Shown here: piece after piece, positions 1 through 64,000 of the stretch | Numbering within the stretch: the first letter of the stretch is position 1 | How the letters are laid out: each line of letters starts with the position of its first letter | Source of the DNA: Escherichia coli | GTDB lineage: Bacteria > Pseudomonadota > Gammaproteobacteria > Enterobacterales > Enterobacteriaceae | Strand: one strand, 5' to 3' | Length of the DNA: 64,000 nucleotides | Assembly (NCBI RefSeq): GCF_024298765.1 | Contig: NZ_CP101210.1 | The notes under the pieces: model-generated | Database searches by the model: none | Told to the model about the DNA's origin: nothing | Seen by the model: only the letters and a program-made list of their open reading frames with translations | Position numbers and translations under genes: made by a program

Positions 1-7002: not shown

Positions 7003-8397
7003 TCAAAAAAAGTATTTGAAACGTAATCGGGCACCGTAACGATCATCGGTAATGTCACAATTACTATATCTACAGTTACTATCCAGAATTGAGTAATAAG
7101 CCCCGAGGTAAATATTAAAGTTCTCCATATCCATCACATTAGCAAACTGATAAGATGCATGAATGGTGTGAATGTTGTATATTCCTTCACCATCAATCCA
7201 GCAACCATTATTACACACGACACCACTAAATTCATCAATCTTATTATGTGCGTAGATATAACCCAGTTCGAAACGTTTCCACAGAGCATTAATACTGGCA
7301 GTGAAATCTTTCTCATTACTGGCATCCAAATAGGCGGTATTAAGAGTAACCACGATGCCATTTTCCGGATCTGTTTTCAGACCGTTCCATGTCATGCTAA
7401 TACCATAACCGGAACGATTGGACTGATCGACAAAATTCCCCTTATTATCGGTATAGCCATAAGCATTTTTTACCACGTTCGCTTCCATCGCTGCGGAGAC
7501 TGTGAATTCTTCCGTTGGCGACCAGGCAATTACCGGGCGCAGATAAGCGACATTTTTCTGCTGCTCCATATATCGTCCATGATAATTACCGTTATTATAT
7601 AAAGATGTTCCGTCTTCAAGTAACGTGTTTAACTCAAAATACCAGTTATCGAGTTGTTTACTGATGAGGAAATTACCACCAGCGTCAGAACGACCGCGTC
7701 CCTCTTTCATCATATAGATATAACCACGGCCATCAGCATAAATATCATTAGCTGTATTACCGGAATACTCAATGAAAGTATCCTGATTTAGAGGGAACAT
7801 ATCGTAAGCTTCAAAACGACCGACTTTCACTTTCCACTCGTCATCTTTTCCAAAAAAGAATAATGCATCATCAATATTCACTGAACCGTGCATATCCGCC
7901 AGTGGTTGTGCTGAAAATCCAGCGAAATAACCATTATCAAGCTTACGGGTACCGTCAAAACCTAATAGAATACGGCCATTAAGGTCCCACCGTTCATTCA
8001 CTGACTCACTGTTCGCCCCGGAACTTATCATTACTAACTGACCGGGTTTACTGGCAGCATCTATATTAAACTCCACATCACCATAAAACTTCAAATCATT
8101 GTAACCAGAGAGCAGAAAACCTGGAGAAGATGTTTTTTCTTTTGTTGACTCAACTACTGCATAGCTGTTAGCATCTTTTTTATTCTGCTCTGAACTAATT
8201 TGACGTATTTCAGAATGTTGTTCTATATCAAAACTCTTTAACATTCTTTCTGCTTTTTCCGCCCTTTTTTCTGCAGCTTCCAGGCGTTCTTCCAGCAATG
8301 CCATTCTTTGTTCAAGCGTTAGCCCCCCTGTTTTTGCTGCACACGCATTGTATTCCAGTAATAAAAAAAGAGATAAACCCAAAAGTAACTTATTCAT
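7003..8397 (-). CDS. rafY: Outer-membrane glycoporin, RafY-like (raffinose porin)
   Basis: 464-aa ORF with signal peptide, coiled-coil N-terminal extension, C-terminal ...RFKYFF; sits downstream of rafD as in the plasmid raf operon; AT-rich relative to rafABD. Confidence 0.6.
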   Translation of the reverse strand: MNKLLLGLSLFLLLEYNACAAKTGGLTLEQRMALLEERLEAAEKRAEKAERMLKSFDIEQHSEIRQISSEQNKKDANSYAVVESTKEKTSSPGFLLSGYNDLKFYGDVEFNIDAASKPGQLVMISSGANSESVNERWDLNGRILLGFDGTRKLDNGYFAGFSAQPLADMHGSVNIDDALFFFGKDDEWKVKVGRFEAYDMFPLNQDTFIEYSGNTANDIYADGRGYIYMMKEGRGRSDAGGNFLISKQLDNWYFELNTLLEDGTSLYNNGNYHGRYMEQQKNVAYLRPVIAWSPTEEFTVSAAMEANVVKNAYGYTDNKGNFVDQSNRSGYGISMTWNGLKTDPENGIVVTLNTAYLDASNEKDFTASINALWKRFELGYIYAHNKIDEFSGVVCNNGCWIDGEGIYNIHTIHASYQFANVMDMENFNIYLGAYYSILDSNCRYSNCDITDDRYGARLRFKYFF

Positions 8398-8591
8398 TTT
8401 ACCCCCTTAAATAAAAACAAATGTGGGTACTCTTATATTCTCTGTATCAACACAAAATACCATTCATATTCTTCACCAGACTGGTATATATAATCGCAAC
8501 ACATTACCAAAAGCACACAGCAAAGATAATTAATGTGTACTGGCAAAGTAATGACAGATAATGTCAGAAAAAATACTGATATCGATATGTC

Positions 8592-10022
8592 TCAGGTCAG
8601 CATCCATAAAGTGCCATCAGTTAATATCGCATCGCCATGAGCGGCATATAACGATAATTGTCTCGAGTCCGCTTGCGGATAAATACGACTTGATAAGGTT
8701 GCCTCACCATCGTTAACAAACACTTCAACAGATGAACGATCCAAGAAAATACGAAGAGTCAGATATTCTGTATCAGGAAGTTCAACACTGCGGTAACCAT
8801 CCAACCCTTCCTCAGGGTAATAGCGCCACAGTACCAGTCGCCCGGCCTGATTATCCACATAAAGTCGCAGACCGTCTCCAAGGCGGACGCCATAGTGCTC
8901 CGCATGACTGTCAACCGTATGCCACGTCACCAATAATTCTGCGGCCTGTACATTTTCGGTCAGTAATTGCAAACCCTGTAACCTTACAGGGGATAATGGC
9001 TGGCATTTTTTGCGCAGAGATTCGACTTCACGCACAGGTCGCTGGCACAGCCGGCCATCGCGCTCAAAAACCTCTCTGGGCAGCGTCAGACATCCTGCCC
9101 AGGCTTCACTGCGGGTGGGCACGGGTGAATCCCACATATTCATCCATGCCATAATGATACGCCTGCCGTCCTCAGCCAGCATGGACTGTGGAGCATAAAA
9201 GTCATGACCATAATCCAGCTCTTCAAATCCCCCTTTCAGCGCAAAGACAGAACCAGGCTTCCAGCTCCCTGCCAACACACCGCTCTGAAAAAGGTTACGG
9301 AACCGATAACCGGAAGGGGGCATCCCCTGTGGTGAGAACATCAGCCAGTGAAAATTACCACACCTGAAGAAATCGGGGCATTCCCACATATAACTTTTTC
9401 CGGCTGCGGAATGAGCAAGAACATGCTCCAGATGCCAGTCCCGCAAAGATGTCCCGCGATACAACAGAACTTGCCCATTGTCAGAAGCGTCCCGGGCACC
9501 AATGACCATCCACCAGGAGCCGTCTTCGTGCCAGACTTTGGGATCACGGAAATGCATTATACCTTCCGGAGGTGTCAGCACACAGCCCTGCTTCTCAAAG
9601 TGAATACCATCATGACTTGTAGCCAGACACTGTACTTCACGGATAATGCTGTCATTACCACGATCATCGAGACAAATATGACCAGTATAAATAAGTGATA
9701 GCACGCCATCATCATCCACGGCACTCCCTGAAAAACAGCCATCACGATCATATTTATCTCCGGGTGCCAGCGCGATAGGTTCGTGTTGCCAGTGCAACAT
9801 GTCGGTACTGGTGGCATGCCCCCAGTGCATTGGCCCCTGATATGCGCTTGCAGGATGATGCTGGAAGAACGCATGGTAACGCCCATTGAAGTAAATAAGG
9901 CCATTTGGATCATTCATCCAGCCGGCAGGTGGAGCCAGATGAAAAATCGGGTACCAGGCATTACCACGACGTGCGCAAAGTTTTTCAAGGGCAGACTGTG
10001 CCAAAGCAAGACGCTGTTTCAT
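8592..10022 (-). CDS. rafD: Raffinose invertase / sucrose hydrolase (GH32 beta-fructofuranosidase)
   Basis: 476-aa ORF with GH32 motifs WMNDPNGL, FRDP and ECP; start overlaps the rafB stop (TGATG). Confidence 0.85.
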   Translation of the reverse strand: MKQRLALAQSALEKLCARRGNAWYPIFHLAPPAGWMNDPNGLIYFNGRYHAFFQHHPASAYQGPMHWGHATSTDMLHWQHEPIALAPGDKYDRDGCFSGSAVDDDGVLSLIYTGHICLDDRGNDSIIREVQCLATSHDGIHFEKQGCVLTPPEGIMHFRDPKVWHEDGSWWMVIGARDASDNGQVLLYRGTSLRDWHLEHVLAHSAAGKSYMWECPDFFRCGNFHWLMFSPQGMPPSGYRFRNLFQSGVLAGSWKPGSVFALKGGFEELDYGHDFYAPQSMLAEDGRRIIMAWMNMWDSPVPTRSEAWAGCLTLPREVFERDGRLCQRPVREVESLRKKCQPLSPVRLQGLQLLTENVQAAELLVTWHTVDSHAEHYGVRLGDGLRLYVDNQAGRLVLWRYYPEEGLDGYRSVELPDTEYLTLRIFLDRSSVEVFVNDGEATLSSRIYPQADSRQLSLYAAHGDAILTDGTLWMLT

Positions 10023-11299
10023 CAGTTAATCTCCGAATGCGCTGCAGGGGCTTTTTCTACAGAAGGGTGTACGCTCCCGCGGGAAGAACTCAGCGTGAAA
10101 ACTGATATCACGGTAACAGTCAGAGCAATCATCCCGAGCACAAAATACGTATTCTGGAATCCCATACGATCATACAGGTGGCCGGCAAAGGTAGAGAGAA
10201 GTATTGCAGCAAGTTGTTTGGAAAACTGAAAACCTATTAAATAAACGGTCGCTGACAGTCGGGTGTCAAACACTGCCGTAATATATTTGAACGCCCCAAC
10301 CAGCAAAAATGGAACTTCAAGAGCGTGAAGCATTTTCAGAATCACCACTTCTGTCGCGGTGGTGGCAAAAGCAGAACCGGTAATGCGGATGGTCATAATT
10401 CCCCCCGCAACAAGCAGGGTATTTTTGGCACCAATGCGATGAATTATCCATGGTGTACAGAACATGATAATGGCATTACAAATCTCCCCCGCAGTGGTAG
10501 CAAATCCGAATGCTTTTATTCCTGCCTGAGGAGTGTCAAAGAATGAACGAAAAAATGTGGCAAACTGCTGATCAAATACATCATAGACACAGGCCACACC
10601 AATCGTGTAGAGAACAAACATCCACATCTGACGCATGCGAAACAGGCTGAAGACCATTCTGGTCGAAATCAGGGAAGAATTGGCACCCAGTGTATTCATA
10701 ACCATTGCCGTCTGGCTGGTACTGGGGCGCGCCAGAAACAACAGAAGAAGCAACAATAATGCGCTTCCTGACCCCATCCAGAAAACCAGAGAAGGATCGA
10801 CATTAAAAAGCATTCCAGCCATAGCCGCACATAACGCCCAGCCCAGACACCCGAACATCCTCGCTTTACCGTATTCAAATCCACGACTGCGACTGACCCG
10901 CTCTATATAAGCTTCAATAGCTCCGGCACCTGCAGAAAACACAAAACCAATAAAGACACCGCCAGTCAGTGCGCCTGCCCAGATATTGAAGCGCAGCAGG
11001 GGCGCAAATACATATAAAAAAAAGGGGGCGAAAAATACAAGTAACAGGCTGATACTCCAGATCAGGTTTTTTTTCAGTCCCAGGCGATCTGATATGACCC
11101 CAAGCAATGGCTGGAAACTGATGGCAAACAGAGAAAGACATGAAAAGACTATACCTGTATCCGTTTTACTCAGTCCGACCACATCGGACAGCCATACAGG
11201 CAAAAACGGAAAACAGGTTGCCATGATGAAAAAGTAGAGAAAGAAGAACAGACCGAAAATCCAGAAATCGGGATTTTTATGCGTACTTGCAGAATTCAT
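10022..11299 (-). CDS. rafB: Raffinose permease (LacY-family oligosaccharide:H+ symporter)
   Basis: Strong resemblance to LacY along the whole length (NPDFWIFGLFFFLYFFIM…, MFGCLGWALCA…); start set at MNSASTHKNPDFW (425 aa). Confidence 0.85.
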   Translation of the reverse strand: MNSASTHKNPDFWIFGLFFFLYFFIMATCFPFLPVWLSDVVGLSKTDTGIVFSCLSLFAISFQPLLGVISDRLGLKKNLIWSISLLLVFFAPFFLYVFAPLLRFNIWAGALTGGVFIGFVFSAGAGAIEAYIERVSRSRGFEYGKARMFGCLGWALCAAMAGMLFNVDPSLVFWMGSGSALLLLLLLFLARPSTSQTAMVMNTLGANSSLISTRMVFSLFRMRQMWMFVLYTIGVACVYDVFDQQFATFFRSFFDTPQAGIKAFGFATTAGEICNAIIMFCTPWIIHRIGAKNTLLVAGGIMTIRITGSAFATTATEVVILKMLHALEVPFLLVGAFKYITAVFDTRLSATVYLIGFQFSKQLAAILLSTFAGHLYDRMGFQNTYFVLGMIALTVTVISVFTLSSSRGSVHPSVEKAPAAHSEIN

Positions 11300-11361
11300 T
11301 ATTCTTACCCTCACGGGATAATATTGAGAAACAGGACGGAGCTGAGGCTCCGTACCTCTCT

Positions 11362-13488
11362 TCACACAGCTCTTTCAAGTGCTATCAAAATCGCACTCTC
11401 CGGATCCAGTACGGGGAGCTGAATCCCTCCCTGTGCCAGCCATTCACCACTGGCCTCAAGGCTCTGATTCATCCAGACAGGTAATTTGCGCATGGTATGA
11501 CCGCCTTCACCAACCACCTGGAGGTCCGGGTGATCAATAACCCGAAGCCGGTAACGCACTTCCGCCGCCAGACCGGGAAAACGAAGTATGCCTGGTAAGG
11601 TGTAATCCGGCATTGCAAGCTGGCTGATCATAAAAAGTGCCTGAGACTGATCAGGGCTGACGACTCCCTGAACCTGTATCGAAGGATCTGGCATATCCAC
11701 ACGCCAGAGAACTCCTGTATGAATCAGTTGTCGCCATTCTTTATAGAGCAAGGCATACCGGCGATAACCGTCAGATTCCTTCGCATCTGCGGCCACCGGA
11801 TCCAGCTCCAGCCCCATATGGCCGAACAATGCCGTCAGCCCACGAAAAGCGATGCTGTGCTGCCGGAAAGTTGCATGGCAGCGGCGATGGCCAATATGCG
11901 CCCCCATCACCTCAGGAGGGAAAAAGTAACTCATGCCACGTTGTATGGTGCAGCGCTCCAGGGCATCATTATTGTCAGATGCCCAGAACCGGTGTGTGCG
12001 TTTCAGGACTTCGAAGTCAATACGCCCCCCACCGGAAGCACAGGACTCAAACTCAACATGTGGAAAACGTTCACGGAGGAGATCAAGCAATCGATAGAAC
12101 TGACGGGTCTGTGCATCTGCTGCCGCACGGCCTTCATGCCCTGCCTGTACAAGCTCACGATTCATGTCCCATTTCACATAATCAACCGGATGTTCTCCCA
12201 GTAACCATAAGAAACGTTCATAAATGTAAGCAAAGGCCTCTGGAATATTCAGGTTAAGAACATACTGATATCTTCCGGTTGGCTGGGAATATCCAGGCAT
12301 TGACAATACCCAGTCAGGATGAAGACGAAACAGGTCAGAATCCGGGTTAATCATTTCCGGCTCAACCCATATGCCAAATTCCATACCGAGAGATTTCACA
12401 TGTTTAATAACCGGCATCAGCCCGTTCGGGTATTTCTGTTCATCGGTATACCAGTCGCCCAGAGCCGCGCGGTCATCGTTACGTCCTTTAAACCAGCCAT
12501 CATCAATAATGAAACGTTCAACGCCCAGTGCTGCTGCACGCTCAGCCATCTGCATGATGTAATCAGGATTGTGATTGAAATAAATACCTTCCCAGGTATT
12601 GAGATGTACAGGGCGGGGTTTTTGCTCAGGGAAACGGATAATTTCATCACGCAAAAAACGATGGTATTGCTGACTCATTCCATTCAGGCCATCCGCAGAG
12701 TGGCAGGCATATAGCCACGGGGTGTACAGGGTTTCATTCTTCCTGAGAGCCTTCTCACCCGGCATCCACAGAGCCTCAGCCTGAACGTAACGCCTGCCGT
12801 CAGTTTTTGCCTCACATCTCATGCGGTGATTTCCACTCCACCCCAGATGCACAGCCCACACCTCTCCCTGTTGTTCCGAGAAGCCTGGCGTGCCGACAAT
12901 CAGCGCCGGAAAATGCTCATGAGATGTCCGCCCTCTGCGATTTTCCAGAACAAAAGCATCATGAGTGAGACGTACCCTGTGCGGCTGAAATTCACGAGTC
13001 CAGCGTCCGTGAAAAGCCATGACTTCTTCCGCACGTTCCGCTAAAGGTAAAGTGATGGCGAAACGATTTATCTGCCAGTCCCCCTCTCTGAGGTTGGTCA
13101 GTGCATGACGAACTTTCAGAATTCCTGATGGCGTCATCACCAGCTCGCTGACCAGACGCAGGCCGGCTACCGAATCTTCACTGGTAAGTCTCAGAGTGTT
13201 TTCGGTATGTTCCACGTCAACTGTATAAAAAACAGGAGATGCATCCAGCCCATTCCTGTGTCCTTCCAGTCCCGGAGAGCTAAAAAGTCCCAGGGCATTT
13301 TCAGCCATCAGTGTTAGTGGCGTATCAATATCCAGACGACCATTCGCAACCGGTCTTTCCAGGCTGGCACAGTCATCCGGTGAGAAATGTTTCAGTGCAG
13401 AGCCCCACCAGATAATTTCTGCATGTGGACGGGTTTTAATAATTAAATCAGAGCGAGGACTGCTCAGTCTGCAGTACTTTGAAACCAT
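11362..13488 (-). CDS. rafA: Alpha-galactosidase (GH36)
   Basis: 708-aa ORF; GH36-like; position between rafR and rafB. Confidence 0.85.
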   Translation of the reverse strand: MVSKYCRLSSPRSDLIIKTRPHAEIIWWGSALKHFSPDDCASLERPVANGRLDIDTPLTLMAENALGLFSSPGLEGHRNGLDASPVFYTVDVEHTENTLRLTSEDSVAGLRLVSELVMTPSGILKVRHALTNLREGDWQINRFAITLPLAERAEEVMAFHGRWTREFQPHRVRLTHDAFVLENRRGRTSHEHFPALIVGTPGFSEQQGEVWAVHLGWSGNHRMRCEAKTDGRRYVQAEALWMPGEKALRKNETLYTPWLYACHSADGLNGMSQQYHRFLRDEIIRFPEQKPRPVHLNTWEGIYFNHNPDYIMQMAERAAALGVERFIIDDGWFKGRNDDRAALGDWYTDEQKYPNGLMPVIKHVKSLGMEFGIWVEPEMINPDSDLFRLHPDWVLSMPGYSQPTGRYQYVLNLNIPEAFAYIYERFLWLLGEHPVDYVKWDMNRELVQAGHEGRAAADAQTRQFYRLLDLLRERFPHVEFESCASGGGRIDFEVLKRTHRFWASDNNDALERCTIQRGMSYFFPPEVMGAHIGHRRCHATFRQHSIAFRGLTALFGHMGLELDPVAADAKESDGYRRYALLYKEWRQLIHTGVLWRVDMPDPSIQVQGVVSPDQSQALFMISQLAMPDYTLPGILRFPGLAAEVRYRLRVIDHPDLQVVGEGGHTMRKLPVWMNQSLEASGEWLAQGGIQLPVLDPESAILIALERAV

Positions 13489-13526
13489 AAGACATTCTCC
13501 TTTCTCAGGGATGCCTTACTGTTGAT

Positions 13527-13561
13527 CCGAAACGTTTCGGGTATCAACCAAAACGTTTCGG
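13527..13561 (-). promoter_or_regulatory. Two palindromic operator-like sites (CCGAAACGTTTCGG at 13527..13540 and CCAAAACGTTTCGG at 13548..13561) in the rafA promoter region; candidate RafR operators
   Basis: Perfect and near-perfect 14-bp palindromes 21 bp apart centre to centre, 40–73 bp upstream of the rafA start, adjacent to the LacI-family repressor gene. Confidence 0.55.
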
Positions 13562-13583
13562 ATATGTGAGCTGGATAAAAAAA

Positions 13584-14594
13584 TCAGGAGCAAGGAGGAT
13601 GAATCGTCTTTCCCGGATAAAATACCGGGTTCCAGACAACCTGTAGTGGTTTTGATGATGAATCAGTAATTATCTGATATATCATCTCGGAAATCTGGCG
13701 ACCAACGAGGCTTCGTGTTGACTGAATAACTGCAGCCACATCCAGCTCAATAATACTGTCCTGTGGCAAACCATCATATACAACCAGAGATACCGCATCT
13801 TTTCCTGAAAGACGACCGCTCAACTGCAGTGCCATGGCAGCACCATCTCCACTCAGGTCATTGTCAGTAATAATAGCTGTTGGTGGTATCGGTAGTGACA
13901 TTAACTCCATCACGGCCTGATATCCTGCTCGCCGTGTGGGAGAAACCAGCCGCAGCCATGTATCTTCCAGTTCATGCTCATTCAGTGCATCAAGCCATCC
14001 CTGACGTCTTGCAACAACATAGCTATGTGAAGTGTCTTCACTCAACAATGCAATACGTTTATGTCCCAAAGCAATCAGTTTCTGGGTTGCCTGTCCAGTC
14101 CCGGCATGATTATCAAAGTCAAACCACGCACAGGGCAGACCAGATGGTACCCGACCAAGAGCCAGAAATGGAATACCTGCTTTATGAAGGTGTGTGATAC
14201 GGGGATCGTCATCCAGAGTGTGTGCAATGATGAGAGCATCAACCCTGCGACTTTCAACAAGCCGCATATAGCTGTGGCAATCGGCATGCTCATCATCAGC
14301 TATCAGTAGTAAGTCAATATCATGGTGAGCAAGTTCCCGGCTGATGCAACTGACCATATCCATAAAAACACCACTGTTAAATGGCACATCACGTCCAGGA
14401 TAAACCAGACCGACAGCATCGGTTTTACCGGTTTTGAGTCTTCTTGCCTGAGTATTAGGACGGTAACCGCGTCGACGAGCTTCAGCTTCCACCCGTGCAC
14501 GGGTGGAAGCTGACACATCTGCATAGCCTCCAAGAGCCCGACTGACAGTGGTGACAGAAACTCCGAGTGCAGTGGCAATCGCCTTAAGTGACAT
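13584..14594 (-). CDS. rafR: LacI-family transcriptional repressor of the raf operon
   Basis: 336-aa ORF; N-terminal HTH (LKAIATALGVSVTTVSRAL); periplasmic-binding-protein-like sugar-binding core. Confidence 0.8.
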   Translation of the reverse strand: MSLKAIATALGVSVTTVSRALGGYADVSASTRARVEAEARRRGYRPNTQARRLKTGKTDAVGLVYPGRDVPFNSGVFMDMVSCISRELAHHDIDLLLIADDEHADCHSYMRLVESRRVDALIIAHTLDDDPRITHLHKAGIPFLALGRVPSGLPCAWFDFDNHAGTGQATQKLIALGHKRIALLSEDTSHSYVVARRQGWLDALNEHELEDTWLRLVSPTRRAGYQAVMELMSLPIPPTAIITDNDLSGDGAAMALQLSGRLSGKDAVSLVVYDGLPQDSIIELDVAAVIQSTRSLVGRQISEMIYQIITDSSSKPLQVVWNPVFYPGKTIHPPCS

Positions 14595-14617
14595 ATTATC
14601 TCCTGCTAATTATTATA

Positions 14618-14660
14618 GTAGACCGTCCCCCTAAATCTCCAGACAACCAATATCACTTAT
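14618..14660 (+). mobile_element. IS2 left-end remnant (~42 bp, about 38/42 identical to the IS2 left IR as recalled), 24 bp upstream of the rafR start
   Basis: TAGACCGTCCCCCTAAATCTCCAGACAACCAATATCACTTAT versus recalled TAGACTGGCCCCCTGAATCTCCAGACAACCAATATCACTTAA. Confidence 0.5.
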
Positions 14661-14676
14661 TGTAAGTTAACGGAAT

Positions 14677-14701
14677 CCCTCTGATCTGTAAGATCAGAGG
14701 G
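14677..14701. other. Perfect hairpin/palindrome CCCTCTGATC-TGTAA-GATCAGAGGG downstream of the integrase stop
   Basis: 10-bp perfect stem, 5-nt loop; no flanking U-tract on either strand. Confidence 0.5.
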
Positions 14702-14743
14702 AAAGGTTATTGATTGTGAGAATAATTTCAGGACAAAGTGTAA

Positions 14744-15928
14744 TTAACTCTCCTGGATGGAAAGTGAATCAATGTAGTCAGCGTACCATTGCATCATTTC
14801 ACGGCGACCATCGAGATACAGGGCATGATTATAGGTACCCCTGATGGAATTTTTATCCACATGAGCTAACTGCATTTCAATCCAGGCAGAATTAAAGCCC
14901 TGTTCGTGCAGAATGGTACTCATGGTGTGACGAAAACCATGACCGGTTGCCCTGCCATCGTAACCGATACGTTTGAGCACCATATTGATGCTGGCTTCGC
15001 TCATTGGCTTGTTGATATCACAACGTCCCGGGAAAACCAGCCGGTATTGTCCGGAGAAAGTTTTGAGCTGCAGCAGAATGTCAGTGGCCTGTCGTGACAG
15101 TGGTACGACATGTTTACGTCGCATTTTCATGCGGCTTTCAGGGATTGTCCACAGGGCATTATCAAAATCAATTTCTGACCATTCAGCGGACCGTAGTTCA
15201 ATCGTTCTGAGGCCTGTCAGAAGCAGCAGATTTGTCGCCATGCGGGTAACAGGACTGCCATGATATTCAGCGAGCTTCCGGAGAAAAACAGGGAGCTCAT
15301 CTGCTCTCAGGTGGGGGAAATGTGCAGCTTTTGGCGCCGCCAGCGTACTGGTCAGTTCAGATGCCGGATTGACAGTGGCTCGTCCGGTGGCGATGGCATA
15401 ACGAAAAATCTGATTACAGTATTGACGCACCTTACGAAGTTTTTCCAGCGAGCCACGTTTTTCTATGCGGCGCAGAATTTCCAGCATTTCCAGCGGGAGG
15501 ATATCAGTAACGCTTCGTTTGCCCAGATACGGGAAAATATCTTTATCCAGAGCCTCCAGTACGCTTCTGGCGTAACTTTCAGACCATGACAAAGATTTAT
15601 GCTGATGCCATTCCGTAGCAAGGGCATGGAACGTATTGGTGGCAGAGATTTTCTGAGTGAGTTTTTCCTTTCGCTTCTTTTCGCCCGGGTCGCCACCTTC
15701 GGAGATAATTTTTCGGGCATCGTCGCGTTTGATTCTGGCTTCAGCAAGGGAGACGTCGGGATAGACGCCGAGGGCCAGTTTTTTCTCTTTTCCTGCTATC
15801 CGGTATTTAAGCCGCCAGTAGCGGGCACCCGTGGTTTTTACCAGCAGATATAAACCACGTTCGTCAGAGAGTTTATAGTCTTTTTCTTTAGGTCTGGCTG
15901 TTTCGACCTGTCTGGCTGTAAGTGCCAT
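14744..15928 (-). CDS. int: Tyrosine recombinase, P4-type phage/island integrase
   Basis: N-terminal MALTARQVETARPKEKDYKLSD…GLYLLV typical of P4-family integrases; C-terminal catalytic region; immediately adjacent to tRNA-Phe; ORF track start at 15958 probably too early. Confidence 0.85.
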   Translation of the reverse strand: MALTARQVETARPKEKDYKLSDERGLYLLVKTTGARYWRLKYRIAGKEKKLALGVYPDVSLAEARIKRDDARKIISEGGDPGEKKRKEKLTQKISATNTFHALATEWHQHKSLSWSESYARSVLEALDKDIFPYLGKRSVTDILPLEMLEILRRIEKRGSLEKLRKVRQYCNQIFRYAIATGRATVNPASELTSTLAAPKAAHFPHLRADELPVFLRKLAEYHGSPVTRMATNLLLLTGLRTIELRSAEWSEIDFDNALWTIPESRMKMRRKHVVPLSRQATDILLQLKTFSGQYRLVFPGRCDINKPMSEASINMVLKRIGYDGRATGHGFRHTMSTILHEQGFNSAWIEMQLAHVDKNSIRGTYNHALYLDGRREMMQWYADYIDSLSIQES

Positions 15929-16000
15929 ATGGGGGCTCCTGAAACTGACTGAACACAATGAGCCCCCACCGGTGCCCCCAATGAACGCTTGATTGAGAGA

Positions 16001-16085
16001 GAGTTCAGTAGAGTTCGGTGGAGTTCAGGATGTTCAGATTGCTTGTAACGATGTGATTATACTTGAGTTTCGTGGAGTTCGGGAG
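16001..16085. repeat. Cluster of GAGTTC(A/G)G direct repeats between integrase and tRNA (candidate arm-type recombinase binding sites)
   Basis: Three tandem 10-bp-spaced copies at 16001, 16011, 16021, plus variants at ~16032, 16065, 16075. Confidence 0.35.
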
Positions 16086-16104
16086 ATGAATCTGGAAGTG
16101 AAAG

Positions 16105-16180
16105 TGGTGCCCGGACTCGGAATCGAACCAAGGACACGGGGATTTTCAATCCCCTGCTCTACCGACTGAGCTATCCGGGC
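16105..16180 (-). tRNA. pheV: tRNA-Phe (anticodon GAA)
   Basis: Reverse complement reads GCCCGGATAGCTCAGTCGGTAGAGCAGGGGATTGAAAATCCCCGTGTCCTTGGTTCGATTCCGAGTCCGGGCACCA, 76 nt with CCA end; pheV assignment from flanking yqgA/speC. Confidence 0.95.
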
Positions 16181-16285
16181 AACGGGGCGCATTAAACCTG
16201 ATTCGCCTCGTCTCGTCAATCAAATTTCTTCAATTTACTGCAGACTGCACAATCTATCATCACTTTGCCGCTATTGCACGCATTG

Positions 16286-16993
16286 TCAGGCAAACCAGGC
16301 GGTCCAGGCGGCGGAAAGCGGCATTGCCAGAAGGAGTGCTGGAAGCATGTTGACCACCGGGAACATTTTAATGCCACAGATGCGTAATCCGGTTGCCAGC
16401 AGCAATAAACCGCCTACGGCGCTGAAGTCTGCCATCATCGACGGTGTGGTCAGCGGTAATATCAGCGCGGCAGCCCACGCCAGCGTTAACTGGATGATCA
16501 GTAATGGGATACTAATTACCGACACCGCAATACCCAACGAGCAGGCGAAGATCATCGCCGTAAAGAAATCGAGAAATGACTTGGCGATTAAAATACTCGG
16601 ATCGCCGGTCATCCCTTCGTTCATCGCCCCGAAGATCCCGGTGCCGCTGGCGCAAAACAGGACAATAATCGCGACATAATTCTGAATAAAAGATTCATGC
16701 GCTGGCTTCTTACGTGAGTGGCGAAACAGATTTTGTGCTTTGGTGACCGCGGTATTGACGCCTTTTTCCAGCAGACAAATTTCGCCGATTAATGCACCGA
16801 GTAAGGTTGCTAAAACCATCGCCGGAAGGTTGGCGCATTTCACCACCAGTAAAATACCAATCCCCAGCGATGCCAGACCAAAAATAGATGTCATGGAGAC
16901 GCGGATACGTTCCGGTAAACGTTGGCTGAGCAGTGCGCCGAGAACGCCACCCAGTAAGACTGCACTAGCGTTGATAAAAGGGCCGATGACCAC
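16286..16993 (-). CDS. yqgA: Putative transporter YqgA (DUF554 family inner-membrane protein)
   Basis: 235-aa multi-TM ORF recognised as YqgA; synteny next to pheV and speC. Confidence 0.8.
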   Translation of the reverse strand: MVIGPFINASAVLLGGVLGALLSQRLPERIRVSMTSIFGLASLGIGILLVVKCANLPAMVLATLLGALIGEICLLEKGVNTAVTKAQNLFRHSRKKPAHESFIQNYVAIIVLFCASGTGIFGAMNEGMTGDPSILIAKSFLDFFTAMIFACSLGIAVSVISIPLLIIQLTLAWAAALILPLTTPSMMADFSAVGGLLLLATGLRICGIKMFPVVNMLPALLLAMPLSAAWTAWFA

Positions 16994-17384
16994 AAGAGTT
17001 CCTGTTAACTGTATTGTCTGATTTTCTTATTATGAACTTTTTGCCTTGTTGATGGCTTGTCTGGTCGCAAAGTCCTGGCTTGCACGCTTTAGCGAAAGGT
17101 GCCATGATTGCGCGAATTTTCTCCTCTCTGTACGGAGTTTGCCCGATGCACGCCACCTCCTTACATTCTCTCGCTTATCGCCGTTTCGCGCGAAACTCCT
17201 CCCCTTTTCTGCTCATGCGGTGAAGTTAACGCACGCTCACTGCAGGACAACAGTAAAATCAGAGCGTTTCTGCTTTTACTGATGTCTGGCGGTCGGAGCT
17301 GGTGACCAGTTTGACCCATATCTCATGGGGCAGGGTTTTCCACCTTGTCCGGTATTCTTACTTCCCCGAAACGGGTTTGCGCTT

Positions 17385-19520
17385 ATGAAATCAATGAATA
17401 TTGCCGCCAGTAGTGAACTGGTATCCCGACTTTCTACTCATCGCCGCGTGGTGGCGTTGGGAGATACTGATTTTACGGACGTCGCGGCAGTCGTCATTAC
17501 CGCTGCGGATAGCCGCAGTGGCATTCTTGCGTTGCTTAAGCGCACCGGTTTTCATCTACCGGTGTTTTTGTATTCCGAACATGTTGTTGAATTACCTGCG
17601 GGCGTTACGGCGGTAATCAACGGCAACGAGCAGCAGTGGCTGGAGCTGGAATCCGCAGCCTGTCAGTATGAAGAGAATTTGCTGCCACCGTTTTATGACA
17701 CGCTGACGCAGTACGTTGAGATGGGCAACAGCACTTTTGCTTGCCCTGGGCATCAACATGGTGCGTTCTTTAAAAAGCATCCTGCCGGACGCCATTTTTA
17801 CGATTTCTTTGGTGAGAACGTCTTTCGCGCCGATATGTGTAACGCTGACGTAAAATTGGGCGATCTGCTTATTCATGAAGGATCGGCGAAAGATGCGCAG
17901 AAATTCGCAGCCAAAGTCTTTCATGCCGATAAAACCTATTTTGTGCTGAACGGCACATCGGCAGCGAATAAAGTAGTGACGAATGCGCTGTTAACGCGTG
18001 GCGATCTGGTGCTCTTCGACCGTAACAACCATAAGTCGAATCATCACGGCGCGCTGATTCAGGCGGGGGCGACGCCGGTCTATCTGGAAGCTTCACGTAA
18101 CCCGTTTGGTTTCATTGGCGGTATTGATGCGCACTGTTTTAATGAAGAGTATCTGCGCCAGCAAATTCGCGACGTTGCGCCAGAAAAAGCGGAGTTGCCG
18201 CGCCCGTTTCGCCTGGCGATTATTCAGCTGGGAACCTATGACGGCACTGTCTATAACGCCCGTCAGGTGGTCGATACCGTTGGGCATCTGTGTGATTACA
18301 TTCTGTTTGATTCCGCGTGGGTCGGTTACGAACAGTTTATCCCGATGATGGCGGATAGCTCGCCGCTGCTGTTAGAACTTAACGAAAACGATCCGGGGAT
18401 CTTTGTGACTCAGTCGGTGCACAAACAGCAGGCGGGATTCTCACAGACGTCGCAGATCCATAAAAAAGATAACCATATTCGCGGACAGGCGCGTTTTTGC
18501 CCGCATAAGCGGTTGAATAATGCCTTTATGCTCCATGCTTCTACCAGCCCGTTCTATCCGCTGTTTGCTGCACTGGACGTTAACGCCAAAATTCATGAAG
18601 GGGAGAGTGGGCGTCGGCTGTGGGCGGAGTGCGTTGAGATAGGGATTGAAGCGCGCAAGGCGATTCTTGCGCGCTGTAAGCTGTTCCGCCCGTTTATCCC
18701 GCCCGTTGTTGATGGCAAATTGTGGCAGGATTATCCGACATCAGTGTTAGCCAGCGACCGCCGTTTTTTCAGTTTTGAGCCGGGGGCGAAGTGGCACGGC
18801 TTTGAAGGATATGCCGCGGATCAGTATTTTGTTGATCCGTGCAAGCTGTTACTCACTACACCTGGTATCAATGCCGAAACTGGCGAATATAGCGACTTTG
18901 GCGTTCCGGCGACGATTCTGGCGCACTATCTGCGTGAGAACGGCATTGTGCCGGAGAAGTGCGATCTCAATTCCATTCTGTTCTTATTAACGCCGGCGGA
19001 AAGCCACGAGAAGCTGGCGCAACTGGTGGCGATGCTGGCGCAGTTTGAACAGCATATTGAGGATGACTCACCGCTGGCTGAGGTGTTGCCGAGCGTTTAT
19101 AACAAATATCCGGTGCGCTATCGCGACTACACCCTGCGCCAGTTGTGTCAGGAGATGCACGATCTGTATGTCAGTTTCGACGTCAAAGACCTACAAAAAG
19201 CGATGTTCCGCCAGCAGAGTTTCCCGTCAGTGGTGATGAACCCCCAGGATGCACATAGTGCTTATATTCGCGGTGAAGTGGAGTTGGTGCGGATTCGTGA
19301 TGCCGAAGGGCGAATTGCGGCAGAAGGGGCGTTGCCTTATCCACCAGGCGTGCTTTGCGTGGTACCCGGAGAAGTCTGGGGTGGGGCGGTTCAGCGTTAT
19401 TTCCTTGCGCTGGAAGAAGGGGTGAATTTATTGCCGGGATTTTCGCCGGAGCTGCAAGGTGTCTATAGCGAAACCGATGCGGATGGCATGAAACGATTGT
19501 ACGGTTATGTGTTGAAGTAA
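17385..19520 (+). CDS. speC: Ornithine decarboxylase, constitutive
   Basis: Recognised SpeC sequence; start set at MKSMNIAASSELVSR (711 aa) rather than ORF-track 17325. Confidence 0.9.
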   Translation: MKSMNIAASSELVSRLSTHRRVVALGDTDFTDVAAVVITAADSRSGILALLKRTGFHLPVFLYSEHVVELPAGVTAVINGNEQQWLELESAACQYEENLLPPFYDTLTQYVEMGNSTFACPGHQHGAFFKKHPAGRHFYDFFGENVFRADMCNADVKLGDLLIHEGSAKDAQKFAAKVFHADKTYFVLNGTSAANKVVTNALLTRGDLVLFDRNNHKSNHHGALIQAGATPVYLEASRNPFGFIGGIDAHCFNEEYLRQQIRDVAPEKAELPRPFRLAIIQLGTYDGTVYNARQVVDTVGHLCDYILFDSAWVGYEQFIPMMADSSPLLLELNENDPGIFVTQSVHKQQAGFSQTSQIHKKDNHIRGQARFCPHKRLNNAFMLHASTSPFYPLFAALDVNAKIHEGESGRRLWAECVEIGIEARKAILARCKLFRPFIPPVVDGKLWQDYPTSVLASDRRFFSFEPGAKWHGFEGYAADQYFVDPCKLLLTTPGINAETGEYSDFGVPATILAHYLRENGIVPEKCDLNSILFLLTPAESHEKLAQLVAMLAQFEQHIEDDSPLAEVLPSVYNKYPVRYRDYTLRQLCQEMHDLYVSFDVKDLQKAMFRQQSFPSVVMNPQDAHSAYIRGEVELVRIRDAEGRIAAEGALPYPPGVLCVVPGEVWGGAVQRYFLALEEGVNLLPGFSPELQGVYSETDADGMKRLYGYVLK

Positions 19521-19522
19521 GA

Positions 19523-19557
19523 AAAAAACGGGTCACCTTCTGGCGACCCGTTTTTCT
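19523..19557. terminator. Bidirectional rho-independent terminator between speC and nupG
   Basis: AAAAACGGGTCACC-TTC-TGGCGACCCGTTTTT: GC-rich stem flanked by A-run and T-run. Confidence 0.7.
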
Positions 19558-19565
19558 TTGCGTAA

Positions 19566-20822
19566 TTAGTGGCTCACCGTCTGTGTGCCTGTCGGGACAC
19601 GAACGTGTTTATATTTGAACATCGCCATGAACGCGAAGGCCAGAACCACGGAGTAACCTGCGAAAATCAGCCATACGGTCTGCCAGTCGGTAATGCCGTT
19701 TTGGGTGTACATCTCAACCACTTTACCGCTCACGATGCCGCCGAGGATACAGCCGAAGCCGTTGGTCATCATCAGGAACATCCCCTGCGCGCTGGCGCGA
19801 ATTGCCGGGCTAACTTCTTTTTCGACAAACACCGAACCAGAGATGTTGAAGAAGTCGAATGCGCAACCGTAAACGATCATCGACAGTACCAGCAGTACAG
19901 TACCGAACGGAGTCGGGTCGCCGTAAGCAAACAGAGCAAAACGCAGGATCCACGCCACAATACTGATCATCATTACGTTCTTAATACCGTAGCGGCTTAA
20001 GAAGAACGGGATGGTCAGAATGAACAGGGTTTCAGAGATCTGCGAAATCGACATGATGATTGACGCATGCTGCACGATGAAGCTGCTGGCAAACATCGGA
20101 TCTTTGTCGAAGCTGTGCAGGAAGGTATTACCGAACATGTTGGTAATCTGCAGTTCCGCGCCCAGCAGCATTGAGAAGATGAAGAAGATTGCCATACGCT
20201 TGTTTTTAAACAGAGCGAATGCATCGAGGCCCAGCAGGGTTGTCCAGCTCTGATTCGCTTGCTGTTTAGCAACCGGAATATGCGGCAGAGTCAGGGTAAA
20301 CAGAACCAGAATGGCGGAAAGCGCTGCGCCAATATACAGCTGCATGTGGCTTAATTCGAAGCCGGACAGGCTCACCACCCACATTGCCATGATAAAGCCG
20401 ATGGTGCCCCAGATACGGATTGGCGGGAAGTCAGTAACGATATCCATCCCGGCATTTTGCAGGCGATAGTAAGAGATGGTGTTGATTAACCCAAGCGTTG
20501 GCATATAAGCAAACGAGTTAATCAATATCACAAGGAACATCGCCTCCGGCGTAGTGACCTCTGCCGCCATGAACAGCGTGATAGCGCCAATGGTGTGGCA
20601 AATGGCATAGACCCATTTCGCACTTAACCATTTGTCGGCCACAATCCCCAGCAGCGCAGGCATAAAGACCGCGGCGATACCCAGTGAACTATAAACTGCG
20701 CCAATAGAAGCACCGTCAAACTTCAGGGTAACAAACATATAGGAGCCGAGGGTCGTCAGCCAACTTCCCCACAGACAGAACTGCAGAAAAGAGAGGATTT
20801 TCAGCTGCAGCTTAAGATTCAT
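19566..20822 (-). CDS. nupG: Nucleoside:H+ symporter
   Basis: Recognised NupG sequence; start at MNLKLQLKILSFLQF (418 aa). Confidence 0.9.
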   Translation of the reverse strand: MNLKLQLKILSFLQFCLWGSWLTTLGSYMFVTLKFDGASIGAVYSSLGIAAVFMPALLGIVADKWLSAKWVYAICHTIGAITLFMAAEVTTPEAMFLVILINSFAYMPTLGLINTISYYRLQNAGMDIVTDFPPIRIWGTIGFIMAMWVVSLSGFELSHMQLYIGAALSAILVLFTLTLPHIPVAKQQANQSWTTLLGLDAFALFKNKRMAIFFIFSMLLGAELQITNMFGNTFLHSFDKDPMFASSFIVQHASIIMSISQISETLFILTIPFFLSRYGIKNVMMISIVAWILRFALFAYGDPTPFGTVLLVLSMIVYGCAFDFFNISGSVFVEKEVSPAIRASAQGMFLMMTNGFGCILGGIVSGKVVEMYTQNGITDWQTVWLIFAGYSVVLAFAFMAMFKYKHVRVPTGTQTVSH

Positions 20823-21023
20823 GTTAATTTCCTCACATCGTGATGCGGATGAGTGTTTGAAAAAGCACATTTGACCGTGCGAGATGATGGGATTCTATCA
20901 ACTTCGCGGACTGGTTTTTTGTTACCTGTGGCAAATAATTGCAAACATTCCCAATTTGCAAAACGAAATTGTGATGTGGATAACATTTTTACCCCTGAGC
21001 ATCGTCAGGGGCGGTTAGTGGAA

Positions 21024-22130
<1,107 letters not shown>

Positions 22131-22167
22131 TTATGCAAGTTGCCGGAGGCGTGCTCCGGCACTGTTT

Positions 22168-22446
<279 letters not shown>

Positions 22447-22470
22447 TCATCCTCTTTATCGACTCACGCG

Positions 22471-23523
22471 CTAAACCGGCGCGCCAGTGCGTAACTGCTG
22501 TAACAAACGCTCCACGGGAGCCGCCAGGCCAACTGACGGCGGTTGCGCTAAGTTATACCAGAGCGCATTGTCTTCATCCATGCAGCCGGTGAATGACGAC
22601 ACGGGAAGCCACATAGGCACAATATCTAAGTGGAAATGGCTGAAGGTATGCCGAAACGCGGTCAGTTGCGTCAGGTTATCGGCAGCAATCTGCCGTTGCG
22701 CCAGCCATAGTCGCAAACTTTCTTCATCGGCAAACTGCGGGAAACAGTATAAACCGCCCCACAATCCACTCGGCGGGCGCTGCGCCAGCAATACCTCATC
22801 ATCATGCTGTAACAGTAAAAAGTAACCCGTGCGCTCCGGTAGCGTCTGCTTTGGTTTTTTGCCCGGATAAAGCGACCAGCTATTGTTGGCGGTGGCAATA
22901 CACCCGTTTTGTAGCGGACAGAGCGAGCATTTCGGCTTCGAGCGCGTGCAAATCATCGCGCCCAAATCCATCATCGCCTGATTAAACCGCTCCACGCCGA
23001 GCGCGGGCGTCACCTGCTCGCTCAAACTCCACAGTTTATTCTCGACCTCTTTTTTCCCAGGCCAGCCGCTTACAGCATAGCAGCGCGCCAGCACCCGTTT
23101 GACGTTACCGTCGAGAATCGGAAAGTGCTTACCCAGAGAAAGCGAGAGAATCGCGCCTGCGGTGGAACGCCCGACGCCCGGTAACGCCGCGACTTCTTCA
23201 AAGGTTTCCGGGAATTTACCGCCGTGTAAGGTCGCCACTTGTTGTGCCGCTTTATGCAGATTGCGCGCGCGGGCGTAATAGCCAAGCCCGGTCCACAAGT
23301 GGAGAACTTCGTCGAGCGGCGCATTGGCGAGATCGGTCACCGTTGGGAAGCGCGCCATAAAGCGTTCAAAATAGGGGATAACGGTCGCAACCTGAGTTTG
23401 TTGCAACATCACTTCTGAGAGCCATACTTTGTAGGGCGTCTTGTCAATTTGCCAGGGCAGCGTTTTCCGCCCGTATTTATCGTACCAGTCCAGAACCTGG
23501 GCTGAAAATTGCGACGCTTGCAT
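22471..23523 (-). CDS. mutY: Adenine DNA glycosylase
   Basis: Recognised MutY (HhH-GPD, Fe-S cluster cysteines); start at [20 protein letters not shown] (350 aa). Confidence 0.9.
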
Positions 23524-23683
23524 GGTCACCGAATTCACTGTTATTGGGGGCAAGATTGCAGCACAGCGACGGCAGGGTGTAAACCGGAACTTTCCGCAGC
23601 CACGGCCTTATCATGCTTGCATCCGGCAACTAACTTTGGATAATGCCCGTTTTCAGAACACTTTCACAAGCGACTAAATCTTT

Positions 23684-24403
23684 ATGAAAAACGACGTCAT
23701 CTCACCGGAATTTGATGAAAACGGCCGCCCGCTGCGCCGTATCCGTAGTTTTGTGCGCCGCCAGGGGCGACTGACCAAAGGCCAGGAACATGCGCTGGAA
23801 AACTACTGGCCGGTGATGGGCGTTGAGTTCAGCGAAGATATGCTGGATTTCCCTGCGCTTTTTGGCCGTGAAGCGCCGGTGACGCTTGAGATTGGTTTCG
23901 GCATGGGGGCGTCGCTGGTGGCAATGGCTAAAGATCGCCCCGAGCAGGACTTCCTCGGCATTGAAGTGCATTCACCGGGCGTTGGTGCGTGCCTGGCTTC
24001 TGCGCATGAAGAGGGCTTAAGCAACCTGCGCGTGATGTGTCACGATGCGGTTGAAGTGCTGCATAAAATGATTCCTGACAATTCATTGCGCATGGTGCAG
24101 CTCTTTTTCCCTGACCCGTGGCACAAAGCGCGCCATAATAAACGCCGTATCGTTCAGGTGCCGTTTGCCGAACTGGTAAAAAGCAAACTGCAACTGGGGG
24201 GCGTATTCCATATGGCGACCGACTGGGAACCTTATGCGGAACATATGCTTGAAGTGATGTCTTCTATTGACGGTTATAAAAACCTGTCAGAGAGCAATGA
24301 TTACGTACCGCGTCCGGCATCACGTCCGGTGACGAAATTTGAACAACGTGGTCATCGTCTTGGTCACGGAGTATGGGACTTAATGTTCGAGAGGGTGAAA
24401 TAA
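23684..24403 (+). CDS. trmB: tRNA (guanine46-N7)-methyltransferase
   Basis: 239-aa ORF recognised as TrmB/YggH. Confidence 0.9.
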
Positions 24404-24729
24404 TGGCAAAGAACCGTAGCCGTCGTCTGCGTAAAAAAATGCACATCGACGAATTCCAGGAATTAGGATTTTCGGTGGCATGGCGATTCCCGGAAGGTAC
24501 ATCGGAAGAACAGATTGATAAAACCGTTGATGACTTTATTAACGAGGTTATCGAACCGAACAAACTGGCCTTTGACGGCAGCGGTTATCTGGCCTGGGAA
24601 GGTCTGATCTGCATGCAGGAAATCGGCAAATGCACCGAAGAACATCAGGCGATTGTGCGTAAGTGGCTGGAAGAGCGCAAACTGGGCGAGGTACGCACCA
24701 GCGAACTTTTCGACGTTTGGTGGGACTAA
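24403..24729 (+). CDS. yggL: DUF469 protein YggL
   Basis: Recognised; start at [18 protein letters not shown] (108 aa). Confidence 0.8.
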   Translation: MAKNRSRRLRKKMHIDEFQELGFSVAWRFPEGTSEEQIDKTVDDFINEVIEPNKLAFDGSGYLAWEGLICMQEIGKCTEEHQAIVRKWLEERKLGEVRTSELFDVWWD

Positions 24730-24761
24730 GAAAGCATACGGGCGATGACAAATGCAAAACT

Positions 24762-24842
24762 GCCTGATGTGCTACGCTTATCAGGCCTATAAAGATGCAC
24801 GATCGAGTAGGCTGGATAAGGCGTTTACGCCGCATCCGGCAT
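24762..24842. repeat. REP/BIME-type extragenic palindromic elements
   Basis: GCCTGATGCGCTACGCTTATCAGGCCTA… and GGATAAGGCGTTTACGCCGCATCC motifs typical of E. coli REP. Confidence 0.6.
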
Positions 24843-24912
24843 GGAAAACGCGCACTTTGTTATCAATCTGGGGCCAGCAAATGCTGGCCTGATTTGTTCT
24901 TGAGGGAAGACT

Positions 24913-25632
24913 ATGATGCGCAAAATGCTGCTGGCGGCAGCACTTTCAGTGACGGCAATGACCGCTCACGCCGACTACCAGTGCAGCGTCACGCCGCGTG
25001 ACGATGTGATTGTCAGCCCGCAAACCGTGCAGGTGAAGGGCGAAAACGGCAATCTGGTGATCACGCCAGACGGCAACGTGATGTATAACGGTAAGCAATA
25101 TTCCCTGAATGCCGCCCAGCGCGAGCAGGCGAAGGATTATCAGGCTGAACTCCGTAGCACCCTGCCGTGGATTGATGAAGGCGCGAAAAGCCGCGTCGAA
25201 AAAGCCCGTATTGCGCTGGATAAAATTATCGTTCAGGAGATGGGCGAAAGCAGCAAAATGCGCAGCCGTCTGACCAAACTTGATGCGCAGCTGAAAGAGC
25301 AGATGAACCGCATTATCGAAACGCGCAGCGATGGCCTGACGTTTCACTATAAAGCCATTGATCAGGTTCGCGCCGAAGGCCAGCAATTAGTGAATCAGGC
25401 AATGGGTGGAATTTTACAGGACAGCATTAATGAAATGGGCGCGAAAGCGGTGCTGAAAAGCGGCGGTAACCCATTACAGAATGTGCTGGGAAGCCTGGGC
25501 GGTCTGCAATCCTCAATCCAAACCGAGTGGAAAAAGCAGGAAAAAGATTTCCAGCAGTTTGGCAAAGATGTTTGTAGCCGCGTTGTGACTCTGGAAGATA
25601 GCCGCAAAGCCCTGGTCGGGAATTTAAAATAA
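24913..25632 (+). CDS. yggN: DUF2884 periplasmic protein YggN
   Basis: 239-aa ORF with signal peptide; recognised as YggN by sequence and synteny. Confidence 0.75.
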   Translation: MMRKMLLAAALSVTAMTAHADYQCSVTPRDDVIVSPQTVQVKGENGNLVITPDGNVMYNGKQYSLNAAQREQAKDYQAELRSTLPWIDEGAKSRVEKARIALDKIIVQEMGESSKMRSRLTKLDAQLKEQMNRIIETRSDGLTFHYKAIDQVRAEGQQLVNQAMGGILQDSINEMGAKAVLKSGGNPLQNVLGSLGGLQSSIQTEWKKQEKDFQQFGKDVCSRVVTLEDSRKALVGNLK

Positions 25633-25807
25633 TCCTCTATTTTAAGACGGCATAATACTTTTTTATGCCGTTTAATTCTTCGTTTTGTTACCTGCCTCTA
25701 ACTTTGTAGATCTCCAAAATATATTCACGTTGTAAATTGTTTAACGTCAAATTTCCCATACAAAGCTAAGGGATAATGCGTAGCGTTCACGTAACTGGAG
25801 GAATGAA

Positions 25808-26854
25808 ATGGAGTTTTTCAAAAAGACGGCACTTGCCGCACTGGTTATGGGTTTTAGTGGTGCAGCATTGGCATTACCCAATATCACCATTTTAGCAACT
25901 GGCGGGACCATTGCCGGTGGTGGTGACTCCGCAACCAAATCTAACTACACAGCGGGTAAAGTTGGCGTAGAAAATCTGGTTAATGCGGTGCCGCAACTGA
26001 AGGACATTGCGAACGTTAAAGGCGAGCAGGTAGTGAATATTGGCTCCCAGGACATGAACGATGATGTCTGGCTGACACTGGCGAAAAAAATTAACACCGA
26101 CTGCGATAAAACCGACGGCTTCGTCATTACCCACGGTACCGACACGATGGAAGAAACCGCTTACTTCCTCGACCTGACGGTGAAATGCGACAAACCGGTG
26201 GTGATGGTCGGCGCAATGCGCCCGTCCACGTCCATGAGCGCAGACGGTCCATTCAACCTGTATAACGCGGTAGTGACCGCAGCTGATAAAGCCTCCGCTA
26301 ATCGTGGCGTGCTGGTGGTGATGAACGACACCGTACTGGACGGTCGCGATGTCACCAAAACCAACACCACCGACGTAGCGACCTTCAAGTCTGTTAACTA
26401 CGGTCCTCTGGGATACATTCACAACGGTAAGATTGACTACCAACGTACCCCGGCACGTAAGCACACCAGCGACACGCCGTTCGATGTCTCTAAGCTGAAT
26501 GAACTGCCGAAAGTCGGCATTGTTTATAACTACGCTAACGCATCCGATCTTCCGGCTAAAGCACTGGTAGATGCGGGCTATGATGGCATCGTCAGCGCTG
26601 GTGTGGGTAACGGTAACCTGTATAAATCCGTGTTCGACACTCTGGCGACCGCCGCGAAAAACGGCACTGCAGTCGTGCGTTCTTCCCGCGTACCGACGGG
26701 CGCTACCACTCAGGATGCCGAAGTGGATGATGCGAAATATGGCTTCGTGGCCTCTGGCACGCTGAACCCGCAAAAAGCGCGCGTTCTGCTGCAACTGGCT
26801 CTGACGCAAACCAAAGATCCGCAGCAGATCCAGCAGATCTTCAATCAGTACTAA
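25808..26854 (+). CDS. ansB: L-asparaginase II (periplasmic)
   Basis: Recognised AnsB (signal peptide, TGGTIAG motif); strong RBS GGAGGAATGAAATG. Confidence 0.9.
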   Translation: MEFFKKTALAALVMGFSGAALALPNITILATGGTIAGGGDSATKSNYTAGKVGVENLVNAVPQLKDIANVKGEQVVNIGSQDMNDDVWLTLAKKINTDCDKTDGFVITHGTDTMEETAYFLDLTVKCDKPVVMVGAMRPSTSMSADGPFNLYNAVVTAADKASANRGVLVVMNDTVLDGRDVTKTNTTDVATFKSVNYGPLGYIHNGKIDYQRTPARKHTSDTPFDVSKLNELPKVGIVYNYANASDLPAKALVDAGYDGIVSAGVGNGNLYKSVFDTLATAAKNGTAVVRSSRVPTGATTQDAEVDDAKYGFVASGTLNPQKARVLLQLALTQTKDPQQIQQIFNQY

Positions 26855-26861
26855 TCACCTC

Positions 26862-26887
26862 GCCCCGGTATCGTGCCGGGGCTTTTT
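26862..26887 (+). terminator. Rho-independent terminator after ansB
   Basis: GCCCCGG-TATCGTG-CCGGGGC followed by TTTTT. Confidence 0.7.
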
Positions 26888-26970
26888 CACTTCAGACTCA
26901 CGTCCATTGCCAATTTTCATCACCCTAATGATAATCACCGGAATAAATTATTCCGCGCGAGGGTTTTCGG

Positions 26971-27978
26971 GTGAAAAAGCAATGGATTGTTGGTACGGCG
27001 CTGCTTATGTTGATGACTGGTAATGTCCGGGCAGATGGTGAACCGCCAACTGAAAATATCTTAAAAGATCAATTCAAAAAGCAGTATCACGGCATTCTCA
27101 AGCTTGATGCCATCAGCTTAAAAAATCTTGATGCTAAGGGTAATCAGGCCACCTGGTCAGCGGAAGGCGATGTCTCTTCCAGTGACGATCTCTATACCTG
27201 GGTCGGTCAGTTGGCAGATTACGAACTGCTCGAACAGACCTGGACGAAAGATAAACCGGTAAAATTCTCGGCGATGTTAACCAGTAAAGGAACGCCCGCT
27301 TCTGGCTGGTCGGTGAACTTTTACTCTTTTCAGGCGGCAGCCAGCGATCGTGGGCGGGTGGTCGACGATATCAAAACGAATAATAAATATCTGATCGTGA
27401 ATAGCGAAGATTTCAATTATCGCTTTAGTCAGCTTGAGTCTGCGTTGAATAACCAGAAGAACTCGATTCCTGCGCTGGAAAAGGAAGTGAAAGCGCTTGA
27501 TAAGCAAATGGTGGCGGCGCAGAAAGCAGCGGATGCATATTGGGGAAAAGATGCAAACGGTAAGCAAATGACCCGCGAAGACGCCTTTAAAAAAATTCAC
27601 CAACAGCGTGATGAGTTTAATAAACAGAATGATAGCGAGGCGTTCGCGGTTAAATATGACAAAGAGGTTTATCAACCGGCGATTGCGGCATGTCATAAAC
27701 AGAGTGAAGAGTGTTATGAAGTGCCGATTCAGCAGAAGCGAGATTTCGATATCAACGAACAACGGCGACAGACTTTTCTGCAATCACAAAAACTTAGCCG
27801 TAAATTGCAGGATGACTGGATAACGCTCGAAAAAGGGCAATATCCGTTAACGATGAAAGTTTCAGAAATAAACAGTAAAAAAGTCGCGATTTTGATGAAA
27901 ATTGACGATATCAATCAGGCTAATGAACGCTGGAAAAAAGACACCGAACAACTGCGGCGCAATGGGGTGATTAAGTAA
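26971..27978 (+). CDS. yggM: Uncharacterised periplasmic protein YggM
   Basis: 335-aa ORF with signal peptide; recognised by sequence and synteny. Confidence 0.7.
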   Translation: MKKQWIVGTALLMLMTGNVRADGEPPTENILKDQFKKQYHGILKLDAISLKNLDAKGNQATWSAEGDVSSSDDLYTWVGQLADYELLEQTWTKDKPVKFSAMLTSKGTPASGWSVNFYSFQAAASDRGRVVDDIKTNNKYLIVNSEDFNYRFSQLESALNNQKNSIPALEKEVKALDKQMVAAQKAADAYWGKDANGKQMTREDAFKKIHQQRDEFNKQNDSEAFAVKYDKEVYQPAIAACHKQSEECYEVPIQQKRDFDINEQRRQTFLQSQKLSRKLQDDWITLEKGQYPLTMKVSEINSKKVAILMKIDDINQANERWKKDTEQLRRNGVIK

Positions 27979-27996
27979 CTCATGTTAAGTGCCTTT

Positions 27997-28034
27997 GCCG
28001 GATAATATAAAAAGTTATCCGGCAAATTATTTTT
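27997..28034. terminator. Hairpin plus T-run between convergent yggM and TRAP permease gene
   Basis: GCCGGATAA-tataaaaag-TTATCCGGC then AAATTATTTTTT. Confidence 0.5.
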
Positions 28035-29335
28035 TACATTAGCCCTAGTAGCTGTGGAATGAACAAGGATATTTGCGGGATGTAAGTGATCATCATCAAC
28101 GCGATTAACAATGCGGCATAAAATGGCAGCAATGGTTTGATCAAATGTTGAATCTTCACACCTGAAATAGAACAACCAACAAATAGCGCACTACCCACCG
28201 GCGGTGTTAACAGCCCAATACAAAGGTTAGCCACCATCATAATACCGAAATGTACCGGATCCATTCCCAGCTCTTGTGCAATCGGCAAGAAGATTGGTGT
28301 GAAGATTAGTACAGCCGGTGTCATGTCCATAAAGATGCCGACAATTAATAAGACGATATTAATCAGCAGCAATATGATCAGTGGGTTATCAGAAATCCCC
28401 ATCAATGCGTCGCTGATCATATAAGGAATATCAGCATTGGTCATTGCCCAGGACATGCCCACGGAAAAACCGATCAACAGTAATACAATCGAAGTGGTAA
28501 CAACCGATTCCAGAATCAGTTTGGGTAAATCGCGCCATTTTACTTCCCGGTAAATCAGCACCGAGAGAATAAATGTGTAGACAACGGCAATTGCTGACGC
28601 TTCAGTTGCGGTAAAAATGCCGCCCAGAATGCCGCCCATTACAATGAACACCAGAAGCAAACTTGGTAAGGCATCCAGAAAAGCTTTACATGCCTGAGCA
28701 AAGGTTGCTCTTTCTGAAAGTGGGTAGCCACGGCGTTTAGCAATAATGCCGCAGACTATCATTACCGCGAGACCCATTAAGATCCCTGGCAAATATCCCG
28801 CCATAAATAACGATGCTACAGAAACGCCGCCAGCTGTCAGGGAAAACACAATTAACACGTTTGAGGGCGGTATCAGTAATCCAGTAATACAAGATGAGAC
28901 GTTTACAGCGGTAGAAAATGCCGGATCATAACCTTCTTTGGTCTGAATGGGATTCAGTGTGCCACCAACGGCAGCAGCTGCCGCAACGGCTGAACCAGAA
29001 ATGGAACCAAACATCATATTCGCCAGGACGTTCACATGACCAAGCGAACCAGGAACGCGGCCAACCATTACCTGGGCGAGGTTAATCAAACGTATCGCAA
29101 TACCGCCGCTGTTCATCAGTGTTCCGGCAAAGATGAAAAAGGGGATTGCCAACAGGGCAAAGTTATCCAGTCCATTAGCCAATCGTTGCGAAACAGTGAT
29201 TGCCGCGATATCCCAGGGAAACATCAACAGCATTGAAGCTACAGTCGCAATAGCGATTGAGAACGAAATGGGCACACCAATAAAGACCAGCACAAAAAAA
29301 CAGTCAAACAGTGTAATCGCGATATAACTATCCAT
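28034..29335 (-). CDS. TRAP transporter large permease subunit (DctM family)
   Basis: 433-aa polytopic membrane protein with DctM-like organisation; stop of upstream gene shares nucleotide 29335. Confidence 0.8.
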   Translation of the reverse strand: MDSYIAITLFDCFFVLVFIGVPISFSIAIATVASMLLMFPWDIAAITVSQRLANGLDNFALLAIPFFIFAGTLMNSGGIAIRLINLAQVMVGRVPGSLGHVNVLANMMFGSISGSAVAAAAAVGGTLNPIQTKEGYDPAFSTAVNVSSCITGLLIPPSNVLIVFSLTAGGVSVASLFMAGYLPGILMGLAVMIVCGIIAKRRGYPLSERATFAQACKAFLDALPSLLLVFIVMGGILGGIFTATEASAIAVVYTFILSVLIYREVKWRDLPKLILESVVTTSIVLLLIGFSVGMSWAMTNADIPYMISDALMGISDNPLIILLLINIVLLIVGIFMDMTPAVLIFTPIFLPIAQELGMDPVHFGIMMVANLCIGLLTPPVGSALFVGCSISGVKIQHLIKPLLPFYAALLIALMMITYIPQISLFIPQLLGLM

Positions 29336-29847
29336 TAACTGGCCTCCTGCGCAGGTTGTTTCAGTTGTTGAATGCTTTGATTAATAAAACACAAGGCATA
29401 AAACATCATCACCACTCCACTTAATGGCAGAATGATATATACGTATCCCATCGGTATTTGCATTGCGGCAGATACCTGTGATGTTGCCAGTGTTTTATCA
29501 ATTAATTTCAGGCCACCAGTCACAATGACCGAACCGGCAAAACCTAAAATAAGAACGTTAATGACTATACTAAGAAGTAATTGCTTGCGCTTATTCAGGG
29601 CGAGAGCAAATAAATCGATAGAGAGATGTCTCTGCGCGCCGACGGTATATGCAGCACCTAATAATCCTACCCAGATCATCAAAAAGCGTGCCAGCTCATC
29701 GGTTAATGTACTTGGCTGGTTAAGTACGTAGCGGCTAAATACTTGCCAGACTACGCATACAACCAGAGCAAGCATTACGGCGACAGAAAACGCGGCAATG
29801 ACGCGGTCTACCGCAAGTTTCAGGCGGTTAAATATCATTGTAAGCAT
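29335..29847 (-). CDS. TRAP transporter small permease subunit (DctQ family)
   Basis: 170-aa protein with four hydrophobic helices, placed between SBP and large permease genes. Confidence 0.7.
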   Translation of the reverse strand: MLTMIFNRLKLAVDRVIAAFSVAVMLALVVCVVWQVFSRYVLNQPSTLTDELARFLMIWVGLLGAAYTVGAQRHLSIDLFALALNKRKQLLLSIVINVLILGFAGSVIVTGGLKLIDKTLATSQVSAAMQIPMGYVYIILPLSGVVMMFYALCFINQSIQQLKQPAQEAS

Positions 29848-29882
29848 CCTGGAAAATCAGGGCCAGAGACTGGCCCGAAATA

Positions 29883-30869
29883 TTATTGAGCAGCGTTGTC
29901 GAATTTCTCTAACAAAGCAGCTTGTTTTGGATCTTTTTTGAAGTCGTCAAACAGAGGTTGAACTGCGGCACGGAATGGGGCTTTATCAACCTTAACGATT
30001 TCACCACCCATAGCTTTCGCCTGAGCACGTGTGTCAGCGTCAATTTTTTCCCACAATTTTTGTTGATAAGCTTCGGATTTCTTCGCCGCTGTTTCGAGGA
30101 TTTGTTGCTGTTCTGGGGTTAATTTATTCCATGTTTTGGTGGAGATAACCAAAAAGTCAGGAATTGAGGCATGTTCATCTTCAGAAAAGACTTTGGCAAT
30201 TTCGATATGTCGAGTCTGCACCCAGGAAGGCACGTTATTTTCTGCGCCATCTACTACACCTTGTTGCATCGCAGTATAAACTTCGCCAAATGAAATTGGA
30301 GTGGGTGAGCCACCCATCAGTTCAATCATTTTGATGGTGGTCGGGCTTGGCTGAACACGAATTTTCAGCCCTTTAAGATCTTCTGGCTTAGTAATCGGTT
30401 TTTTCGCATAGAAACTGCGAGTACCCGCTACATAAGCTGATAAAGCAAAAAAGCCTTTATCTTTTGTTGAATCCATAATTTCTTTACCAACTTCACCAAA
30501 AACCACTTTGTTGAAGTGCGCCTGATCTTTAAATAAGAACGGCAAATTATAGATAGCATAAATATTATCAAAAGACTCCAGATCACTGGCGGAACCTTTG
30601 GTCATATCCAGTGCACCATTTTGCAACAACTCCATAGTTTCTCGCGCATTACCCATCTGGCTGCTGGGGTAAATACGGATCACCATATTACCTTTTGACA
30701 GCTGTTTTACTTCTTTCGCCAGCTCTTCAAAACTCTGATGTACAACATGACTTCTTTCCAGGTTGTGTGCTAACTTTAACGTCACTTTTTCTGCGGCGTT
30801 TACGCCAGTGCTAACCAGAGCCAGCAAGGATGCGCAGACTAATGAGCGGGTAAATGACCTCATTTTCAT
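29883..30869 (-). CDS. TRAP transporter substrate-binding protein (DctP family)
   Basis: 328-aa ORF with signal peptide; DctP-like size and features; first gene of dctPQM-like operon. Confidence 0.8.
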   Translation of the reverse strand: MKMRSFTRSLVCASLLALVSTGVNAAEKVTLKLAHNLERSHVVHQSFEELAKEVKQLSKGNMVIRIYPSSQMGNARETMELLQNGALDMTKGSASDLESFDNIYAIYNLPFLFKDQAHFNKVVFGEVGKEIMDSTKDKGFFALSAYVAGTRSFYAKKPITKPEDLKGLKIRVQPSPTTIKMIELMGGSPTPISFGEVYTAMQQGVVDGAENNVPSWVQTRHIEIAKVFSEDEHASIPDFLVISTKTWNKLTPEQQQILETAAKKSEAYQQKLWEKIDADTRAQAKAMGGEIVKVDKAPFRAAVQPLFDDFKKDPKQAALLEKFDNAAQ

Positions 30870-31136
30870 AAAAAAACTCCCTGTTGAAGAATGGAAATTG
30901 GTTGATATCTAATTGTGCTTATCAGTGCTTTGTGCGACAAATTGGTTAACCTGTCTGACAACTTGTCTATGTTTATCACAACTTGAAATAAAGTCAGAAA
31001 TTAAATATTAATTTTGTGCGCCAGGTTGTACATGTTTATAATCAATAAATGATGAGTAAATATTCACTAAATATATATAATAAATATCGTCGATATTTAT
31101 TCTGTAAGAAATATATTTTTGCCGAAGTTAATTAAC

Positions 31137-31150
31137 GGGGGGGGGGGGGG
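31137..31150. repeat. Homopolymeric G14 tract (C14 on the TRAP-operon coding strand) in AT-rich intergenic region
   Basis: Direct reading: ...ttaacGGGGGGGGGGGGGGtaaaag...; about 270 bp upstream of the TRAP SBP start, 40 bp downstream of the hemW stop. Confidence 0.9.
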
Positions 31151-31189
31151 TAAAAGAAGTGATTAATGCGCCCGCAGGCGCATTAATGA

Positions 31190-32326
31190 TTACTCAGCGA
31201 GGAATAATTCAAGAAGTGAGTTTAAGAATAATTTACCATGCTCGGTTATCTGCCAGTAATCCGCACATTCTGTGAGATAACCCTGAGCGATGGCCTCGTC
31301 TAACTGAGAGCGAATAACTTCTTCAGAAAGGCCAGTATACTGGCTAAACTCCACGCGCGGCGCGGCCTCCAGCAGACGGAAGCGATTCATAAAGAACTCA
31401 AACGGCTTATCTGCGGCTTCGACATCACGCTGGCTTTCCAGATACCTTCCTTGCATAAAACCACGCGGATGACGCGTTTTGGTGGTACGCAGAATGCGCC
31501 CATCCGGGAAGGTCACTTTGCCGTGCGCGCCGCAGCCAATACCGATGTAGTCGCCAAATCGCCAGTAGTTGAGATTGTGCTGGCACTGATAACCTGGTTT
31601 GGCGTAAGCGGATGTTTCATACTGCTGATAGCCCGCTGCGGTTAATAACTGATGCCCCTGTTCGAAAATATCCCACAGCGCGTCATCGTCCGGCAGTACA
31701 GGAGGGCGCGAGCCAAACAGCGTATTAGGTTCGATGGTCAGTTGATACCAGGAAAGATGCGGCGGATTCAGTTCAATGGCCTGGCGCAGATCGCCAAGCG
31801 CCTCTTCCAGTGATTGATCCGGTAGCCCATGCATCAAATCGAGGTTAAAGCTACGTAACCCTAAACCGCTCGCCAGATTTGCCGCTCGTTTCGCTTCTTG
31901 CGGGCCATGAATGCGCCCAAGTCGTTTCAGCTTTTCTTCGCTAAAACTCTGCACGCCAATGGAGATGCGGTTCACACCAGCACGCTGATAATCAACAAAG
32001 CGATCGGCTTCTACCGTACCAGGGTTCGCTTCCATAGTAATTTCTGCATCCGCTGCCAGCGGCAAACGCGCACGCACGCCGTCCAGCAGCGTTTGCATCG
32101 CCGGGCCGGAAAGCAGGCTCGGCGTACCACCGCCAATAAAGATTGTCTTTACTTCACGGCCCTGAGCGTAAGCCACATCGTTGTCCAGATCGTTAAGCAG
32201 ATGCTGAACATAATCGTCGTGCGGCACTTCTCCTTTCAACGCGTGAGAGTTGAAATCGCAGTACGGGCATTTCTGTACGCACCACGGGATGTGAATGTAG
32301 AGACTCAGCGGCGGTAATTTAACCAT
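31190..32326 (-). CDS. hemW: Heme chaperone HemW (radical SAM family, formerly YggW)
   Basis: 378-aa ORF with CxxxCxxC radical-SAM motif ([10 protein letters not shown]); synteny with rdgB. Confidence 0.85.
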
Positions 32327-32912
32327 TACGTAAAGCGTCCAGCAGCAGTTTCAACGCCTGACCACGGTGGGAAATGGCGCTCTTTTCTTCGCGGGTCAGT
32401 TCGGCAGCGGTTTTCCCTTCGGAAGGAACGAAGAAAATTGGATCATAACCAAAGCCACCAGTACCCGCTGGTTCACGAGTAATCACACCCGGCCAGCTGC
32501 CGTGGCACACCAGCGGAGTGGGATCTTCCGCGTGACGCAGATATACCAGCACGCAGTGGAAACGTGCCTGACGTTGGTCGTCCGGTACGTCTTTCAGTGT
32601 TTCCAGCAATTTTTGCAGATTCTTTTGATCGGTCGCGTCTTCACCGGAATAACGCGCGGAGTAAATTCCCGGCGCACCGCCAAGTACATCTACCGCCAGA
32701 CCGGAGTCGTCGGCAATTGCCGGTAAACCGGTCACTTTTGCCGCATGGCGCGCTTTCAGAATCGCGTTTTCGATAAAGGTCAGGCCGGTTTCTTCAGCGG
32801 AATCTACGCCGAGGTCTGTTTGGGCCACGATATCAAGACCGAAGTCGCTAAGCAGCGACGCCAGCTCACGCACTTTACCGGCATTGCCGGTTGCGAGGAC
32901 AACTTTTTGCAT
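32319..32912 (-). CDS. rdgB: dITP/XTP pyrophosphatase
   Basis: Recognised RdgB; start at [17 protein letters not shown] (197 aa); 8-bp overlap with hemW start. Confidence 0.9.
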
Positions 32913-32919
32913 AGGATAC

Positions 32920-33210
32920 CTAATTAAGTAACGCCGCGATTTCTGGCGGGATTTGTTGCGGATTAATGATTTTAATTTGTTTGTGGCGGCCAAGTTCGCC
33001 TTTTTCAATCACCACCTGGCTTTTGGCAACCCGGAATTGCTTACCGAGAAACTTCACCAGATGGCTGTTGGCCTGGCCGTCAACCGGCGGCGCGGTTATG
33101 GCGACTTTTACCTCGTCGCCATGTAAACCGACAATAGAATCACGGCTGGCTTTCGGCTGAATATAGAGCCGTAAAACCAGACCGTCATCATTAATTGTTA
33201 CGGCACTCAT
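32920..33210 (-). CDS. yggU: DUF167 protein YggU
   Basis: Recognised; start at [10 protein letters not shown] (96 aa). Confidence 0.75.
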
Positions 33211-33773
33211 AACGCCATCCACAGCCCCGGCAGCAGCATGTTTCCGGTTGCCTGTAATACTTCTGCGACACCCATATTGATGACATACAACAGCAGAACG
33301 AGGATCATCGGCGAGAAATCAATCCCACCCATTGCCGGTAGCAGGCGGCGAATCGGGCGCAGCAGCGGATCGGCCAGCTGAATCAGCACGTATTCAATCG
33401 GGCTACGCCCCTGGCTTACCCAGCTCATAATCGCCATCACCAGCAGGACCCAGAAAATCAGCAGGCCGATGGTTTTCAGCAGAATCAGTAAACCGGCAAT
33501 CCAAATGATTGGCAGAAAGGTCACCACTTTAAACAGCACGATGGCTTTGATGAAACTGAGAATGTACGCAACCAGCAGTGAGGCGCTGTCAATGGGCCCC
33601 ATTGCCGGAATAACGCGGCGCAGTGGCCCGATAATTGGCTGCGTTACCTTCACTACAAACTGTGAGAAGGGGTTGTAAAAATCACAATGAGCCCACTGCA
33701 TCCAGATGCGTAATAACAGCACCATGGTATACAGCTCAATGACCGTTGAAAGCAGGAAAGTCAACGTATTCAT
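33207..33773 (-). CDS. yggT: YggT-family inner-membrane protein
   Basis: 188-aa multi-TM ORF; synteny yggS-yggT-yggU. Confidence 0.75.
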
Positions 33774-33790
33774 GGCGTTCCTTTAATTCC

Positions 33791-34495
33791 TTATTTTTTA
33801 GAGTAATCACGCGCACCAAAAATTGCAGTGCCGATACGAACCATCGTGCTACCTGCCGCAATGGCGGCTTCCATATCGTCCGACATTCCCAGAGAGAGCG
33901 TGTCGATATGCGGGTAGCGTGTTTTCAGTCCGGCAAATGCTACAGCCATTTGGCGTGCAACTTCAAACTGCCTTACATATTCTGACTCAGGTGCAGGGAT
34001 TGCCATCAGCCCGCGCAGACGTAAACGCGGTAGTTCAGCGACCGCAGCTGCCAGCTCGTCCAGTTCAGCCAGTTGAATCCCGGACTTACTGTTTTCATCA
34101 CTAATATTAATTTGAATCAGTACGTTAAGAGGGGGAAGTTCTGCCGGGCGCTGATCGTTGAGGCGGGTAGCAATGCGCAAACGGTCGATGGTATGACACC
34201 AGTCGAAATGCTCTGCCACCAGGCGGCTTTTATTAGACTGCAACGGGCCAATAAAATGCCATTCTAATCCTGTTACGCCCAGTTCCTGAAAGTGGCGAAT
34301 TTTATCTACCCCTTCCTGAACGTAGTTTTCACCAAATTGACGCTGCCCGGCATCAATGGCTTCTGCGATGGCGCTCGCAGGTTTTGTTTTACTGACTGCA
34401 AGCAGCGTAATTTCTTCTGGAGAACGGCCGCAACGCGTTGCAGCCGCTGAGATTTTGTCCCGGACCTGTGCCAGGTTATGCGCAATATCGTTCAT
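33791..34495 (-). CDS. yggS: PLP homeostasis protein (YggS/PROSC family)
   Basis: 234-aa ORF recognised as YggS. Confidence 0.85.
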   Translation of the reverse strand: MNDIAHNLAQVRDKISAAATRCGRSPEEITLLAVSKTKPASAIAEAIDAGQRQFGENYVQEGVDKIRHFQELGVTGLEWHFIGPLQSNKSRLVAEHFDWCHTIDRLRIATRLNDQRPAELPPLNVLIQINISDENSKSGIQLAELDELAAAVAELPRLRLRGLMAIPAPESEYVRQFEVARQMAVAFAGLKTRYPHIDTLSLGMSDDMEAAIAAGSTMVRIGTAIFGARDYSKK

Positions 34496-34512
34496 TTTCC
34501 GAGGATCTTAGT

Positions 34513-35493
34513 ATGAATATGGAAGAAATTGTGGCCCTTAGTGTAAAGCATAACGTCTCGGATCTACACCTGTGCAGCGCCTGGCCCGCACGATGGCGTA
34601 TTCGCGGGCGAATGGAAGCTGCGCCGTTTGATGCGCCGGACGTCGAAGAGCTACTGCGGGAGTGGCTGGATGACGATCAGCGGGCAATATTGCTGGAGAA
34701 TGGTCAGCTGGATTTTGCCGTGTCGCTGGCGGAAAACCAGCGATTGCGTGGCAGTGCGTTCGCGCAACGGCAAGGCATTTCGCTGGCGTTACGGCTGTTA
34801 CCTTCGCACTGCCCGCAGCTCGAACAGCTTGGCGCACCAGCGGTATTGCCGGAATTACTCAAGAGCGAGAATGGCCTGATTCTGGTGACGGGGGCGACGG
34901 GGAGTGGCAAATCTACCACGCTGGCGGCGATGGTTGGCTATCTCAATCAACATGCCGATGCGCATATTCTGACGCTGGAAGATCCTGTCGAATATCTCTA
35001 TGCAAGCCAGCGATGTTTGATCCAGCAGCGGGAAATCGGTTTGCATTGTATGACGTTCGCATCGGGATTGCGGGCTGCATTGCGGGAAGATCCTGATGTG
35101 ATTTTGCTCGGAGAGCTGCGTGACAGCGAGACAATCCGTCTGGCGCTGACGGCGGCAGAAACCGGGCATTTGGTGCTGGCAACATTACATACGCGTGGTG
35201 CGGCGCAGGCAGTTGAGCGACTGGTAGATTCATTTCCGGCGCAGGAAAAAGATCCCGTGCGTAATCAACTGGCAGGTAGTTTACGGGCGGTGTTGTCACA
35301 AAAGCTGGAAGTGGATAAACAGGAAGGACGCGTGGCGTTGTTTGAATTGCTGATTAACACACCCGCGGTGGGGAATTTGATTCGTGAAGGGAAAACCCAC
35401 CAGTTACCGCATGTTATTCAAACCGGGCAGCAGGTGGGGATGATAACGTTTCAGCAGAGTTATCAGCAGCGGGTGAAAGAAGGGCGCTTGTGA
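34513..35493 (+). CDS. yggR: PilT-like type IV pilus retraction ATPase homolog
   Basis: Walker A GATGSGKST; PilT-like; start at MNMEEIVALSVKHN (326 aa). Confidence 0.8.
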   Translation: MNMEEIVALSVKHNVSDLHLCSAWPARWRIRGRMEAAPFDAPDVEELLREWLDDDQRAILLENGQLDFAVSLAENQRLRGSAFAQRQGISLALRLLPSHCPQLEQLGAPAVLPELLKSENGLILVTGATGSGKSTTLAAMVGYLNQHADAHILTLEDPVEYLYASQRCLIQQREIGLHCMTFASGLRAALREDPDVILLGELRDSETIRLALTAAETGHLVLATLHTRGAAQAVERLVDSFPAQEKDPVRNQLAGSLRAVLSQKLEVDKQEGRVALFELLINTPAVGNLIREGKTHQLPHVIQTGQQVGMITFQQSYQQRVKEGRL

Positions 35494-35522
35494 CGTTGCT
35501 GTGTCTGATACGAATTGTAAAT

Positions 35523-35613
35523 ATGCCCGATGCGCAAGCTTATCGGGCCTACAAGGGAAGCGTAACTTTGAATTCGCACTCACTGTAGGTTGGATAAGGC
35601 GTTTACGCCGCAT
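35523..35613. repeat. REP/BIME elements downstream of yggR
   Basis: GCCCGATGCGCAAGCTTATCGGGCCTACA and GGATAAGGCGTTTACGCCGCATCC motifs. Confidence 0.6.
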
Positions 35614-35666
35614 CCAACATGAAACAACGAGCACATTGTCAGAAATCTGTGCGCTAGTAAATCGCC

Positions 35667-36083
35667 TTAATATCCCTGCTCGAAATAACTTTCGAGAATG
35701 ATAACCGCAGAGGCAGAGTCAACTTTGCCTTTGTTGAGCGCCCGATAGCCGCCCTGTTCAAACAGACCGGAACGTGCTTCTACGGTGCTAAGACGTTCGT
35801 CATGGAGCTTTACTTCAACACCGAAACGGCCATGAATACGGTTGGCAAATTTACGCGCTCTGGCAGTCAATGGTTGCTCGGTGCCGTCCATATTCAGCGG
35901 CAAACCGACGATGATTTCGTCCGGCTGCCACTCTTTCAGTAAACGTTCGATGAGGTTCCAGTCCGGCGTACCGTCCTGTGCTTTAATTGCAGGCAAAGGG
36001 CGAGCGGTGCCGGTAATGCGTTGGCCGACCGCTACGCCAATGCTTTTGGTGCCGAAGTCGAAGGCGAGTAAGGTTCCACTCAT
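35667..36083 (-). CDS. ruvX: Putative pre-16S rRNA nuclease / Holliday-junction resolvase-like (YqgF)
   Basis: Recognised YqgF; start at [16 protein letters not shown] (138 aa). Confidence 0.85.
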
Positions 36084-36646
36084 CAGGCGTGCCCTGCCAC
36101 ACCAGGCATGGTGAGAATATCCACACCAATCAGTTTTGCCGCCTCGCGCCAGCGGTCGGCAATCGGCGTTTTGAACAGAATATTCAGATCTGCCGGGGCC
36201 GTTAGCCATGCGTTATCGAGAATTTCTTGTTCCAGTTGGCCTTTCTCCCAGGAGGAGTAACCCAGCGCGACCAGAACATCGGCTGGCTGCTTAGGAGTTC
36301 CTATCGTTTCCAGGACATCGCGGGAAGTGGTCACCACAGTGTTATCAGAAATACGGATGCTGGAGGCAAAGCGTGACGGCGGGGTATGCAAAATAAACCC
36401 ACGATCTTCTGCCAGCGGGCCACCAAGCATAACGGGCTTATCCAGACGAATGGCAGGATCGCGCGGTTCTGGCGTAATTTTTAACTTTTCCAGAATTCCT
36501 TCGACCTGCAGATTTTCCAGCGGCTTATTAATAATCAGCCCCATTGCGCCATCGGGATTATGCTCGCAAATGTAAACAACTGAGCGGCGGAAAAGCGGAT
36601 CCTGGAGAGCAGGCATGGCAATAAGAAAGTGATGCTGTAAATTCAT
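36083..36646 (-). CDS. yqgE: UPF0301 protein YqgE
   Basis: Recognised; start at [17 protein letters not shown] (187 aa). Confidence 0.8.
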
Positions 36647-36754
36647 TGTCAGAGGTTCTGTTTCCTGGTTCAAAAAAGCAACAGCGCCCAGTATGCGGGG
36701 AAAGATGGGCGCTGTCACTCTTAGTCTTTATGGGCTCCGTCCCGCGGAGGTTAT

Positions 36755-37705
36755 TTAAGATTTCTGCAAACGTGCTTCGATGGCATCCATTAACATTCCG
36801 GTGATCGATACCGGAAATTCCGCCTCGATCTCACGAACGCAGGTTGGGCTGGTAACATTAATTTCGGTCAGACGATCACCAATGATATCCAGCCCCACAA
36901 AGATTAGCCCTTTGGCTTTTAGCGTAGGGCCAACACGGCGGGCAATTTCCCAGTCGCTTTCCGTCAGTGGACGTGGTTCCCCACGACCACCGGCAGCCAG
37001 GTTACCACGGGTTTCGCCCCCCTGCGGAATACGCGCCAGGCAATACGGCACCGGCTCGCCATCCACTACCAGCACGCGTTTGTCGCCATCTTTAATGGCT
37101 GGCAGGTAATTTTGCGCCATGCAGTAGCGAGTGCCATGCTCAGTCAGGGTTTCGGCAATCACGCCGAGGTTTGGATCACCTTCTTTCACGCGGAAAATCG
37201 ACGCGCCGCCCATACCGTCCAGCGGCTTAAGAATGATGTCGCTGTGTTTTTCCCAGAAAGCTTTTAGCTGCGCTTTATTGCGTGTGACCAGCGTTTCTGG
37301 TGTTAAGTCAGAGAACCAGGCAGTGAACAGTTTTTCGTTACAATCGCGCAGGCTCTGCGGCTTGTTAACGATCAGCGTCCCTTTATCTTCGGCACGTTCC
37401 AGAATATAGGTCGCGTAGATAAACTCGGTATCAAACGGCGGGTCTTTACGCATCAGGATCACATCGAGATCGGCCAGCGGCAGATCCTGCTCACCCGTGA
37501 ACTCGTACCATTTATCGTAGTTCTGTTCGACGCTCAAAGTACGGGTACGAGCGCGAGCCTCACCATTGATCAAATAGAGATCGGCCATCTCCATATAGTG
37601 AAGTTCGTAACCACGACGCTGTGCTTCCAGCAACATAGCGAAACTGGAATCTTTCTTGATGTTGATGTTTGCGATGGGGTCCATCACGATGCCGAGCTTG
37701 ATCAT
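36755..37705 (-). CDS. gshB: Glutathione synthetase
   Basis: 316-aa ORF recognised as GshB (ATP-grasp). Confidence 0.9.
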   Translation of the reverse strand: MIKLGIVMDPIANINIKKDSSFAMLLEAQRRGYELHYMEMADLYLINGEARARTRTLSVEQNYDKWYEFTGEQDLPLADLDVILMRKDPPFDTEFIYATYILERAEDKGTLIVNKPQSLRDCNEKLFTAWFSDLTPETLVTRNKAQLKAFWEKHSDIILKPLDGMGGASIFRVKEGDPNLGVIAETLTEHGTRYCMAQNYLPAIKDGDKRVLVVDGEPVPYCLARIPQGGETRGNLAAGGRGEPRPLTESDWEIARRVGPTLKAKGLIFVGLDIIGDRLTEINVTSPTCVREIEAEFPVSITGMLMDAIEARLQKS

Positions 37706-37717
37706 TATTCTTCTCCG

Positions 37718-38449
37718 TTAGCCCAAATCGCCAAAACGCACTTGTAGCGCGGTAATGGCGGTGAGCGCAGTTGTCTCAGTACGCAAAACGCGAGGTCCCA
37801 ACAGGATATCAGTAAATTGATAGCGGGCAGTCATGGCAATTTCATCTGCCGATAAACCGCCTTCCGGGCCAATCAGCAGGCGGACGCGTTCGACCGGTAA
37901 CGGCAACGTATTGATGCTGTTACTGGCGCGCGGGTGAAGATTCAGTTTCAGTCCTTCATCCTGCTCTGCACACCAGGCTTCCAGATCCATCGCTGGACGG
38001 ATTTCCGGCACCCGGTTACGGCCACACTGCTCACAGGCAGCAATTGCAATCTTCTGCCACTGCTGGAGCTTCTTGTTCAGACGTTCACTATCCAGTTTAA
38101 CGCCGCAGCGCTCAGAAAAAAGTGGCGTAATGAGGCTTACACCGAGTTCGATCGATTTCTGGATAGTAAATTCCATTTTTTCACCACGCGACATCACCTG
38201 ACCGAGGTGAATATGCAGCGGAGATTCACGATCGTCGAGTTGGCCTTCCAGCACTTTCACTTCCACGCTTTTTTTACTGGCGCTGGTAATTTCGGCGTCA
38301 AAGACCTGGTTGCTGCCGTCAAACAATTGCAACGCCTGTCCCGGCCCCATGCGCAGTACGCGCCCGATATGGTTGGCGGCATCTTCGCAAAGCGCGATGT
38401 GAGAATGGCTGGTTAGTGGTTCAGGATGATAAATGCGGGGGATACGCAT
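37718..38449 (-). CDS. rsmE: 16S rRNA m3U1498 methyltransferase
   Basis: Recognised RsmE/YggJ; start at [12 protein letters not shown] (243 aa). Confidence 0.85.
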
Positions 38450-38528
38450 AGTTAAAAATCCGCGTCGTCTCCCCACGCGGTTGTACGCGTGGGGTAGGGG
38501 TTAACAAAAAGAATCCCGCTAGTGTAGG

Positions 38529-39236
38529 TTAGCTCTTTCGCGCCTGGCAAGCGCGTTGCACATACGGGTTATGATTGCCCTGCACCTTCGCGATGCGTTC
38601 ATCACGCTCGCACTCCCAGTCGGTAACTGGATACATCTTGTCCCATGCGTTGAACAGCTGCGTTTGCTGACGAGAGAGTGTCAGGTTGTATTGGTCACGC
38701 ATATAGAAGTAGGTGCGCGCAATGGCACCGCGTGCACGCGCTGGTGGCTCGGCAACTTTTTCTTTGAAATCGACCTTCATGGCGCATTGACCGTACTGGC
38801 CTTCACCGCCATTCCACTGGCTGTACATAAAGTTGCCGCGATCGCCATTCACCTCACCGACTGACGGCTGCAGGTTATGCATATCGCTTTCCATCTTGCG
38901 ATAGACCGGATCTTTGGCGCAATTTTTACGTCCACCGTCCTGCCAGCACTGGCGCTGGTGACCGAATTGCCAGGCAGGAACGACGTGTTCCCACTCTACG
39001 CGGCTGGCACGGTTTTCATTTTTTCGCACCTGATAGCCGCACGATTGCAGATCAACAACGCCTTTTTTGCCCTGCCAGTTAATTTTACATCCGCAATAAA
39101 ACGTACCGGGCGCGTCAGCGTGGACTTTTACCGCTGCGGCTTTCGCCTGAGAAAAACTATTGATACCTTCGGCCAACGCCGGGCCGGAAAATGCTGCGCT
39201 CAGTACCACCGCAGCAATAGACAAATAACGGTACAT
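38529..39236 (-). CDS. endA: Periplasmic endonuclease I
   Basis: Recognised EndA (signal peptide, conserved Cys pairs), 235 aa. Confidence 0.9.
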
Positions 39237-39330
39237 CACTTACTCCGTGTTAAAACGAGCCAGCAACGTAGCGAAAGTTGTTTTGGTATGCAATCAGCCA
39301 GATCAGGAAAGTTCCTGATAGTTCAGGTGG

Positions 39331-39828
39331 TTATTTCGCAACCAGCTGTTCGCCGCAGTGAACACAGCGATAGACGGCTTCGCCACGAACTACGCGATTA
39401 TGGCGGCGTACGGTAAGCTGATGTTCCTGGCACTTACAGCGGTAGGGGAAGGTGTTGCGGCGCACGGATTGCAGTTCAAACTGATGCGTACGACGGGCGG
39501 GAACGCCCAGCACGCTTTCCATCATCCACTTCCACTCTTTGCCATGTGGTGCTACGCGGCCGAAATGTTTCCATACCAGCAAATGTGCCAGTTCGTGCGG
39601 CACCACTTCTTCAATAAAGGCTTCACTGTTTTCCAACAGCAAAACGGGATTGAGGCGAATTTCATAGCTTTCCAGCCAGGCTGTTCCGGCAGAGGTTCCG
39701 CGCTGGGTGTAAGAGAGTTTTGGCTCCGGGTAGTTACGCCCTAGCTTCAGGTTCGCCTGGGCGAGTTTTTCCCGCAGGCGACGCATAACGGCCTGTTGGA
39801 GGGCGATAGGGAGACGGGATGTTTTCAT
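39331..39828 (-). CDS. sprT: SprT-family zinc metalloprotease-like protein
   Basis: HExxH ([10 protein letters not shown]) and C-terminal Cys cluster; start at [12 protein letters not shown] (165 aa). Confidence 0.8.
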
Positions 39829-39904
39829 AGCGGCAGAGGATAGAGCGAAGAAAAGATGACTGCAAGAGGTGGCTTCCTCCACGACGGGAGGAAGCCTGAG
39901 GAGA

Positions 39905-41299
39905 TTAATCGTGAGCGCCGATTTCGCGCAGTTTACGACCTTTCATCAGATTACGTTCAATATGTTCCAGCGAAACATGTTTGGTTTCCGGCACCAGCCA
40001 CAATGTCAGCAGGATAAACAGTACGTTCAGAGCCGCATACACCCAGAAGGTGTTGGCGTTACCCAGCGTGTTGAGCATGGTCAGGAACGTTGCGCCAACG
40101 ATCATGTTGGCAATCCAGTTGGTGGCGGTGGAGCAGGTGATGCCAAAATCGCGGCCTTTCAGCGGCTGAATTTCGGAGCACAGTACCCAAATCAGCGGAC
40201 CGGCACTCATGGCAAAGCCAACAATAAACATCAGCAGCATGGCGATGGCGAAATACTGCGCCGACGGAGAGTGGATACCGATATGCATCATTGTACCGAG
40301 TACGCCCATGCCAGCAGCCATCACCAGGAAGCCCAGCGTTAGCGTTGGTTTACGTCCCCAGCGGTCAACAAGGCCGATTGCGATAAAGGTGGCAAGTACG
40401 TTGGTCAGGCCGACAATCACTGTCCCCCACATTTGCTCGGTAGTGTTGGTATAACCCGCCAGTTCGAAGATTTTCGGCGCGTAATACATGATGACGTTCA
40501 TCCCGGTGAATTGCTGCATTACCTGCAACAGTACGCCAAGGAACACCGCGCGGCGGAAGTTGCTGTTCTCTTTAAACAGCGCCCAGCCACTCTGTTTAAC
40601 CTGCAAACTTTCACGGATTTCATCCAGTTCGTGTTTCGCTTCCGCGCTGGTGTCACGCAGGCGTAGCAGCACGCGTTCGGCATCAACAAAACGGCGTTTG
40701 GCGGCAAACCAACGTGGGCTGTCTGGCAGGAAGAAGACACCAATCAGCAGCAAAATTGCCGGGATGATAATCACACCCAGCATCCAGCGCCATGCACCGG
40801 TGTAGCTGAAGGCGGTATCAGAAAGATAAGCGCCGAGGATCCCGATAGTGATCATCAACTGATACATCGAGATCATACTGCCGCGAATTTTTTCCGGCGC
40901 AATTTCAGAGAGGTACAGCGGTGCGGTATAAGAGGCCACACCCACCGCCAGCCCCAGCAGAACGCGCGAAAGAATCAGTACTTCAACGTTTGGCGCAGCC
41001 GCAGAGAACAGTGAACCGGCAACAAACAGGATTGCGCCGATCATCAGGCTCTTTTTGCGCCCGAGTTTAAAGGAGAGCCAGCCGCTGCCCACCGCACCGA
41101 CTGCCGCACCGAACATCATGGAGCTTACGACCCATTCTTGCGTGTGCGAAGTAATCTGGAATTCATCTGCAATAAACGGCAGTGCGCCAGCAATTACACC
41201 GATATCCAGGCCAAAGAGTAATCCCGCCAGAGCAGCAAGGAAGCAGACGAAAAACGTCATTGCCTTGTTTGACCGCCCCTGTTTTTTAGCGTCAGGCAT
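39905..41299 (-). CDS. galP: Galactose:H+ symporter (MFS sugar porter)
   Basis: Recognised GalP; MFS sugar-porter signatures; start at [15 protein letters not shown] (464 aa). Confidence 0.9.
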
Positions 41300-41680
41300 G
41301 ATGCCCTCCAATATGGTTATTTTTTATTGTGAATTAAGATAGGTGAGTACGACGTAAAAAGATGTGAAGCAAATCACATCAGTGTAATCGCTTACACTAA
41401 CATTTATCTTGGTTATGATTTAAGTGCATGAAAATAATTGAGTTATATCATCATAGATTAAACGCTGTTATCTGCAATTAAGACTTTACTGAAAAGAAAT
41501 GTAACAACTGTGAAAACTGAATAATAATATGAAAATATTACAAATATTTGGCTGGTGTGGTTGGTGTAATCGGTTTCAGTAATGATGATAATTTGCGGTA
41601 AAACGTGTTGAGGAAGAATGATGTTATTGTGCGGGCGGTTTTTTTGCCGGATGCGGCGTGAATGTCTATCCACCGCGGTG

Positions 41681-41713
41681 AGGTAAAAGAAAAAGGCCAG
41701 CGCGAGGCTGGCC
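41681..41713 (-). terminator. Rho-independent terminator downstream of metK
   Basis: GGCCAGC-gcgag-GCTGGCC stem followed on the minus strand by a T-rich run. Confidence 0.6.
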
Positions 41714-41735
41714 TTTGAAAGCAGGTGAAGAAAGA

Positions 41736-42890
41736 TTACTTCAGACCGGCAGCATCGCGCAGCAGCTGCGCTTTGTCGGTTTTTTCCCACGGGAAATGTT
41801 CGCGACCAAAGTGACCGTATGCTGCGGTTTCTTTGTAGATCGGGTGCAGCAGATCCAGCATCTGAATCAGACCGTATGGACGCAGGTCAAAGAACTCACG
41901 TACCAGCAGAGTCAGTTGTTCAGAAGGCACTTTCTCGGTACCGAAAGTTTCCACCATGATGGAAGTCGGTTCAGCCACGCCAATTGCGTAGGAAACCTGA
42001 ATTTCACAACGATCGGCCAGGCCAGCAGCAACGATGTTTTTCGCGACATAACGTGCTGCGTACGCTGCGGAACGGTCCACTTTTGATGGATCTTTACCAG
42101 AGAATGCACCACCACCGTGACGTGCCATGCCGCCGTAGGTATCAACGATAATTTTACGACCAGTCAGACCGCAGTCACCCATCGGGCCACCGATAACAAA
42201 ACGACCGGTCGGGTTGATGAAGAATTTGGTGGCAGAAGTCAGCCATTCAGCGGGCAGAATCGGCTTGATGATCTCTTCCATTACCGCTTCTTGCAGCGAT
42301 TTCTGGTCGATCTCTTCAGAGTGCTGAGTGGAAAGCACGACAGCATCAATGCCAACGATTTTGCCGTCGTCATACTGGAAAGTCACCTGGCTTTTCGCGT
42401 CCGGGCGCAGCCACGGCAGAGTGCCGTTTTTACGCACTTCAGCCTGACGCTGTACCAGACGGTGTGCATAGGTGATAGGCGCTGGCATCAGCACGTCGGT
42501 TTCATTGGTTGCGTAGCCAAACATCAGACCCTGGTCACCCGCGCCCTGTTCCAGCGGATCGGCACGGTCAACGCCCTGGTTGATGTCAGGAGACTGTTTG
42601 CCGATAGCGCTCAGAACCGCACAGGAGTTAGCGTCAAAGCCCATGTCGGAATGCACATAGCCAATTTCGCGAACGGTGTTACGGGTGATCTCTTCGATGT
42701 CTACCCAGGCGCTGGTGGTGATTTCGCCGCCAACTAAAACCATGCCGGTTTTTACGTAGGTTTCGCAAGCAACGCGTGCTTTCGGATCCTGTTCGAGGAT
42801 CGCGTCTAAAACGGCATCAGAGATTTGGTCAGCAATTTTGTCAGGATGCCCTTCAGAGACGGACTCGGACGTAAAAAGGTGTTTTGCCAT
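41736..42890 (-). CDS. metK: S-adenosylmethionine synthetase
   Basis: Recognised MetK over full length ([18 protein letters not shown]…), 384 aa. Confidence 0.95.
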
Positions 42891-43684
42891 ATTTAATATC
42901 ACCTAAAGAGAATTTGGTTAGCTCAAACTGTTGTGTGGATTTTCTGTGGTAGCGGATCCTACCACGACTCTGCAGGTTAAAAACACTGGCAGTCTGAGTG
43001 TTAATCGGTATGGATGGATTAACATCTGGATGGCTATTTTAGGTCAATTCTTCACCCGATTTCCACTTTTTTTTGAATCGTGTCTCATTCTGTTAAAAAC
43101 GTGGCTGGAAATTTTTCCTGACAATGCTGGCATTCTGCGTATTTATCTTTTGCAATTTTCTGCCATTGTGGGGTATAAAACGCGGCGCGCGGCTTAAATA
43201 AAAAGCACACGACGTTTCTTTCGTGTTGCCACTTCCAGCCGGGTTGAAAACAGAGTTTTGGCTTGTGGGTTCGTCTTAACAGGCGGCCGTGGAGGTGATA
43301 CGAAATAATGAACCGTTGTCTGCTGCTTAACCTGTCTCACCGTTCTGGTGAAGATTCGTTCCCCGCACTCTGCATCTCTGCTTTGCATACCTGCCGATGT
43401 TATACCCATCTCGGCGCTTCTCAGGATTCAAGAGCTGGTTACAGCTACTGAGGACTGAACAAGGGCGCTCTTGTAAAAACAAGAGTTTTCTCGTGGTTTC
43501 GCCGAACTGTCACACTTACGTTCGGTTATGTGCTTAATAATGTTATGAAAAAGAAACCGGTTGCGCAGTTGGAGCGTCAGCATTCACTGCTGGAAAATCC
43601 ATGTGCTTATGGGTTGTTATCGCAGTTCCAGGCTGCGATAGTCGTTAACTGTTTTACACTTAATAAAATAATTTGAGGTTCGCT

Positions 43685-45661
43685 ATGTCTGACGACATGT
43701 CTATGGGTTTGCCTTCGTCAGCGGGCGAACACGGTGTACTACGCTCCATGCAGGAGGTTGCAATGAGCTCCCAGGAAGCCAGCAAGATGCTGCGTACTTA
43801 CAATATTGCCTGGTGGGGCAATAACTACTATGACGTTAACGAGCTGGGCCACATTAGCGTGTGCCCGGACCCGGACGTCCCGGAAGCTCGCGTCGATCTC
43901 GCGCAGTTAGTGAAAACTCGTGAAGCACAGGGCCAGCGTCTGCCTGCACTGTTCTGTTTCCCACAGATCCTGCAGCACCGTTTGCGTTCTATTAACGCCG
44001 CGTTCAAACGTGCGCGGGAATCCTACGGCTATAACGGCGATTACTTCCTCGTTTATCCGATCAAAGTTAACCAGCACCGCCGCGTGATTGAGTCCCTGAT
44101 TCATTCGGGCGAACCGCTGGGCCTGGAAGCCGGTTCCAAAGCGGAGTTGATGGCGGTGCTGGCACATGCTGGCATGACCCGTAGCGTCATCGTCTGCAAC
44201 GGTTATAAGGACCGCGAATATATCCGCCTGGCATTAATTGGCGAGAAGATGGGCCACAAGGTCTATCTGGTCATTGAGAAGATGTCAGAAATTGCCATTG
44301 TGCTGGATGAAGCAGAACGTCTGAATGTCGTTCCTCGTCTGGGCGTGCGTGCACGTCTGGCTTCGCAGGGCTCGGGTAAATGGCAGTCCTCCGGCGGGGA
44401 AAAATCGAAGTTCGGCCTGGCGGCGACTCAGGTACTGCAACTGGTTGAAACCCTGCGTGAAGCCGGGCGTCTCGACAGCCTGCAACTGCTGCACTTCCAC
44501 CTCGGTTCGCAGATGGCTAATATTCGCGATATCGCGACAGGCGTTCGTGAATCCGCGCGTTTCTATGTGGAACTGCACAAGCTGGGCGTCAATATTCAGT
44601 GCTTCGACGTTGGCGGCGGTCTGGGCGTGGACTATGAAGGCACCCGTTCGCAGTCCGACTGTTCGGTGAACTACGGCCTCAATGAATACGCCAACAACAT
44701 CATCTGGGCGATTGGTGATGCGTGTGAAGAAAATGGTCTGCCACATCCGACGGTAATCACCGAGTCGGGTCGTGCGGTGACTGCGCATCACACCGTGCTG
44801 GTGTCGAATATCATCGGCGTGGAACGTAACGAATACACGGTGCCGACCGCGCCTGCAGAAGACGCACCGCGCGCCCTGCAAAGCATGTGGGAAACCTGGC
44901 AGGAGATGCACGAACCGGGAACTCGTCGTTCTCTGCGTGAATGGTTACACGACAGCCAGATGGATCTGCACGATATTCATATCGGCTACTCTTCCGGCAC
45001 CTTTAGCCTGCAAGAACGTGCATGGGCAGAACAACTCTATCTGAGCATGTGCCATGAAGTGCAGAAGCAACTGGATCCGCAAAACCGTGCGCATCGTCCG
45101 ATTATCGACGAGCTGCAGGAACGTATGGCTGACAAAATGTACGTCAACTTCTCGCTGTTCCAGTCGATGCCGGACGCATGGGGGATCGACCAGTTGTTCC
45201 CGGTTCTGCCGCTGGAAGGGTTGGATCAAGTGCCGGAGCGCCGCGCTGTGCTGCTGGATATTACCTGTGATTCTGACGGTGCTATTGATCACTACATCGA
45301 TGGTGATGGTATTGCCACGACAATGCCAATGCCGGAGTACGATCCAGAGAATCCGCCGATGCTCGGTTTCTTCATGGTCGGCGCATATCAGGAGATCCTC
45401 GGCAACATGCACAACCTGTTCGGTGATACCGAAGCGGTTGACGTGTTCGTCTTCCCTGACGGCAGCGTAGAAGTAGAACTGTCTGACGAAGGCGATACCG
45501 TGGCGGATATGCTGCAATATGTACAGCTCGATCCGAAAACGTTGTTAACCCAGTTCCGTGATCAAGTGAAGAAAACCGATCTTGATGCTGAACTGCAACA
45601 ACAGTTCCTTGAAGAGTTCGAGGCAGGTTTGTACGGTTATACCTATCTTGAAGATGAATAA
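43685..45661 (+). CDS. speA: Biosynthetic arginine decarboxylase
   Basis: Recognised SpeA; start at [16 protein letters not shown] (658 aa). Confidence 0.9.
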
Positions 45662-45677
45662 TTAAGATTATTCCGCT

Positions 45678-45719
45678 GGCGGGTCGATTTATTTACGTAA
45701 ATCGGCCCGCTTTCTTTTT
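45678..45719 (+). terminator. Hairpin plus T-rich run after speA
   Basis: GCGGGTCGATTTA…TAAATCGGCCCGC (one mismatch) followed by TTTCTTTTTA. Confidence 0.5.
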
Positions 45720-45806
45720 ATATATTCTTAAAAATAATTTAGCTGCTTTTCTTATTAAATAATCTCCCTACAATCGCTGCATTAATTAAATGCAGAGGGA
45801 ACGGTT

Positions 45807-46538
45807 ATGAAAAAAGGGAAAGTACGTAGCGCGTTGATAGCATTAGCCGTGCTGCTGGCCGGTTGTTCCAGTAATGCGCAGTATAATAGCAGTGCATCAG
45901 GCAATGTCGGCACCGCCTGGGGTGGGGATGTGCACTCAACGGTTCAGGGCGTATCTGCTGAGCGAGCTTGGCGCGATCCGGCAGAGATGATCGTTATTAG
46001 TTATTCGACGACTGTTCCTTCGGGCTACGACCGCGTTTATAGCATTCGTATTAACGAACTTGAATATGCTATTCGCGATGGTAATTTTAATTCTCTACCT
46101 ATTACGCGGGTTTATGATTCGTCAAATAATGAACCACGCTATATTGTCCATGCCAGAGTAGGAATGAATTATCAATTATATGTCCGCAATTACAGTCGTA
46201 ACACCAACTACGAGATCGTTGCTACGGTTGATGGCCTGGATGTGCTGAACGGCAAGCAAGGTTCGCTGAATAACAACGGCTATATTGTGAATGCCGGAGA
46301 TTCGTTAGCGATTAAAGGATTCCGCAAAGATAAACATACCGAAGCGGCTTTTCAGTTCGCCAACGTTGCTGATTCCTACGCAGCCAATTCGGCGCAAGGC
46401 GATGTGCGTAATACCGGTGTAATCGGCTTTGCCGCCTTTGAATTACAAGGCCCGGCGCAAAACGCGCTGCCGCCGTGCTCTGGACAAGCCTTTCCGGCAG
46501 ATAACAATGGCTATGCGCCGCCACCGTGTCGGAAATAG
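45807..46538 (+). CDS. Hypothetical lipoprotein inserted between speA and speB
   Basis: 243-aa ORF with lipobox (LLAGCSS); RBS GAGGGAACGGTTATG; no recognised family. Confidence 0.6.
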   Translation: MKKGKVRSALIALAVLLAGCSSNAQYNSSASGNVGTAWGGDVHSTVQGVSAERAWRDPAEMIVISYSTTVPSGYDRVYSIRINELEYAIRDGNFNSLPITRVYDSSNNEPRYIVHARVGMNYQLYVRNYSRNTNYEIVATVDGLDVLNGKQGSLNNNGYIVNAGDSLAIKGFRKDKHTEAAFQFANVADSYAANSAQGDVRNTGVIGFAAFELQGPAQNALPPCSGQAFPADNNGYAPPPCRK

Positions 46539-46673
46539 CAACCTCGCTTGATGCCTCGCCCATTTAAGGCGATAATTAGCACAAAATTGTGTTTCGCAAA
46601 TCCAACCCTTCCTCGTCGGGCCTAACGACGCGGAAGGGTTTTTTTATATCGACTTTGTAATAGGAGTCCATCC

Positions 46674-47594
46674 ATGAGCACCTTAGGTCATCAATACGAT
46701 AACTCACTGGTTTCCAACGCCTTTGGTTTTTTACGCCTGCCGATGAACTTCCAGCCGTATGACAGCGATGCTGACTGGGTGATTACTGGCGTGCCGTTCG
46801 ATATGGCCACTTCTGGCCGTGCGGGGGGGCGCCACGGTCCGGCAGCGATCCGTCAGGTTTCGACGAATCTGGCCTGGGAACACAACCGCTTCCCGTGGAA
46901 TTTCGACATGCGTGAGCGCCTGAACGTGGTGGACTGCGGTGATCTGGTATATGCCTTCGGCGATGCCCGTGAGATGAGCGAGAAGCTGCAGGCACACGCC
47001 GAGAAGCTGCTGGCTGCCGGTAAGCGTATGCTCTCCTTCGGTGGTGACCACTTTGTTACGCTGCCGCTGCTGCGTGCTCATGCGAAGCATTTCGGCAAAA
47101 TGGCGCTGGTACACTTTGACGCCCACACCGATACCTATGCGAACGGTTGTGAATTTGACCACGGCACCATGTTCTATACCGCGCCGAAAGAAGGTCTGAT
47201 CGACCCGAATCATTCCGTGCAGATTGGTATTCGTACCGAGTTTGATAAAGACAACGGCTTTACCGTGCTGGACGCCTGCCAGGTGAACGATCGCAGCGTG
47301 GATGACGTTATCGCCCAGGTGAAACAGATTGTGGGTGATATGCCGGTTTACCTGACCTTTGATATCGATTGCCTGGACCCTGCATTTGCACCAGGCACCG
47401 GTACGCCGGTAATTGGCGGCCTGACCTCCGATCGCGCCATTAAACTGGTACGCGGCCTGAAAGATCTCAACATCGTTGGGATGGACGTAGTGGAGGTGGC
47501 TCCGGCATACGATCAGTCGGAAATCACCGCTCTGGCAGCGGCGACGCTGGCGCTGGAGATGCTGTATATTCAGGCGGCGAAAAAGGGCGAGTAA
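46674..47594 (+). CDS. speB: Agmatinase
   Basis: 306-aa ORF recognised as SpeB (arginase-family Mn-binding motifs). Confidence 0.9.
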
Positions 47595-47629
47595 GCGCCA
47601 GATAAGAGGCGCACGGGTGATGTGCCATT

Positions 47630-47675
<46 letters not shown>

Positions 47676-47684
47676 TACCTGGCT

Positions 47685-48443
47685 TTACTTAACTCCATCC
47701 GCGCTCATACGATCGCGAATATGCTGGGCGCGTTCGGCGGATGCAGGATGGTCGTCAAACATTGAGCTTTGGCGGCCTTCTTCCAGTTTCGCCAGTTTTT
47801 CAAAGCTGGTGGCAAGACCTGCCGGGCTGATACCGCGTTGGCGCAGCAAATCGTAGGAGTAATCATCGGCCTCTGATTCCTGACGTTGGGTAAATTGCGA
47901 ATTGACTAGCTTTTCGCCCAGGTCTCCCAGTTGTGATTGTGACAAACTGCCGACAATTCCGCCTGCAGAGGCTGCCGCAACGCGAATTGCGTTTGTACCA
48001 AGTGCTACCTGCATTCCTTTCTTCACATGGCCTAATGCCACGTGCCCCATTTCGTGACCGAGCACCGCTTCGACTTCGTTATCCGTCATCATATCCATCA
48101 GCCCGCTATAGACGCGGATACAGCCGTTAGCCATTGCAAAGGCGTTCACATCCTTCGCCATATACACTTTGTAATTCACCGGCTGACCGTTGATATTGTT
48201 GCCTAGCGCATTGGCAATAGTTGTCAGACGTTTAGCGTATTCGCTATTGGCTGGCGCAATCGTCGCCTTGCTGTCCATCTCCTGACATGCCTGATCGCTC
48301 AGGGTTTTCACCTGCGCATCACTCAAACTGTAAGCCTGAAAAGCTTCCGCTCCTGATGAGAGCAGTCCGTTGGAGTCCATATTCTGGCAACCGGTCAGTA
48401 CCGTTGCCACGCTCATTGCTACCAATAAGGCGCGAATTTTCAT
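47685..48443 (-). CDS. loiP: M48-family metalloprotease LoiP (YggG), lipoprotein
   Basis: HEMGH zinc motif; lipobox (VLTGCQ); start at MKIRALLVAMSVATVL (252 aa), ORF-track start too far upstream. Confidence 0.8.
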   Translation of the reverse strand: MKIRALLVAMSVATVLTGCQNMDSNGLLSSGAEAFQAYSLSDAQVKTLSDQACQEMDSKATIAPANSEYAKRLTTIANALGNNINGQPVNYKVYMAKDVNAFAMANGCIRVYSGLMDMMTDNEVEAVLGHEMGHVALGHVKKGMQVALGTNAIRVAAASAGGIVGSLSQSQLGDLGEKLVNSQFTQRQESEADDYSYDLLRQRGISPAGLATSFEKLAKLEEGRQSSMFDDHPASAERAQHIRDRMSADGVK

Positions 48444-48720
48444 GTTTTCTCTTCCGCACAAGGTCAGGATTATTCTAAAAATGCGCCGTTTGCAGGTGAA
48501 TCGACGCTCAGTCTCAGTATAAGGAAAAGCGCAGCGGACGGGCGAGCAGATTGCGCAACATGCGAGCATGATCCAGAGATTTCTGAAGCGGCAAAAGGAT
48601 GTTCCATGTACATGACGCGCGGCTTGCGGTAAATTGTTGGCAAATTTTCCGGCGTAGCCCAAAACGCGCTGTCGTCAAGTCGTTAAGGGCGTGCCCTTCA
48701 TCATCCGATCTGGAGTCAAA

Positions 48721-50712
48721 ATGTCCTCACGTAAAGAGCTTGCCAATGCTATTCGTGCGCTGAGCATGGACGCAGTACAGAAAGCCAAATCCGGTCACCC
48801 GGGTGCCCCTATGGGTATGGCTGACATTGCCGAAGTCCTGTGGCGTGATTTCCTGAAACACAACCCGCAGAATCCGTCCTGGGCTGACCGTGACCGCTTC
48901 GTGCTGTCCAACGGCCACGGCTCCATGCTGATCTACAGCCTGCTGCACCTCACCGGTTACGATCTGCCGATGGAAGAACTGAAAAACTTCCGTCAGCTGC
49001 ACTCTAAAACTCCGGGCCACCCGGAAGTGGGTTACACCGCTGGCGTGGAAACCACTACAGGTCCGCTGGGTCAGGGTATTGCCAACGCAGTCGGTATGGC
49101 GATTGCAGAAAAAACGCTGGCGGCGCAGTTTAACCGTCCGGGCCACGACATCGTCGACCACTACACCTACGCCTTCATGGGCGACGGCTGCATGATGGAA
49201 GGCATCTCCCACGAAGTTTGTTCTCTGGCGGGTACGCTGAAGCTGGGTAAACTGATTGCGTTCTACGATGACAACGGTATCTCTATCGATGGTCACGTTG
49301 AAGGCTGGTTCACCGACGACACCGCAATGCGTTTCGAAGCTTACGGCTGGCACGTTATTCGCGGCATCGACGGTCATGACGCGGCATCCATCAAACGCGC
49401 AGTAGAAGAAGCGCGCGCAGTGACTGACAAACCGTCCCTGCTGATGTGCAAAACCATCATCGGTTTCGGTTCCCCGAACAAAGCCGGTACGCACGACTCC
49501 CACGGTGCGCCGCTGGGCGACGCTGAAATTGCCCTGACCCGCGAACAGCTGGGCTGGAAATATGCACCGTTCGAAATCCCGTCTGAAATCTATGCTCAGT
49601 GGGATGCGAAAGAAGCAGGCCAGGCGAAAGAATCCGCATGGAACGAGAAATTCGCTGCTTACGCGAAAGCTTATCCGCAGGAAGCCGCTGAATTTACCCG
49701 CCGTATGAAAGGCGAAATGCCGTCTGACTTCGACGCCAAAGCGAAAGAGTTCATCGCTAAACTGCAGGCTAACCCGGCGAAAATCGCCAGCCGTAAAGCG
49801 TCTCAGAATGCGATTGAAGCGTTCGGCCCGCTGTTGCCGGAATTCCTCGGCGGCTCTGCTGACCTGGCACCGTCTAACCTGACCCTGTGGTCTGGTTCTA
49901 AAGCAATCAACGAAGATGCTGCGGGTAACTACATCCACTACGGTGTTCGCGAGTTCGGTATGACCGCGATTGCTAACGGTATCTCCCTGCACGGTGGCTT
50001 CCTGCCGTACACCTCCACCTTCCTGATGTTCGTGGAATACGCACGTAACGCCGTACGTATGGCTGCGCTGATGAAACAGCGTCAGGTGATGGTTTACACC
50101 CACGACTCCATCGGTCTGGGCGAAGATGGCCCGACTCACCAGCCGGTTGAGCAGGTCGCTTCACTGCGCGTGACCCCGAACATGTCCACATGGCGTCCGT
50201 GTGACCAGGTTGAATCCGCGGTCGCGTGGAAATACGGCGTTGAGCGTCAGGACGGCCCGACTGCGCTTATCCTCTCCCGTCAGAACCTGGCGCAGCAGGA
50301 ACGTACTGAAGAGCAGCTGGCAAACATCGCGCGCGGTGGTTATGTGCTGAAAGACTGTGCCGGTCAGCCGGAACTGATCTTCATCGCGACCGGTTCTGAA
50401 GTTGAACTGGCGGTTGCTGCCTACGAAAAACTGACTGCTGAAGGCGTGAAAGCGCGCGTGGTTTCCATGCCGTCTACCGACGCGTTCGACAAGCAGGATG
50501 CGGCTTACCGTGAGTCTGTACTGCCGAAAGCGGTTACTGCACGCGTTGCGGTGGAAGCGGGTATTGCTGACTACTGGTACAAGTATGTTGGCCTGAACGG
50601 TGCTATCGTCGGCATGACCACCTTCGGTGAATCTGCTCCGGCAGAGCTGCTGTTTGAAGAGTTCGGCTTCACCGTTGACAACGTTGTTGCGAAAGCGAAA
50701 GCGCTGCTGTAA
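48721..50712 (+). CDS. tktA: Transketolase 1
   Basis: Recognised TktA over full length; start at [14 protein letters not shown] (663 aa). Confidence 0.95.
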
Positions 50713-50734
50713 TCGGTAAGATGCTTTGTGAGAA

Positions 50735-50759
50735 GGGCCGCGAAAGCGGCCCTTTTTTT
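50735..50759. terminator. Rho-independent terminator after tktA, overlapping the stop of the convergent SPFH gene
   Basis: GGGCCGC-GAAA-GCGGCCC followed by TTTTTTT. Confidence 0.75.
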
Positions 50760-51666
50760 ACTTAGTAGAGATAAACGGAACTGTACTGCCGGGGATCATG
50801 GTATCGGGTAGCTTACCGTCCCAACGCTCAGCAGTGGTGAGGGCAACAAGTCCGGGATTATCCCGCAGAGCTTCACCGCGCAGGCGGATCGCTTCTGCTT
50901 CAGCCGCACTTTTTAAACGAATAGTTTCAGCCTCTGCCGCGCCTCTTACGCGAATAGTCTCAGCTTCTGCTTTGGCTGCCGCCAGTTTACTGTCTGCTTC
51001 AGCCTGGGCCTGAGTTACTGCTATTTGCGCCTGGATTTTCTCTGTTTCCAGATTTTGCTTACGTGTGGCAATGGCGACTTCTGCTTTCATTCGATCTTCA
51101 ATCGATTTTTCATAAGCGTCAGAAAAATCAATATTTTCAATCTGGACACCATCAATCACCACCGGGCCAACAACGGCTTTACGCATTGCATTTTGCAGAT
51201 CCTGAACCAGTTTTGTACGATCCTGTACCGCGCTGATGGCGGTATATTGGCCGAAAACGTTCTCCAGTTGAGTTGGCAGCTGGCGGACGATCAGACGCTC
51301 TTTTAAAGATTCAATGGTGTTGTAGGTTGTATAAACTGCGCCAGCTTCTGAAGGTTTAATGTGGAAGCTGACTGATACTGTCATTTGTGCCGGTTGCTGG
51401 TCGCGGCTGTAGGCCTGTAATCCCTGATAAACCACAGCCTGATTACGCGTGGAAATTTTCTCCACGCTTTCCATAAAAGGGATCTTAAAACCCAGACCCG
51501 GCTCGGCAACTTTTACGATTTTTCCGTAGCGCAGCAAAATGCCGCGTTCACCTTCATTAACGGTGTAATACGAGAGAAATGGCAGCACAACCACGGCAAG
51601 CACGCCAATGACGATAGCAATAGATTTTTGTGGGCGAAATGAGGTTATTGAAACAGGTGCTTTCAT
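50758..51666 (-). CDS. SPFH/band-7 (stomatin/prohibitin-like) membrane protein with C-terminal Ala/Glu-rich repeats
   Basis: 302-aa ORF with N-terminal TM helix and band-7-like core; C-terminal AEAE(T/A)IR(L/V)(R/K)(G/S)A repeats. Confidence 0.65.
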   Translation of the reverse strand: MKAPVSITSFRPQKSIAIVIGVLAVVVLPFLSYYTVNEGERGILLRYGKIVKVAEPGLGFKIPFMESVEKISTRNQAVVYQGLQAYSRDQQPAQMTVSVSFHIKPSEAGAVYTTYNTIESLKERLIVRQLPTQLENVFGQYTAISAVQDRTKLVQDLQNAMRKAVVGPVVIDGVQIENIDFSDAYEKSIEDRMKAEVAIATRKQNLETEKIQAQIAVTQAQAEADSKLAAAKAEAETIRVRGAAEAETIRLKSAAEAEAIRLRGEALRDNPGLVALTTAERWDGKLPDTMIPGSTVPFISTK

Positions 51667-52043
51667 GACAATCTTCCTTGAGTAAAGTGTGGGAATATGT
51701 CACATGAGGTGAGGAGAAAACAGCCTACAGGTGAGAATTCAGAATCTATAAAGGGGTATAGCGAAAAAACATTGCATTAAAAAAGTATGTTTTCGGACAT
51801 TCAATAAATAAATGGCGATATGTATCACAAATACAACAACAATCAAAATGTTGATTTTGTGATAAACATAACAAATACAAAGTTGACTTTAAAAATATCA
51901 ATTTCATTTTGTTGTTATTTAAAGTTTTATTATTTTTGTTCATGGGGTTTTTCTTCTCGCGTACCCAATTGCTTTCATTAAACCGCACGAGTATTTTATT
52001 TTTACCGCCGGACGGTACCCTAAAAATAAAATAAGGATAATTT

Positions 52044-64000: not shown

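What the first reader, a model, noticed from the sequence alone, without database searches (positions are those of the whole stretch)
13527..13561. Twin palindromic operators in the rafA promoter
CCGAAACGTTTCGG (perfect palindrome) and CCAAAACGTTTCGG lie 21 bp apart (two helical turns), 40–73 bp upstream of the rafA start and next to the LacI-family repressor gene. Two operators bracketing the promoter are consistent with published descriptions of dual-operator RafR control.
Basis: partly seen in the sequence, partly recalled or inferred. Interest (0 to 1): 0.35.

Follow-up and report, generated by a model that had tools for sequence, protein, structure and literature searches.

The report
Known twin RafR operators of raffinose operon
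The two near-identical palindromes are real and are the long-known pair of repressor-binding sites (O1 and O2) that keep the E. coli raffinose-utilisation genes off until the sugar is present, so the finding is correct but ordinary.

Summary
CCGAAACGTTTCGG (13527-13540) and CCAAAACGTTTCGG (13548-13561) lie 21 bp apart in the 95-bp spacer between a LacI-family repressor gene (rafR, 14594-13584, minus strand) and rafA (13488-11362, minus strand). Shuffled sequence gives no exact match.

The window is E. coli chromosome. A tRNA-Phe/integrase island carries rafR-rafA-rafB-rafD-rafY, and its spacer is base-for-base identical to plasmid raf loci.

In 14 of 15 distinct rafR-rafA-rafB loci from Enterobacterales and an Enterovibrio, both sites persist. 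Spacing is 21 bp, or 20 bp in Serratia. A TCACA (CRP half-site) and a TTG (-35) sit at fixed offsets while the flanks diverge. The RafR recognition helix is invariant. The motif occurs nowhere else in any locus.

The literature already describes this. Papers of 1990-1994 are titled for two adjacent raf operators. A 2014 comparative study states that RafR of Enterobacteriales has only double sites 21-22 bp apart.

Best reading: two RafR dimers sit on one DNA face over the -35 hexamer and spacer and block RNA polymerase. Melibiose or raffinose releases them, and CRP activates. An RNA hairpin or terminator role has no support.

Verdict: already known, low interest.

The parts
13546..13563 (-). 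Distal operator (O1 in the published naming). The 18-bp element on the gene strand is ATCCGAAACGTTTTGGTT, with 14-bp core 13548-13561. Its inner half-site is the weaker CCAAAAC.
   Evidence: It is conserved in 14 of 15 distinct raf loci. The inner half-site is CCAAAAC in 10 of 14 loci.
13525..13542 (-). Proximal operator (O2). The 18-bp element on the gene strand is ACCCGAAACGTTTCGGAT, with a perfect 14-bp palindromic core at 13527-13540. It fills the spacer between the inferred -35 and -10.
   Evidence: It is conserved in all 15 loci, and is the perfect 18-mer ATCCGAAACGTTTCGGAT in six of them.
13542..13547 (-). Inferred -35 hexamer TTGATA between the two operators.
   Evidence: Read directly from the sequence. 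TTG is kept in most orthologues, with gap sequences such as TTGATA, TTGGCA, TTGCTA and TTGTTA. That it functions as the -35 is inference plus my recollection of the 1990 paper.
13519..13524 (-). Inferred weak -10 hexamer CAACAG, 17 bp after TTGATA. The conserved block GGATCAACAGTAAG(G/A)CAT follows O2. The inferred transcription start is near A13512.
   Evidence: Conservation of 1.46 bits per column over +14..+26 against 0.52 further downstream. The consensus promoter scan does not call this site, as expected for an activator-dependent promoter. The start site is not mapped here.
13562..13583 (-). Candidate CRP (CAP) site TTTTTTTATCCAGCTCACATAT, starting directly after the rafR stop codon. It has a strong right half TCACA (13569-13565) and a weak left half TTTTA. 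Its centre at 13572.5 is -60.5 if transcription starts at 13512.
   Evidence: TCACA/TCACG sits 29 bp before the O2 core in 14 of 15 loci, and 28 bp in Serratia, which has a 1-bp shorter gap. (G)ATCACA carries 1.46 bits per column. CRP binding is not tested here.
13497..13502 (-). Shine-Dalgarno AAGGAG, 8 nt before the rafA ATG.
   Evidence: GGAG is conserved in most of the orthologues.
13584..14594 (-). rafR, a LacI/GalR-family repressor of 336 aa. It has an intact HTH (recognition helix SVTTVSRAL) and hinge (ARRLK), and no LacI-type C-terminal tetramerisation helix.
11362..13488 (-). rafA, a GH36 alpha-galactosidase of 708 aa and the first gene of the controlled operon. It is followed by rafB (10022-11299), rafD (8592-10022) and rafY (7003-8397).

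Best explanation
These are the twin operators O1 and O2 of the raffinose (raf) operon promoter, here in a chromosomal copy carried on a tRNA-Phe-integrated island.

Each 18-bp palindrome has the consensus ATCCGAAAC|GTTTCGGAT with a central CpG. Each is the binding site for one dimer of the LacI/GalR-family repressor RafR, whose gene ends 20 nt upstream.

The centres are 21 bp apart, which is two helical turns, so both dimers sit on the same face of the DNA. O1 abuts the -35 hexamer (TTGATA) on its upstream side. O2 fills the -35/-10 spacer. With both sites occupied, RNA polymerase cannot bind.

The inducer is melibiose, formed from or alongside raffinose. It lowers RafR's affinity for DNA and frees the promoter. 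The promoter has a poor -10 and depends on cAMP-CRP bound at a half-conserved site immediately upstream of O1.

What is shown here: the sequence anatomy, the gene identities, the identity to plasmid raf loci, and deep conservation of the whole CRP-O1-(-35)-O2 layout together with an invariant RafR reading head.

What is inferred or taken from the literature: actual RafR binding, the dimeric state, the inducer, the position of the transcription start (about 13512), and CRP dependence.
For: Anatomy and chance:
- Both sites are at the stated coordinates, with none expected by chance.

Locus identity:
- rafR has LacI HTH and sugar-binding domains.
- rafA, rafB, rafD and rafY are identified.
- The spacer is identical to plasmid pIP1206, and RafR is 332/336 identical to the plasmid protein.
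- The same 401 bp occur in 466 of 5426 complete E. coli genomes and in 171 plasmid records.

Phylogenetic footprint across 15 distinct rafR-rafA-rafB loci (RafR 56-100% identical):
- Both operators are present in 14 of 15 loci.
- Spacing is 21 bp in 13 loci and 20 bp in 1.
- TCACA is at a fixed offset in all 15.
- The O1 core carries 1.55 bits per column and the O2 core 1.85. The sequence upstream of TCACA carries 0.83 and the leader 0.52.

Specificity:
- The RafR recognition helix and hinge are invariant, while the rest of the protein falls to 52% identity.
- The motif is found only in the rafR-rafA spacer of every locus and not in unrelated LacI-family loci.

Literature:
- The titles of the primary papers on two adjacent raf operators are listed.
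- Melibiose is the reported RafR ligand (PMC13056197).
- RafR lacks LacI's C-terminal tetramerisation segment in that paper's alignment.
Against: No binding, footprint or expression data exist for this allele in anything I could read. The primary papers with the operator sequences and the mapped start site are not in the library.

The consensus sigma-70 scan does not call a promoter here. TTGATA plus CAACAG is only 7 of 12 matches, so the -10 and the start site are inferred from geometry and conservation only.

The RafR sequence printed in the literature is only 87% identical to the window's protein, though the DNA-reading residues are the same.

The mode of binding is unsettled. PMC4052901 suggests obligatory cooperativity, while a 1990 title speaks of 'successive binding'.
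Confidence: 0.93

Rival explanations
1. The two palindromes act at the RNA level. Transcripts reading out of rafR would fold O1 against O2 into a 16-bp hairpin. That hairpin could terminate or stabilise the rafR message, or insulate rafA from read-through. This could replace or add to operator function.
For: The minus-strand RNA 13585-13505 folds with a 16-bp stem at -24.8 kcal/mol, z = -4.77, and 0 of 200 shuffles fold as well. No intrinsic terminator is called between rafR and rafA on the gene strand, so rafR transcripts probably do cross the element. One locus (pLH50) carries an A-to-T change in both outer half-sites that keeps O1-O2 complementarity.
Against: No T/U run follows the stem. 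Any two copies of one palindrome are automatically complementary, so the stem needs no separate selection. Covariation amounts to 1 compensatory pair, matched or exceeded in 64 of 500 shuffles, and several loci carry changes that break O1-O2 pairing. One locus lacks O1 altogether yet keeps O2 and TCACA. The only Rfam hit is a spurious miRNA-hairpin match far below its gathering score.
Confidence: 0.05
2. The sites are targets of a different LacI-family regulator of the host, such as RbsR or Cra, rather than or as well as RafR. This would cross-wire raffinose use to ribose or global carbon control.
For: The 12-bp centre CGAAACGTTTCG is identical to that of the E. coli rbs operator used for the RbsR-DNA crystal, GTCAGCGAAACGTTTCGCTGA (bioRxiv 10.1101/2025.04.02.646877). 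The best NCBIfam match of RafR is an RbsR-type model, though far below its cut-off.
Against: The outer positions CC/GG and AT are as conserved as the centre, and they differ from rbsO (GC...GC). The sites always travel with rafR, including on plasmids and islands in many genera, and co-occur with an invariant RafR recognition helix (VTTVSR). Double sites are reported as a property of the RafR regulog.
Confidence: 0.02
3. The palindromes are chance or a mobile-element remnant with no regulatory role.
For: None beyond the locus lying in a horizontally acquired island.
Against: Zero exact matches in 100 shuffles. The sites are conserved with fixed spacing across loci whose flanks and coding regions have diverged to 56% protein identity.
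Confidence: 0.005

Closest known systems
raf operators O1/O2 of the plasmid-borne raf operon (pRSD2 lineage; Aslanidis & Schmitt 1990, Muiznieks & Schmitt 1990 and 1994; titles seen)
   Same: The gene order rafR-rafA-rafB-rafD(-rafY) is the same. There are two adjacent palindromic sites in the rafR-rafA spacer, a LacI-family repressor, and melibiose as ligand. The spacer is identical to plasmid pIP1206. In the porcine-ETEC plasmid allele, whose RafR is 97% identical to the RafR printed in the literature, the operators have the same cores and the same 21-bp spacing.
   Different: This copy is chromosomal, on a tRNA-Phe island. It is an allelic variant. RafR is 87% identical to the literature sequence. 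The outer flanking bases of the 18-mers differ at a few positions: window ATCC.../ACCC... against ETEC1720 AACC.../GTTC.... The published operator sequence itself could not be read here.
RafR regulog of Enterobacteriales in the LacI-family comparative study (Ravcheev et al. 2014, PMC4052901)
   Same: That study states the regulog has only double sites 21-22 bp apart, with even palindromes and a central CG. This is exactly what I find in 14 of 15 loci.
   Different: I also see a 20-bp spacing in a Serratia locus and a single-operator locus in a Yersiniaceae metagenome contig. Whether that study recorded these is unknown.
rbs operator / RbsR of E. coli
   Same: It is a LacI/GalR-family palindrome with the identical 12-bp centre CGAAACGTTTCG.
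   Different: rbsO is a single site with GC...GC outer positions and a different repressor reading head. raf has CC...GG and two sites.
lac (O1/O2/O3) and gal (OE/OI) multi-operator systems
   Same: Both use more than one operator per promoter for a LacI/GalR repressor, with CRP activation of a weak promoter. This rests on established knowledge.
   Different: lac and gal operators lie 92-401 bp and about 113 bp apart and work by DNA looping (established knowledge). LacI does so as a tetramer. The raf sites are adjacent at 21 bp, both within the polymerase footprint. RafR lacks the LacI tetramerisation helix.

Membership tests
raf operon twin operators (RafR-controlled rafA promoter) | Two near-identical palindromic sites of about 18 bp in the spacer between rafR and rafA | tested here: met
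   13525-13542 and 13546-13563. These are the only occurrences in the window and in every related locus.
raf operon twin operators (RafR-controlled rafA promoter) | Centre-to-centre spacing of about 21-22 bp, so both sites lie on the same helical face | tested here: met
   21 bp here. It is 21 bp in 13 and 20 bp in 1 of 14 two-site loci. PMC4052901 gives 21-22 bp.
raf operon twin operators (RafR-controlled rafA promoter) | An adjacent gene encodes the LacI/GalR-family repressor RafR with an intact DNA-binding head | tested here: met
   PF00356 and PF00532 are present. The protein is 99% identical to plasmid RafR and 87% to the RafR printed in PMC13056197 S1 Fig. The recognition helix is invariant across orthologues.
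raf operon twin operators (RafR-controlled rafA promoter) | The controlled operon is rafA (alpha-galactosidase), rafB (LacY-type permease) and rafD (sucrose hydrolase) | tested here: met
   The Pfam families are Melibiase/GH36 and LacY_symp. The annotation of the identical chromosomal locus gives a GH32 protein and a carbohydrate porin.
raf operon twin operators (RafR-controlled rafA promoter) | The sites flank the -35 box of the mapped promoter | tested here: inconclusive
   TTGATA lies exactly between the cores, and TTG is conserved. No start-site data were available, and the consensus scan does not call the promoter. That the published sites flank the -35 box is my recollection of the 1990 paper and is not verified here.
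raf operon twin operators (RafR-controlled rafA promoter) | Sequence identity with the published O1/O2 sequences | not testable with these tools
   The primary papers are not held. A text search for the operator strings found only the rbs operator.
raf operon twin operators (RafR-controlled rafA promoter) | RafR binds both sites and is released by melibiose or raffinose | not testable with these tools
   This needs EMSA, footprinting or reporter assays. The ligand is taken from PMC13056197.
raf operon twin operators (RafR-controlled rafA promoter) | A CRP/CAP site upstream of O1 gives positive control | tested here: inconclusive
   TCACA/TCACG is at a fixed offset in all 15 loci, and the 22-mer matches the CRP consensus at 14 of 22 positions with a weak left half (and my count). 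Binding is not tested.
LacI/GalR-type operator | [quoted passage not shown] | tested here: met
   Both sites are 18 bp with a central CG. Their centres are 45 and 66 nt before the rafA ATG. The criteria are quoted from PMC4052901.
Intrinsic (rho-independent) terminator | A G+C-rich stem-loop immediately followed by a T run | tested here: not met
   The stem exists. It is followed by CAACAGTAAGG with no T run, and the terminator scan does not call it.

The most novel reading that the evidence does not exclude
The O1-O2 super-palindrome may be dual-use. Besides binding RafR on DNA, it could fold as a 16-bp hairpin at the 3' end of rafR read-through transcripts, since no terminator separates rafR from rafA. 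That hairpin could set rafR mRNA stability or basal rafA expression. The matching changes seen in some lineages would then reflect selection, or template-switch correction, acting on the whole 39-bp inverted repeat (13525-13563) rather than on each operator alone. Those changes are the same A-to-T in both outer half-sites of pLH50 and G-to-A in all four half-sites of Serratia.
Probability: 0.06. Interest if true: 0.3.

Novelty: already known. Interest (0 to 1): 0.08.

Why it matters
It matters little beyond correct annotation. The element is the textbook-style control region of the raffinose operon, described experimentally in 1990-1994 and recovered by comparative genomics in 2014. The check does show three things. 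The chromosomal, island-borne raf copy found in about 9% of complete E. coli genomes keeps an intact repressor and intact operators. Automatic annotation under-names this RafR allele. The whole CRP-O1-(-35)-O2 layout is unusually rigid across Enterobacterales, which makes it a clean natural example of adjacent double operators for a dimeric LacI/GalR repressor.

Tried and rejected
- **Primary literature.** Aslanidis & Schmitt 1990 (PMC208720, PMID 2180920), Aslanidis et al. 1989 (PMC210573), Ulmke et al. 1997 (PMC179467) and the two Mol Gen Genet papers by DOI are not held.
- **Text searches.** Searches for raf operator terms and author names returned mostly unrelated papers. Searching for the operator strings returned only the rbs operator and an unrelated primer.
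- **Genome-contig scan.** The scan with the single RafR protein returned only three distant LacI-family loci (27-31% identity) without the motif. Orthologues were obtained instead through the protein search and exact-sequence look-ups.
- **RNA hairpin or terminator reading.** The fold is strong. It was rejected because there is no T run, covariation is not above shuffles, and the only Rfam hit is a spurious miRNA-precursor match at 31 bits against a gathering score of 81.
- **Intra-operator dyad covariation.** This gave no signal either, because almost all columns are invariant.
- **Autoregulation of rafR.** No operator-like site within 2 mismatches lies upstream of rafR. The nearest 3-mismatch hit, 14964-14977, is inside the integrase gene. 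This idea was rejected.

Full report
**Observation**

On the + strand, 13527-13540 reads CCGAAACGTTTCGG, a perfect palindrome. 13548-13561 reads CCAAAACGTTTCGG. The repeat finder reports them as one direct-repeat family with 21-bp start-to-start spacing. It also reports a larger inverted repeat with 16-nt arms, 94% complementary and 7 nt apart.

Exact matches to CCRAAACGTTTCGG occur only at these two places in 64 kb. One hundred dinucleotide-preserving shuffles gave none. Nothing else in the window comes within two mismatches.

**Surroundings**

The genes here run on the minus strand:

| Gene | Coordinates | Product | Evidence |
|---|---|---|---|
| rafR | 14594-13584 | 336 aa, PF00356 (LacI HTH) and PF00532 (sugar-binding) | |
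| rafA | 13488-11362 | 708 aa GH36 alpha-galactosidase | |
| rafB | 11299-10022 | 425 aa LacY-type permease | |
| rafD | 10022-8592 | 476 aa, annotated as a GH32 protein | |
| rafY | 8397-7003 | 464 aa, annotated as a carbohydrate porin | |

The repressor scores as a LacI/GalR-family member in NCBIfam but reaches no equivalog cut-off. Upstream of rafR lie a tyrosine integrase (15958-14744) and tRNA-Phe (16180-16105).

The 401 bp around the finding are 100% identical to many E. coli chromosomes. There the same order holds: yqgA, tRNA-Phe, integrase, regulator, alpha-galactosidase, MFS transporter, GH32, porin, IS1. So the window is E. coli chromosome with a tRNA-Phe island carrying raf.

The same stretch is 99.3% identical to more than 140 plasmids. 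The rafR-rafA spacer itself is base-for-base identical to plasmid pIP1206. RafR is 332/336 identical to the plasmid protein, and none of the four differences lies in the first 60 residues. In all, 466 of 5426 complete E. coli genomes carry it, at 311 chromosomal and 188 plasmid places.

**Anatomy on the gene strand**

- rafR stop codon TGA: 13586-13584
- T-rich stretch and TCCAGC, then TCACA: 13569-13565
- Distal 18-mer ATCCGAAACGTTTTGGTT: 13563-13546
- TTGATA: 13547-13542
- Proximal 18-mer ACCCGAAACGTTTCGGAT: 13542-13525
- CAACAG: 13524-13519
- TAAGGCAT, with the A at 13512
- AAGGAG: 13502-13497
- rafA ATG: 13488

**Comparative test**

I collected rafR-rafA-rafB loci with progressively diverged RafR.

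- Plasmid alleles at 89, 88, 79.5 and 65% identity.
- Ten loci found by exact look-up of RafR homologues. Most are chromosomal, and RafR is 56-76% identical to the window's protein. They come from Enterovibrio, Cronobacter, Lelliottia, Pluralibacter, Pantoea, Providencia, Serratia, Kluyvera, Dickeya and a Yersiniaceae metagenome contig.

All keep the synteny. The results across 15 distinct loci are as follows.

- Both operators are present in 14.
- The spacing is 21 bp in 13 and 20 bp in Serratia.
- The Yersiniaceae locus keeps only the proximal site.
- TCACA/TCACG sits 29 bp before the proximal core in all of them, or 28 bp in Serratia.

Information content by region:

| Region | Bits per column |
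|---|---|
| O2 core | 1.85 |
| O1 core | 1.55 |
| (G)ATCACA | 1.46 |
| 12 bp after O2 (ATCAACAGTAAG) | 1.46 |
| Between the cores | 1.02 |
| Upstream of TCACA | 0.83 |
| Leader | 0.52 |

The 58 half-sites give the consensus A-(T/A)-C-C-(G/A)-A-A-A-C next to the dyad. The full operator is therefore ATCCGAAAC|GTTTCGGAT with a central CG. The inner half of O1 is the weaker CCAAAAC in 10 of 14 loci.

The RafR recognition helix (SVTTVSRAL) and hinge (ARRLK) are invariant, while the rest of the protein falls to 52% identity. The degenerate motif occurs only in the rafR-rafA spacer of each raf locus and not in three unrelated LacI-family loci. This is the pattern expected of a repressor and its cognate operators.

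**Literature**

The primary papers are not in the held library. Their titles are listed in PMC13056197:

[quoted passage not shown] That paper also gives melibiose as RafR's reported ligand.

Its printed RafR sequence is 97% identical to the RafR of a porcine ETEC plasmid (L009) and 87% to the window's RafR. The mismatches to L009 look like text or old sequencing errors. The classically studied allele is therefore a sister of this one. In that allele the operator cores and the 21-bp spacing are the same. The same alignment shows RafR ending before LacI's C-terminal tetramerisation segment.

Ravcheev et al. 2014 (PMC4052901) state that most LacI-family motifs are even palindromes with a central CG lying 30-140 bp before the start codon. 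[quoted passage not shown] My comparative result therefore reproduces a published one.

**Mechanism**

Shown here:

- two 18-bp CG-centred palindromes, two helical turns apart
- a conserved TTG-containing hexamer between them
- a conserved CRP-like half-site 18 bp upstream of the O1 centre
- a cognate LacI-family gene with an invariant reading head

Inferred:

- One RafR dimer binds per operator, on the same DNA face. The dimers cover positions of about -51 to -13 and exclude RNA polymerase.
- Melibiose or raffinose relieves the repression.
- CRP compensates for the poor -10.

If transcription starts at A13512, the geometry is:

| Element | Position |
|---|---|
| TTGATA | -35..-30 |
| CAACAG | -12..-7 (17-bp spacer) |
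| O1 centre | -42.5 |
| O2 centre | -21.5 |
| CRP 22-mer centre | -60.5 |

From my own recollection, unverified here, the literature describes O1 and O2 as 18-bp palindromes flanking the -35 box, with a CAP site centred near -60.5. That agrees with this geometry.

The consensus promoter scan does not call this promoter. That fits an activator-dependent promoter, but it leaves the start site unproven.

Whether the two dimers bind cooperatively or successively (title) cannot be settled here. The conserved weaker inner half of O1 would suit ordered occupancy, with O2 filled first.

**Rivals**

- RNA hairpin. The RNA read through from rafR would fold O1 against O2 into a 16-bp stem (-24.8 kcal/mol, z = -4.77). 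No terminator is called between rafR and rafA. However, no T run follows the stem, and two copies of one palindrome are complementary by construction. Covariation is a single compensatory pair, matched or exceeded in 64 of 500 shuffles. One locus lacks O1 altogether. The only Rfam hit is a sub-threshold miRNA-hairpin artefact.
- Cross-recognition by RbsR. This is conceivable because the central 12 bp equal those of the rbs operator. But the outer, equally conserved positions differ, and the sites always travel with rafR.
- Chance. This is excluded.

**Verdict**

The element is an allelic, chromosomal copy of the known raf O1/O2 twin operators. It is already known and of low interest.

Noticed in passing
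window 7003-16180 (minus strand): The raf cluster is the first cargo of a genomic island inserted at tRNA-Phe (16180-16105). A P4-type tyrosine integrase (15958-14744) lies directly before rafR. In an identical chromosome, IS1 and integrase fragments follow rafY.
   Followed up: partly
window 13584-14594: RefSeq/PGAP names this RafR allele 'substrate-binding domain-containing protein' on chromosomes, while the 99%-identical plasmid allele is named 'LacI family DNA-binding transcriptional regulator'. The HTH (PF00356) is intact in both, so the difference is a naming artefact and not a truncation.
   Followed up: yes
L007 (plasmid pLH50-c-A) 4531-4569: In the 79.5%-identity allele, the outer half-sites of both operators carry the same A-to-T change (CCGAATC). 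This breaks each operator's own symmetry but keeps the symmetry of the whole O1-O2 repeat. It may reflect equivalent outer contacts, quasipalindrome template-switch correction, or chance.
   Followed up: partly
L016 (Serratia marcescens contig) 4023-4056: All four half-sites read CCAAAAC (G-to-A at position 5), and the operators are 20 bp rather than 21 bp apart. The RafR recognition helix is unchanged.
   Followed up: partly
L019 (Yersiniaceae metagenome contig) 4060-4115: This is a single-operator variant. O2 and the TCACA half-site keep their usual distance, but the O1 position holds unrelated sequence (CCCACCTCTTCCAC). It is an exception to the reported 'only double sites' rule.
   Followed up: partly
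window 13524-13527; orthologous loci L008, L011-L015: GATC (Dam) sites overlap the outer edge of O2 (GGATCAAC). In many orthologues they also overlap the outer edge of O1 (AGATCCG) and the CRP half-site (GATCACA). Whether methylation matters is untested.
   Followed up: no
window 7268-7281: TCGAAACGTTTCCA lies inside rafY and has the 10-bp operator centre intact (3 mismatches to the operator). It is about 6.2 kb from the promoter and is probably chance: 8 such non-operator hits against 3.3 expected.
   Followed up: partly
window 14612-14641 (minus strand): A promoter-like site TGGAGA-18-TATAAT (10/12) lies just upstream of the rafR start (14594). It is a candidate constitutive rafR promoter, and no operator-like site is near it.
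   Followed up: no
PMC13056197 Table 1 / S1 Fig (not in the window): That paper cites GenBank AM886293.1 (which I recall is pIP1206) for RafR. The sequence it prints is 97% identical to the porcine-ETEC plasmid allele and only 87% to the pIP1206 protein.
   Followed up: partly

Follow-up and report, generated by a model that had tools for sequence, protein, structure and literature searches.

An inert IS2 left-end relic joins the raf operon to a tRNA-Phe island integrase in Escherichia coli and carries the -35-like half of a candidate rafR promoter

Introduction

IS2 forms fusion promoters at ampC, acrEF and neoR (PMC9330008), the ampC case being attributed to Jaurin & Normark 1983 as cited in PMC9330008. 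In these promoters an IS2 terminal sequence takes the -35 position, the -10 lies in the adjoining non-IS DNA, and the length of the spacer decides activity. The outward -35 of the IS2 junction promoter is located in the right end (IRR; PMC3299598, PMC9330008), while the left end (IRL) has inward promoter elements only (PMC3299598), and no outward -35 in IRL is documented in either paper. The IRL itself has been mapped into an 11-bp cleavage domain (residues 1-11) and a transposase-binding domain (residues 12-42) (Lewis et al., PMC3299598). The same study describes two promoters that involve this DNA, the minicircle promoter Pjunc and the indigenous promoter PIRL, whose function depends strictly on a spacer that a few IRL tip bases determine.

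Islands at tRNA-Phe genes (pheV/pheU) with a P4-type integrase form a second set of related systems, in which tRNA-Phe and then the integrase stand at the island edge. A recent survey of pheV islands does not mention raf (PMC11537424), and we found no mention of raf in the literature on pheV islands. Likewise, no published description of the rafR promoter was retrieved. The classical raf arrangement is reportedly defined, in work by Aslanidis and Schmitt from 1990, by twin operators (O1/O2) at the rafA promoter together with the rafR repressor.

Here we describe an E. coli locus in which these systems meet. It resembles the IS2 fusion promoters in having IS2 terminal sequence at the -35 position of a candidate promoter and the -10 in neighbouring DNA, but only 33 nt of the IS remain, and these are fixed in the population instead of stemming from a fresh insertion; the end concerned is an IRL with a weak candidate hexamer, whereas the described mechanism uses the outward -35 of IRR. 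With Pjunc and PIRL it has the same IRL DNA in common; those promoters, however, read inward into IS2, whereas the candidate reads outward across the tip. Among tRNA-Phe islands it is set apart by its cargo, a sugar catabolic operon joined to int via an IS2 relic. No paper describing an IS2 relic at rafR was found. The result mainly documents how the raf island joint is built, the fact that the lineages examined share no native rafR promoter, and the lineage-wide nature of the feature; it opens no long-standing question.

Results and discussion

Layout of the joint

The window analysed here is a 64,000-nt chromosomal segment of E. coli (contig NZ_CP101210.1), identical to strain 104 (NZ_CP029164). 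Its minus strand carries, in order, tRNA-Phe (pheV), a P4-type integrase, an 84-nt segment with a hairpin, the IS2 relic, rafR, rafA, a permease, a GH32 invertase and a porin; int and rafR are on the same strand and 149 nt apart. The features of the joint and of the raf regulatory region are as follows.

16105..16180, minus strand: tRNA-Phe (pheV), the island attachment site
14744..15928, minus strand: P4-type tyrosine integrase (int), co-directional with rafR (annotated in RefSeq at the identical locus; NCBIfam PRK09692)
14660..14743, unstranded: relic-to-int-stop segment, found in E. coli only beside this raf junction
14676..14702, unstranded: hairpin between int and relic, with a perfect 12-bp stem and a 3-nt loop
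14627..14659, plus strand: IS2 IRL relic, residues 9-41 with G15A (pattern match and comparison with the plasmid allele and genuine IS2)
14608..14626, unstranded: lineage-specific AT-rich spacer of 19 nt, on the minus strand ACGGTCTACTATAATAATT, neither IS2 nor common to other raf lineages
14595..14607, minus strand: block AGCAGGAGATAAT, including the Shine-Dalgarno sequence AGGAG at 14600-14604 (right-anchored comparison of 10 upstream regions)
13584..14594, minus strand: rafR, LacI-family repressor of 336 aa, ATG at 14594-14592 (ORF list; Pfam and NCBIfam domains; synteny)
13527..13561, unstranded: twin raf operators CCGAAACGTTTCGG and CCAAAACGTTTCGG, predicted targets of RafR

RafR is intact, with a LacI helix-turn-helix (Pfam, NCBIfam) and a periplasmic-binding domain, as expected of a raf repressor, and its gene lies directly upstream of rafA-rafB-rafD in synteny with an alpha-galactosidase, MFS permease, GH32 invertase and porin. 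As in the classical raf regulatory region, with which the gene order agrees, two palindromes of the CCGAAACGTTTCGG type surround the -35 of rafA: the operators at 13527-13540 and 13548-13561, in the rafR-rafA spacer, flank its TTGATA hexamer. From these elements the raf regulatory system looks functional. The name 'raffinose repressor' never occurs among the source names of the RafR clusters.

The hairpin between int and the relic does not qualify as a canonical intrinsic terminator: it was left unflagged by the terminator scan, and its tail, UUCCGUU, has no U-tract. An Rfam scan of 14300-15000 gave no RNA family match. In a copy of the locus at pheU (L019, NZ_CP019903) the loop at 14688-14690 reads TAC, the reverse complement of the GTA of the window, with nothing else changed, a change suggestive of loop inversion at a quasi-palindrome; the chromosomal matches to 14661-14775 in the '97.4%' class probably all carry the flipped loop.

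Identity and extent of the IS2 relic

The canonical 41-nt IS2 IRL pattern has a single match in the window, at 14619-14659 on the plus strand (38/41 identity, three mismatches); 100 shuffles gave none. Between this match and the rafR ATG lie exactly 24 nt (14595-14618), which bears out the distance given by the initial annotation, although the interval that it listed, 14595..14617, leaves out one base.

Plasmid raf loci of the same lineage (RafR 98.8% identical) show how much of the match is IS2. There the joint reads ...TATAGTAGACCGT abutting TAGACTGGCCCCCTGAATC... (also written ...TATAGTAGACCGT abutting TAGACTGGCCCCCTGAATCTCC...) and contains a perfect 41/41 IRL with 100% identity to those of genuine IS2 copies, the homology ending right after CACTTA. 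Compared with this allele, the window is without the eight tip bases TAGACTGG and differs at IRL residue 15 by G>A. Because the plasmid allele shows the 8-bp TAGACTGG to be missing from the window, TAGACCGT at 14619-14626 is counted as flanking DNA with a chance likeness to the lost IRL tip. The earlier identification of an IS2 left end therefore stands for 14627-14659 and falls away for 14619-14626. The truly IS2-derived part (IRL residues 9-41) lies 32 nt from the rafR ATG and has zero mismatches over its 33 nt if G/A is permitted at one position (32/33); BLAST alignments suggest that it possibly reaches out to 14667. Its tip side faces rafR and its IS-interior side faces int. An 8-bp deletion in the chromosomal lineage is the simplest reading of the allele difference, the opposite direction, an insertion plus two substitutions recreating a perfect IS2 end, being far less likely.

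The cleavage domain of the IRL (residues 1-11) is not intact: residues 1-8 are deleted in the window and in chromosomal copies L001, L019 and L020, while the plasmid allele alone still has them. The transposase-binding domain is largely preserved (residues 12-41, one mismatch). No complete IS2 is present at the relic, which has no orfA/orfB transposase genes and whose IS2 homology stops at residue 41 (at most ~49); it lacks both the inward promoter PIRL, which runs from residue 48, and the OrfA site TAAATAA. Judged by this sequence, without transposase genes and, in the chromosomal variant, with the terminal 8 bp gone, the relic is unable to transpose.

Distribution of the joint

The arrangement of int, hairpin, relic, 19-nt spacer and rafR was found in ~455 E. 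coli replicons, both chromosomal and plasmid, with the 8-bp deletion on chromosomal pheV and pheU islands and the full IRL on F-type plasmids. An 80-nt junction query retrieved 284 records at >=99% identity, chromosomes throughout among the matches listed, whereas plasmid records aligned to it at 89.8% over 88 nt, corresponding to the 8-bp-longer allele. In PLSDB the junction was covered in 148 plasmids, and 0/148 reached >=99% identity to the window. A query spanning the relic to the int stop (14661-14775) retrieved 457 records, in which it hit 312 places on chromosomes and 172 on plasmids, always with raf; other integrases align only from 14742 (the stop codon) onward. Among the ~455 E. coli replicons there was no IS-free copy of this raf lineage. 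The relic is an old, fixed feature of the raf lineage and not peculiar to the strain, so that the restriction of IS-dependence to 'this strain' in the initial annotation has to be dropped.

The solo IS2 IRL relic is best read as marking the fusion of a raf module (rafR-rafA-rafB-rafD-rafY) to a tRNA-Phe island integrase module. That joint would have cut off the DNA that originally preceded rafR, up to a point ~13-32 nt from the start codon.

Two observations concern individual copies. The same int-relic-raf island occurs at pheV (L001/L020) and at pheU (L019) in different strains, with identical RafR and integrase accessions. In plasmid locus L002 the solo IRL (9229-9269) and the IRL of a full IS2 (10112-11442) are direct and ~880 bp apart, and the solo IRL, int fragment and IS2 form a unit bounded by IRL and IRR.

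No IRR partner with a 5-bp target duplication was found for the relic in the window, where the sole IRR lies 8.2 kb off, inside an IS1. This IRR raises the question of whether raf was once part of an IS2-raf-IS2 composite transposon whose right-hand IS2 left the relic as its inner end, with the IS2 3' fragment at 6148-6436 as the partner of the relic, an origin that we regard as quite unlikely. The IRR (6396-6436) is a perfect 41/41, is in direct orientation with the relic, and has its tip facing that of the relic across the raf operon, as such a transposon would require; direct orientation, however, is an even chance, and IS2 fragments are common in E. coli. Furthermore, the IRR adjoins not raf DNA but 66 bp of what we take, with the RefSeq annotation, to be an IS1 end, and that IS2 therefore inserted into an IS1 flanking raf. 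The plasmid copies, too, have the relic but not the IRR side, their homology ending ~65-200 bp past rafY. As a side observation, window positions 5741-6502 are an IS1 carrying the 3' ~290 bp of IS2, with the IS1/IS2 junction at a common CGCCAG near 6142-6147 and the last 66 bp of IS1 at 6437-6502, right after the IRR.

Upstream regions of other raf lineages

The upstream region of rafR was compared with those of seven other raf lineages, collected by plasmid tblastn and exact-protein contig look-ups. RafR identity to the window was 88-89% for L003, L010 and L007, 79% for L008 and L015, 76-77% for L011 and L014, and 65% for L009; a RafR search of genome contigs returned only relatives at 27-31% identity, which were of no use for upstream comparison. 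The only upstream sequence common to the window and the other lineages was the 13-nt AGCAGGAGATAAT of the Shine-Dalgarno region, and beyond -13 the sequences are unrelated. L008 and L011 have ~30 nt in common with each other; identity of the 19-nt spacer to these two is ~47% (ungapped, counted by eye), which is indistinguishable from chance. A conserved native -10 at the position of TATAAT was considered and rejected, as other lineages score <=1.2 bits there and only the window lineage has the perfect TATAAT.

Thus the comparison with plasmid-borne raf operons that had been proposed as a check gave a full IRL in plasmids of the same lineage and only AGCAGGAGATAAT in common with the others, and a native promoter conserved in IS-free raf loci, the finding that would have spoken against IS involvement, left no sign in the seven other lineages.

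Several of these lineages have mobile elements of their own near rafR. All plasmid rafR lineages examined (L003, L010, L007, L008, L009) carry an IS3-family element or relic within ~400 bp upstream of the gene. Genuine IS2 copies point their IRL at rafR in L010 and L003, with tips ~105 and 136 nt from the ATG, respectively; an IS3-family right-end relic lies ~80 nt upstream of rafR in L007, and L008 and L009 have annotated IS3-family transposases upstream of rafR. Metagenome contigs with the 79% RafR all break ~130 nt upstream.

Candidate promoters of rafR

Promoters were sought with a consensus scan and with a position weight matrix (PWM) of our own, which is heuristic in its hexamer frequencies. 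The sole minus-strand site that the consensus scan gave between the int stop and rafR was TGGAGA-18-TATAAT, which agrees with the consensus at 10/12 positions and consists of the following two hexamers, each picked by both scans.

14636..14641, minus strand: -35-like hexamer TGGAGA, 4/6, inside the relic (complement of IRL residues 18-23)
14612..14617, minus strand: -10 hexamer TATAAT, perfect, 17 nt before the ATG, in the non-IS spacer

By the heuristic PWM this site scores 11.1 bits, which is within the top 4.5e-5 when every combination of site and spacer in the window is ranked, with a chance expectation of ~0.05 per 150-nt intergenic strand for such a score; TATAAT accounts for 8.7 of the 11.1 bits and TGGAGA for 1.9. 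The expectation that any rafR promoter must overlap the IS remnant or lie further upstream agrees with this outcome, since the geometry puts any rafR-proximal -35 in the relic and both scans converge on TGGAGA-18-TATAAT. By its position, the relic probably covers the -35 position of the nearest rafR promoter. The premise that IS ends supply promoter elements is likewise sound for IS2 in general, fusion promoters being documented (PMC9330008), but does not carry over directly to the IRL, the outward -35 being in the IRR (PMC3299598). In fusion promoters the -10 lies in flanking DNA at 16-18 nt, and the window has TATAAT at an 18-nt spacer, whereas the plasmid allele has 26 nt between the two hexamers. 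We describe the site as a candidate for the well-known class of fusion promoters, built at a lineage-wide island joint on an IS2 IRL relic that is itself inert.

We give a probability of roughly one half to the reading that the hybrid TGGAGA-18-TATAAT site is the main rafR promoter in the window allele. Because the joint cut away the native rafR upstream DNA, the nearest promoter would be a patchwork, with TATAAT in the non-IS spacer and the -35 position inside the relic. The predicted transcription start, ~11-13 nt upstream of the ATG, immediately precedes the AGGAG ribosome-binding site, and the resulting weak constitutive expression would supply RafR for binding to the twin operators of rafA. 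Chromosomal copies differ from plasmid copies in the 8-bp deletion, which would put TGGAGA in register. In the plasmid allele the best proximal site reaches 6.6 bits (TTCAGG at 20 nt from the same TATAAT), because the extra 8 bp breaks the TGGAGA-TATAAT spacing; the predicted effect of the indel on promoter quality is therefore ~4.5 bits, in favour of the chromosomal allele. From this arrangement we infer that the hybrid site fires and that the relic hexamer matters. Against it stand the weakness of TGGAGA (4/6, 1.9 bits) and the non-optimal 18-nt spacing, as well as sites in the 3' end of int that score comparably: ATAAAA-17-TATAAT, 233 nt before the rafR ATG (11.2 bits), and TTGAAA-17-GATAAA, 257 nt before it (9.9 bits), both of them upstream of the hairpin and retained in the plasmid copies.

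These int sites belong to a serious rival, in which the relic is a passive scar and rafR is transcribed through the hairpin and relic, either by read-through from int or from the promoter-like sites at the int 3' end; we hold it to be possible, if tentative. Read-through is favoured by the co-directionality of int and rafR at a distance of 149 nt, and by a hairpin that is not called as a terminator and has no U-tract, although its perfect 12-bp stem would still stand in the path. In the plasmid copies, furthermore, a full IS2 truncates int and has removed its 5' half along with its promoter, which is therefore unavailable there. Initiation within int would be open to both alleles, given that the 11.2- and 9.9-bit sites are kept in the plasmids, but each of the two sites has a poor -35 or -10 half. 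A passive scar would also leave a perfect TATAAT idle 17 nt before a start codon with its Shine-Dalgarno sequence, which is unlikely.

Between the hybrid site and read-through lies the reading that rafR is driven by a weak, mainly -10-dependent promoter at TATAAT, with the -35 sequence irrelevant and expression independent of the IS. The dominance of TATAAT in the score (8.7 of 11.1 bits) fits this, as does the plasmid variant, which retains the -10 without an acceptable -35. Repressors need little expression, as exemplified by lacI, and a low level would suffice here. We nevertheless consider this reading unlikely, in that -10-only promoters are usually very weak, a TG extended -10 motif is absent at TATAAT (the upstream bases are T-A-C), and a deletion that improves the register has become fixed in the chromosomal lineage.

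Returning to the hybrid site, these comparisons bear on the initial proposal that rafR expression, and with it raf inducibility, is IS-dependent. The geometry and the lack of a conserved native promoter speak for it; against it are the non-IS origin of TATAAT with its 8.7 of 11.1 bits, the weakness of TGGAGA, and the plasmid allele without this arrangement. As that variant is presumably also regulated, the relic hexamer is not essential for rafR expression in general. If the hybrid site works, it would be a natural example of an IS relic fixed in the promoter of a regulatory gene, and the 8-bp indel would lead to different repressor levels in chromosomal and plasmid raf operons.

A further reading concerns the protein rather than the promoter sequence. 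IS2 transposase from a resident copy could bind the retained IRL binding domain in trans and occlude the rafR promoter, because that domain is nearly whole and the candidate -35 lies inside it. If true, the repressor level, and hence the threshold of raf induction, would be coupled to IS2 activity in trans, but we judge this very improbable. In a linked reading, the 8-bp tip deletion could have been selected to disarm the end and create a promoter, making the relic a domesticated IS end.

The AT-rich spacer contains -10-like hexamers on both strands. On the plus strand, 14572-14616 holds two promoter-like sites facing away from rafR, GTGACA-17-TATTAT and GTGGCA-16-TATTAT, from which antisense transcription would run into int by way of the relic and the hairpin.

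Follow-up and report, generated by a model that had tools for sequence, protein, structure and literature searches.

The perfect inverted repeat at 14676-14702 of the Escherichia coli sequence analysed here (64,000 nt of contig NZ_CP101210.1, hereafter the window) is likely to be the stem-loop of a Rho-independent terminator belonging to a P4-type integrase gene, its U-tract having decayed in the lineage that carries the raffinose (raf) genes. On sequence comparison it is an ordinary feature that belongs, by homology, to a family of hairpins in integrase 3' UTRs; this family is a small one, residing in tRNA-associated islands of E. coli, and its other members keep a canonical U-tract. By the same comparison the hairpin descends from an intrinsic terminator, and it is not to be filed as a canonical one because it fails on the U-tract. 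It probably serves as a weak terminator and 3'-end-protecting element, and not as a protein-binding site.

As DNA, the inverted repeat reads TCCCTCTGATCT-GTA-AGATCAGAGGGA, and the corresponding RNA of the integrase (minus) strand is UCCCUCUGAUCU-UAC-AGAUCAGAGGGA. The preliminary description had placed a 10-bp stem with a 5-nt loop, CCCTCTGATC-TGTAA-GATCAGAGGG, at 14677-14701, and we find this hairpin at exactly those positions; it is real but undersized, the true extent being 12 perfect pairs and a 3-nt loop, with T14676/A14702 added at the flank and T14687/A14691 on the inside. Six of the 12 pairs are G-C, and the stem-loop is as stable as expected of an intrinsic terminator. The 27-nt hairpin RNA has a folding energy of -19.3 kcal/mol, the same for both strands, and in a 71-nt context the fold has z-scores of -5.4 (plus strand) and -7.0 (minus strand), with none of 200 shuffles folding equally well. 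Judged against 100 dinucleotide-preserving shuffles of the window (loops of 3-8 nt), perfect hairpins are in excess, with two having arms of at least 12 bp (0.03 expected) and nine having arms of at least 10 bp (0.52 expected). The hairpin is not a product of chance, yet it is one among several such structures in ordinary bacterial DNA. Seven other perfect hairpins whose arms reach 10 bp or more lie at 6651-6674, 18650-18675, 31079-31101, 31162-31187, 39871-39896, 41692-41716 and 63873-63896, and that at 41692-41716 (AAAGGCCAGC...GCTGGCCTTT) has the appearance of a bidirectional terminator. Each arm of the hairpin under study also contains a GATC (Dam) site (14683-14686 and 14692-14695, 9 bp apart); these are probably incidental, because homologous hairpins have GGCC there.

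The hairpin lies on the sense side of an integrase gene (14744-15928, minus strand, 394 aa) whose product has the P4-type architecture of the tyrosine integrases (Pfam domains Arm-DNA-bind_3, Phage_int_M and Phage_integrase), in agreement with the RefSeq annotation of identical loci. The island is integrated at a tRNA-Phe gene (16105-16180, minus strand), which is pheV since yqgA and speC adjoin it. On the minus strand, the hairpin begins 42 nt past the integrase stop codon (14744-14746), downstream of the gene as in an intrinsic terminator, and the 41-nt 3'-UTR spacer between the two (14703-14743, minus strand) can be aligned with the 3' UTRs of sibling integrase genes. On the other side is a 41-bp remnant of the left terminal inverted repeat of IS2 (14619-14659, plus strand; TAGACCGT + CCCCCTAAATCTCCAGACAACCAATATCACTTA), so that the hairpin does lie between IS2 remnant and integrase stop as originally described. 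Next in the direction of the integrase gene comes rafR (13584-14594, minus strand), whose LacI-family product represses the raffinose operon, and which is followed by genes for an alpha-galactosidase, an MFS transporter and a GH32 invertase, the four genes making up the raffinose operon (rafR-rafA-rafB-rafD).

The IS2 remnant is the boundary mark between the integrase module and the raf module. It is 8 bp (TAGACTGG) shorter than the copy on a raf plasmid (locus L002, 6060-6110), owing to a deletion between TAGAC direct repeats, and it has one G-to-A change; in the plasmid, a degenerate TAGACCGT precedes the full IS2 inverted repeat. A promoter-like site on the minus strand at 14612-14641 (TGGAGA, an 18-nt spacer and TATAAT; 10 of 12 consensus matches) has its -35 element inside the remnant and its -10 element immediately beyond it, with 18 nt between the site and the rafR start region downstream. 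From this consensus match, the site may be an IS2-hybrid promoter of rafR, located downstream of the hairpin.

The terminator reading is carried mainly by homologous loci. The 3' UTRs of sibling integrase genes, identified by blastn matches that continue past the stop codon, align with that of the window and have a hairpin in the same place with different arms. These relatives are found in the pheV islands of strains 25-06685, OkiPb01677 and 116333 (loci L005, L006 and L090), in selC islands including those of O104:H4 and E. coli B (L007, L091 and L175; about 1000 genomes), and in strain GTEN_23 (L088 and L174). Their hairpins start 39-52 nt past the annotated integrase stop, within alignable flanks, and are followed on the integrase strand by the tails AUUUUGUUU, UUUUGUUAUU or GUUUUGUUAU. 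Our terminator scan, which requires at least five T in eight bases starting 0-2 bases past the stem, makes a call on the integrase strand for each of the three relatives scanned (tails AATTTTGTTT, TTTTGTTATT and GTTTTGTTAT), and we accordingly predict that the relatives' hairpins are terminators.

Four stem types can be distinguished, each given here in the direction of the integrase strand. The window type is CCCUCUGAUC-UUACA-GAUCAGAGGG, then AUUCCGUUAAC; the GTEN_23 type is CCCUCCGGCC-UGCAG-GGCCGGAGGG, then GUUUUGUUAUU; the selC type of O104:H4 and E. coli B is AUCCUCUGGCC-UACAA-GGCUGGAGGAU, then UUUUGUUAUU; and the pheV type of 25-06685 is UCCUCCGGCC-UCCA-GG(U)CCGGAGGA, then AUUUUGUUUUC. 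All share their position, alignable flanks, a stem of 10-12 bp with a loop of 3-5 nt, and a CCUC...GAGG base. The window type differs from its siblings in the upper stem, which is UGAUC/GAUCA in place of (C/U)GGCC/GGC(C/U)G, in the replacement of the U-tract, and in the IS2 end directly downstream.

When a covariance model was built from the relatives only, leaving the window out, its top match in the 64 kb was 14656-14724 on the minus strand, a full-length match of 30.7 bits with an E-value of roughly 0.007. In alignment A3, standard pairs make up 93% of the pair cells; sliding the 3' partners by 1-3 columns lowers this to 35-64%. In five of the 12 pairs both partners have changed (U-A to C-G and A-U to G-C are examples), and the observed covariation score was reached by none of 500 shuffles. 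We regard this covariation as supportive and inconclusive, since there are only four distinct stems, and these are of related sequence. The strand that is read is indicated by two G-U wobbles in the selC type, which can form on the integrase strand and not on its complement (-17.6 kcal/mol sense versus -12.6 antisense). The U-rich tails are likewise confined to that strand, and on these two grounds we consider that the structure is read as RNA from the integrase strand. A plus-strand terminator was rejected; the tail on that side is AAAGGUUA, there is no gene end at this place, and U-tracts are absent from the plus-strand side of the relatives' hairpins.

The tail is where the window departs from its family. 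The sequence directly 3' of the stem (UUCCGUUAACUUACA; 14661-14675, minus strand) is the counterpart of (A)UUUUGUUUU, UUUUGUUAUU or (G)UUUUGUUAU in the homologues, and in the window no canonical U-tract was found in the 7-9 nt or so that adjoin the stem. The immediate tails are ATTCCGTT on the minus strand (4 T in 8) and AAAGGTTA on the plus strand; as RNA of the integrase strand, the raf-lineage tail is AUUCCGUU, with 4 U in 8 as compared with 6 in 8 in the homologues. The main difference is a change of UU to CC (AUUUUGUU in the relatives, AUUCCGUU here), and a TransTermHP-style tail score gives -3.2 for the window versus -3.6 to -5.0 for the homologues. The initial observation that neither strand has an adjacent U-tract was therefore correct, and the terminator scan calls neither strand. 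It had been concluded from this that the hairpin is not a classical intrinsic terminator, which is true by definition and is misleading as a guide to what the hairpin is, namely a probable terminator derivative with a tail that went from the AUUUUGUU type to AUUCCGUU. Efficient canonical termination at the window hairpin is doubtful, because there are only 4 U in 8 and the scan makes no call.

Matches to IS2 reach 14659 or 14667, so that IS2-derived sequence starts 9-17 nt from the stem base; the proximal tail is therefore mutated integrase-UTR sequence, and the distal part, below about 14667, may be IS2-derived, having possibly been replaced by IS2. For the latter reason, the alignment to the U-tracts of the relatives is ambiguous past about 7 nt.

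Compared with known E. coli intrinsic terminators, then, the hairpin is alike in having a stable, G+C-containing stem-loop shortly past a stop codon on the sense strand, and in having direct homologues with an adjoining U-tract that are called by the scan; it differs in its tail (AUUCCGUU, 4 U in 8), which falls short of the consensus and for which low efficiency is expected. In our favoured account, the hairpin would act as RNA on the minus strand, from 42 nt past the stop codon, and the tail would have decayed to AUUCCGUU in the raf lineage, with an IS2 end 9-17 nt past the stem. The stable hairpin (-19 kcal/mol) would still form in the integrase transcript, where intrinsic termination would be at most partial and the resulting 3' end would be shielded from 3'-5' exonucleases. 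The rafR gene, seemingly with its own IS2-hybrid promoter, would be partly insulated from integrase read-through.

Among 5426 complete E. coli genomes, about 452 have the junction consisting of integrase stop, hairpin, IS2 remnant and rafR, which is located at pheV, at pheU or on a plasmid. In PLSDB it is present on 148 plasmids, whose hosts are E. coli, Klebsiella and Shigella, and the context was the same in every case. The raf lineage is nearly clonal (456 E. coli records, at least 95% identical), and conservation within it is therefore uninformative with respect to selection. The one conspicuous polymorphism is in the loop (14687-14691), which on the plus strand reads TGTAA in 306 of the 456 records and the inverted TTACA in the other 150; both alleles are present at pheV, and plasmid copies are almost all unflipped. 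The locus L003 (5001-5091) was noted for this polymorphism. Loop inversion is what intrastrand template switching classically leaves behind at perfect palindromes, and from these alleles the loop sequence is unconstrained.

The integrase gene of the window is a mosaic. It is essentially 100% identical to the pheV allele of strain 25-06685, a non-raf locus (L005), from the tRNA gene to about 14850, after which identity drops to 94%, 88%, 62% and 54% in successive 50-nt windows through the 3' UTR; the transition lies at about 14800-14850. Raf plasmids (L002) carry a 5'-truncated integrase gene (the 3' 759 nt only), the same hairpin, a complete IS2 inverted repeat and rafRABD. The simplest reading of these sequences is that the last 100 nt or so of the integrase gene and the hairpin are part of the raf module, and they suggest that this module entered resident pheV and pheU islands via homologous recombination within the integrase gene. 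More generally, recombination in the integrase gene is suggested as the way in which the raf module moved between plasmids and the pheV/pheU islands.

This population structure bears on the best-surviving alternative, namely that the hairpin is a functionless relic: a former terminator hairpin, now without U-tract, that is kept because the raf module is young and near-clonal, and that has no effect on the expression of integrase or rafR. The U-tract has indeed decayed, the 456 copies are all at least 95% identical, which leaves no time for purifying selection to show, and on the plasmids the integrase gene is truncated and presumably unexpressed, yet the hairpin is unchanged. Nevertheless, we think it unlikely that the hairpin is without effect. 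A perfect stem of 12 bp and -19 kcal/mol forms in any transcript that crosses it, and stable hairpins generally impede 3' exonucleases; moreover, the stem stayed perfect while its flanks fell to 54-62% identity relative to the nearest relative.

A different function has a smaller chance of being the whole explanation. Here the hairpin would be purely an RNA-stabilising 3' stem-loop, with ends made elsewhere (e.g., by Rho) and trimmed back to it, and it would have no terminator activity of its own; we consider this rather improbable. It agrees with a stable hairpin that has no U-run, and with an untranslated stretch past the stop codon where Rho could act, although the 150 nt from the integrase stop to the rafR start leave little room for Rho loading. 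The homologues carry U-tracts, and therefore the ancestral role was intrinsic termination; protection of the 3' end is in any case compatible with descent from a terminator, and excludes nothing. Known 3' stabilising stem-loops of the terminator or REP type, which block PNPase and RNase II, are likewise strong, and the window hairpin resembles them in its likely location at an mRNA 3' end and in that a U-run is not needed; REP is a repeated element, and the window hairpin is not. By this analogy, 3' stabilisation is the probable residual activity of the decayed terminator. Of the two functions first proposed for the palindrome, RNA stabilisation or protein binding, a role at the RNA level is thus plausible; binding is unsupported, since the arms vary while pairing is kept and the RafR operators are unlike the hairpin.

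We give only a slight chance to the idea that the U-less hairpin is selected in its own right, either as a processing or stability element that permits read-through and couples integrase with rafR, or as a cruciform or template-switch hotspot. In the latter form, which shares the same slight chance, the hotspot would define the junction for the exchange of cargo modules that follow P4-type integrase genes. Activity of the palindrome as DNA is indeed shown by how often its loop is inverted.

Still less probable is that the palindrome works as duplex DNA, as the binding site of a dimeric protein (RafR, the integrase or an excisionase, for instance, or some other regulator). The dyad symmetry is perfect, and each arm has a GATC Dam site (at 14683 and 14692), features that could suit such a protein. 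However, arm sequence varies among homologous loci with pairing kept, the wobble pairs point to one strand read as RNA, inversion of the loop entails no loss (150 of 456 records), and the site is single-copy. The integrase specifically is excluded by L005, where the protein is 99% identical to that of the window and the hairpin arms differ. The RafR operators O1 and O2 are palindromic and belong to the same locus, like the hairpin, but they are located in the rafR-rafA interval (13525-13563) and have the core CCGAAACGTTTCGG; a RafR operator (LacI-family, central CG dyad) was rejected as a candidate, the hairpin having nothing in common with CCGAAACGTTTCGG.

The least probable reading, and in our view a nearly negligible one, is that of mobile-element DNA (part of IS2, another IS or a MITE, a REP-like repeat, or a recombination site at the raf junction), for even though the hairpin abuts an IS2 end remnant and its loop inversion shows that the palindrome is involved in template switching of DNA, similarity to IS2 ends at 14659-14667 without reaching the hairpin, homologous hairpins follow integrase genes with no IS2 nearby, the palindrome has no Rfam family or phage match, and it is found once per raf locus, neither the window nor 94 other loci having a further copy. 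An origin inside IS2 was rejected by comparison with intact IS2.

The searches behind these statements were as follows. The exact palindrome occurs once in the 64-kb window, and a covariance-model search of the window and the 94 other loci gave no second copy. Recurrence elsewhere, proposed in the preliminary description as a check, was thus not observed: the palindrome is single-copy per raf locus in the window, in the genomes and in the 94 loci. An Rfam 15 scan of 13000-17000 had only tRNA-Phe above threshold, and nothing overlapped 14676-14702 even at E-values up to 10. Sub-threshold matches to mir-722 on both strands at 13523-13565 are spurious and correspond to the palindromes of the RafR operators (ATCCGAAACGTTTCGG and CCAAAACGTTTCGGAT), which lie at these window positions between rafR and rafA. 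A phage database contained no match to the hairpin, and the hairpin family was absent from 80 loci of integrase relatives in IMG/VR, some of which have unrelated canonical terminators or a convergent gene in its place. Among 80 loci from a genome collection covering many genera, there was no additional family member save L084, a contig labelled as a Collinsella MAG, on which an integrase gene of the E. coli selC type is followed by the identical terminator hairpin; this contig is probably a binning contaminant. Additional E. coli matches (L174-L176) have known stem types again, or have lost the hairpin through an IS insertion. Literature searches on raffinose with pheV, and on rafR with integrase, returned nothing relevant to the hairpin.

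The significance of the hairpin is mainly one of annotation. The integrase module of pheV, pheU and selC islands would end in its own terminator hairpin, and the raf module, on plasmids and chromosomes alike, would be bounded by an integrase gene's 3' end together with the hairpin. In genome scans, a hairpin at a gene end that has no U-run may be a decayed terminator, a point that comparison with sibling loci quickly resolves. If the hairpin is leaky, co-transcription of the integrase gene and rafR is possible, which would be a minor regulatory detail.

The terminator reading is also supported by wider relatives. Among 80 integrase homologues from other genera, most of those from enterobacteria are followed, at up to about 80 nt past the stop codon, by a strong hairpin that is not homologous to the window's, and a T-run often comes next. 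A CTCCTCC-loop-GGAGGAG hairpin lies 25-60 nt past the integrase stop in Klebsiella, Kluyvera, Enterobacter, Citrobacter and Lelliottia (L020, L031, L033, L040, L041, L039, L066 and L110); its run of 7-8 T is displaced 9-13 nt from the stem, which is non-canonical, and the covariance model finds no homology to it. Strain PapRG-04-4 (L089) has a different integrase 3' hairpin (AACCATCC...GGATGGTT) with a T-run, and O157 strain 20R2R (L092) shares this hairpin and has ISEc31 sequence directly past the stem, a second case of an insertion sequence landing at the tail of an integrase terminator.

Finally, the rafR coding sequence itself contains a perfect 32-bp palindrome with no spacer (TCAGCTTCCACCCGTG/CACGGGTGGAAGCTGA; 14482-14513). 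It encodes SASTRARVEAE near the DNA-binding domain, is also present in all four of the other raf loci checked (L001-L004), and is far less likely to arise by chance than the hairpin at 14676-14702.

Follow-up and report, generated by a model that had tools for sequence, protein, structure and literature searches.

Positions 14744 to 16180 of the window, as we call the whole 64-kb stretch of Escherichia coli DNA analyzed here, very likely represent the junction (attL) at the tRNA end of a large genomic island inserted at the pheV locus, together with the island's own integrase gene. The identity of the feature and the position of the island boundary are almost certain; the interval runs exactly from the stop codon of a P4-type integrase gene to the 5' end of an intact tRNA-Phe gene. 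Islands that occupy tRNA-Phe genes and encode P4-family integrases are textbook examples of acquired DNA, and the island type described here is already known, ordinary in its arrangement, and not rare. The int region is present at 80% coverage or more in 526 of 5,426 genomes (megablast), and the first 16.3 kb of the window recur at approximately 100% identity in 202 of the 5,426 complete E. coli genomes. Taking up about 16.1 kb of the window and, as judged from relatives, about 72 kb of the genome, this pheV island carries genes for raffinose utilization and candidate phage-defense genes, with a type I restriction-modification system further out; delimiting such acquired DNA is useful for annotation and for the reading of traits in chicken-associated E. 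coli.

The tRNA-Phe(GAA) gene is the sole tRNA gene found by ARAGORN in the 64-kb window, no other Rfam family reaches its gathering score in positions 1–17500, and in alignment the 76 nt of the gene are identical to those of K-12 pheV. Because yqgA and speC lie on the other side of the tRNA in the K-12 arrangement, the locus is pheV and not pheU. A preliminary description of this DNA had proposed that the integrase beside tRNA-Phe marks the boundary of an island and had suggested a comparison with strains in which pheV is empty, and that comparison bears the proposal out: the match of the window to K-12 runs through the tRNA, its CCA end and the following CT, and stops there, with complete divergence right after the attL core (alignment with the empty site). 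In the K-12 empty site, pheV is followed directly by a terminator and yghD, with no island genes between pheV and yghD; in the window, foreign DNA lies between pheV and the yghD side and an integrase gene lies immediately 3' of pheV, the arrangement that defines GI-pheV. The whole of positions 1 to 16104 is island DNA of accessory character, as had also been described, and comprises a raf-like operon (rafR-A-B-D-Y) directly after the integrase, IS1 and IS3 fragments, and a poorly characterized cassette (Table 1). A literature search on raffinose together with pheV and integrase found no paper.

Table 1. Features of the island end and of the adjoining core genome, in window coordinates.
Feature	Position	Strand	Basis
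PDC-M09A-like protein, C-terminal part	1-616	+	PADLOC, NCBIfam
PDC-M40B-like protein, 523 aa	663-2234	+	PADLOC, NCBIfam
Phosphoethanolamine transferase homologue	2887-4560	+	
TPR protein	4704-5738	-	
IS1 and IS3 fragments	5788-6425		ORF list, RefSeq of strain 104
rafY	7003-8397	-	ORF list, RefSeq of strain 104
rafD	8592-10022	-	ORF list, RefSeq of strain 104
rafB	10022-11299	-	ORF list, RefSeq of strain 104
rafA	11362-13488	-	ORF list, RefSeq of strain 104
rafR	13584-14594	-	ORF list, RefSeq of strain 104
Integrase, 394 aa, P4-family tyrosine recombinase (SMS-3-5 type), WP_001218742.1	14744-15928	-	Pfam, RefSeq
Inverted arm-type repeat TGGGGGCTC, abutting the integrase ATG	15928-15938	+	repeat search
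P' arm: tandem pair of arm-type repeats, TGGGGGCAC and TGGGGGCTC, at a spacing of 12 nt	15959-15982	-	repeat search
Spacer between core and arms: three copies of a ~20-nt GAACTC-containing repeat	16001-16084	-	repeat search (family D1)
attL core: 19 nt at the tRNA 3' end (ATTCCGAGTCCGGGCACCA) and the following CT	16103-16123	-	recurs at the island's far end
pheV, tRNA-Phe(GAA), intact	16105-16180	-	ARAGORN; Rfam RF00005, 68.3 bits
yqgA, first core gene on the 5' side of the tRNA	16286-16993	-	K-12 comparison, RefSeq of strain 104

Judged by its domains, its identity to P4 Int, its catalytic residues, and the arm repeats next to its gene, the integrase is truly of the P4 type, as first described. 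Three Pfam domains cover the protein (PF13356 Arm-DNA-bind_3 at residues 3–88, PF22022 Phage_int_M at 100–193, and PF00589 Phage_integrase at 207–370, the last with E=7.7e-26), and in the PDB its sequence matches entries for N-terminal and central domains from CP4-like and CPS-53 integrases. The NCBIfam model PRK09692 scores 309 bits, below its curated cut-off of 434. Alignment with the Int of phage P4 (NC_001609) extends over the full length of the protein (42% identity, 405 aligned positions, E=1e-107) and identifies the candidate catalytic residues R241, K272 (or K268), H330, R333, H356, and Y366, of which K272 or K268 is the beta-hairpin lysine and H330 and R333 belong to the HxxR motif; the protein thus carries the complete tyrosine recombinase signature (R...K...HxxR...H/W...Y). 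The three domains, the full-length homology to P4 Int, and the co-directional position of int at the 3' end of a tRNA gene are the features of P4-type (DUF4102/CP4-57-like) integrases, and the arm-repeat layout is likewise that of P4.

The integrase ORF spans 14744–15958 (minus strand), and the RefSeq start is the ATG at 15928, which is preceded 8 nt upstream by AGGAG and corresponds in alignments to residue 1 in the CFT073 integrase and to residue 5 in P4 Int as annotated. A TTG start at 15958 was considered and rejected, because the ATG at 15928 has both a Shine-Dalgarno sequence and the agreement of RefSeq. The gene lies on the same strand as the tRNA and 176 nt downstream of its 3' end, and so is transcribed away from it; homologues in Enterobacterales are 394–405 aa long and align at 99–100% query coverage, from which it follows that the ORF is full length. 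Both points agree with the preliminary description.

The attachment-site sequence between the integrase gene and the tRNA is laid out as in phage P4. The tandem repeats of the P' arm contain TGGGGGC heptamers at 15974–15980 and 15962–15968 (minus strand), and the inverted repeat at the integrase start contains another at 15930–15936 (plus strand), with 9–10 nt that are 90–100% complementary to the tandem pair. The heptamer occurs 10 times on both strands of the 64-kb window, and three of these copies fall within 51 bp near the start of the integrase. The inverted repeat at the integrase ATG is probably an autoregulatory Int site. The GAACTC repeats of the spacer are partly conserved in a relative from Lelliottia and are candidates for sites of an accessory protein or for additional Int sites. 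Both tandem repeats have invariant G-runs in an alignment of the window's att region with P4 attP and the corresponding regions of four relatives, one at tRNA-Phe (Lelliottia), one at tRNA-Asn (Salmonella), and two at tRNA-Arg (Pectobacterium and Yersinia).

In P4 itself the annotated attP arm repeats read TTGGGGGCAYNN, and a tandem pair lies on each side of the core, with an inverted copy at 3915–3926 over the int start. A second arm pair, CATGGGGGCCTCATTGGTGGCCTC, is found in relatives of the window's island 56 nt inside the far repeat, and its P4 counterpart is 53 nt from the core. Since arm pairs are present at both ends of the island, both P4-style attP arms have been preserved and are split between the ends, the P' arm being seen in the window and the P arm in the far ends of relatives, outside the window.

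The extent of the island can be read from close relatives. Strain 104, isolated from chicken (NZ_CP029164.1), matches the window at 99.988% over 50 kb, with 2 mismatches and one 4-nt gap, and its island measures 71,986 bp, from the 3' end of pheV (1766308) to TTTCATTCCGAGTCCGGGCACCA at 1694299–1694321. This far repeat lies 55,883 bp to the left of window position 1 and is followed by the K-12 pheV terminator and yghD. In both strain 104 and CUVET17-972 the repeat beside yghD consists of a perfect copy of the 19 nt ATTCCGAGTCCGGGCACCA plus CT, and in CUVET17-972 the same island ends enclose 70,010 bp. A second copy of the tRNA 3' end is absent from the window, with up to 3 mismatches in 23 nt allowed, and within the strain 104 island the same search (up to 3 mismatches) found the attL and far repeats only. 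In strain 104, CUVET17-972, and SMS-3-5, whose proximal part is identical to that of the window, the attR repeat of GI-pheV is thus found beside yghD, at a place that lies outside the window. The preliminary description had predicted an island of at least 16 kb continuing past the window edge, with its distal repeat beyond that edge, and had named a search for this repeat as the check; carried out in relatives, the search found it. By extension from these relatives, the window's own strain in all probability has the far repeat beyond the edge as well.

The interior of the island is best called mosaic. The middle cargo of CUVET17-972 differs from that of strain 104 and includes sul2, strAB, tetA, and floR, and in strain 104 a second integrase survives as a remnant 3.8 kb to the left of window position 1 (80% identity to CFT073 Int over its C-terminal 46 aa). 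The IS fragments and this CFT073-like remnant indicate that the island has been rearranged since its integration.

A survey of GI-pheV in E. coli (Nhu et al. 2024, PLoS Genet, PMC11537424) found a P4-type integrase beside pheV to be the sole conserved gene of these islands, and distinguished five closely related alleles (intP4.1 to intP4.5) and attR repeats of 23 or 19 bp. The intP4 of SMS-3-5 was reported there as an outlier, with 46.3% nucleotide conservation with the rest, and the GI-pheV of this strain is catalogued in Table 1 of that paper, with an attR that differs by one base outside the 19-bp core (PMC11537424). With 43% amino acid identity to CFT073 Int, the window integrase falls outside the main intP4.1–intP4.5 group, which is bounded at about 94% nucleotide identity or more. 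An identical integrase protein is encoded at pheV in SMS-3-5, strain 104, and CUVET17-972, and SMS-3-5 shares with the window both WP_001218742.1 and identical RafR, RafA, RafB, RafD, and RafY proteins beside pheV. Its far end is also of the same type, with the 19-bp core, a GGGCC-type arm pair, ParDE, and a yee/CP4-like module. The identical integrase and Raf proteins and the common far-end type identify the island in the window as the catalogued minor type of GI-pheV. The SMS-3-5 island differs in size (91.9 kb, compared with about 72 kb in the window's nearest relative), in its middle cargo (ICE-gene remnants and iha), in its attR, which reads TTTT and not TTTC just outside the core, and in two substitutions in the arm repeats.

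The common intP4.1–intP4.5 islands (CFT073, 536 PAI V, APEC O1, EC958, and OI-122) have the same insertion site, the same position and orientation of int, and the same overall attP-like layout, in which a core and a spacer of about 125 nt lead to a tandem pair of arm repeats and, ahead of the ATG, an inverted repeat; they too have a yee/CP4-like module at the far end. By contrast, their integrase is only 43% identical to the one described here and is 421 rather than 394 aa long, their arm motif is GGGTAYA rather than TGGGGGC, and the far-end repeat in 536, APEC O1, 55989, and REL606 is 23 bp with a 1-nt deletion rather than 19 bp. Phage P4, which integrates at leuX, is similar in its Int (42% identity and the same three-domain architecture), in the GGGGGC tandem pairs that flank the core at near-equal distances, in the inverted copy placed over the start of int, and in having a Vis/AlpA-like gene, which here lies within the island (strain 104). 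P4 differs in its target (tRNA-Leu and not tRNA-Phe) and in its annotated attP core (20 bp, compared with an identity of 19 bp), and the island holds about 72 kb of cargo without the replication or helper-exploitation genes of P4. The she PAI, likened here by description, also occupies pheV and has a P4-like integrase next to the tRNA, although its cargo (sigA, pic, and set) differs from the raf and defense genes of the present island; its Int-dependent excision, stimulated by the AlpA-like factor Rox, has reportedly been shown experimentally and serves as the mechanistic model for the proposal below.

More distant relatives of the integrase occupy other tRNA genes. In Lelliottia, one and the same protein, 81% identical to the window integrase, is encoded at both a pheU-like (cutA-dsbD) and a pheV-like (speC-yqgA) locus, in each case 176 nt from tRNA-Phe, which supports sequence-specific targeting of the tRNA-Phe 3' end. 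Across six relatives, at tRNA-Phe, tRNA-Asn, or tRNA-Arg, int starts 165–177 nt after the tRNA; those at 71% identity or less are found at tRNA-Arg or tRNA-Asn, and only the 81%-identical Lelliottia relative is at tRNA-Phe. After the Yersinia integrases (68% identical) come genes for AlpA, Bro-N/ORF6N, and a P4-alpha-like primase, and the AlpA and primase genes identify these loci as true P4-like satellites. The homologues in Pectobacterium, Yersinia, and Salmonella, together with the ICE remnants of SMS-3-5, had given grounds to consider an ICE. Membership of the SPI-7/YAPI/HAI2 family of ICEs was rejected, because the relatives at 71% identity or less are at tRNA-Arg or tRNA-Asn and two of them, from Yersinia, are P4-like satellites. 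The annotations of the window and of the 72-kb strain 104 island include no genes for a T4SS, a relaxase, or a coupling protein, by which an ICE would be recognized, and those of the strain 104 island include no conjugation or mobilization genes either; the ICE-gene remnants in the SMS-3-5 island are limited to pseudogenized TIGR03756 and TIGR03757.

We propose that the island was acquired as follows. The ancestral attP would have consisted of a 19-bp core matching the 3' end of tRNA-Phe, with tandem TGGGGGC arms on both sides and int beside one of them. The N-terminal domain of the P4-family Int would have bound the arms, its central and catalytic domains would have bound the core, and strand exchange would have taken place within the 19-bp identity; integration would have restored an intact tRNA next to int, with the displaced core copy ending up at the other end of the island, beside yghD. 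Excision would occur at low frequency, probably with the help of a directionality factor of the AlpA/Vis type. A comparison of strain 104 with CUVET17-972 bears on the integration step: the two share at least 6 kb of identical island sequence, counted inward from the far repeat, whereas their gsp/yghD flanks are 4–6% divergent, with the last mismatch 21 bp from the repeat. Identity inside the island next to flank divergence that extends to within 21 bp of its end points to site-specific integration into two backgrounds.

Whether the island can still leave the chromosome is a more delicate matter. We infer that the integrase still works, and excision is plausible given that the integrase, the cores, and both sets of arms look intact; the chances for and against present-day competence nevertheless seem to us about evenly balanced. 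The strain 104 island contains an AlpA-family gene (PF05930, E=2.5e-10; below the cut-off of TIGR01764), whose product is 36% identical to P4 Vis over 47 aa. It lies about 59 kb from int within a CP4-57-like module, and it may belong to another element. A reconstituted attP junction, as expected in an excised circle or a tandem copy, was found neither in the 5,426 complete E. coli genomes (searched with a synthetic 353-bp query) nor in IMG/VR (searched with an exact 40-mer).

To the view that the island is a fixed and immobile remnant, with an Int ORF that is intact but silent or without its cognate directionality factor, we give appreciable though less than even weight. Such a remnant would change only through IS activity, deletion, or homologous recombination, and the heavy IS mosaic of the interior with its second integrase remnant, and a middle cargo that differs between strain 104 and CUVET17-972 despite their identical ends, are in keeping with this, as are the lack of an attP junction in complete genomes and viral contigs, the distant location of the only AlpA-like gene in a CP4-57-like module, and the conclusion of Nhu et al. 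(2024, PMC11537424) that, for the most part, GI-pheV and the core genome evolve together. Against this view stand an integrase that is 100% conserved across divergent backgrounds, with every catalytic residue kept, the perfect 19-bp cores, and two intact arm pairs of matching sequence. The break in identity no more than 21 bp from the far att site further implies at least one fairly recent site-specific integration.

An improbable alternative is that the island has spread on large chromosomal fragments by way of homologous flanks, the integrase being irrelevant to its current distribution. Flank-mediated transfer is said to be documented for other E. coli islands, and on the tRNA side the window equals CUVET17-972 for 432 bp past the tRNA into yqgA, with SNPs beginning at 16537. 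We rejected this identity as a sign of such transfer because the stretch is conserved in all E. coli examined (2–3 differences per 396 nt relative to K-12, CFT073, and REL606), which makes the tRNA-side flank uninformative, whereas the far flank, 4–6% divergent up to 21 bp from the repeat, is what site-specific integration predicts and leaves no homologous flank for recombination. That the element is a P4-like satellite prophage and not a genomic island is most improbable: although 68%-identical Yersinia integrases sit in true P4-like satellites and the arm-site layout copies that of P4, what comes after int here is a raffinose operon with IS fragments and cargo of a metabolic or defense kind, no primase, Sid, Psu, or Delta is annotated in the 72-kb strain 104 island, and an element of 72 kb has six times the length of the P4 genome.

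For a pheV island integrated by its own P4-type integrase, as we read the window, research value is confined to a side observation on the ends of such islands; the remainder adds no new biology. The int/att systems seen at pheV can be divided into class A, that of the common intP4 islands (421-aa Int, GGGTAYA arms, and a 23-bp core), and class B, that of the window (394-aa Int, TGGGGGC arms, and a 19-bp core). The GGGTAYA arm repeats precede int in the common class (CFT073 and REL606), and the far ends with a 23-bp attR (REL606, 536, APEC O1, and 55989) have the arm pair CTGCGGGTACAAAAGAGGGTACA, which matches the GGGTAYA class. In CFT073 the far end, a homologue of that in strain 104, combines a 19-bp attR bearing a G-to-T change with the class B pair CATGGGGGCCTCATTGGTGGCCTC. 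The window-type island has matched class B ends, the far end being known from relatives, whereas the widespread intP4.1 islands of uropathogenic lineages (CFT073 and, to judge from the 19-bp attR, ST131/EC958 as well) appear to be chimeras in which a class A Int and P' arm are joined to a class B far end. A simple tandem accretion of two islands, considered because of the second integrase remnant in strain 104, was rejected, as the far end is of class B and not of class A.

If arm recognition is class-specific, the chimeric islands would be locked by their mismatched ends, and the window-type island would stay excisable. The full proposition, that pheV hosts two non-interchangeable int/att classes and that the intP4.1 islands are chimeras locked in place, is a tentative one and in our estimation somewhat doubtful. 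If true, it would offer a mechanism behind the stable presence of the major pheV islands of UPEC and would explain the dichotomy between 19-bp and 23-bp attR that is reported without explanation in PMC11537424. The word "arm" is absent from that paper (Nhu et al. 2024, PMC11537424) and the two-class observation is not made there, and the apparent presence in CFT073-type pheV islands of a far end cognate to the integrase class of the window may be a new observation. Some 635 further genomes, ST131 among them, hold a far end of the CFT073/strain 104 type at about 90% identity.

The genomes nearest to the window are mostly of poultry origin, and a 2026 GWAS associated rafY, hsdR, radC, a WYL protein, a 'cobalamin adenosyltransferase' and intS with chicken E. 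coli (PMC12987596). Because most genes on that list correspond to the content of this pheV island, both in window positions 7003-14594 and in the island generally, the chicken signal may represent one linked island and not independent genes. The features discussed below are located in the accompanying table.

Features of the pheV island, its relatives and its core flank
Feature	Sequence	Position	Strand or orientation	Remarks
WYL-domain regulator, 359-aa protein and 523-aa protein, in that order	window	1-2234, continuing upstream		strain 104 locus L005, 47796-49901
Phosphoethanolamine-transferase homologue, 557 aa	window	2887-4560	+	island gene
Hairpin, perfect 10-bp stem, CCCTCTGATC-ttaca-GATCAGAGGG	window	14677-14701	-	
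TRAP transporter operon	window	28034-30869		between yggM and hemW
Remnant of a second P4-family integrase	strain 104 locus L005	46231-46415	as pheV integrase	3.8 kb past the left edge of the window
Thymidylate synthase gene, then pyrophosphorylase-annotated gene	strain 104 locus L005	32070-35809		outside window
Plasmid raf module	plasmid pSJ_94 locus L014	3296-11803		counterpart of window 7003-15503 region

The rafR-A-B-D-Y operon is also plasmid-borne, being found at 174 plasmid places with about 98% identity, and there it is accompanied by the 3' 759 bp of the window's own integrase gene, cut by IS2. By sequence comparison the int-raf junction is common to the plasmid-borne and pheV-island modules, and since it is shared, one module was probably derived from the other.

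The pheV-island far ends, as seen in CFT073 (locus L012, ~2200-2405), strain 104 (locus L006, 14300-14410), REL606 (locus L010, ~15370-15470) and loci L021-L023, fall into two classes. The first, which matches the common intP4 integrase, combines a 23-bp attR with GGGTAYA arm repeats; the second, which matches the window's integrase, combines a 19-bp attR with GGGGGCC/GGTGGCC arm repeats. The CFT073-type islands carrying the intP4.1 allele appear to have mismatched ends, because in them the common integrase is joined with a far end of the second class.

Within the island of strain 104, the remnant of a second integrase comprises the C-terminal ~46 aa and is 80% identical to the CFT073 Int; its presence shows that two or more integrative elements have contributed to this mosaic island. 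The same chromosomal island holds predicted phage-style thymidine hypermodification genes: a thymidylate synthase gene and the gene that follows it, with genes for an XRE regulator and a MazG-like protein close by. In the relative CUVET17-972, the gene after thymidylate synthase is annotated 'alpha-glutamyl/putrescinyl thymine pyrophosphorylase clade 3'.

Across the window edge lies what looks like a candidate phage-defence cassette, in which the protein after the WYL-domain regulator matches the PADLOC candidate PDC-M09A (E=3.5e-22) and the next protein in order matches PDC-M40B (E=1.3e-42). The RefSeq name of the latter, 'ATP--cob(I)alamin adenosyltransferase', is probably a misnomer. The putative phosphoethanolamine transferase scores far under the curated cut-off of every NCBIfam model matched, the EptA, CptA and MCR models included (its top score is 163 bits, where the cut-off stands at 500), and should not be taken for a colistin-resistance gene.

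The hairpin, which is followed by no T-run, lies 43 nt past the integrase stop codon, in the interval that separates int from the rafR promoter region. Outside the island, the window and strain 104 both carry the TRAP transporter operon, which CUVET17-972 lacks at the equivalent position; the operon is a small insertion of lineage-specific occurrence within the core flank.

Follow-up and report, generated by a model that had tools for sequence, protein, structure and literature searches.

The tandem repeats that separate a P4-family integrase gene from the tRNA gene pheV in the window, the 64,000-nucleotide stretch of Escherichia coli DNA analysed here, are probably binding sites for an excisionase (RDF) of the AlpA/TorI type, arrayed on the int-proximal (P') arm of the attL of a genomic island. 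Two lines of sequence comparison favor this reading over one in which the repeats are bound by the integrase: the repeats align with the sites mapped for TorI in the prophage KplE1, and their motif does not occur on the far arm of an island that is nearly identical. The array is an ordinary feature of a known kind, and no new kind of system is involved.

The locus is attL of an island at pheV

ARAGORN places a tRNA-Phe (GAA) gene on the minus strand at 16105-16180, where the Rfam tRNA model scores 68 bits, and since yqgA and speC flank it, the gene is pheV. Integration targets its 3′ end, and the 19-bp attL core, TGGTGCCCGGACTCGGAAT, occupies 16105-16123. The integrase gene, also on the minus strand (14744-15928), encodes a P4-family tyrosine integrase of 394 aa (RefSeq WP_001218742.1) in which Pfam recognizes Arm-DNA-bind_3 (PF13356, residues 3-88, E=8.7e-27), Phage_int_M and Phage_integrase. 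The protein is ∼46% identical to IntS of HK620/Sf6. Island DNA takes up positions 1-16104, with a cargo that includes the raf operon and a phosphoethanolamine transferase among other genes.

A second copy of the tRNA 3′-end repeat was not found within the window. Strain W2-5, which differs from window positions 1-16536 at 5 bases, carries a near-identical island of ∼70 kb (NZ_CP032989.1, 856000-917500; our loci L086 and L087). There an identical 16-bp match to the core repeat lies ∼69 kb away (L087, 7834-7849), and reading the W2-5 sequence extends it to the full 19 bp (7834-7852), at which the island ends. Past 16536 the chromosome backbones of the two diverge, and the window therefore derives from a strain other than W2-5. 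With a P4-type integrase and a tRNA 3′ end that is repeated distally in the W2-5 island, the locus is the attL of a P4-family tRNA-integrating island. The int-tRNA spacer is not peculiar to this strain, as a 211-bp region comprising it occurs, at pheV or pheU, in ∼10% of complete E. coli genomes (531 of 5426).

Two blocks of phased GAGTTCRG units

An earlier note on this DNA had described tandem GAGTTC(A/G)G repeats at 16001, 16011 and 16021, in a 10-bp period and accompanied by degenerate copies, between the integrase gene and the tRNA gene. Both the repeats and their placement are borne out by the sequence: the spacer measures 176 bp, and Tandem Repeats Finder reports a period of 10 with 2.9 copies over 16000-16028. 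Read directly, 16000-16085 runs aGAGTTCAGTaGAGTTCGGTgGAGTTCAGGATGTTCAG...GAGTTTCGTgGAGTTCGGGAG. Exact GAGTTCRG begins on the plus strand at 16001, 16011, 16021 and 16075; one degenerate copy, ATGTTCAG, follows at 16030, 9 bp past the third exact copy, and another, GAGTTTCG, at 16065, 10 bp ahead of the fourth.

On the int (minus) strand the units fall into two blocks, both of which we propose as RDF sites. The core-proximal block (16065-16100) comprises four 10-bp-phased units, CACTTC (16095-16100), ATTCATC (16085-16091), CCGAACTC and CGAAACTC, the last two being the plus-strand copies GAGTTCGG (16075) and GAGTTTCG (16065). CACTTC and ATTCATC are weaker, keep the same 10-bp phase and lie outside the stretch that had been described before. 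The core-distal block (16001-16037) holds the three tandem copies, and its units on the int strand are CTGAACAT (16030-16037), which is one base out of phase, CTGAACTC (16021-16028), CCGAACTC (16011-16018) and CTGAACTC again (16001-16008).

Exact GAGTTCRG is found nine times on the two strands of the 64-kb window against 2.79 expected, and four of the nine matches fall inside 82 bp on a single strand. When clusters of at least three copies per 60 bp, with one mismatch allowed, were sought over ∼125 kb (the window plus the 61 kb that make up the remainder of the near-identical W2-5 island), the int-pheV spacer was the only place to contain one; elsewhere in the island, including the region upstream of its alpA-like gene, no GAGTTC-type array is present. 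The lag-10 autocorrelation of the window spacer is significant as well (z=3.1, p=0.004 against dinucleotide shuffles).

The layout is shared across the P4 family

Comparison with homologous islands, proposed earlier as a check, found the repeats present in them and revealed a common plan. We fetched 80 loci whose integrases are 43-80% identical to that of the window; most of them lie 165-180 bp downstream of a tRNA gene, for Phe, Asn, Arg, SeC, Thr, Ser, Gly, Leu or Ala. On the int strand, the tRNA end is followed by three to four 10-bp units, an A/T box and three to four more units (together class A), and then by class B, which consists of two direct repeats 12 bp apart and an inverted copy immediately next to the int ATG. 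Averaged across 62 tRNA-to-integrase spacers, the lag-10 autocorrelation of the first 115 nt is 0.42 and that at lag 20 is 0.34, compared with a background of ∼0.26, and 54 of the 62, those of P4 and HK620/KplE1 included, are individually significant (p<0.01 against dinucleotide shuffles). This recurrence, together with the finding of a sole cluster in ∼125 kb, means that the array is not a product of chance.

The register is measured from the tRNA end. Across the 62 spacers TC is fixed at +9/10, +19/20 and +29/30 and CC at +39/40, and 47 spacers, again with P4 and HK620, align in one frame in which an A/T-rich box at +44-47 is kept across the family. The motifs of both classes vary by lineage, class A units taking forms such as GTCCATA, ACGAT, CATTACC, GTAACC and GTTCG, with position and spacing kept; such variation at constant position and spacing argues for specific binding proteins. 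The two classes are distributed differently over the arms: in five contiguous phage attP sites (P4, HK620, RCIP0114, phiEt88 and AchV4), class B occurs on both arms and class A on the int-proximal arm only.

Positional counterparts of mapped TorI sites

The attL of KplE1 provides a map against which the array can be read. Panis et al. (2010, Virology 404:41; PMC2951348) located five mutationally defined TorI sites there, with motifs GTTCG, GTCCG and GATCG, separate from the arm-type sites. Two of the five, spaced by 12 nt, form one block, and the other three, spaced by 2 nt, form another; mutation of I4 or I5 abolishes the repression of intS by TorI. We placed these sites on HK620 by their published coordinates and carried them through the 47-spacer alignment, in which they correspond column for column with the units of the window. 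I1 and I2 align to 16093-16097 and 16073-16077, and I3, I4 and I5, which are 8-bp sites with a 10-bp period, align to 16019-16023, 16009-16013 and 15999-16003; the three tandem GAGTTCRG copies are thus the positional counterparts of I3-I5. The two systems also agree in that the sites lie between core and arm-type sites on the int-proximal arm, form two blocks of which the distal one contains three adjacent sites at a 10-bp period, and flank or overlap the promoter of int, in the window a putative one. Features by which an RDF array can be recognized, namely direct repeats at intervals of about one helical turn, a location between core and arm-type sites and equivalence to mapped TorI sites, are all found here.

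The orientation of the window units relative to TorI-type boxes is ambiguous as judged from sequence. In KplE1 the motif on the int strand is CAGTTCG or CAGTCCG, whereas in the window that strand reads C(C/T)GAACTC and the literal GAGTTCG is on the opposite strand. Alignment on the same strand depends chiefly on the conserved TC and on a series of intermediates, AAGTCC in P4, GAAGTC in selC-type spacers and GAACTC in the window. The best literal TorI-type match comes from the attP of the Klebsiella phage RCIP0114 (L090, 380-710), whose excisionase-type boxes on the int strand are GAGTTCGC/TAGTTCGC: GAGTTCGC is nearly the same 8-mer as GAGTTCGG of the window, with its orientation relative to int reversed, a resemblance that may be coincidence or may reflect an inverted array.

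A candidate protein is available within the island group. No RDF gene lies in the 16 kb of island contained in the window; the near-identical island of W2-5 has an AlpA-family gene ∼35 kb from int. Its product, of the WP_000958154.1 type, belongs, like P4 Vis, to PF05930 and is 24% identical to TorI. Homology is detectable among TorI, Vis and AlpA-like proteins, and genes of the AlpA/TorI-like kind are located at most 2.5 kb from int in 18 relative loci from GTDB.

GGGGGC repeats as probable integrase arm-type sites

A different repeat occupies the int-proximal end of the spacer. A direct pair of GGGGGC repeats, TTGGGGGCACCG and GTGGGGGCTCAT, lies on the minus strand at 15958-15981 with a period of 12 bp (cores at 15974-15979 and 15962-15967), and an inverted copy, GAGCCCCC, at 15929-15940 (GCCCCC core at 15931-15936) overlaps the Shine-Dalgarno sequence AGGAG and abuts the int ATG. 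In motif, spacing and position these repeats equal the annotated 'attP arm sequence repeats' of P4 (NC_001609), which are of the TTGGGGGCATAA type and comprise a direct pair, an inverted copy where int starts and two further copies on the other arm, past the core. The arm-type sites of IntS in KplE1/HK620, GGGTAAAA with a conserved TAAA, have a P4-like layout on both arms, and in the spacer alignment the P4 and KplE1 sites coincide with GGGGGC and not with GAGTTCRG. We find the same for GGGGGC in the W2-5 island, the far arm of which carries a doublet, GGGGGCCTCATT GGTGGCCTCAAA, ∼85 bp from the core; this block is invariant in variants that are 86-100% identical, with the DNA between block and core varying. 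No GAGTTCRG/CYGAACTC cluster is present on that far arm.

Class B recurs in the wider family. When defined as an exact 6-mer whose reverse complement adjoins the ATG and which itself occurs two or more times upstream, the pattern is seen in 34 of 62 spacers and in 6 of 3100 shuffles, and in 29 of the 34 the direct copies are 12 bp apart. On these comparisons the GGGGGC repeats at ∼15929-15981, with the inverted copy as a proposed third site, are probably the true integrase arm-type sites. The complementarity of GGGGGCTC and GAGCCCCC over the int ribosome-binding site was also considered as an RNA hairpin, and its stability relative to shuffles was not significant (z=-1.86).

Covariation of the two repeats with the two proteins separates them in part. 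No pair has more similar Int N-domains than P4 and the window (51% identical over the N-terminal 95 residues), and both have GGGGGC, whereas their phased units and their RDFs (25% identical) differ. P4 and AchV4, in contrast, share the phased motif (CTTCC/AGTCC/CATCC) and differ in their arm repeats, and of the RDFs compared that of AchV4 comes closest to P4 Vis (40%). These pairwise contrasts suggest that the phased motif tracks the RDF. Mantel tests on 15 elements, a small and phylogenetically non-independent sample, gave for the arm repeat a partial r of 0.56 (p 0.0004) with the Int N-domain and of -0.04 with the RDF, and for the phased repeat a partial r of 0.35 (p 0.0008) with the RDF when Int was controlled and of 0.38 (p 0.002) with the Int N-domain when the RDF was controlled. 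By these tests the arm repeat goes with the Int N-domain rather than with the RDF; the phased repeat is associated about as well with one protein as with the other, and for it the tests do not discriminate.

The correlation of the phased repeat with the Int N-domain is a point for the view that the GAGTTCRG units are themselves arm-type sites, on which the integrase would dock through its N-terminal Arm DNA-binding domain in the way that lambda Int binds P'1-P'3. The lambda sites are three adjacent direct repeats on the int-proximal arm, and the three tandem copies in the window, at their 10-bp period, resemble them; the Arm-DNA-bind_3 domain is present in the integrase as well. Even so, we think it unlikely that the units serve this purpose. 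The annotated or mapped arm-type sites of P4 and KplE1/HK620 are the other repeat, the window has GGGGGC in the matching place and at the matching spacing, it is GGGGGC and not GAGTTCRG that recurs on the far arm, and it is again GGGGGC and not the phased motif that P4 and the window have in common. The role of P'1-P'3 in the P4 family is filled by the GGGGGC-type repeat. The earlier note had left the choice between integrase and excisionase sites open, placing them on the same face of the DNA. Its general idea, of att-arm sites for a DNA-binding protein phased on one face, agrees with the sequence comparisons; of its two options the excisionase is favored by the TorI alignment, and the integrase is disfavored by the identity of the arm-type sites in P4 and KplE1/HK620.

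The A/T box and the int promoter

Between the two blocks lies an A/T box on the minus strand (16046-16061), in which a perfect TATAAT (16056-16061) overlaps AATCACATCGTTA (16046-16058), a sequence that resembles the IHF consensus WATCARNNNNTTR. From its sequence, the box may be the -10 element of int, an IHF bend site, or both. IHF sites are reported in the int promoter regions of P4 and PAI I536, and in PAI I536 IntI represses its own synthesis and IHF binds the promoter region (PMC7286903). The core-distal block ends in AATCAAG (minus strand, 15988-15994), which is conserved in the alignment of 47 spacers; many relatives have a -35-like TTGAMA at this position, and in HK620 the mapped -35, TTGACA, is located there. 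A scan of 15850-16300 for promoters and terminators found no consensus promoter, no full -35/-10 pair and no terminator, and an Rfam search of 15700-16400 returned the tRNA alone.

Promoter elements differ among the groups of the family. The KplE1 promoter, TTGACA-N17-TAAAAA, lies downstream of the array, whereas the pheV group is without it and has TATAAT between the blocks together with 11 additional bp. This 11-bp insertion, between A/T box and core-distal block, is seen in the tRNA-Phe/Asn/Arg(CCT) group (L006-L021); as it amounts to one helical turn, phase is preserved. The same group does not have the promoter-like pair TTGAMA...CATAAT of the P4, Thr and selC groups.

Could the units be no more than the operator and promoter architecture of int, through which the RDF, Int or a host protein keeps int off, without a direct role in recombination? 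In KplE1, TorI and IntS both repress intS through sites that overlap its promoter (PMC2951348), and a perfect TATAAT between the blocks, like the autorepression of IntI in PAI I536, would suit such an arrangement. Against it stand the promoter scan, which shows no complete sigma-70 promoter, and the register of the units, which is locked to the tRNA end, and with it to the core, while promoter-like elements shift between lineages. An operator function moreover overlaps the excisionase reading and does not exclude it. Taken on its own terms we judge this explanation quite improbable. Least credible is an array that reflects sequence-directed DNA curvature, or tandem duplication by slippage, and that no protein specifically binds. 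Curvature could arise from AA and TC dinucleotides in a 10-bp phase, and duplication would leave copies adjacent, as the three are, but the unit motif varies by lineage with phase and position kept, as specific recognition would have it, the array is conserved across genera and, within E. coli, in hundreds of genomes, and spacer variants that are 94-95% identical alter the units and keep the TC.

A model for excision and its relation to known systems

For an array of excisionase sites, a mechanism can be proposed by homology, both as to which protein binds and as to what follows from binding. Small winged-helix RDF monomers of the AlpA/Vis/TorI type would bind the phased repeats cooperatively along one face of the helix and so bend the int-proximal arm. 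Int, anchored through its N-domains to the GGGGGC arm-type sites, could thereby contact the core at the end of the tRNA gene and carry out excision by recombination of attL with attR. Occupancy of the array might also repress int, as TorI does in KplE1: because the only good -10 sits between its blocks and the array as a whole precedes the int start, its occupancy should lower int expression, in line with KplE1, P4 and PAI I536 (PMC2951348, PMC7286903).

P4 attP shares with the window its integrase family, its GGGGGC arm repeat and its layout, including 10-bp-phased units between core and arm repeats, which in P4 are CTTCC, CATCC, AGTCC and, later, GTCC. It differs in its target, the tRNA-Leu gene leuX, in its phased motif, nTCC, and in having a -35/-10 pair (TTGAAA...CATAAT) that overlaps the arm repeats; the P4 record leaves the phased units unannotated. 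Binding of P4 Vis to attP, by EMSA and footprinting, is cited in PMC2603039. The late-promoter region of P4, checked for Vis-type 10-bp repeats, contains GGACGGAC only and is uninformative.

Beyond the P4 family, the X1-X1.5-X2 sites of lambda Xis, the Cox boxes of P2 and the Apl sites of 186 are like the window array in being direct repeats about one helical turn apart, although the proteins that bind them are unrelated, or only distantly related, to the candidate considered here. The Xis sites of lambda lie on the arm distal to int. RDF operators as a class consist of direct repeats spaced by one helical turn; arrays such as these three are bound cooperatively, with bending of the DNA, and often double as transcriptional operators (PMC7498355). 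The RDF of ROD21 binds both attL and attR, and exclusivity to one arm is therefore not universal (PMC8844411).

Implications for the P4 family

Roles can now be proposed for the elements along the 176 bp between pheV and int, namely the core, the excisionase array, a bend or -10 box and the integrase arm-type sites. The layout has been mapped experimentally in KplE1 and P4 only, and our comparisons extend it across the P4 family. For pheV integrases, our literature search found no report of arm-type sites, and the literature on pheV RDFs and VefA that we consulted holds no nucleotide-level maps for this island group. Islands that bear such spacers often carry resistance or virulence cargo, and the elements described here offer precise targets for studying how islands are retained in, or released from, the chromosome.

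A broader generalization, which we offer tentatively and with more doubt than conviction, is that a phased array with its register locked to the tRNA end is near-universal in P4-family att sites and permits RDF cross-talk between islands. The unit GAAnTC is common to islands at pheV/pheU, selC, thrW, argU-type and serine tRNA sites. If the generalization is true, the excisionase of one island could act on the att sites of co-resident islands, and RDF specificity would be readable from spacer sequence alone. As a variant of the same idea, the pheV group may have TorI-like GAGTTCG boxes that are inverted with respect to those of the HK620 group.

Further observations on related islands

The W2-5 island carries sul2, aph(3'')-Ib, aph(6)-Id, tet(A) and floR beside the raf operon. 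Directly after its 19-bp tRNA-end repeat a second integrase island begins in tandem, the spacer of which contains one copy of GAGTTCGG. The far end of the W2-5 island (L087, 7834-7990) is present in 1113 of the 5426 E. coli genomes, about twice the 531 that have the window spacer, and the far arm is thus common to islands with other int-proximal ends.

Spacers in a set of selC-linked loci (L024-L030, L036, L040 and L082) are ∼300 nt long. The standard module ends there in ...GCACCCCCATAATG at ∼165 nt and is separated from the start of the integrase match by ∼135 nt that contain a second pair of GGGGT repeats, which could reflect either a duplicated module or a mis-set start. Finally, a 78%-identical spacer in E. 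coli DG341-1 (NZ_CM144243.1, 762070-765278; L002) accompanies a related integrase gene located beside ynjA, with no tRNA gene, and may represent integration at a secondary, non-tRNA site.

Follow-up and report, generated by a model that had tools for sequence, protein, structure and literature searches.

Hexuronate uptake in Escherichia coli, in a textbook view shaped by K-12, proceeds via ExuT only, an MFS hexuronate:H+ symporter whose promoter is controlled by ExuR and CRP, and the same view recognizes one TRAP system, YiaMNO, which transports 2,3-diketo-L-gulonate and is the only TRAP system of K-12. Hexuronates are carbon sources in the gut, where glucuronate comes from host glucuronides and galacturonate from pectin. 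A related TRAP system, that of STM3169, affects the virulence of Salmonella. The binding protein STM3169 of the Salmonella Typhimurium STM3169-STM3171 TRAP system binds D-glucuronate with a Kd of 0.17-0.25 uM (PMC7660916), and the E. coli counterpart of this system is the ygiQ-ftsP island of ExPEC (UTI89), called 'GR 21' in BEN2908 (PMC12928451).

We describe here a dctPQM operon linked to hemW in the window (the whole stretch of 64,000 nucleotides of E. coli DNA that was analysed). Like STM3169-STM3171, this is a three-gene dctPQM of enteric bacteria that is accessory relative to K-12, its DctP belongs to the same uronate-binding group (with the N, R, R, N and D contacts conserved), and both systems would act alongside ExuT and the core Ashwell pathway. 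They differ in their locus (hemW versus ygiQ-ftsP), in the C-terminus of the binding protein, and in two positions at which Leu37 and Ala75 replace Gln36 and Glu74. Whereas STM3169 is reportedly under ppGpp/SsrB control, the hemW-linked operon carries ExuR/UxuR-like operators, and whereas the STM3169 counterpart in E. coli is accompanied by three oxidoreductases and a dedicated FadR-type regulator, the hemW-linked operon is an orphan. The hemW-linked operon was considered as the STM3169 orthologue and rejected, as the counterpart is the ygiQ-ftsP island, to whose binding protein DctP is 46% identical.

With ExuT, the operon shares the predicted substrate and regulon as well as a promoter in which a TGTGA box is followed by a TTGT-N3-ACAA operator, and in Aeromonas and Pantoea a TRAP homologue takes the place of ExuT between uxaC and exuR. 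In family and mechanism, however, the two are unrelated, as a binding-protein-dependent secondary transporter of expected high affinity differs from a simple permease. YiaMNO has the same transporter class and subunit organization, but it is a distant paralogue (296 bits against the YiaN model, cut-off 800, and 38 bits against the YiaM model, cut-off 260) encoded at another locus, alongside catabolic genes and a regulator that belong to it. From the evidence presented below, we consider it reasonably probable that the hemW-linked operon encodes a functional three-gene TRAP system, likely for hexuronate uptake under ExuR/UxuR-type and CRP control, that is ancestral at hemW and polymorphic in E. 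coli.

An intact TRAP operon between yggM and hemW

Three co-directional minus-strand open reading frames in the order dctP-dctQ-dctM occupy positions 28034-30869 of the window, flanked by yggM (DUF1202; 26971-27978, plus strand) and hemW (31190-32326, minus strand). The dctP gene (29883..30869) encodes a periplasmic substrate-binding protein of 328 aa that scored 285.7 bits against TIGR00787 (cut-off 175) and 255.5 bits against NF037995; its N-terminus is signal-peptide-like, ending GVNA-AEK, and PF03480 was found on all DctP homologues. The large permease encoded by dctM (28034..29335; 433 aa) scored 471.8 bits against TIGR00786 (cut-off 268), is named 'TRAP transporter large permease' in RefSeq (WP_000378929.1), and shows 89-95% amino acid identity to its orthologues in other genera. 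Between them lies dctQ (29335..29838 with the RefSeq start; 167 aa), the stop codon of which overlaps the dctM start codon and whose longest open reading frame starts at 29847, as opposed to 29838 in RefSeq. The dctQ product itself, a 'TRAP transporter small permease' in RefSeq, gave only a weak NCBIfam match (YiaM model, 38 bits), while orthologues 76-81% identical to it bear Pfam PF04290 (DctQ).

By gene content, dctPQM is thus a real, intact TRAP-type uptake system, and a previously uncharacterised one. The family models, above their cut-offs, and the RefSeq names agree with the preliminary description of a dctP-dctQ-dctM-like operon, which had also seen no associated enzyme or regulator gene; in the annotation and open reading frames of the window, none adjoins dctPQM. 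As this class of transporter is well understood, the practical value of one more member is modest. Avian strain STE15 matches the window at 100% identity.

Between dctP and dctQ, we found a terminator-like stem-loop on the minus strand (GGGCCAG-TCT-CTGGCCC; 29860..29876) that is kept in Salmonella, Klebsiella, Kluyvera and Leclercia, with folding energies of -13.5 to -18.8 kcal/mol. This stem-loop is probably a partial terminator or an mRNA stabiliser that would lead to an excess of the binding protein.

The substrate of the binding protein

The best PDB matches of DctP were 4ovr, 4n15/17, 4mhf/4mij, 4x8r, 4n91, 4n8y and 4xfe (E values of 1e-50 to 4e-68), and its top 14 PDB relatives formed one group, clearly ahead of the SiaP/sialic-acid and C4-dicarboxylate binders. 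Three of these entries, 4N91, 4MHF and 4N15, are documented glucuronate/galacturonate binders (PMC7660916). The best matches in both sequence and fold were Bpro_3107 (4MHF/4MIJ), Bamb_6123 (4N15/4N17/4LN5), Apre_1383 (4N91) and a Xanthobacter protein (4OVR), with which DctP shares the Arg-Arg carboxylate clamp, the ENN motif and a His-Asn motif, but to which it is only 36-40% identical, having Ala75 where they have Glu, and Asp238 (as in STM3169) where they have Glu. We take 4OVR, 4X8R, 4N8Y and 4XFE to be uronate binders as well.

Residues R151, R171 and E210-N211-N212 are conserved between DctP and the solved uronate binders, and R171, together with R151, lines up with the conserved Arg in 4ovr, 4n15 and 4mhf as well as with R170/R150 in STM3169; both arginines were invariant across an alignment of 15 sequences. 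Of the seven named contacts of STM3169 (N35, Q36, E74, R150, R170, N210 and D237), five are conserved in DctP, as N36, R151, R171, N211 and D238. At the other two, Gln is replaced by Leu37 and Glu by Ala75, so that the specificity may differ.

Homologues 60% identical to the hemW-linked system are found in the arrangement uxaA-uxaB-uxaC<>dctPQM-exuR in Aeromonas rivuli, A. molluscorum and Pantoea sp. IMH, at the position where exuT sits in K-12. In E. coli and most Enterobacteriaceae, no uronate gene is linked to the operon. Because the homology, the gene context of the homologues and the operator content (below) all point in the same direction, the substrate is most likely a hexuronate, D-glucuronate and/or D-galacturonate, and the earlier statement that it could not be deduced from sequence was too pessimistic.

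We also considered that the operon might transport another carboxylate (D- or L-galactonate, fructuronate/tagaturonate, an unsaturated or rare uronate, or a C4-dicarboxylate) under a FadR-type repressor other than ExuR/UxuR. The identity of just 36-46% to proven uronate binders, the two replaced contacts, and the thermal shift that D-galactonate gave with STM3169 (PMC7660916) would all suit such a transporter, and the orphan context in Enterobacteriaceae does not inform the choice. However, the single group formed by the PDB relatives, which clearly outrank the binders of sialic acid and dicarboxylates and include three documented uronate binders, and the embedding of the Aeromonas/Pantoea homologue in uxaCBA-exuR argue against it, and we regard another carboxylate as an unlikely substrate, though one to be kept in mind.

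Putative regulatory sites upstream of dctP

All sites described in this section lie on the minus strand. The ribosome-binding site GGGAG (30877..30881) precedes the dctP ATG by 7 nt, with GGAG conserved in all genera, and a search of the region upstream of dctP gave no sigma-70 consensus promoter. GntR/FadR-family operators have a T.GT...AC.A core in common. Two putative operators of this kind lie here, centred 21 bp apart, and we scored them with a weight matrix derived from the TRAP operators of species other than E. coli. Operator 1 (30949..30963; AGTTGTCAGACAGGT) is a TGTC-N-GACA palindrome that is conserved in all genera, obtained the top weight-matrix score of the whole window (15.3), and resembles both K-12 exuT AGTTGTATGACAAGT and uxaB ATTGGTACGACAGGT. 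Operator 2 (30928..30942; ATTTGTCGCACAAAG) has the form TGT-N3-ACA of the GntR/FadR type, scored 11.5 (p = 5e-5 per position), and reads ATGTCATACAG in most other genera; read on the opposite strand, its core TGTCATACA gives the core of the K-12 exuT operator, TGTATGACA. The pair, including its 21-bp spacing, is conserved in about 35 species of at least 12 genera. When the same matrix was applied to the K-12 exuT operator it gave 14.1 bits (p = 2e-5 per position), and an exuR-linked Aeromonas site gave 12.3 bits.

Further words in this region matched K-12 hexuronate promoters. The 13-mer GGTTAACCAATTT (30939..30951) is identical to a 13-mer in the K-12 uxuA promoter and is Escherichia-specific among the compared genera; it was the sole match in the 64 kb at one mismatch or fewer, where 0.10 would be expected. 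UxuR binds the gntP-uxuA spacer as determined by genomic SELEX (PMC5934670). The box TTAGATATCAACCAATTTCCA (30892..30912) is like the uxaC-proximal GTTATCACACCAATTTCCAG of K-12, sharing with the uxaC-exuT region the 11-mer ACCAATTTCCA, and its GATAT(C/T)(A/G)ACCAAT portion is kept in Salmonella, Citrobacter and Klebsiella. More distally, the box ACAACCTGGCGCACAAAAT (31011..31029) recurs in the form (A)ACC(C/T)AGCGCACAAAA at most Enterobacteriaceae loci and has the 9-mer TACAACCTG in common with the region upstream of K-12 uxaB. Word sharing with seven K-12 hexuronate promoters exceeded that of 2,000 of 2,000 shuffles for 9-mers, and of 1,999 of 2,000 for 10-mers.

The two operators are therefore probably bound by ExuR and/or UxuR, judging from these similarities. 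As the FadR core is generic, another sugar-acid repressor (DgoR, LgoR, or another) could possibly act here, as a transporter of another carboxylate would have it; nevertheless, the matches to the uxuA, uxaC, uxaB and exuT operators are specific, not merely generic, and favour the hexuronate regulators.

About 20 bp upstream of operator 1, an (A)AAnTGTGA box (30965..30980) stood out by its conservation as a candidate CRP half-site. TGTGA is present in nearly all of the approximately 35 promoters, and the K-12 exuT promoter has TTTGTGATGGCTCTCACC at the equivalent place. The candidate site comprises one good half-site and a poor second one; the box is probably a CRP site, and the operon is predicted to be CRP-dependent.

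Proposed action of the transporter

In the model that we favour, that of hexuronate uptake, periplasmic DctP would capture a sugar that bears a carboxylate, D-glucuronate and/or D-galacturonate being the likeliest, would hold that carboxylate with Arg171 and Arg151, and would hand the sugar to the DctQM membrane complex. Import through DctQM is presumably driven by an ion gradient, as in the TRAP family generally. The imported hexuronate would then enter the core UxaC / UxuAB / UxaAB - KdgK - Eda pathway, and we propose that no enzyme gene adjoins the operon because this pathway is encoded elsewhere. Expression would be wired into the existing hexuronate regulon by ExuR and/or UxuR at the two operators, and we predict repression in the absence of hexuronate, as well as catabolite control through the probable CRP site. 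The hairpin after dctP would probably raise the ratio of binding protein to permease.

Origin of the operon at the hemW locus

The K-12 MG1655 genome lacks the operon and has a yggM-hemW gap of 154 bp, consistent with the statement in the preliminary description that these two genes are adjacent in K-12. Among 5,426 complete E. coli genomes, the operon was present in 1,458-1,460 (27%) and absent from 73%, while its flanks were present in 5,425; the operon is thus accessory and not core. The preliminary description had further read it as inserted at this junction. This reading, of an islet that some E. coli lineages gained by horizontal transfer at the yggM-hemW junction and that H-NS silences through an AT-rich promoter, can appeal to the absence from K-12 and most other genomes, to the 33% G+C of the 320-bp upstream spacer (30870-31189), and to the TRAP genes of E. 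coli, which are lower than the flanks in G+C and have a GC3 of 0.39-0.47 (versus 0.46-0.66 in the flanks), also below that of other genera, where the G+C of the orthologues tracks the host genomes. Additionally, the operon occupies other places on the chromosome in Buttiauxella, Edwardsiella, Mangrovibacter and Enterobacillus, which means that the module has relocated sometime in its history.

However, dctPQM comes immediately after hemW in no fewer than eight further genera (Salmonella, Citrobacter, Pseudocitrobacter, Klebsiella, Kluyvera, Leclercia, Pluralibacter and Phytobacter), and this synteny was also seen in a divergent Escherichia lineage. The TRAP genes, at both the amino acid and the nucleotide level, have diverged as the flanking core genes have: relative to Salmonella, identities were 90% for DctP and 94% for DctM, with 91% for HemW and 94% for RdgB, and relative to C. 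amalonaticus they were 94% and 95%, with 93% for HemW, 93% for RdgB and 95% for TrmB, and no donor was closer than the flanks. Neither within nor next to the 3.2-kb segment was there an integrase, IS element, tRNA or direct repeat, and within the species the operon has diverged by up to 2.7%, in step with the lineages. The upstream region is indeed AT-rich, as had been described, but as a sign of foreign DNA this fails, since the spacer has 33-36% G+C in all five genera compared, even where the locus is at 55%, and holds the conserved operators. Recent acquisition of a silenced islet therefore appears quite improbable.

The edges of the segment point the same way. The TRAP-positive allele retains the intrinsic terminator hairpin of hemW (ATTAATGCGCCTGCGGGCGCATTAAT; 31162..31187, minus strand), which is conserved in Salmonella and Leclercia, whereas this ancestral hairpin is missing from the empty K-12, BL21, O157 and O6 alleles. 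At the other edge, between the convergent yggM and dctM, the window has a REP-like hairpin, GCCGGATAA...TTATCCGGC followed by a T-run (27994..28026, plus strand), and one to three REP units occupy the corresponding position of the empty alleles, which have the same edges and differ solely in REP copy number. Because of the synteny, the flank-like divergence, the lack of mobility genes and the loss of the terminator from the empty allele, we conclude that, across the E. coli genomes, the divergent Escherichia lineage and the other genera compared, a dctPQM next to hemW represents the ancestral state in Enterobacteriaceae and the polarity is one of loss in K-12, not recent gain; K-12, BL21, O157:H7 and others carry a deletion allele filled by REP elements. 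An early loss could conceivably have been followed by regain via homologous recombination. The locus neatly illustrates how absence from K-12 may be mistaken for acquisition.

Selection and distribution in E. coli

If the operon were a decaying relic with no present function in the strains that retain it, its loss from most E. coli, the low G+C of its codons in this species, and the IS1 or IS1414 insertions or truncations of some copies, which indicate that loss is still ongoing, would be readily accommodated. The pattern of substitution in the remaining copies contradicts this. Every full-length copy examined had unbroken reading frames, and dctP of the window and of O111:H8 differed by 24 nucleotides, all synonymous, with no amino acid changed, while hemW differed between E. 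coli lineages by 50 nucleotides and 10 amino acids. Furthermore, the promoter and operator block was invariant within the Escherichia comparison, although the nearby spacer varied. In the genomes that retain it, dctPQM is under strong purifying selection on this evidence, and a functionless relic is hardly credible.

These observations suggest that a binding-protein-dependent transporter, probably for hexuronates, belonged to the hexuronate regulon in the ancestral state of the enterobacteria, and that laboratory strains represent a derived, reduced state. We put forward more tentatively, with slightly less than even confidence, that the hemW-linked dctPQM is an unrecognised ancestral member of the ExuR/UxuR-CRP regulon that serves as a high-affinity scavenger beside ExuT, and that its polymorphism is niche-adaptive in gut competition for host glucuronate and plant galacturonate. 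In a bolder variant, Leu37 and Ala75 may retune DctP to a different uronate, one that ExuT does not import. Because hexuronates are gut carbon sources and the STM3169 system affects virulence, it is reasonable to regard an uptake system of expected high affinity, carried by a quarter of E. coli and among them by major STEC and avian pathogenic lineages, as a candidate determinant of fitness.

The operon was kept in lineages that include O111, O103 and O121 STEC and O78 APEC, and lost in K-12, BL21 and O157:H7. Within the spacer, a homopolymer (31137..31150; C14 on the minus strand, G14 on the plus strand) was hypervariable, with lengths of 14, 7, 11, 14, 0 and 5 in six Escherichia genomes.

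The yggM-hemW segment carries an intact TRAP operon

Three minus-strand genes lie between yggM (DUF1202; 26971-27978, plus strand) and hemW (31190-32326, minus strand): dctP (29883-30869), encoding a substrate-binding protein, dctQ (29335-29838, the longest ORF starting at 29847), encoding the small permease, and dctM (28034-29335), encoding the large permease. With NCBIfam TRAP subunit models, DctP scored 285.7 bits (cut-off 175) and DctM 471.8 bits (cut-off 268), and the TRAP proteins of the window fell far under the cut-offs of the YiaMNO-specific models. Identical DNA in the avian strain STE15 carries the RefSeq names TRAP large permease, small permease and substrate-binding protein, and we regard the assignment of dctPQM as a TRAP transporter operon as practically certain. 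The preliminary description, which placed three such genes here with no neighbouring enzyme or regulator gene, was accurate, and the window annotation has neither kind of gene adjacent to dctPQM. The operon is complete, intact and selectively maintained, and its conserved cis-elements resemble hexuronate-regulon operators. A conserved hairpin in the dctP-dctQ intergenic region probably increases the amount of binding protein relative to permease. The hemW-linked locus is usually annotated only as 'TRAP transporter', and we found no paper describing it; a comparative-genomics study of UxuR/ExuR may list the operon for other genera.

Of 5,426 complete E. coli genomes, 5,425 had both flanks and 1,458-1,460 (about 27%) had the operon, making it accessory, as had been proposed, and not core. 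The statement that yggM and hemW are adjacent in K-12 was also correct, the gap in MG1655 being 154 bp. TRAP-positive strains belong to distant lineages (O111:H8, O111:NM, O103:H2, O121, O78:H4 and many human isolates), with operon nucleotide divergence of up to about 2.7%. Between the window strain and O111:H8, dctP differed at 24 nucleotides and no amino acids, and hemW at 50 nucleotides and 10 amino acids; the TRAP genes are under strong purifying selection. Some E. coli copies are decaying, with an IS1 or IS1414 insertion or a truncation.

The operon is probably ancestral at hemW

The preliminary description held that the operon had been inserted between core genes by horizontal acquisition, a reading that the comparison across genera contradicts. 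DctP homologues 84-94% identical to that of the window occur in many Enterobacteriaceae, and in all loci examined from this family the operon directly follows hemW. The arrangement was found in the loci inspected from Salmonella enterica (a minority of strains), Klebsiella, Kluyvera and Leclercia, and a scan of species representatives added Citrobacter amalonaticus, C. braakii, C. sedlakii, Pseudocitrobacter, six Klebsiella and six Kluyvera species, Pluralibacter, Phytobacter and a divergent Escherichia lineage. Within these loci the variable genes are yggM and ansB, and the transporter is constant. The operon lies among unrelated genes in Buttiauxella, Edwardsiella, Mangrovibacter and Enterobacillus.

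The TRAP genes have diverged as much as the flanking housekeeping genes, both between E. coli and Salmonella (DctP 90% and DctM 94% amino acid identity, versus HemW 91%, RdgB 94% and AnsB 93%) and between E. coli and C. amalonaticus (DctP 94% and DctM 95%, versus HemW 93%, RdgB 93% and TrmB 95%). We found no potential donor whose similarity to the E. coli operon exceeded its similarity to the E. coli flanks, and the TRAP segment has neither mobility or tRNA genes nor repeats at its borders. The AT-rich region upstream of dctP, cited previously as typical of acquired DNA, is real (33% G+C over 320 bp), but it fails as a mark of acquisition, since the corresponding spacer is at 33-36% G+C in each of the five genera compared, including where the whole locus reaches 55%. 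The GC3 of the three E. coli TRAP genes (0.39-0.47) is low against the E. coli flanks (0.46-0.66) and the orthologues in Salmonella, Klebsiella, Kluyvera and Leclercia (0.51-0.81); this is the one compositional oddity against an otherwise vertical signal, and we offer no explanation for it.

The empty alleles, in which yggM and hemW are joined without the operon, have identical edges in K-12, BL21, O157:H7 and an O6:K2:H1 strain, and are composed of one to three REP units, the number of which is their sole difference (64, 68, 154 and 242 bp). The hemW terminator hairpin that TRAP-positive E. coli, Salmonella and Leclercia have in common is gone from these alleles, and a search of them for operon remnants returned only chance 8-14-mers and no recognisable piece. 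Taken together, the synteny, the flank-like divergence, the structure of the empty alleles, the lack of mobility genes and the conserved AT-rich spacer make it very likely that the operon is ancestral at the hemW site and was lost elsewhere, K-12 carrying a deletion allele. The deletion may have run between TTAC motifs located at the stop codons of dctM and hemW.

The flanking yggM evolves much faster than its neighbours: against Salmonella its amino acid identity is 63%, where the other genes have about 90%. The loci of Klebsiella, Kluyvera and Citrobacter either lack yggM or have a copy just 33-38% identical, and in strain Ecol_276 (L059, 1-1445) the gene is broken by IS1. Three species-representative assemblies of unrelated Gram-positive taxa (L013, MAG 'Collinsella sp.'; L014, MAG 'Bacillota bacterium'; L054, 'Alicyclobacillaceae bacterium') contain short contigs that match E. 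coli hemW-dctPQM at 99-100% identity and are almost certainly E. coli contamination.

Structural matches and gene context point to a hexuronate substrate

The solved structures nearest to the window DctP form a tight group (4ovr, 4n15/4n17/4ln5, 4mhf/4mij, 4x8r, 4n91, 4n8y and 4xfe; E from 4e-68 to about 1e-50), followed within the same group by 4pf8, 4ng7/4x04, 4ovq and 4p1l, and are well ahead of the sialic-acid and C4-dicarboxylate binders. Within this group, 4N91 (Apre_1383) is a D-glucuronate binder, 4MHF (Bpro_3107) binds D-glucuronate and D-galacturonate, and 4N15 (Bamb_6123) served as the template for a glucuronate-binding model (PMC7660916). The window DctP is 36-40% identical to the solved proteins of the closest group, and retains the R151/R171 carboxylate clamp, the E210-N211-N212 motif and H35-N36. 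The other PDB entries of that group presumably carry uronates as well. A mediocre AlphaFold model built from a 15-sequence alignment (pLDDT 70, with residues 152-233 poor) served solely to search the PDB by fold.

The most informative gene context is the linkage to uxaCBA-exuR. In Aeromonas rivuli, A. molluscorum and Pantoea sp. IMH, 60%-identical homologues are encoded in the arrangement uxaA-uxaB-uxaC<>dctPQM-exuR, where the TRAP operon holds exactly the position of exuT in K-12. On this evidence we lean towards a hexuronate as the substrate. The Pantoea sp. IMH cluster (L053) directly adjoins yggR-yggS-yggT-rdgB, which is the neighbourhood of the enterobacterial hemW operon but on the opposite side of the yggS-hemW gene string. 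The Pantoea and Aeromonas promoters are almost the same, which hints at a transfer between the two groups.

The hemW-linked DctP is a paralogue of the STM3169 family

STM3169, a TRAP binding protein of Salmonella Typhimurium, binds D-glucuronate with a Kd of 0.17-0.25 uM (PMC7660916). Had the hemW-linked Salmonella homologue P0008, which is 90% identical to the window DctP, been STM3169, the E. coli operon would have been characterised by orthology. This identification failed: the predicted tagged mass of P0008 is not the published 35,741.96 Da, only five of seven quoted residues fit, and at an offset of +1, and the Haneda primers encode a C-terminus (...LEYIENM) and include a primer absent from all loci compared. 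The S. enterica species representative also lacks a hemW-linked copy. STM3169 is therefore not the orthologue of the window DctP.

STM3169 has been placed in a 'Salmonella-specific locus', and its quoted residue numbering suits a 327-aa protein. Its E. coli counterpart is a second accessory TRAP island, found in ExPEC between ygiQ and ftsP, present in UTI89 (L069, 41991-49001) and known as 'GR 21' in BEN2908 (PMC12928451). The UTI89 island encodes a FadR/GntR regulator, a mannitol-dehydrogenase-family enzyme, a Zn-ADH, an Ldh-family oxidoreductase and dctPQM. In its binding protein, which is 46% identical to the window DctP, N35, Q36 and E74 stand at the very positions quoted for STM3169. A locus in an O6:K2:H1 genome considered as this island proved to be the capsule/pheV island. 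The window strain lacks the ygiQ-ftsP island; in STE15 (L067), ygiQ (6064-8283) and ftsP (8394-9806) are adjacent.

Five of the seven STM3169 contact residues are kept in the window DctP, the changes being Gln36 to Leu37 and Glu74 to Ala75. The hemW-linked operon would thus work like STM3169-71 but is no member of that system, its binding protein being, at 46% identity, a paralogue of the STM3169 family that represents an uncharacterised branch within the uronate-binding TRAP group; likewise, it would work like ExuT, yet is not of ExuT's kind. With YiaMNO and the hemW-linked and ygiQ-ftsP operons, the E. coli pan-genome contains at least three TRAP systems.

The dctP promoter resembles those of the K-12 hexuronate regulon

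Alignment of the upstream regions from five genera, and then from about 35 species, revealed a conserved order of elements: an (A)AAnTGTGA box and, about 20 bp on, operator 1 ((A/T)TGTC-N-GACAA; 30949-30963, minus strand), a 12-nt spacer and operator 2 (ATGTCATACAG; 30928-30942, minus strand). Both operators are TGT-N3-ACA palindromes of the GntR/FadR type with centres 21 bp apart, and the operator block is almost invariant within E. coli, where the distal spacer is variable. A UxuR-like 13-mer (30939-30951, minus strand) was rejected as the conserved operator because footprinting showed it in Escherichia only, the conserved elements being the two flanking palindromes. No sigma-70 consensus promoter was detected upstream of dctP, which fits an activator-dependent promoter, and the TGTGA box is a plausible CRP half-site, a CRP site being only inferred because the partner half-site is poor. 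No Rfam element was found at the locus.

Operator 2 has its core in common with the K-12 exuT-proximal site AGTTGTATGACAAGT, which is also close to E. coli operator 1 (AGTTGTCAGACAGGT); the K-12 uxaB site ATTGGTACGACAGGT is likewise similar to operator 1; the uxaC-proximal site TATCACACCAATTTCCA is similar to TATCAACCAATTTCCA at 30892-30907. The E. coli inter-operator spacer, GGTTAACCAATTT, occurs as an identical 13-mer in the K-12 uxuA promoter, within the gntP-uxuA spacer bound by purified UxuR in genomic SELEX (PMC5934670), and has no second match with up to one mismatch in the 64 kb (0.10 expected). The TRAP spacer had more words in common with 1,742 bp of promoters from the K-12 hexuronate regulon than did 2,000 of 2,000 dinucleotide shuffles for 9-mers and 1,999 of 2,000 for 10-mers. 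Few of 392 control windows equalled the TRAP spacer on these counts, and these included windows with 21-nt matches; the one that was inspected contained a REP element. Such 21-nt matches, which arise from REP elements in the window and in the K-12 uxuR upstream region (REP positions 41620-41680 in the window and L001, 2580-2733), dominated the control distribution.

A weight matrix built solely from non-E. coli TRAP operators gave 15.3 bits for E. coli operator 1, the best position in the window, 14.1 bits for the K-12 exuT operator (p = 2e-5 per position, with about 0.04 such matches expected in the promoter set) and 12.3 bits for the exuR-linked site of Aeromonas and Pantoea. The Aeromonas/Pantoea promoter (TTTTGTGATGGTTCTCAAT...GATGTTATACCAAT) is visibly like the K-12 exuT promoter (TTTGTGATGGCTCTCACC...AGTTGTATGACAAG) in design. 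These similarities argue, with moderate confidence, for control of the TRAP operon by ExuR/UxuR.

In the model that we propose, DctP would capture D-glucuronate and/or D-galacturonate through the Arg151/Arg171 clamp, and DctQM would import the sugar on an ion gradient and deliver it to the core UxaC/UxuAB/UxaAB-KdgK-Eda pathway. ExuR and/or UxuR would repress at operators 1 and 2 until hexuronate is present, the uxuA-type 13-mer may be an added repression site in Escherichia, and CRP could place the operon under catabolite control. The interest of the locus lies in the corrected evolutionary polarity and in an orphan accessory transporter apparently wired into a core regulon.

Two further features were observed upstream. 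A box, ACAACCTGGCGCACAAAAT (31011-31029), lies about 50 nt upstream of the TGTGA box and is kept in most Enterobacteriaceae TRAP promoters; its TACAACCTG and the GACAGGTTA of operator 1 form inverted-repeat arms 75 nt apart, versus 12 nt in the K-12 uxaB promoter. A hypervariable homopolymer of 14 G (C on the minus strand; 31137-31150) separates the hemW terminator from the TRAP promoter region, roughly 155 nt upstream of the TGTGA box that is conserved; its length in six Escherichia genomes is 14, 7, 11, 14, 0 and 5.

Follow-up and report, generated by a model that had tools for sequence, protein, structure and literature searches.

Between hemW and a TRAP transporter operon lies an uninterrupted run of 14 guanines, raising the question whether it is a regulatory switch, the remnant of an insertion, an error of assembly or simply an unstable repeat. 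The run, G14 on the plus strand, occupies positions 31137-31150 of the window, by which we mean the whole 64-kb stretch of DNA analyzed here, and reads TTAATTAAC-G14-TAAAAGAAGTG with its flanks. We describe it as a poly-G (plus strand)/poly-C (minus strand) mononucleotide microsatellite, 14 units long in the window. It is C14 in the sense of both neighboring genes, hemW and the gene for the TRAP binding protein, which lie on the minus strand. A first-pass annotation of this DNA had placed a 14-nt homopolymer at exactly these positions, about 40 bp past the hemW stop and about 270 bp before the TRAP start. The run is there, the next longest G/C run in the window being 7, and the distances are correct: 39 nt separate it from the hemW stop codon (31192-31190) and 267 nt from the ATG of the TRAP binding-protein ORF. 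The naming of hemW and TRAP also agrees with the RefSeq annotation of the near-identical strain STE15.

Homopolymers of this length had further been called rare in E. coli, a claim borne out by the run counts, by the expectation for independent bases and by a published survey. G/C runs of 5, 6 and 7 nt number 30, 6 and 1 in the window, and the only longer one is the run of 14. The counts fall about 5-fold per added base over lengths 5-7, and from an extrapolation of this drop we infer about 1e-3 G/C runs of 14 per genome. Under an independent-base model, G/C runs of at least 14 are expected 3e-4 times per 64 kb and 0.03 times per 5 Mb. Among 1346 Escherichia genomes surveyed, G/C tracts of at least 6 averaged 6.2 in length, with a standard deviation of 0.6 (PMC8928963). 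The length of the G14 run is far above chance from base composition.

The surroundings of the run are well defined. hemW, encoding a radical SAM haem chaperone, extends from 32326 to 31190 on the minus strand (ORF and RefSeq annotation of STE15). Its intrinsic terminator, located by a terminator scan and as an inverted repeat (31187-31152, minus strand), consists of an 11-bp stem with a 4-nt loop (31187-31162) and the tail CACTTCTTTT (31161-31152). The C-run begins 1 nt beyond this U-rich tail. In the sense of transcription, the order is the hemW stop, the hairpin, CACTTCTTTT, one A, C14, GTTAATTAAC and then the spacer. The spacer, AT-rich and about 100 nt long, gives way to a conserved upstream region of about 160 nt, after which come the SD GGAG and the ATG. 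The terminator hairpin is invariant in E. coli and is found also in Salmonella and Leclercia, whereas the terminator hairpins of Kluyvera and Klebsiella differ from that of E. coli. The AT-rich spacer (31031-31136), delimited by E. coli and cross-genus alignments, is not conserved between genera. Small ORFs of at least 20 aa in the spacer are only short, AT-rich, chance-like frames, and an Rfam search at E<=1 returned only a spurious lncRNA match. The spacer contains a second microsatellite, (TA)n at about 31069-31078, which reads CACTAAATATATATAAT in the window and CACT(AT)3-5AAT in other E. coli; in the alignment, strains differ in length partly because of it. Between the tract and the conserved upstream block, at 31074-31106, lies an almost perfect AT-rich palindrome, TATATAATAAATATCG-t-CGATATTTATTCTGTA.

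That block, the conserved TRAP upstream region (30870-31030, minus strand; cross-genus alignment), is where the promoter and operators presumably lie. It is followed by the TRAP transporter operon (28034-30869, minus strand; ORFs and STE15 RefSeq annotation), whose first gene encodes the DctP-type binding protein (30869-29883), followed by the small permease DctQ (29847 or 29838 to 29335) and the large permease DctM (29335-28034), all on the minus strand. The binding protein is closest to the EFI structures 4ovr, 4n15, 4mhf/4mij and 4x8r (E = 1e-64 to 1e-68), which were reportedly solved with glucuronate or galacturonate bound. The substrate of the operon is probably a hexuronate. A TRAP binding protein of Salmonella, STM3169, binds D-glucuronate (PMC7660916).

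Comparison of tract length across isolates, the check proposed in the first-pass annotation, shows that lengths differ, from 6 to 14 G. Lengths were taken from samples of the 1466 complete E. coli genomes, out of 5426, that have the hemW-TRAP junction, and from metagenome and MAG contigs. The complete genomes that were fetched carry G13, G12, G11, G10, G9, G8, G7 and G6, as well as the interrupted forms G7AG6 and G7TT. The flank occurs in two alleles, Gn-TAAAAGAAG and Gn-AAGAAG. A further 25 contigs (24 from metagenomes and one from a MAG), sampled independently, contain G6 sixteen times, G7 four times, G8 twice, and G9, G10 and G13; three of the 25 runs are interrupted (G6A, G7A and G8AG6). 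G6 is thus the commonest contig form (16/25), and G13 comes from one SPAdes-style metagenome contig. A species-level DNA pattern scan for the junction found only one entry, the misbinned MAG contig JAIJJM010000272.1, which is labelled Collinsella sp. and bears the E. coli hemW-TRAP junction with G8; it is probably a case of binning contamination.

For the 60 complete genomes closest to the window, tract length was deduced from match length and identity. A length difference alone accounts for 57 of the closest genomes, with 13 G in one, 12 in one, 11 in 24 and 10 in 31; three more have 10-11 G together with one SNP and the last two have 9 G. G14 is absent from these 60 genomes and was observed in the window only, which carries the longest allele among the sequences examined. 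Alleles of 9-14 G occur on 411-bp flanks identical to those of the window. Over 18.4 kb, the window differs from STE15 (G13) by 2 SNPs and 1 tract base. Strains that were assembled twice (E166 and 2020N21-246) and clonal pairs have equal tract lengths, which argues against pure assembly noise and also against very rapid switching. Tracts of 10-13 G persist in several lineages.

Two divergent E. coli haplotypes have no homopolymer and carry GGGC(G)ATTTA at the tract site. In the haplotype with GGGCATTTA, the site reads GCGGGCATTTATAAAAGAC (29 genomes, all with the same 405-bp match); in the haplotype with GGGCGATTTA, it reads GCGGGCGATTTATAAAAGAAG (5 genomes, all 406 bp). None of these 34 genomes (34/34) shows length variation at the G3 site. 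The existence of tract-less haplotypes indicates that the run is a derived state within E. coli. Length variation is confined to haplotypes with a run and is greatest where the run is at least 9 long, with six alleles on one haplotype, a pattern that is the signature of replication slippage. The instability of the run is length-dependent. Homopolymers are well known to be unstable through replication slippage, and slippage is presumably the mechanism of length change here as well. The locus is a hypermutable repeat that differs in length between closely related isolates; it lies at a non-coding site, with conserved flanks, variable repeat number and length-dependent instability. All states of a microsatellite were observed: birth, expansion and interruption.

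Does the run lie where it could control the TRAP operon? In the cross-genus alignment, conservation is limited to about 170 bp next to the TRAP ATG. On the minus strand, this block contains motifs shared by five genera: GGCGCACAAAA (31022-31012), a candidate CRP-like site with a TGTGA half-site, TGTGA-N6-TAGACA (30980-30964), TGTCAGACA (30960-30952) and TGTCGCACA (30939-30931); the SD GGAG (30880-30877) is conserved as well. Two TGTC-N-GACA / TGTCATACA boxes in the block (TGTC-N-GACA and TGTC-NN-ACA) have a GntR-type look. The conserved motifs are candidate operators; no regulator gene adjoins the TRAP operon. The promoter scan gave a weak candidate, TTGTCG-17-CACAAT, at 30940-30912 on the minus strand. 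A possible ExuR/UxuR operator, AAATTGGTTAACC at 30939-30951, was suggested by the consensus for these regulators; we rejected it, the motif being unconserved in other genera and the conserved boxes being of the TGTC-N-GACA type.

The tract lies about 100 bp upstream of the distal edge of the conserved block, in a segment that is not alignable between genera; the best promoter candidate near the start codon is about 200 bp away. There is no C/G run at this position in Salmonella, Kluyvera, Klebsiella or Leclercia. On both strands, neither the promoter scan nor a relaxed scan with spacers of 15-19 found a sigma-70-like match of at least 7/12 spanning the tract. A plus-strand pair, TTGCCG-N-TAAAAG, was also considered as a promoter and discarded as a chance match: it has a 17-18-nt spacer only at G5-G6, and is without the invariant final T of the -10 element. 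When read-through RNA was folded with C3 to C16, the same terminator hairpin formed with the same energy, and the C-run was unpaired in every predicted fold. As for the marks of a contingency locus, the tract is intergenic, in neither a reading frame nor a predicted core promoter, and it has not been kept long and uninterrupted across TRAP-bearing lineages. Control of TRAP expression by the tract is unlikely from its position, and unproven. The flank TTTGCCGAAGTTAATTA beside the tract does not vary among divergent E. coli haplotypes, is in part retained in Salmonella, and may mark something functional close by.

We suggest that the tract is probably a neutral or near-neutral microsatellite in the non-conserved spacer after the hemW terminator, and that TRAP is controlled from the block nearer its start codon. 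A short G run would have arisen within E. coli through a small complex mutation of an ancestral GGGC(G)ATTTA. From a sufficient length onward, it would have been expanded and contracted by replication slippage, and in some lineages it would have been interrupted by point mutations. The tract would have no sequence-specific role and would be neutral or nearly so, as its position and lack of conservation suggest, and control of the operon would sit in the conserved block. A quantitative effect of the tract on expression is possible.

Three other explanations were weighed against this one. The exact count of 14 could be an assembly or polishing over-call of a real tract of about 10-13 G. This is compatible with a neutral microsatellite, and we consider it unlikely but not negligible. 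Homopolymer length errors are common in long-read assemblies; no other complete genome of the haplotype compared has 14, the nearest relative having 13 and most others 10 or 11. Strain GF54 (NZ_CP172159.1) shows an implausible G12-AA-C26 at the tract site, which could be a genuine inverted expansion but is more probably an artefact of long-read assembly. However, alleles of 12 and 13 occur in independent assemblies, with G13 also in the SPAdes-style metagenome contig, so that 14 is only one step more, and strains assembled twice match in length. Tracts of 10-13 G are present in about 59 independent complete genomes of the window's haplotype. The first-pass annotation had listed a sequencing or assembly artefact among its readings. 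With G9-G13 in many independent assemblies, a long tract is genuinely present; a one-base error in the assembled length of 14 is possible. The same annotation had offered the remnant of an insertion junction, in which the run would be the scar, a target-site or junction remnant, of a genomic island that brought in TRAP. The TRAP genes are missing from most complete E. coli genomes (1466 of 5426 have them), and their G+C content, about 0.43, is below that of the flanks. These features would suit an island, but other genera tell against it. Loci found through orthologues of the TRAP binding protein, 85-90% identical, in Salmonella enterica, Kluyvera, Klebsiella variicola and Leclercia all have the order yggT-yggU-rdgB-hemW-TRAP(PQM)-yggM or yggN. 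This synteny in four other genera implies an ancestral operon that K-12-type E. coli have since lost. The loss extends to about 73% of E. coli genomes, K-12 and O157:H7 types among them, which have REP-like elements where the operon would be. Homology with TRAP-less strains breaks at or inside the 3' end of hemW, so that the tract falls 40 bp within the variable segment; this segment is not bracketed by direct repeats, neither an integrase nor a tRNA is present, and there are TRAP-positive haplotypes without the run. We regard the scar as highly improbable, and on the evidence of synteny, break position and missing direct repeats the insertion-junction reading is dropped. The local picture is corrected accordingly: the TRAP operon beside hemW is an ancestral feature of Enterobacteriaceae and did not arrive as an island. 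Between TRAP-positive and K-12-type strains, the last ~200 bp of hemW (31190-31390) are 84% identical and the first 900 bp 97%, which points to an old dimorphism or to an import linked to the presence or absence of TRAP. The divergent 3' end still encodes the same C-terminal peptide. On the other side of the TRAP segment, homology with TRAP-less strains reaches the yggM stop. Strain CEA106S (NZ_CP166722.1) shows a further rearrangement of this intergenic site: an IS1A element separates hemW from a truncated yggM, and the annotated hemW has 8 additional codons.

The remaining explanation gives the run a function. The length of the C-run could tune read-through from hemW (yggS-hemW operon) into TRAP, through the efficiency of the intrinsic terminator or through Rho loading, or it could alter the geometry of an upstream activator or nucleoid-protein site; the outcome would be phase-variation-like heterogeneity in hexuronate uptake. 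Poly(C) is a classic Rho ligand. Only 1 nt lies between the terminator tail and the tract, and the C-run is unpaired in all predicted folds. In the best 78-nt stretch of RNA, C exceeds G by 10 at n=3 and by 19 at n=14, the latter value being in the top 0.4% of such stretches across the 64 kb. Tract length is polymorphic in the population, and in the Gn-AAGAAG allele class the run replaces the last TTA of the terminator U tract, which could weaken termination. We nevertheless doubt that the run acts in this way. Short (G6, G7TT) or interrupted alleles are the most frequent, contrary to what one would expect if selection kept the locus mutable, and clonal or re-sequenced pairs are equal in length. 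The run is missing in other genera and in two E. coli haplotypes with an intact TRAP operon, and unlike classical contingency tracts it lies outside any ORF and outside the core promoter candidates. A modest effect of the C-run on hemW read-through is conceivable. The stronger proposal, that E. coli uses a post-terminator poly-C as a heritable, slippage-tunable valve, acting through terminator context or Rho loading to set read-through into, or upstream control of, the hexuronate TRAP operon and so to create population heterogeneity in sugar-acid scavenging, appears to us quite improbable. To our knowledge, E. coli is not known for homopolymer contingency loci. It is chiefly some extra-intestinal, avian and Shiga-toxin-producing lineages of E. 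coli that retain the TRAP operon. The first-pass annotation had suggested a slipped-strand mispairing tract that modulates TRAP expression. The slippage half of this idea is upheld by 6-14 G on otherwise identical flanks and by the invariance of the tract-less haplotypes; the regulatory half is not, since the tract is outside the conserved block, no promoter candidate spans it, and interrupted or short alleles are common.

The practical value of the locus lies at present mainly in its use as a fast-evolving marker: the G:C microsatellite has nine or more length alleles and occurs in about a quarter of E. coli genomes. Assemblers and variant callers are known to have trouble with it. Were the length of the tract to influence read-through or expression, the run would be a rare homopolymer expression switch in E. 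coli, acting on the uptake of a host-derived sugar acid, but none of the present results point to this.

Comparison with known systems helps to place the tract. The operon beside it resembles the hexuronate-type TRAP transporters, such as Salmonella STM3169-3171 (PMC7660916), as a DctP/Q/M system; this likeness concerns the cargo and not the tract. Like rut sites, the C-run is C-rich, G-poor and predicted to be unstructured in RNA just past a stop codon. Unlike them, it is a 14-nt homopolymer rather than a C>G region of 70-80 nt, and it follows an intrinsic terminator that should already release most transcripts. Among promoter homopolymer contingency loci are the poly-C/G tracts of Neisseria meningitidis opc and porA and the poly-C tracts of Bordetella pertussis fim2 and fim3, which sit between the -35 and -10 elements, or between an activator site and the -10 element, so that one-base changes reset promoter strength. 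The hemW-TRAP run shares with them a poly-C/G stretch of about 10-15 upstream of an operon and a change of length by slippage. It differs in lying 267 nt from the ATG with no promoter candidate, in neighboring a nutrient transporter rather than a surface antigen, and in the predominance of short or interrupted alleles.

Closer to the tract are the polymorphic intergenic mononucleotide repeats of E. coli itself, with which it shares a non-coding site, conserved flanks and length differences between strains. Earlier SSR and MNR typing in E. coli was reportedly carried out by Gur-Arie et al. in 2000 and Diamant et al. in 2004. The tract stands apart from the usual E. coli repeats in being G:C and not A:T, in being far above the typical length of 6-7, and in occurring only on the ~27% of genomes that keep TRAP. 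In the Escherichia survey, homopolymer tracts of at least 10 were mostly intergenic, and the ratio of A+T to G+C tracts was 11.6 (PMC8928963). The survey does not name the poly-G locus after hemW, and our literature searches on the hemW-TRAP poly-G locus found no paper. The poly-G run after hemW joins the known polymorphic intergenic homopolymers of E. coli, as a locus previously undescribed in the literature searched.

Follow-up and report, generated by a model that had tools for sequence, protein, structure and literature searches.

Work on the SPFH biology of Escherichia coli was carried out in K-12, to which four SPFH proteins are ascribed. HflK and HflC make up the FtsH-modulating periplasmic SPFH cage of this species, QmcA faces the cytoplasm, and QmcA-YbbJ and YqiK-YqiJ are the SPFH-NfeD pairs of K-12. 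In SPFH complexes of solved structure, the SPFH domains and CC1 make up the wall of a cage attached to the membrane, and CC2 together with the C-terminal part forms its lid (PMC12478178). SPFH3 (HflKC) and SPFH4 have been treated as sister groups; the SPFH4 members, or 'p-prohibitins', are periplasm-facing by prediction and none had been studied at the time of that paper (PMC2636767). Here we describe a gene lying between tkt and cmtB whose product is, with good confidence, a single-pass inner-membrane SPFH protein of the bacterial 'prohibitin-like' type, ancestral and cage-type, without an NfeD partner gene.

The gene was found in a stretch of 64,000 nucleotides of E. coli DNA (hereafter the window), where a program-made list of open reading frames contains a 302-aa ORF with an ATG start at 50758..51666 on the minus strand, stop codon included. 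It is the only substantial ORF in the stretch from the stop codon of tkt (50710-50712) to the start of cmtB (52044), and it is preceded by a good Shine-Dalgarno sequence, AAGGAAG, 6 nt 5' of its start. The gene is convergent with tkt, from which it is separated by a spacer of 45 bp, and divergent from cmtB. The initial annotation had described a 302-aa stomatin/prohibitin-like gene convergent to tktA, and the ORF, a Band_7 match and the orientation of tkt all agree with this description. The locus is 100% identical to that of E. coli strain 104 (chicken), and the identical sequence in NZ_CP029164.1 is annotated by PGAP as a 'prohibitin family protein'; the identification of the gene relies on the ORF list, Pfam PF01145, PGAP and dN/dS. 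It is an ordinary, known member of its family, annotated in more than 1800 RefSeq genomes. Nothing specific to the gene, to its WP accessions or to its locus was found in literature searches.

The profile search that the initial annotation had called for upheld its SPFH/band-7 identification. The protein matched Pfam PF01145 (Band_7) with E=3.5e-30 and 105.8 bits against a cut-off of 23.6, over aa 35-210 (51037..51564, minus strand) and positions 2-176 of the 176 positions of the profile, and structural searches likewise returned SPFH proteins. Among sequences of solved structures, the best matches were HflC (4.5e-14), HflK (4e-11) and QmcA (4.9e-7), while eukaryotic prohibitins were matched weakly, from 2.7e-5 (human PHB1) to 1.6e-4. 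Despite its PGAP name, the protein is thus nearer in sequence to HflC/HflK than to PHB1/2 among solved structures. The match to HflC takes in the anchor region (aa 16-81 against HflC 6-75), and the Ala/Glu repeat region was aligned with ...AEAERQGRIMRGEGDAEAAKL of HflC. The equivalog cut-offs were nevertheless not reached for HflC (60.7 bits against 134.4 and 53.9 against 427 for TIGR01932 and NF008259) or HflK (37.7 against 159.4 and 35.7 against 660 for TIGR01933 and NF008181), nor was that of FloT NF058507 (17.3 against 700). Because the scores lie far below the curated NCBIfam cut-offs, the protein is an orthologue neither of HflC or HflK nor of any other SPFH protein of K-12, and an HflKC-like function cannot be assumed. 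No family of the PADLOC-DB v2 defence models was matched at E<=0.01.

An AlphaFold2 monomer model was built from 22 homologues (mean pLDDT 82.6). It consists of a membrane helix at aa 13-32 (51571..51630, minus strand), an alpha/beta SPFH core at aa 33-181, an uninterrupted helix of 87 residues at aa 183-269 (50860..51120, minus strand) and a less confident tail. The long helix, delimited from the model, Foldseek and composition, has a pLDDT of 84-94 over most of its length, contains 25% Ala and 15% Glu, and corresponds to the wall and lid helices (CC1/CC2) of SPFH cages. Full-length Foldseek matches, with about 300 aligned columns, were obtained with HflC (E 1.6e-17) and PHB2/PHB1 (E ~3e-15), and further ones with erlin1/2, stomatin, QmcA, flotillin and vault protein, so that all SPFH cages of solved structure are represented. 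In the model, the domain order of cage-forming SPFH proteins is complete: membrane helix, SPFH domain, long Ala/Glu-rich helix and conserved C-terminal tail. An Ala/Glu/Arg-rich helix with RG..AEA motifs is the normal CC1/CC2 region of SPFH proteins. A Fourier analysis of hydrophobicity along helix 183-269 gave no heptad (3.5) or hendecad (3.67) peak above shuffled sequences, and the 11-aa units present in this helix are therefore not called hendecad coiled-coil repeats; this null result fits the published remark that neither a polar nor a hydrophobic bias is seen in CC1-CC1 contacts (PMC10153343).

HflC/HflK (PDB 7vhp, 7vhq, 7wi3, 9cz1) are among the closest described systems and are the best matches in both sequence and structure. 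They share with the protein the N-terminal anchor, the SPFH domain, the Ala/Glu/Arg-rich helix with RG..AEA, the C-terminal tail and the lack of NfeD, and probably the same outward topology. They differ in that a single gene is present here rather than a K/C pair, and neither hflX nor ftsH is linked to it. The likeness to the p-prohibitins and to PHB1/PHB2 (PDB 8rrh, 9o9z, 9unl) lies in the N-terminal anchor, a length of about 300 aa and the CC1/CC2 architecture; PHB1 and PHB2 form an alternating heterodimer ring, whereas the protein described here is presumably a homo-oligomer. QmcA-YbbJ and YqiK-YqiJ (PDB 8z5g) have the SPFH cage fold in common with it, but no NfeD gene adjoins the SPFH gene here and the sequence similarity is lower (E 4.9e-7, as above). 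In E. albertii, Kluyvera and Klebsiella, too, the gene stands alone, with no NfeD gene beside it. By gene arrangement and published description, the protein fits the lone NfeD-less 'p-prohibitins' of SPFH4 (PMC2636767).

The orientation of the protein in the membrane can be approached from the charges that flank its helix, with a net charge of +3 in the 14 residues before it and 0 in the 15 after it. The positive-inside rule, and the similarity to HflC that includes the anchor, would make the helix a signal anchor whose N-terminal end lies inside, leaving a short N-terminal stretch in the cytoplasm and the bulk of the protein in the periplasm. This difference in charge is modest, and QmcA and flotillin, too, match the protein over its full length in structure, as would be the case if the protein faced the cytoplasm like QmcA and the flotillins and acted as a generic membrane-microdomain scaffold rather than as a periplasmic cage of the HflKC/prohibitin type. 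We regard the cytoplasmic orientation as unlikely, although it keeps some weight: the best sequence matches, N-terminal anchor region included, are the periplasm-facing HflC and HflK; the NfeD partner that goes with the cytoplasm-facing stomatin and flotillin types is missing; and an outward orientation is predicted for SPFH4 (PMC2636767).

The distribution of the gene was determined in 5426 complete E. coli genomes. It is present in 1830 of them, including O25b:H4-ST131, Nissle 1917, ATCC 25922 and NRG 857C, and a different segment, found in K-12, B and O157 among others and termed here K-12-type, occupies the site in 3595. Since together these two forms cover 5425 of the 5426 genomes, they constitute two mutually exclusive haplotypes. 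K-12-like, B and O157:H7 genomes have a tkt-cmtB spacer of 313 bp without the gene, in agreement with the initial annotation, which knew of no gene at this place in K-12. When the K-12-type spacer was compared with the window by BLAST, identity stopped just past the tkt stop codon and resumed at 51966 (CAATTGCTTTCATT), 78 bp before the cmtB ATG. The haplotype-specific segment of the gene-bearing form therefore extends over 1252 bp (50714..51965), against about 234 bp of unrelated sequence in the K-12-type form, which has its own terminator hairpin and shows a faint collinear similarity in the AT-rich part only. The source of the K-12-type segment was sought with its 24-nt terminator hairpin against one genome per species, which gave 48 matches. 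This hairpin was located 3' of tkt in one genome alone, that of Escherichia sp. E1V33, whose sequence at this place is 97-98% identical to that of E. coli; the other matches were unrelated generic hairpins.

A gene that two thirds of the complete E. coli genomes lack, and that adjoins an AT-rich segment (26-30% G+C), could be a horizontally acquired accessory islet, gained by the lineage of this strain and not lost by K-12. Plasmid relatives might be taken to point the same way: 'prohibitin family proteins' 72-74% identical to this one are encoded on conjugative Enterobacter and Kosakonia plasmids (IncFII/IncR, with F-type tra operons), and others, 58% identical, on Pseudomonas plasmids (IncP-7, e.g. 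pCAR1). The plasmid copies lie between traB and traV of the conjugation operon or in the plasmid backbone, the hypothetical genes flanking them have no Pfam match and no NfeD, and their products, of the same length, differ from the present protein in having two of the 11-aa units described below instead of three. The genomic context argues against such an acquisition. In E. albertii, the gene is convergent to tkt and also lies between tkt and cmtB. In Kluyvera and in another enterobacterium, with a 92.8% identical tkt, it has the same orientation, tail-to-tail with tkt, though the other neighbour differs, being epd-pgk-fbaA and an alpha-mannosidase gene, respectively. In Klebsiella spallanzanii it lies beside epd-pgk-fbaA as in Kluyvera, on a contig that ends just past the gene. 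Furthermore, no integrase, IS element or direct repeat is present at the boundaries of the segment, no plasmid copy comes as close as the chromosomal orthologues (80-95% identity), and basal B2 strains have the gene. Acquisition as an islet is thus improbable. The synteny in E. albertii, Kluyvera, Klebsiella and the other enterobacterium shows instead that the gene is ancestral and vertically inherited, the K-12 state being a derived loss, and the suggestion that this strain carries an extra gene has to be turned round.

The gene also bears the mark of selection. Its dN/dS against orthologues ranged from 0.027 to 0.066, the value against E. albertii being 0.027; at ratios of 0.03-0.07 the gene is functional and constrained, under strong purifying selection.

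The distal third of the long helix carries three units of 33 nt, or 11 aa, at aa 233-265 (50872..50970, minus strand): u1, AEAETIRVRGA (50938-50970), u2, AEAETIRLKSA (50905-50937), and u3, AEAEAIRLRGE (50872-50904). The initial annotation had described a C-terminus built of repeats of about 11 aa, mirrored by near-tandem DNA repeats at about 50880..51010. The units themselves are real, but they do not form the very C-terminus, as 37 residues follow them, and at the DNA level the repetition is weak: the units are identical to each other at 26/33, 20/33 and 18/33 positions (55-79%), the longest word repeated within the gene is 12 nt, and Tandem Repeats Finder reported no 33-nt array in the gene, only three short chance arrays.

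It had been proposed that these repeats could vary in copy number, and we compared them across strains with a 120-nt query spanning the three units. Among complete E. coli genomes, 1829 were matched, all at a single place, over at least 80% of the query and with at least 90% identity; the full-length query spans that were sampled measured exactly 120 nt in 59 cases out of 59, and the full-length gene copies of the spread sample (n=59) spanned 909 nt, with one of 910. No indel across the units was detected in any of the 1829 gene-bearing genomes, and a synthetic two-unit query gave no single-piece match, only two-piece matches spanning three units. Within E. coli, copy-number variation is thus refuted. 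The initial annotation had set against its own reading a gene conserved in K-12 with an invariant number of repeats; the gene is absent from K-12, and the number of repeats is invariant. Three assemblies have contig ends at the u1/u2 boundary, and no long repeat accounts for these breaks. An IS insertion hot spot at this boundary was considered and rejected, as no complete genome is interrupted there.

Differences in length do exist between genera, and they amount to exactly 11 aa. Two units are present in all orthologues of Kluyvera, Klebsiella, Kosakonia, Erwinia, Mixta, Salmonella, Pseudomonas and Dokdonella, and three in those of E. coli, Shigella and E. albertii, the unit amino-acid sequences being identical in E. 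albertii. Deletions of 11 or 22 aa in the region occur in scattered singleton proteins (P0011 and P0015 are examples), mostly from metagenome assemblies, and in one E. albertii variant of 280 aa (P0013). These steps of 11 aa and rare deletions are what a slippage-prone contingency repeat, modulating the protein through a copy number that varies between strains, might produce. With no indel and no two-unit allele in 1829 complete genomes, DNA units that are only 55-79% identical and escape Tandem Repeats Finder, and unit sequences unchanged in E. albertii, we consider a contingency repeat extremely improbable. The repeat DNA is an old, diverged duplication whose copies are too diverged to slip. 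Since other genera have two units and both E. coli and E. albertii have three, two units are the norm of the family, and the third arose by an in-frame duplication preceding the E. coli-E. albertii split and has been fixed since.

At the 3' end of the gene, the spacer contains a hairpin, GGGCCGC-GAAA-GCGGCCC (50735-50752), followed on the plus strand by seven T (50753-59), with a 7-bp G+C stem and a GAAA loop; the stop codon of the SPFH gene (50758-60) lies inside this T-tract. Compared with shuffled controls, folding of the spacer was strong on the plus strand (-29.7 kcal/mol, z -4.9) and less so on the minus strand (-18.1 kcal/mol, z -3.4), where the sequence following the hairpin, UUCUCAC, is a poor U-tract. 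A proper U-tract is present on the tkt strand only, and the hairpin is therefore a canonical intrinsic terminator for tkt (50735..50759, plus strand) and at best a weak one in the direction of the SPFH gene; the claim that both genes share a terminator hairpin is retained for tkt and much reduced for its neighbour. A promoter and terminator scan did not call the tkt hairpin, the T-tract having probably been consumed by a G-U extension of the stem. Across E. coli strains, the tkt-SPFH spacer contains zero, one or two copies of a REP/BIME-containing unit of about 162-174 bp, and in these other strains each unit has duplicates of the tkt hairpin at its ends.

On the other side, the region that separates the SPFH gene from the divergent cmtB (51667..52043) is AT-rich, with a G+C content of 26-39% overall and of 26-30% over 51700-52000. 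It presumably holds the promoters of both genes; a strict consensus scan passed no promoter, and an Rfam search of 50600-52150 at E<=1 gave only two sub-threshold chance matches. Its conservation between E. coli and E. albertii is poor, and it is barely alignable, except beside the SPFH start. The initial annotation noted here a long AT-rich region with a small doubtful ORF, and its caution was justified: an 80-aa ORF (51746..51988, minus strand) remains open in three E. coli strains, yet Pfam gives no match for it and E. albertii lacks a counterpart.

By analogy with HflK/C and the mitochondrial prohibitins, the protein would probably assemble into a homo-oligomeric ring or cage of about 20-24 subunits, attached to the inner membrane on its periplasmic side. 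Its long helices would form the wall and the lid and might enclose either a patch of membrane or clients. Among the latter, FtsH is a candidate, as for HflK/C, and a respiratory or transport protein, or nothing specific, are alternatives. To our knowledge, no interaction of the protein with FtsH has been described. On the opposing side, deletions of several lone SPFH genes in P. aeruginosa had little or no phenotype (PMC13086221). Published data relate the number of subunits to the length of CC1 (subunit number = 0.1782 x CC1 length + 10.22; PMC12624060), and a CC1 of about 60-70 residues would by this regression give about 21-23 subunits. The 11 residues specific to Escherichia equal about three turns of helix (~16 A), and by the same correlation they would add about two subunits; as far as the monomer model shows, the extra unit may lie in CC1 or at the CC1-CC2 bend, and it could lengthen either the wall or the lid.

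A more ambitious proposal is that the protein is a functionally distinct fifth SPFH cage of E. coli, kept in B2 and further ExPEC-rich lineages and lost in the A/B1/E-type haplotype, in which the 11-residue extension of Escherichia would alter cage height and subunit number, and for which the close relatives in F-type tra operons would point to the support or insulation of envelope-spanning machines as its role rather than to simple redundancy with HflK/C. We advance this proposal as a long shot to which we assign a low probability.

Some consequences of modest practical value follow for the study of these proteins. The family, the annotation and the architecture were already known; SPFH work centred on K-12 misses a fifth gene. 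The locus also provides a clean two-allele marker. Because everything upstream of -78 of cmtB is different in the two haplotypes, the cmt operon, described as cryptic in K-12, may also differ in expression between them. Versions of the protein with two units and with three occur naturally and are suited to a simple test of the rule linking CC1 length to stoichiometry. A third of sequenced E. coli strains, including ST131, Nissle 1917 and ATCC 25922, have a fifth SPFH protein that is conserved and, as judged by dN/dS, under selection.

The truly copy-number-variable element of the tkt-SPFH locus is non-coding. It lies in the spacer between tkt and the SPFH gene and consists of the tkt terminator hairpin together with two inverted palindromes recognisable as REP sequences in a BIME-like arrangement. 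In the window, the spacer (50713-50757) contains one hairpin and no REP/BIME unit. In L002 and L001, two comparison loci carrying the SPFH gene, the spacer carries one unit of about 162 bp (L002 1634-1825) and 2.1 units of 174 bp at 98% identity (L001 1634-2003), respectively. Copy numbers read from the locus spans in a spread sample of ten gene-bearing genomes suggest that the unit is absent from two of them, single in six and duplicated in two. At the adjoining end of tkt (last codons at window 50692-50709), the C-terminus of transketolase is polymorphic: it ends in ...AKAKALL in the window and L002, while K-12-type genomes and L001, which carries the SPFH gene, both have ...AKAKELL. The two endings vary independently of the SPFH haplotype.

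Within the SPFH gene, contigs from three independent short-read assemblies (an NCBI isolate, a Logan assembly and an ENA metagenome) stop at nucleotide 735/736, precisely at the boundary between u1 and u2, the first two of its three 33-nt units (L017 3001-3736, L018 3001-3735 and L019 2558-3292; equivalent to window ~50931). A 'partial' protein cluster of 759 members corresponds to this break. No repeat longer than 12 nt was found at the break point, and no complete genome carried a gene interrupted at the u1/u2 boundary; the breaks are possibly an artefact of the assembler or of coverage.

The SPFH haplotype is also present in strain EV36 mutant 1a (NZ_CP093368.1). EV36 is a K-12/K1 hybrid laboratory strain, and the haplotype presumably entered it on the donor segment from which it also received the K1 capsule region close by.

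A total of 82 plasmid records matched the SPFH protein at E<=1e-40, 34 of which were typed as conjugative. IncFII/IncR plasmids from Enterobacter and Kosakonia carry close homologues, with 72-74% identity, within F-type conjugation operons, flanked by traB and traV. In Pseudomonas plasmids, among them pCAR1 (IncP), homologues with 58% identity belong to the plasmid backbone and adjoin sppA. Such genes were located at L013 4001-4891, at L015 5905-6789 (NZ_CP103496.1) and, on pCAR1 (NC_004444.1), at L016 5905-6786; a Pfam search of the hypothetical genes adjoining the plasmid homologues gave no match. The sole 'plasmid' match to the E. coli gene came from NZ_CP134663.1, a 4.9-Mb E. coli record among the entries of the plasmid collection that is evidently a chromosome.

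On the cmtB side, only the last 78 bp upstream of the start codon (window 51966-52043) are common to both haplotypes, as judged against the K-12-type spacer (L003 1614-1926). Beyond them, all of the sequence upstream of the cmt operon differs (window 51667-51965), and the window form contains a 21-nt imperfect inverted repeat with TGTGAT/ATCACA motifs (51818-51869). As the haplotypes diverge beyond these 78 bp, the cmt regulatory region is therefore haplotype-specific.
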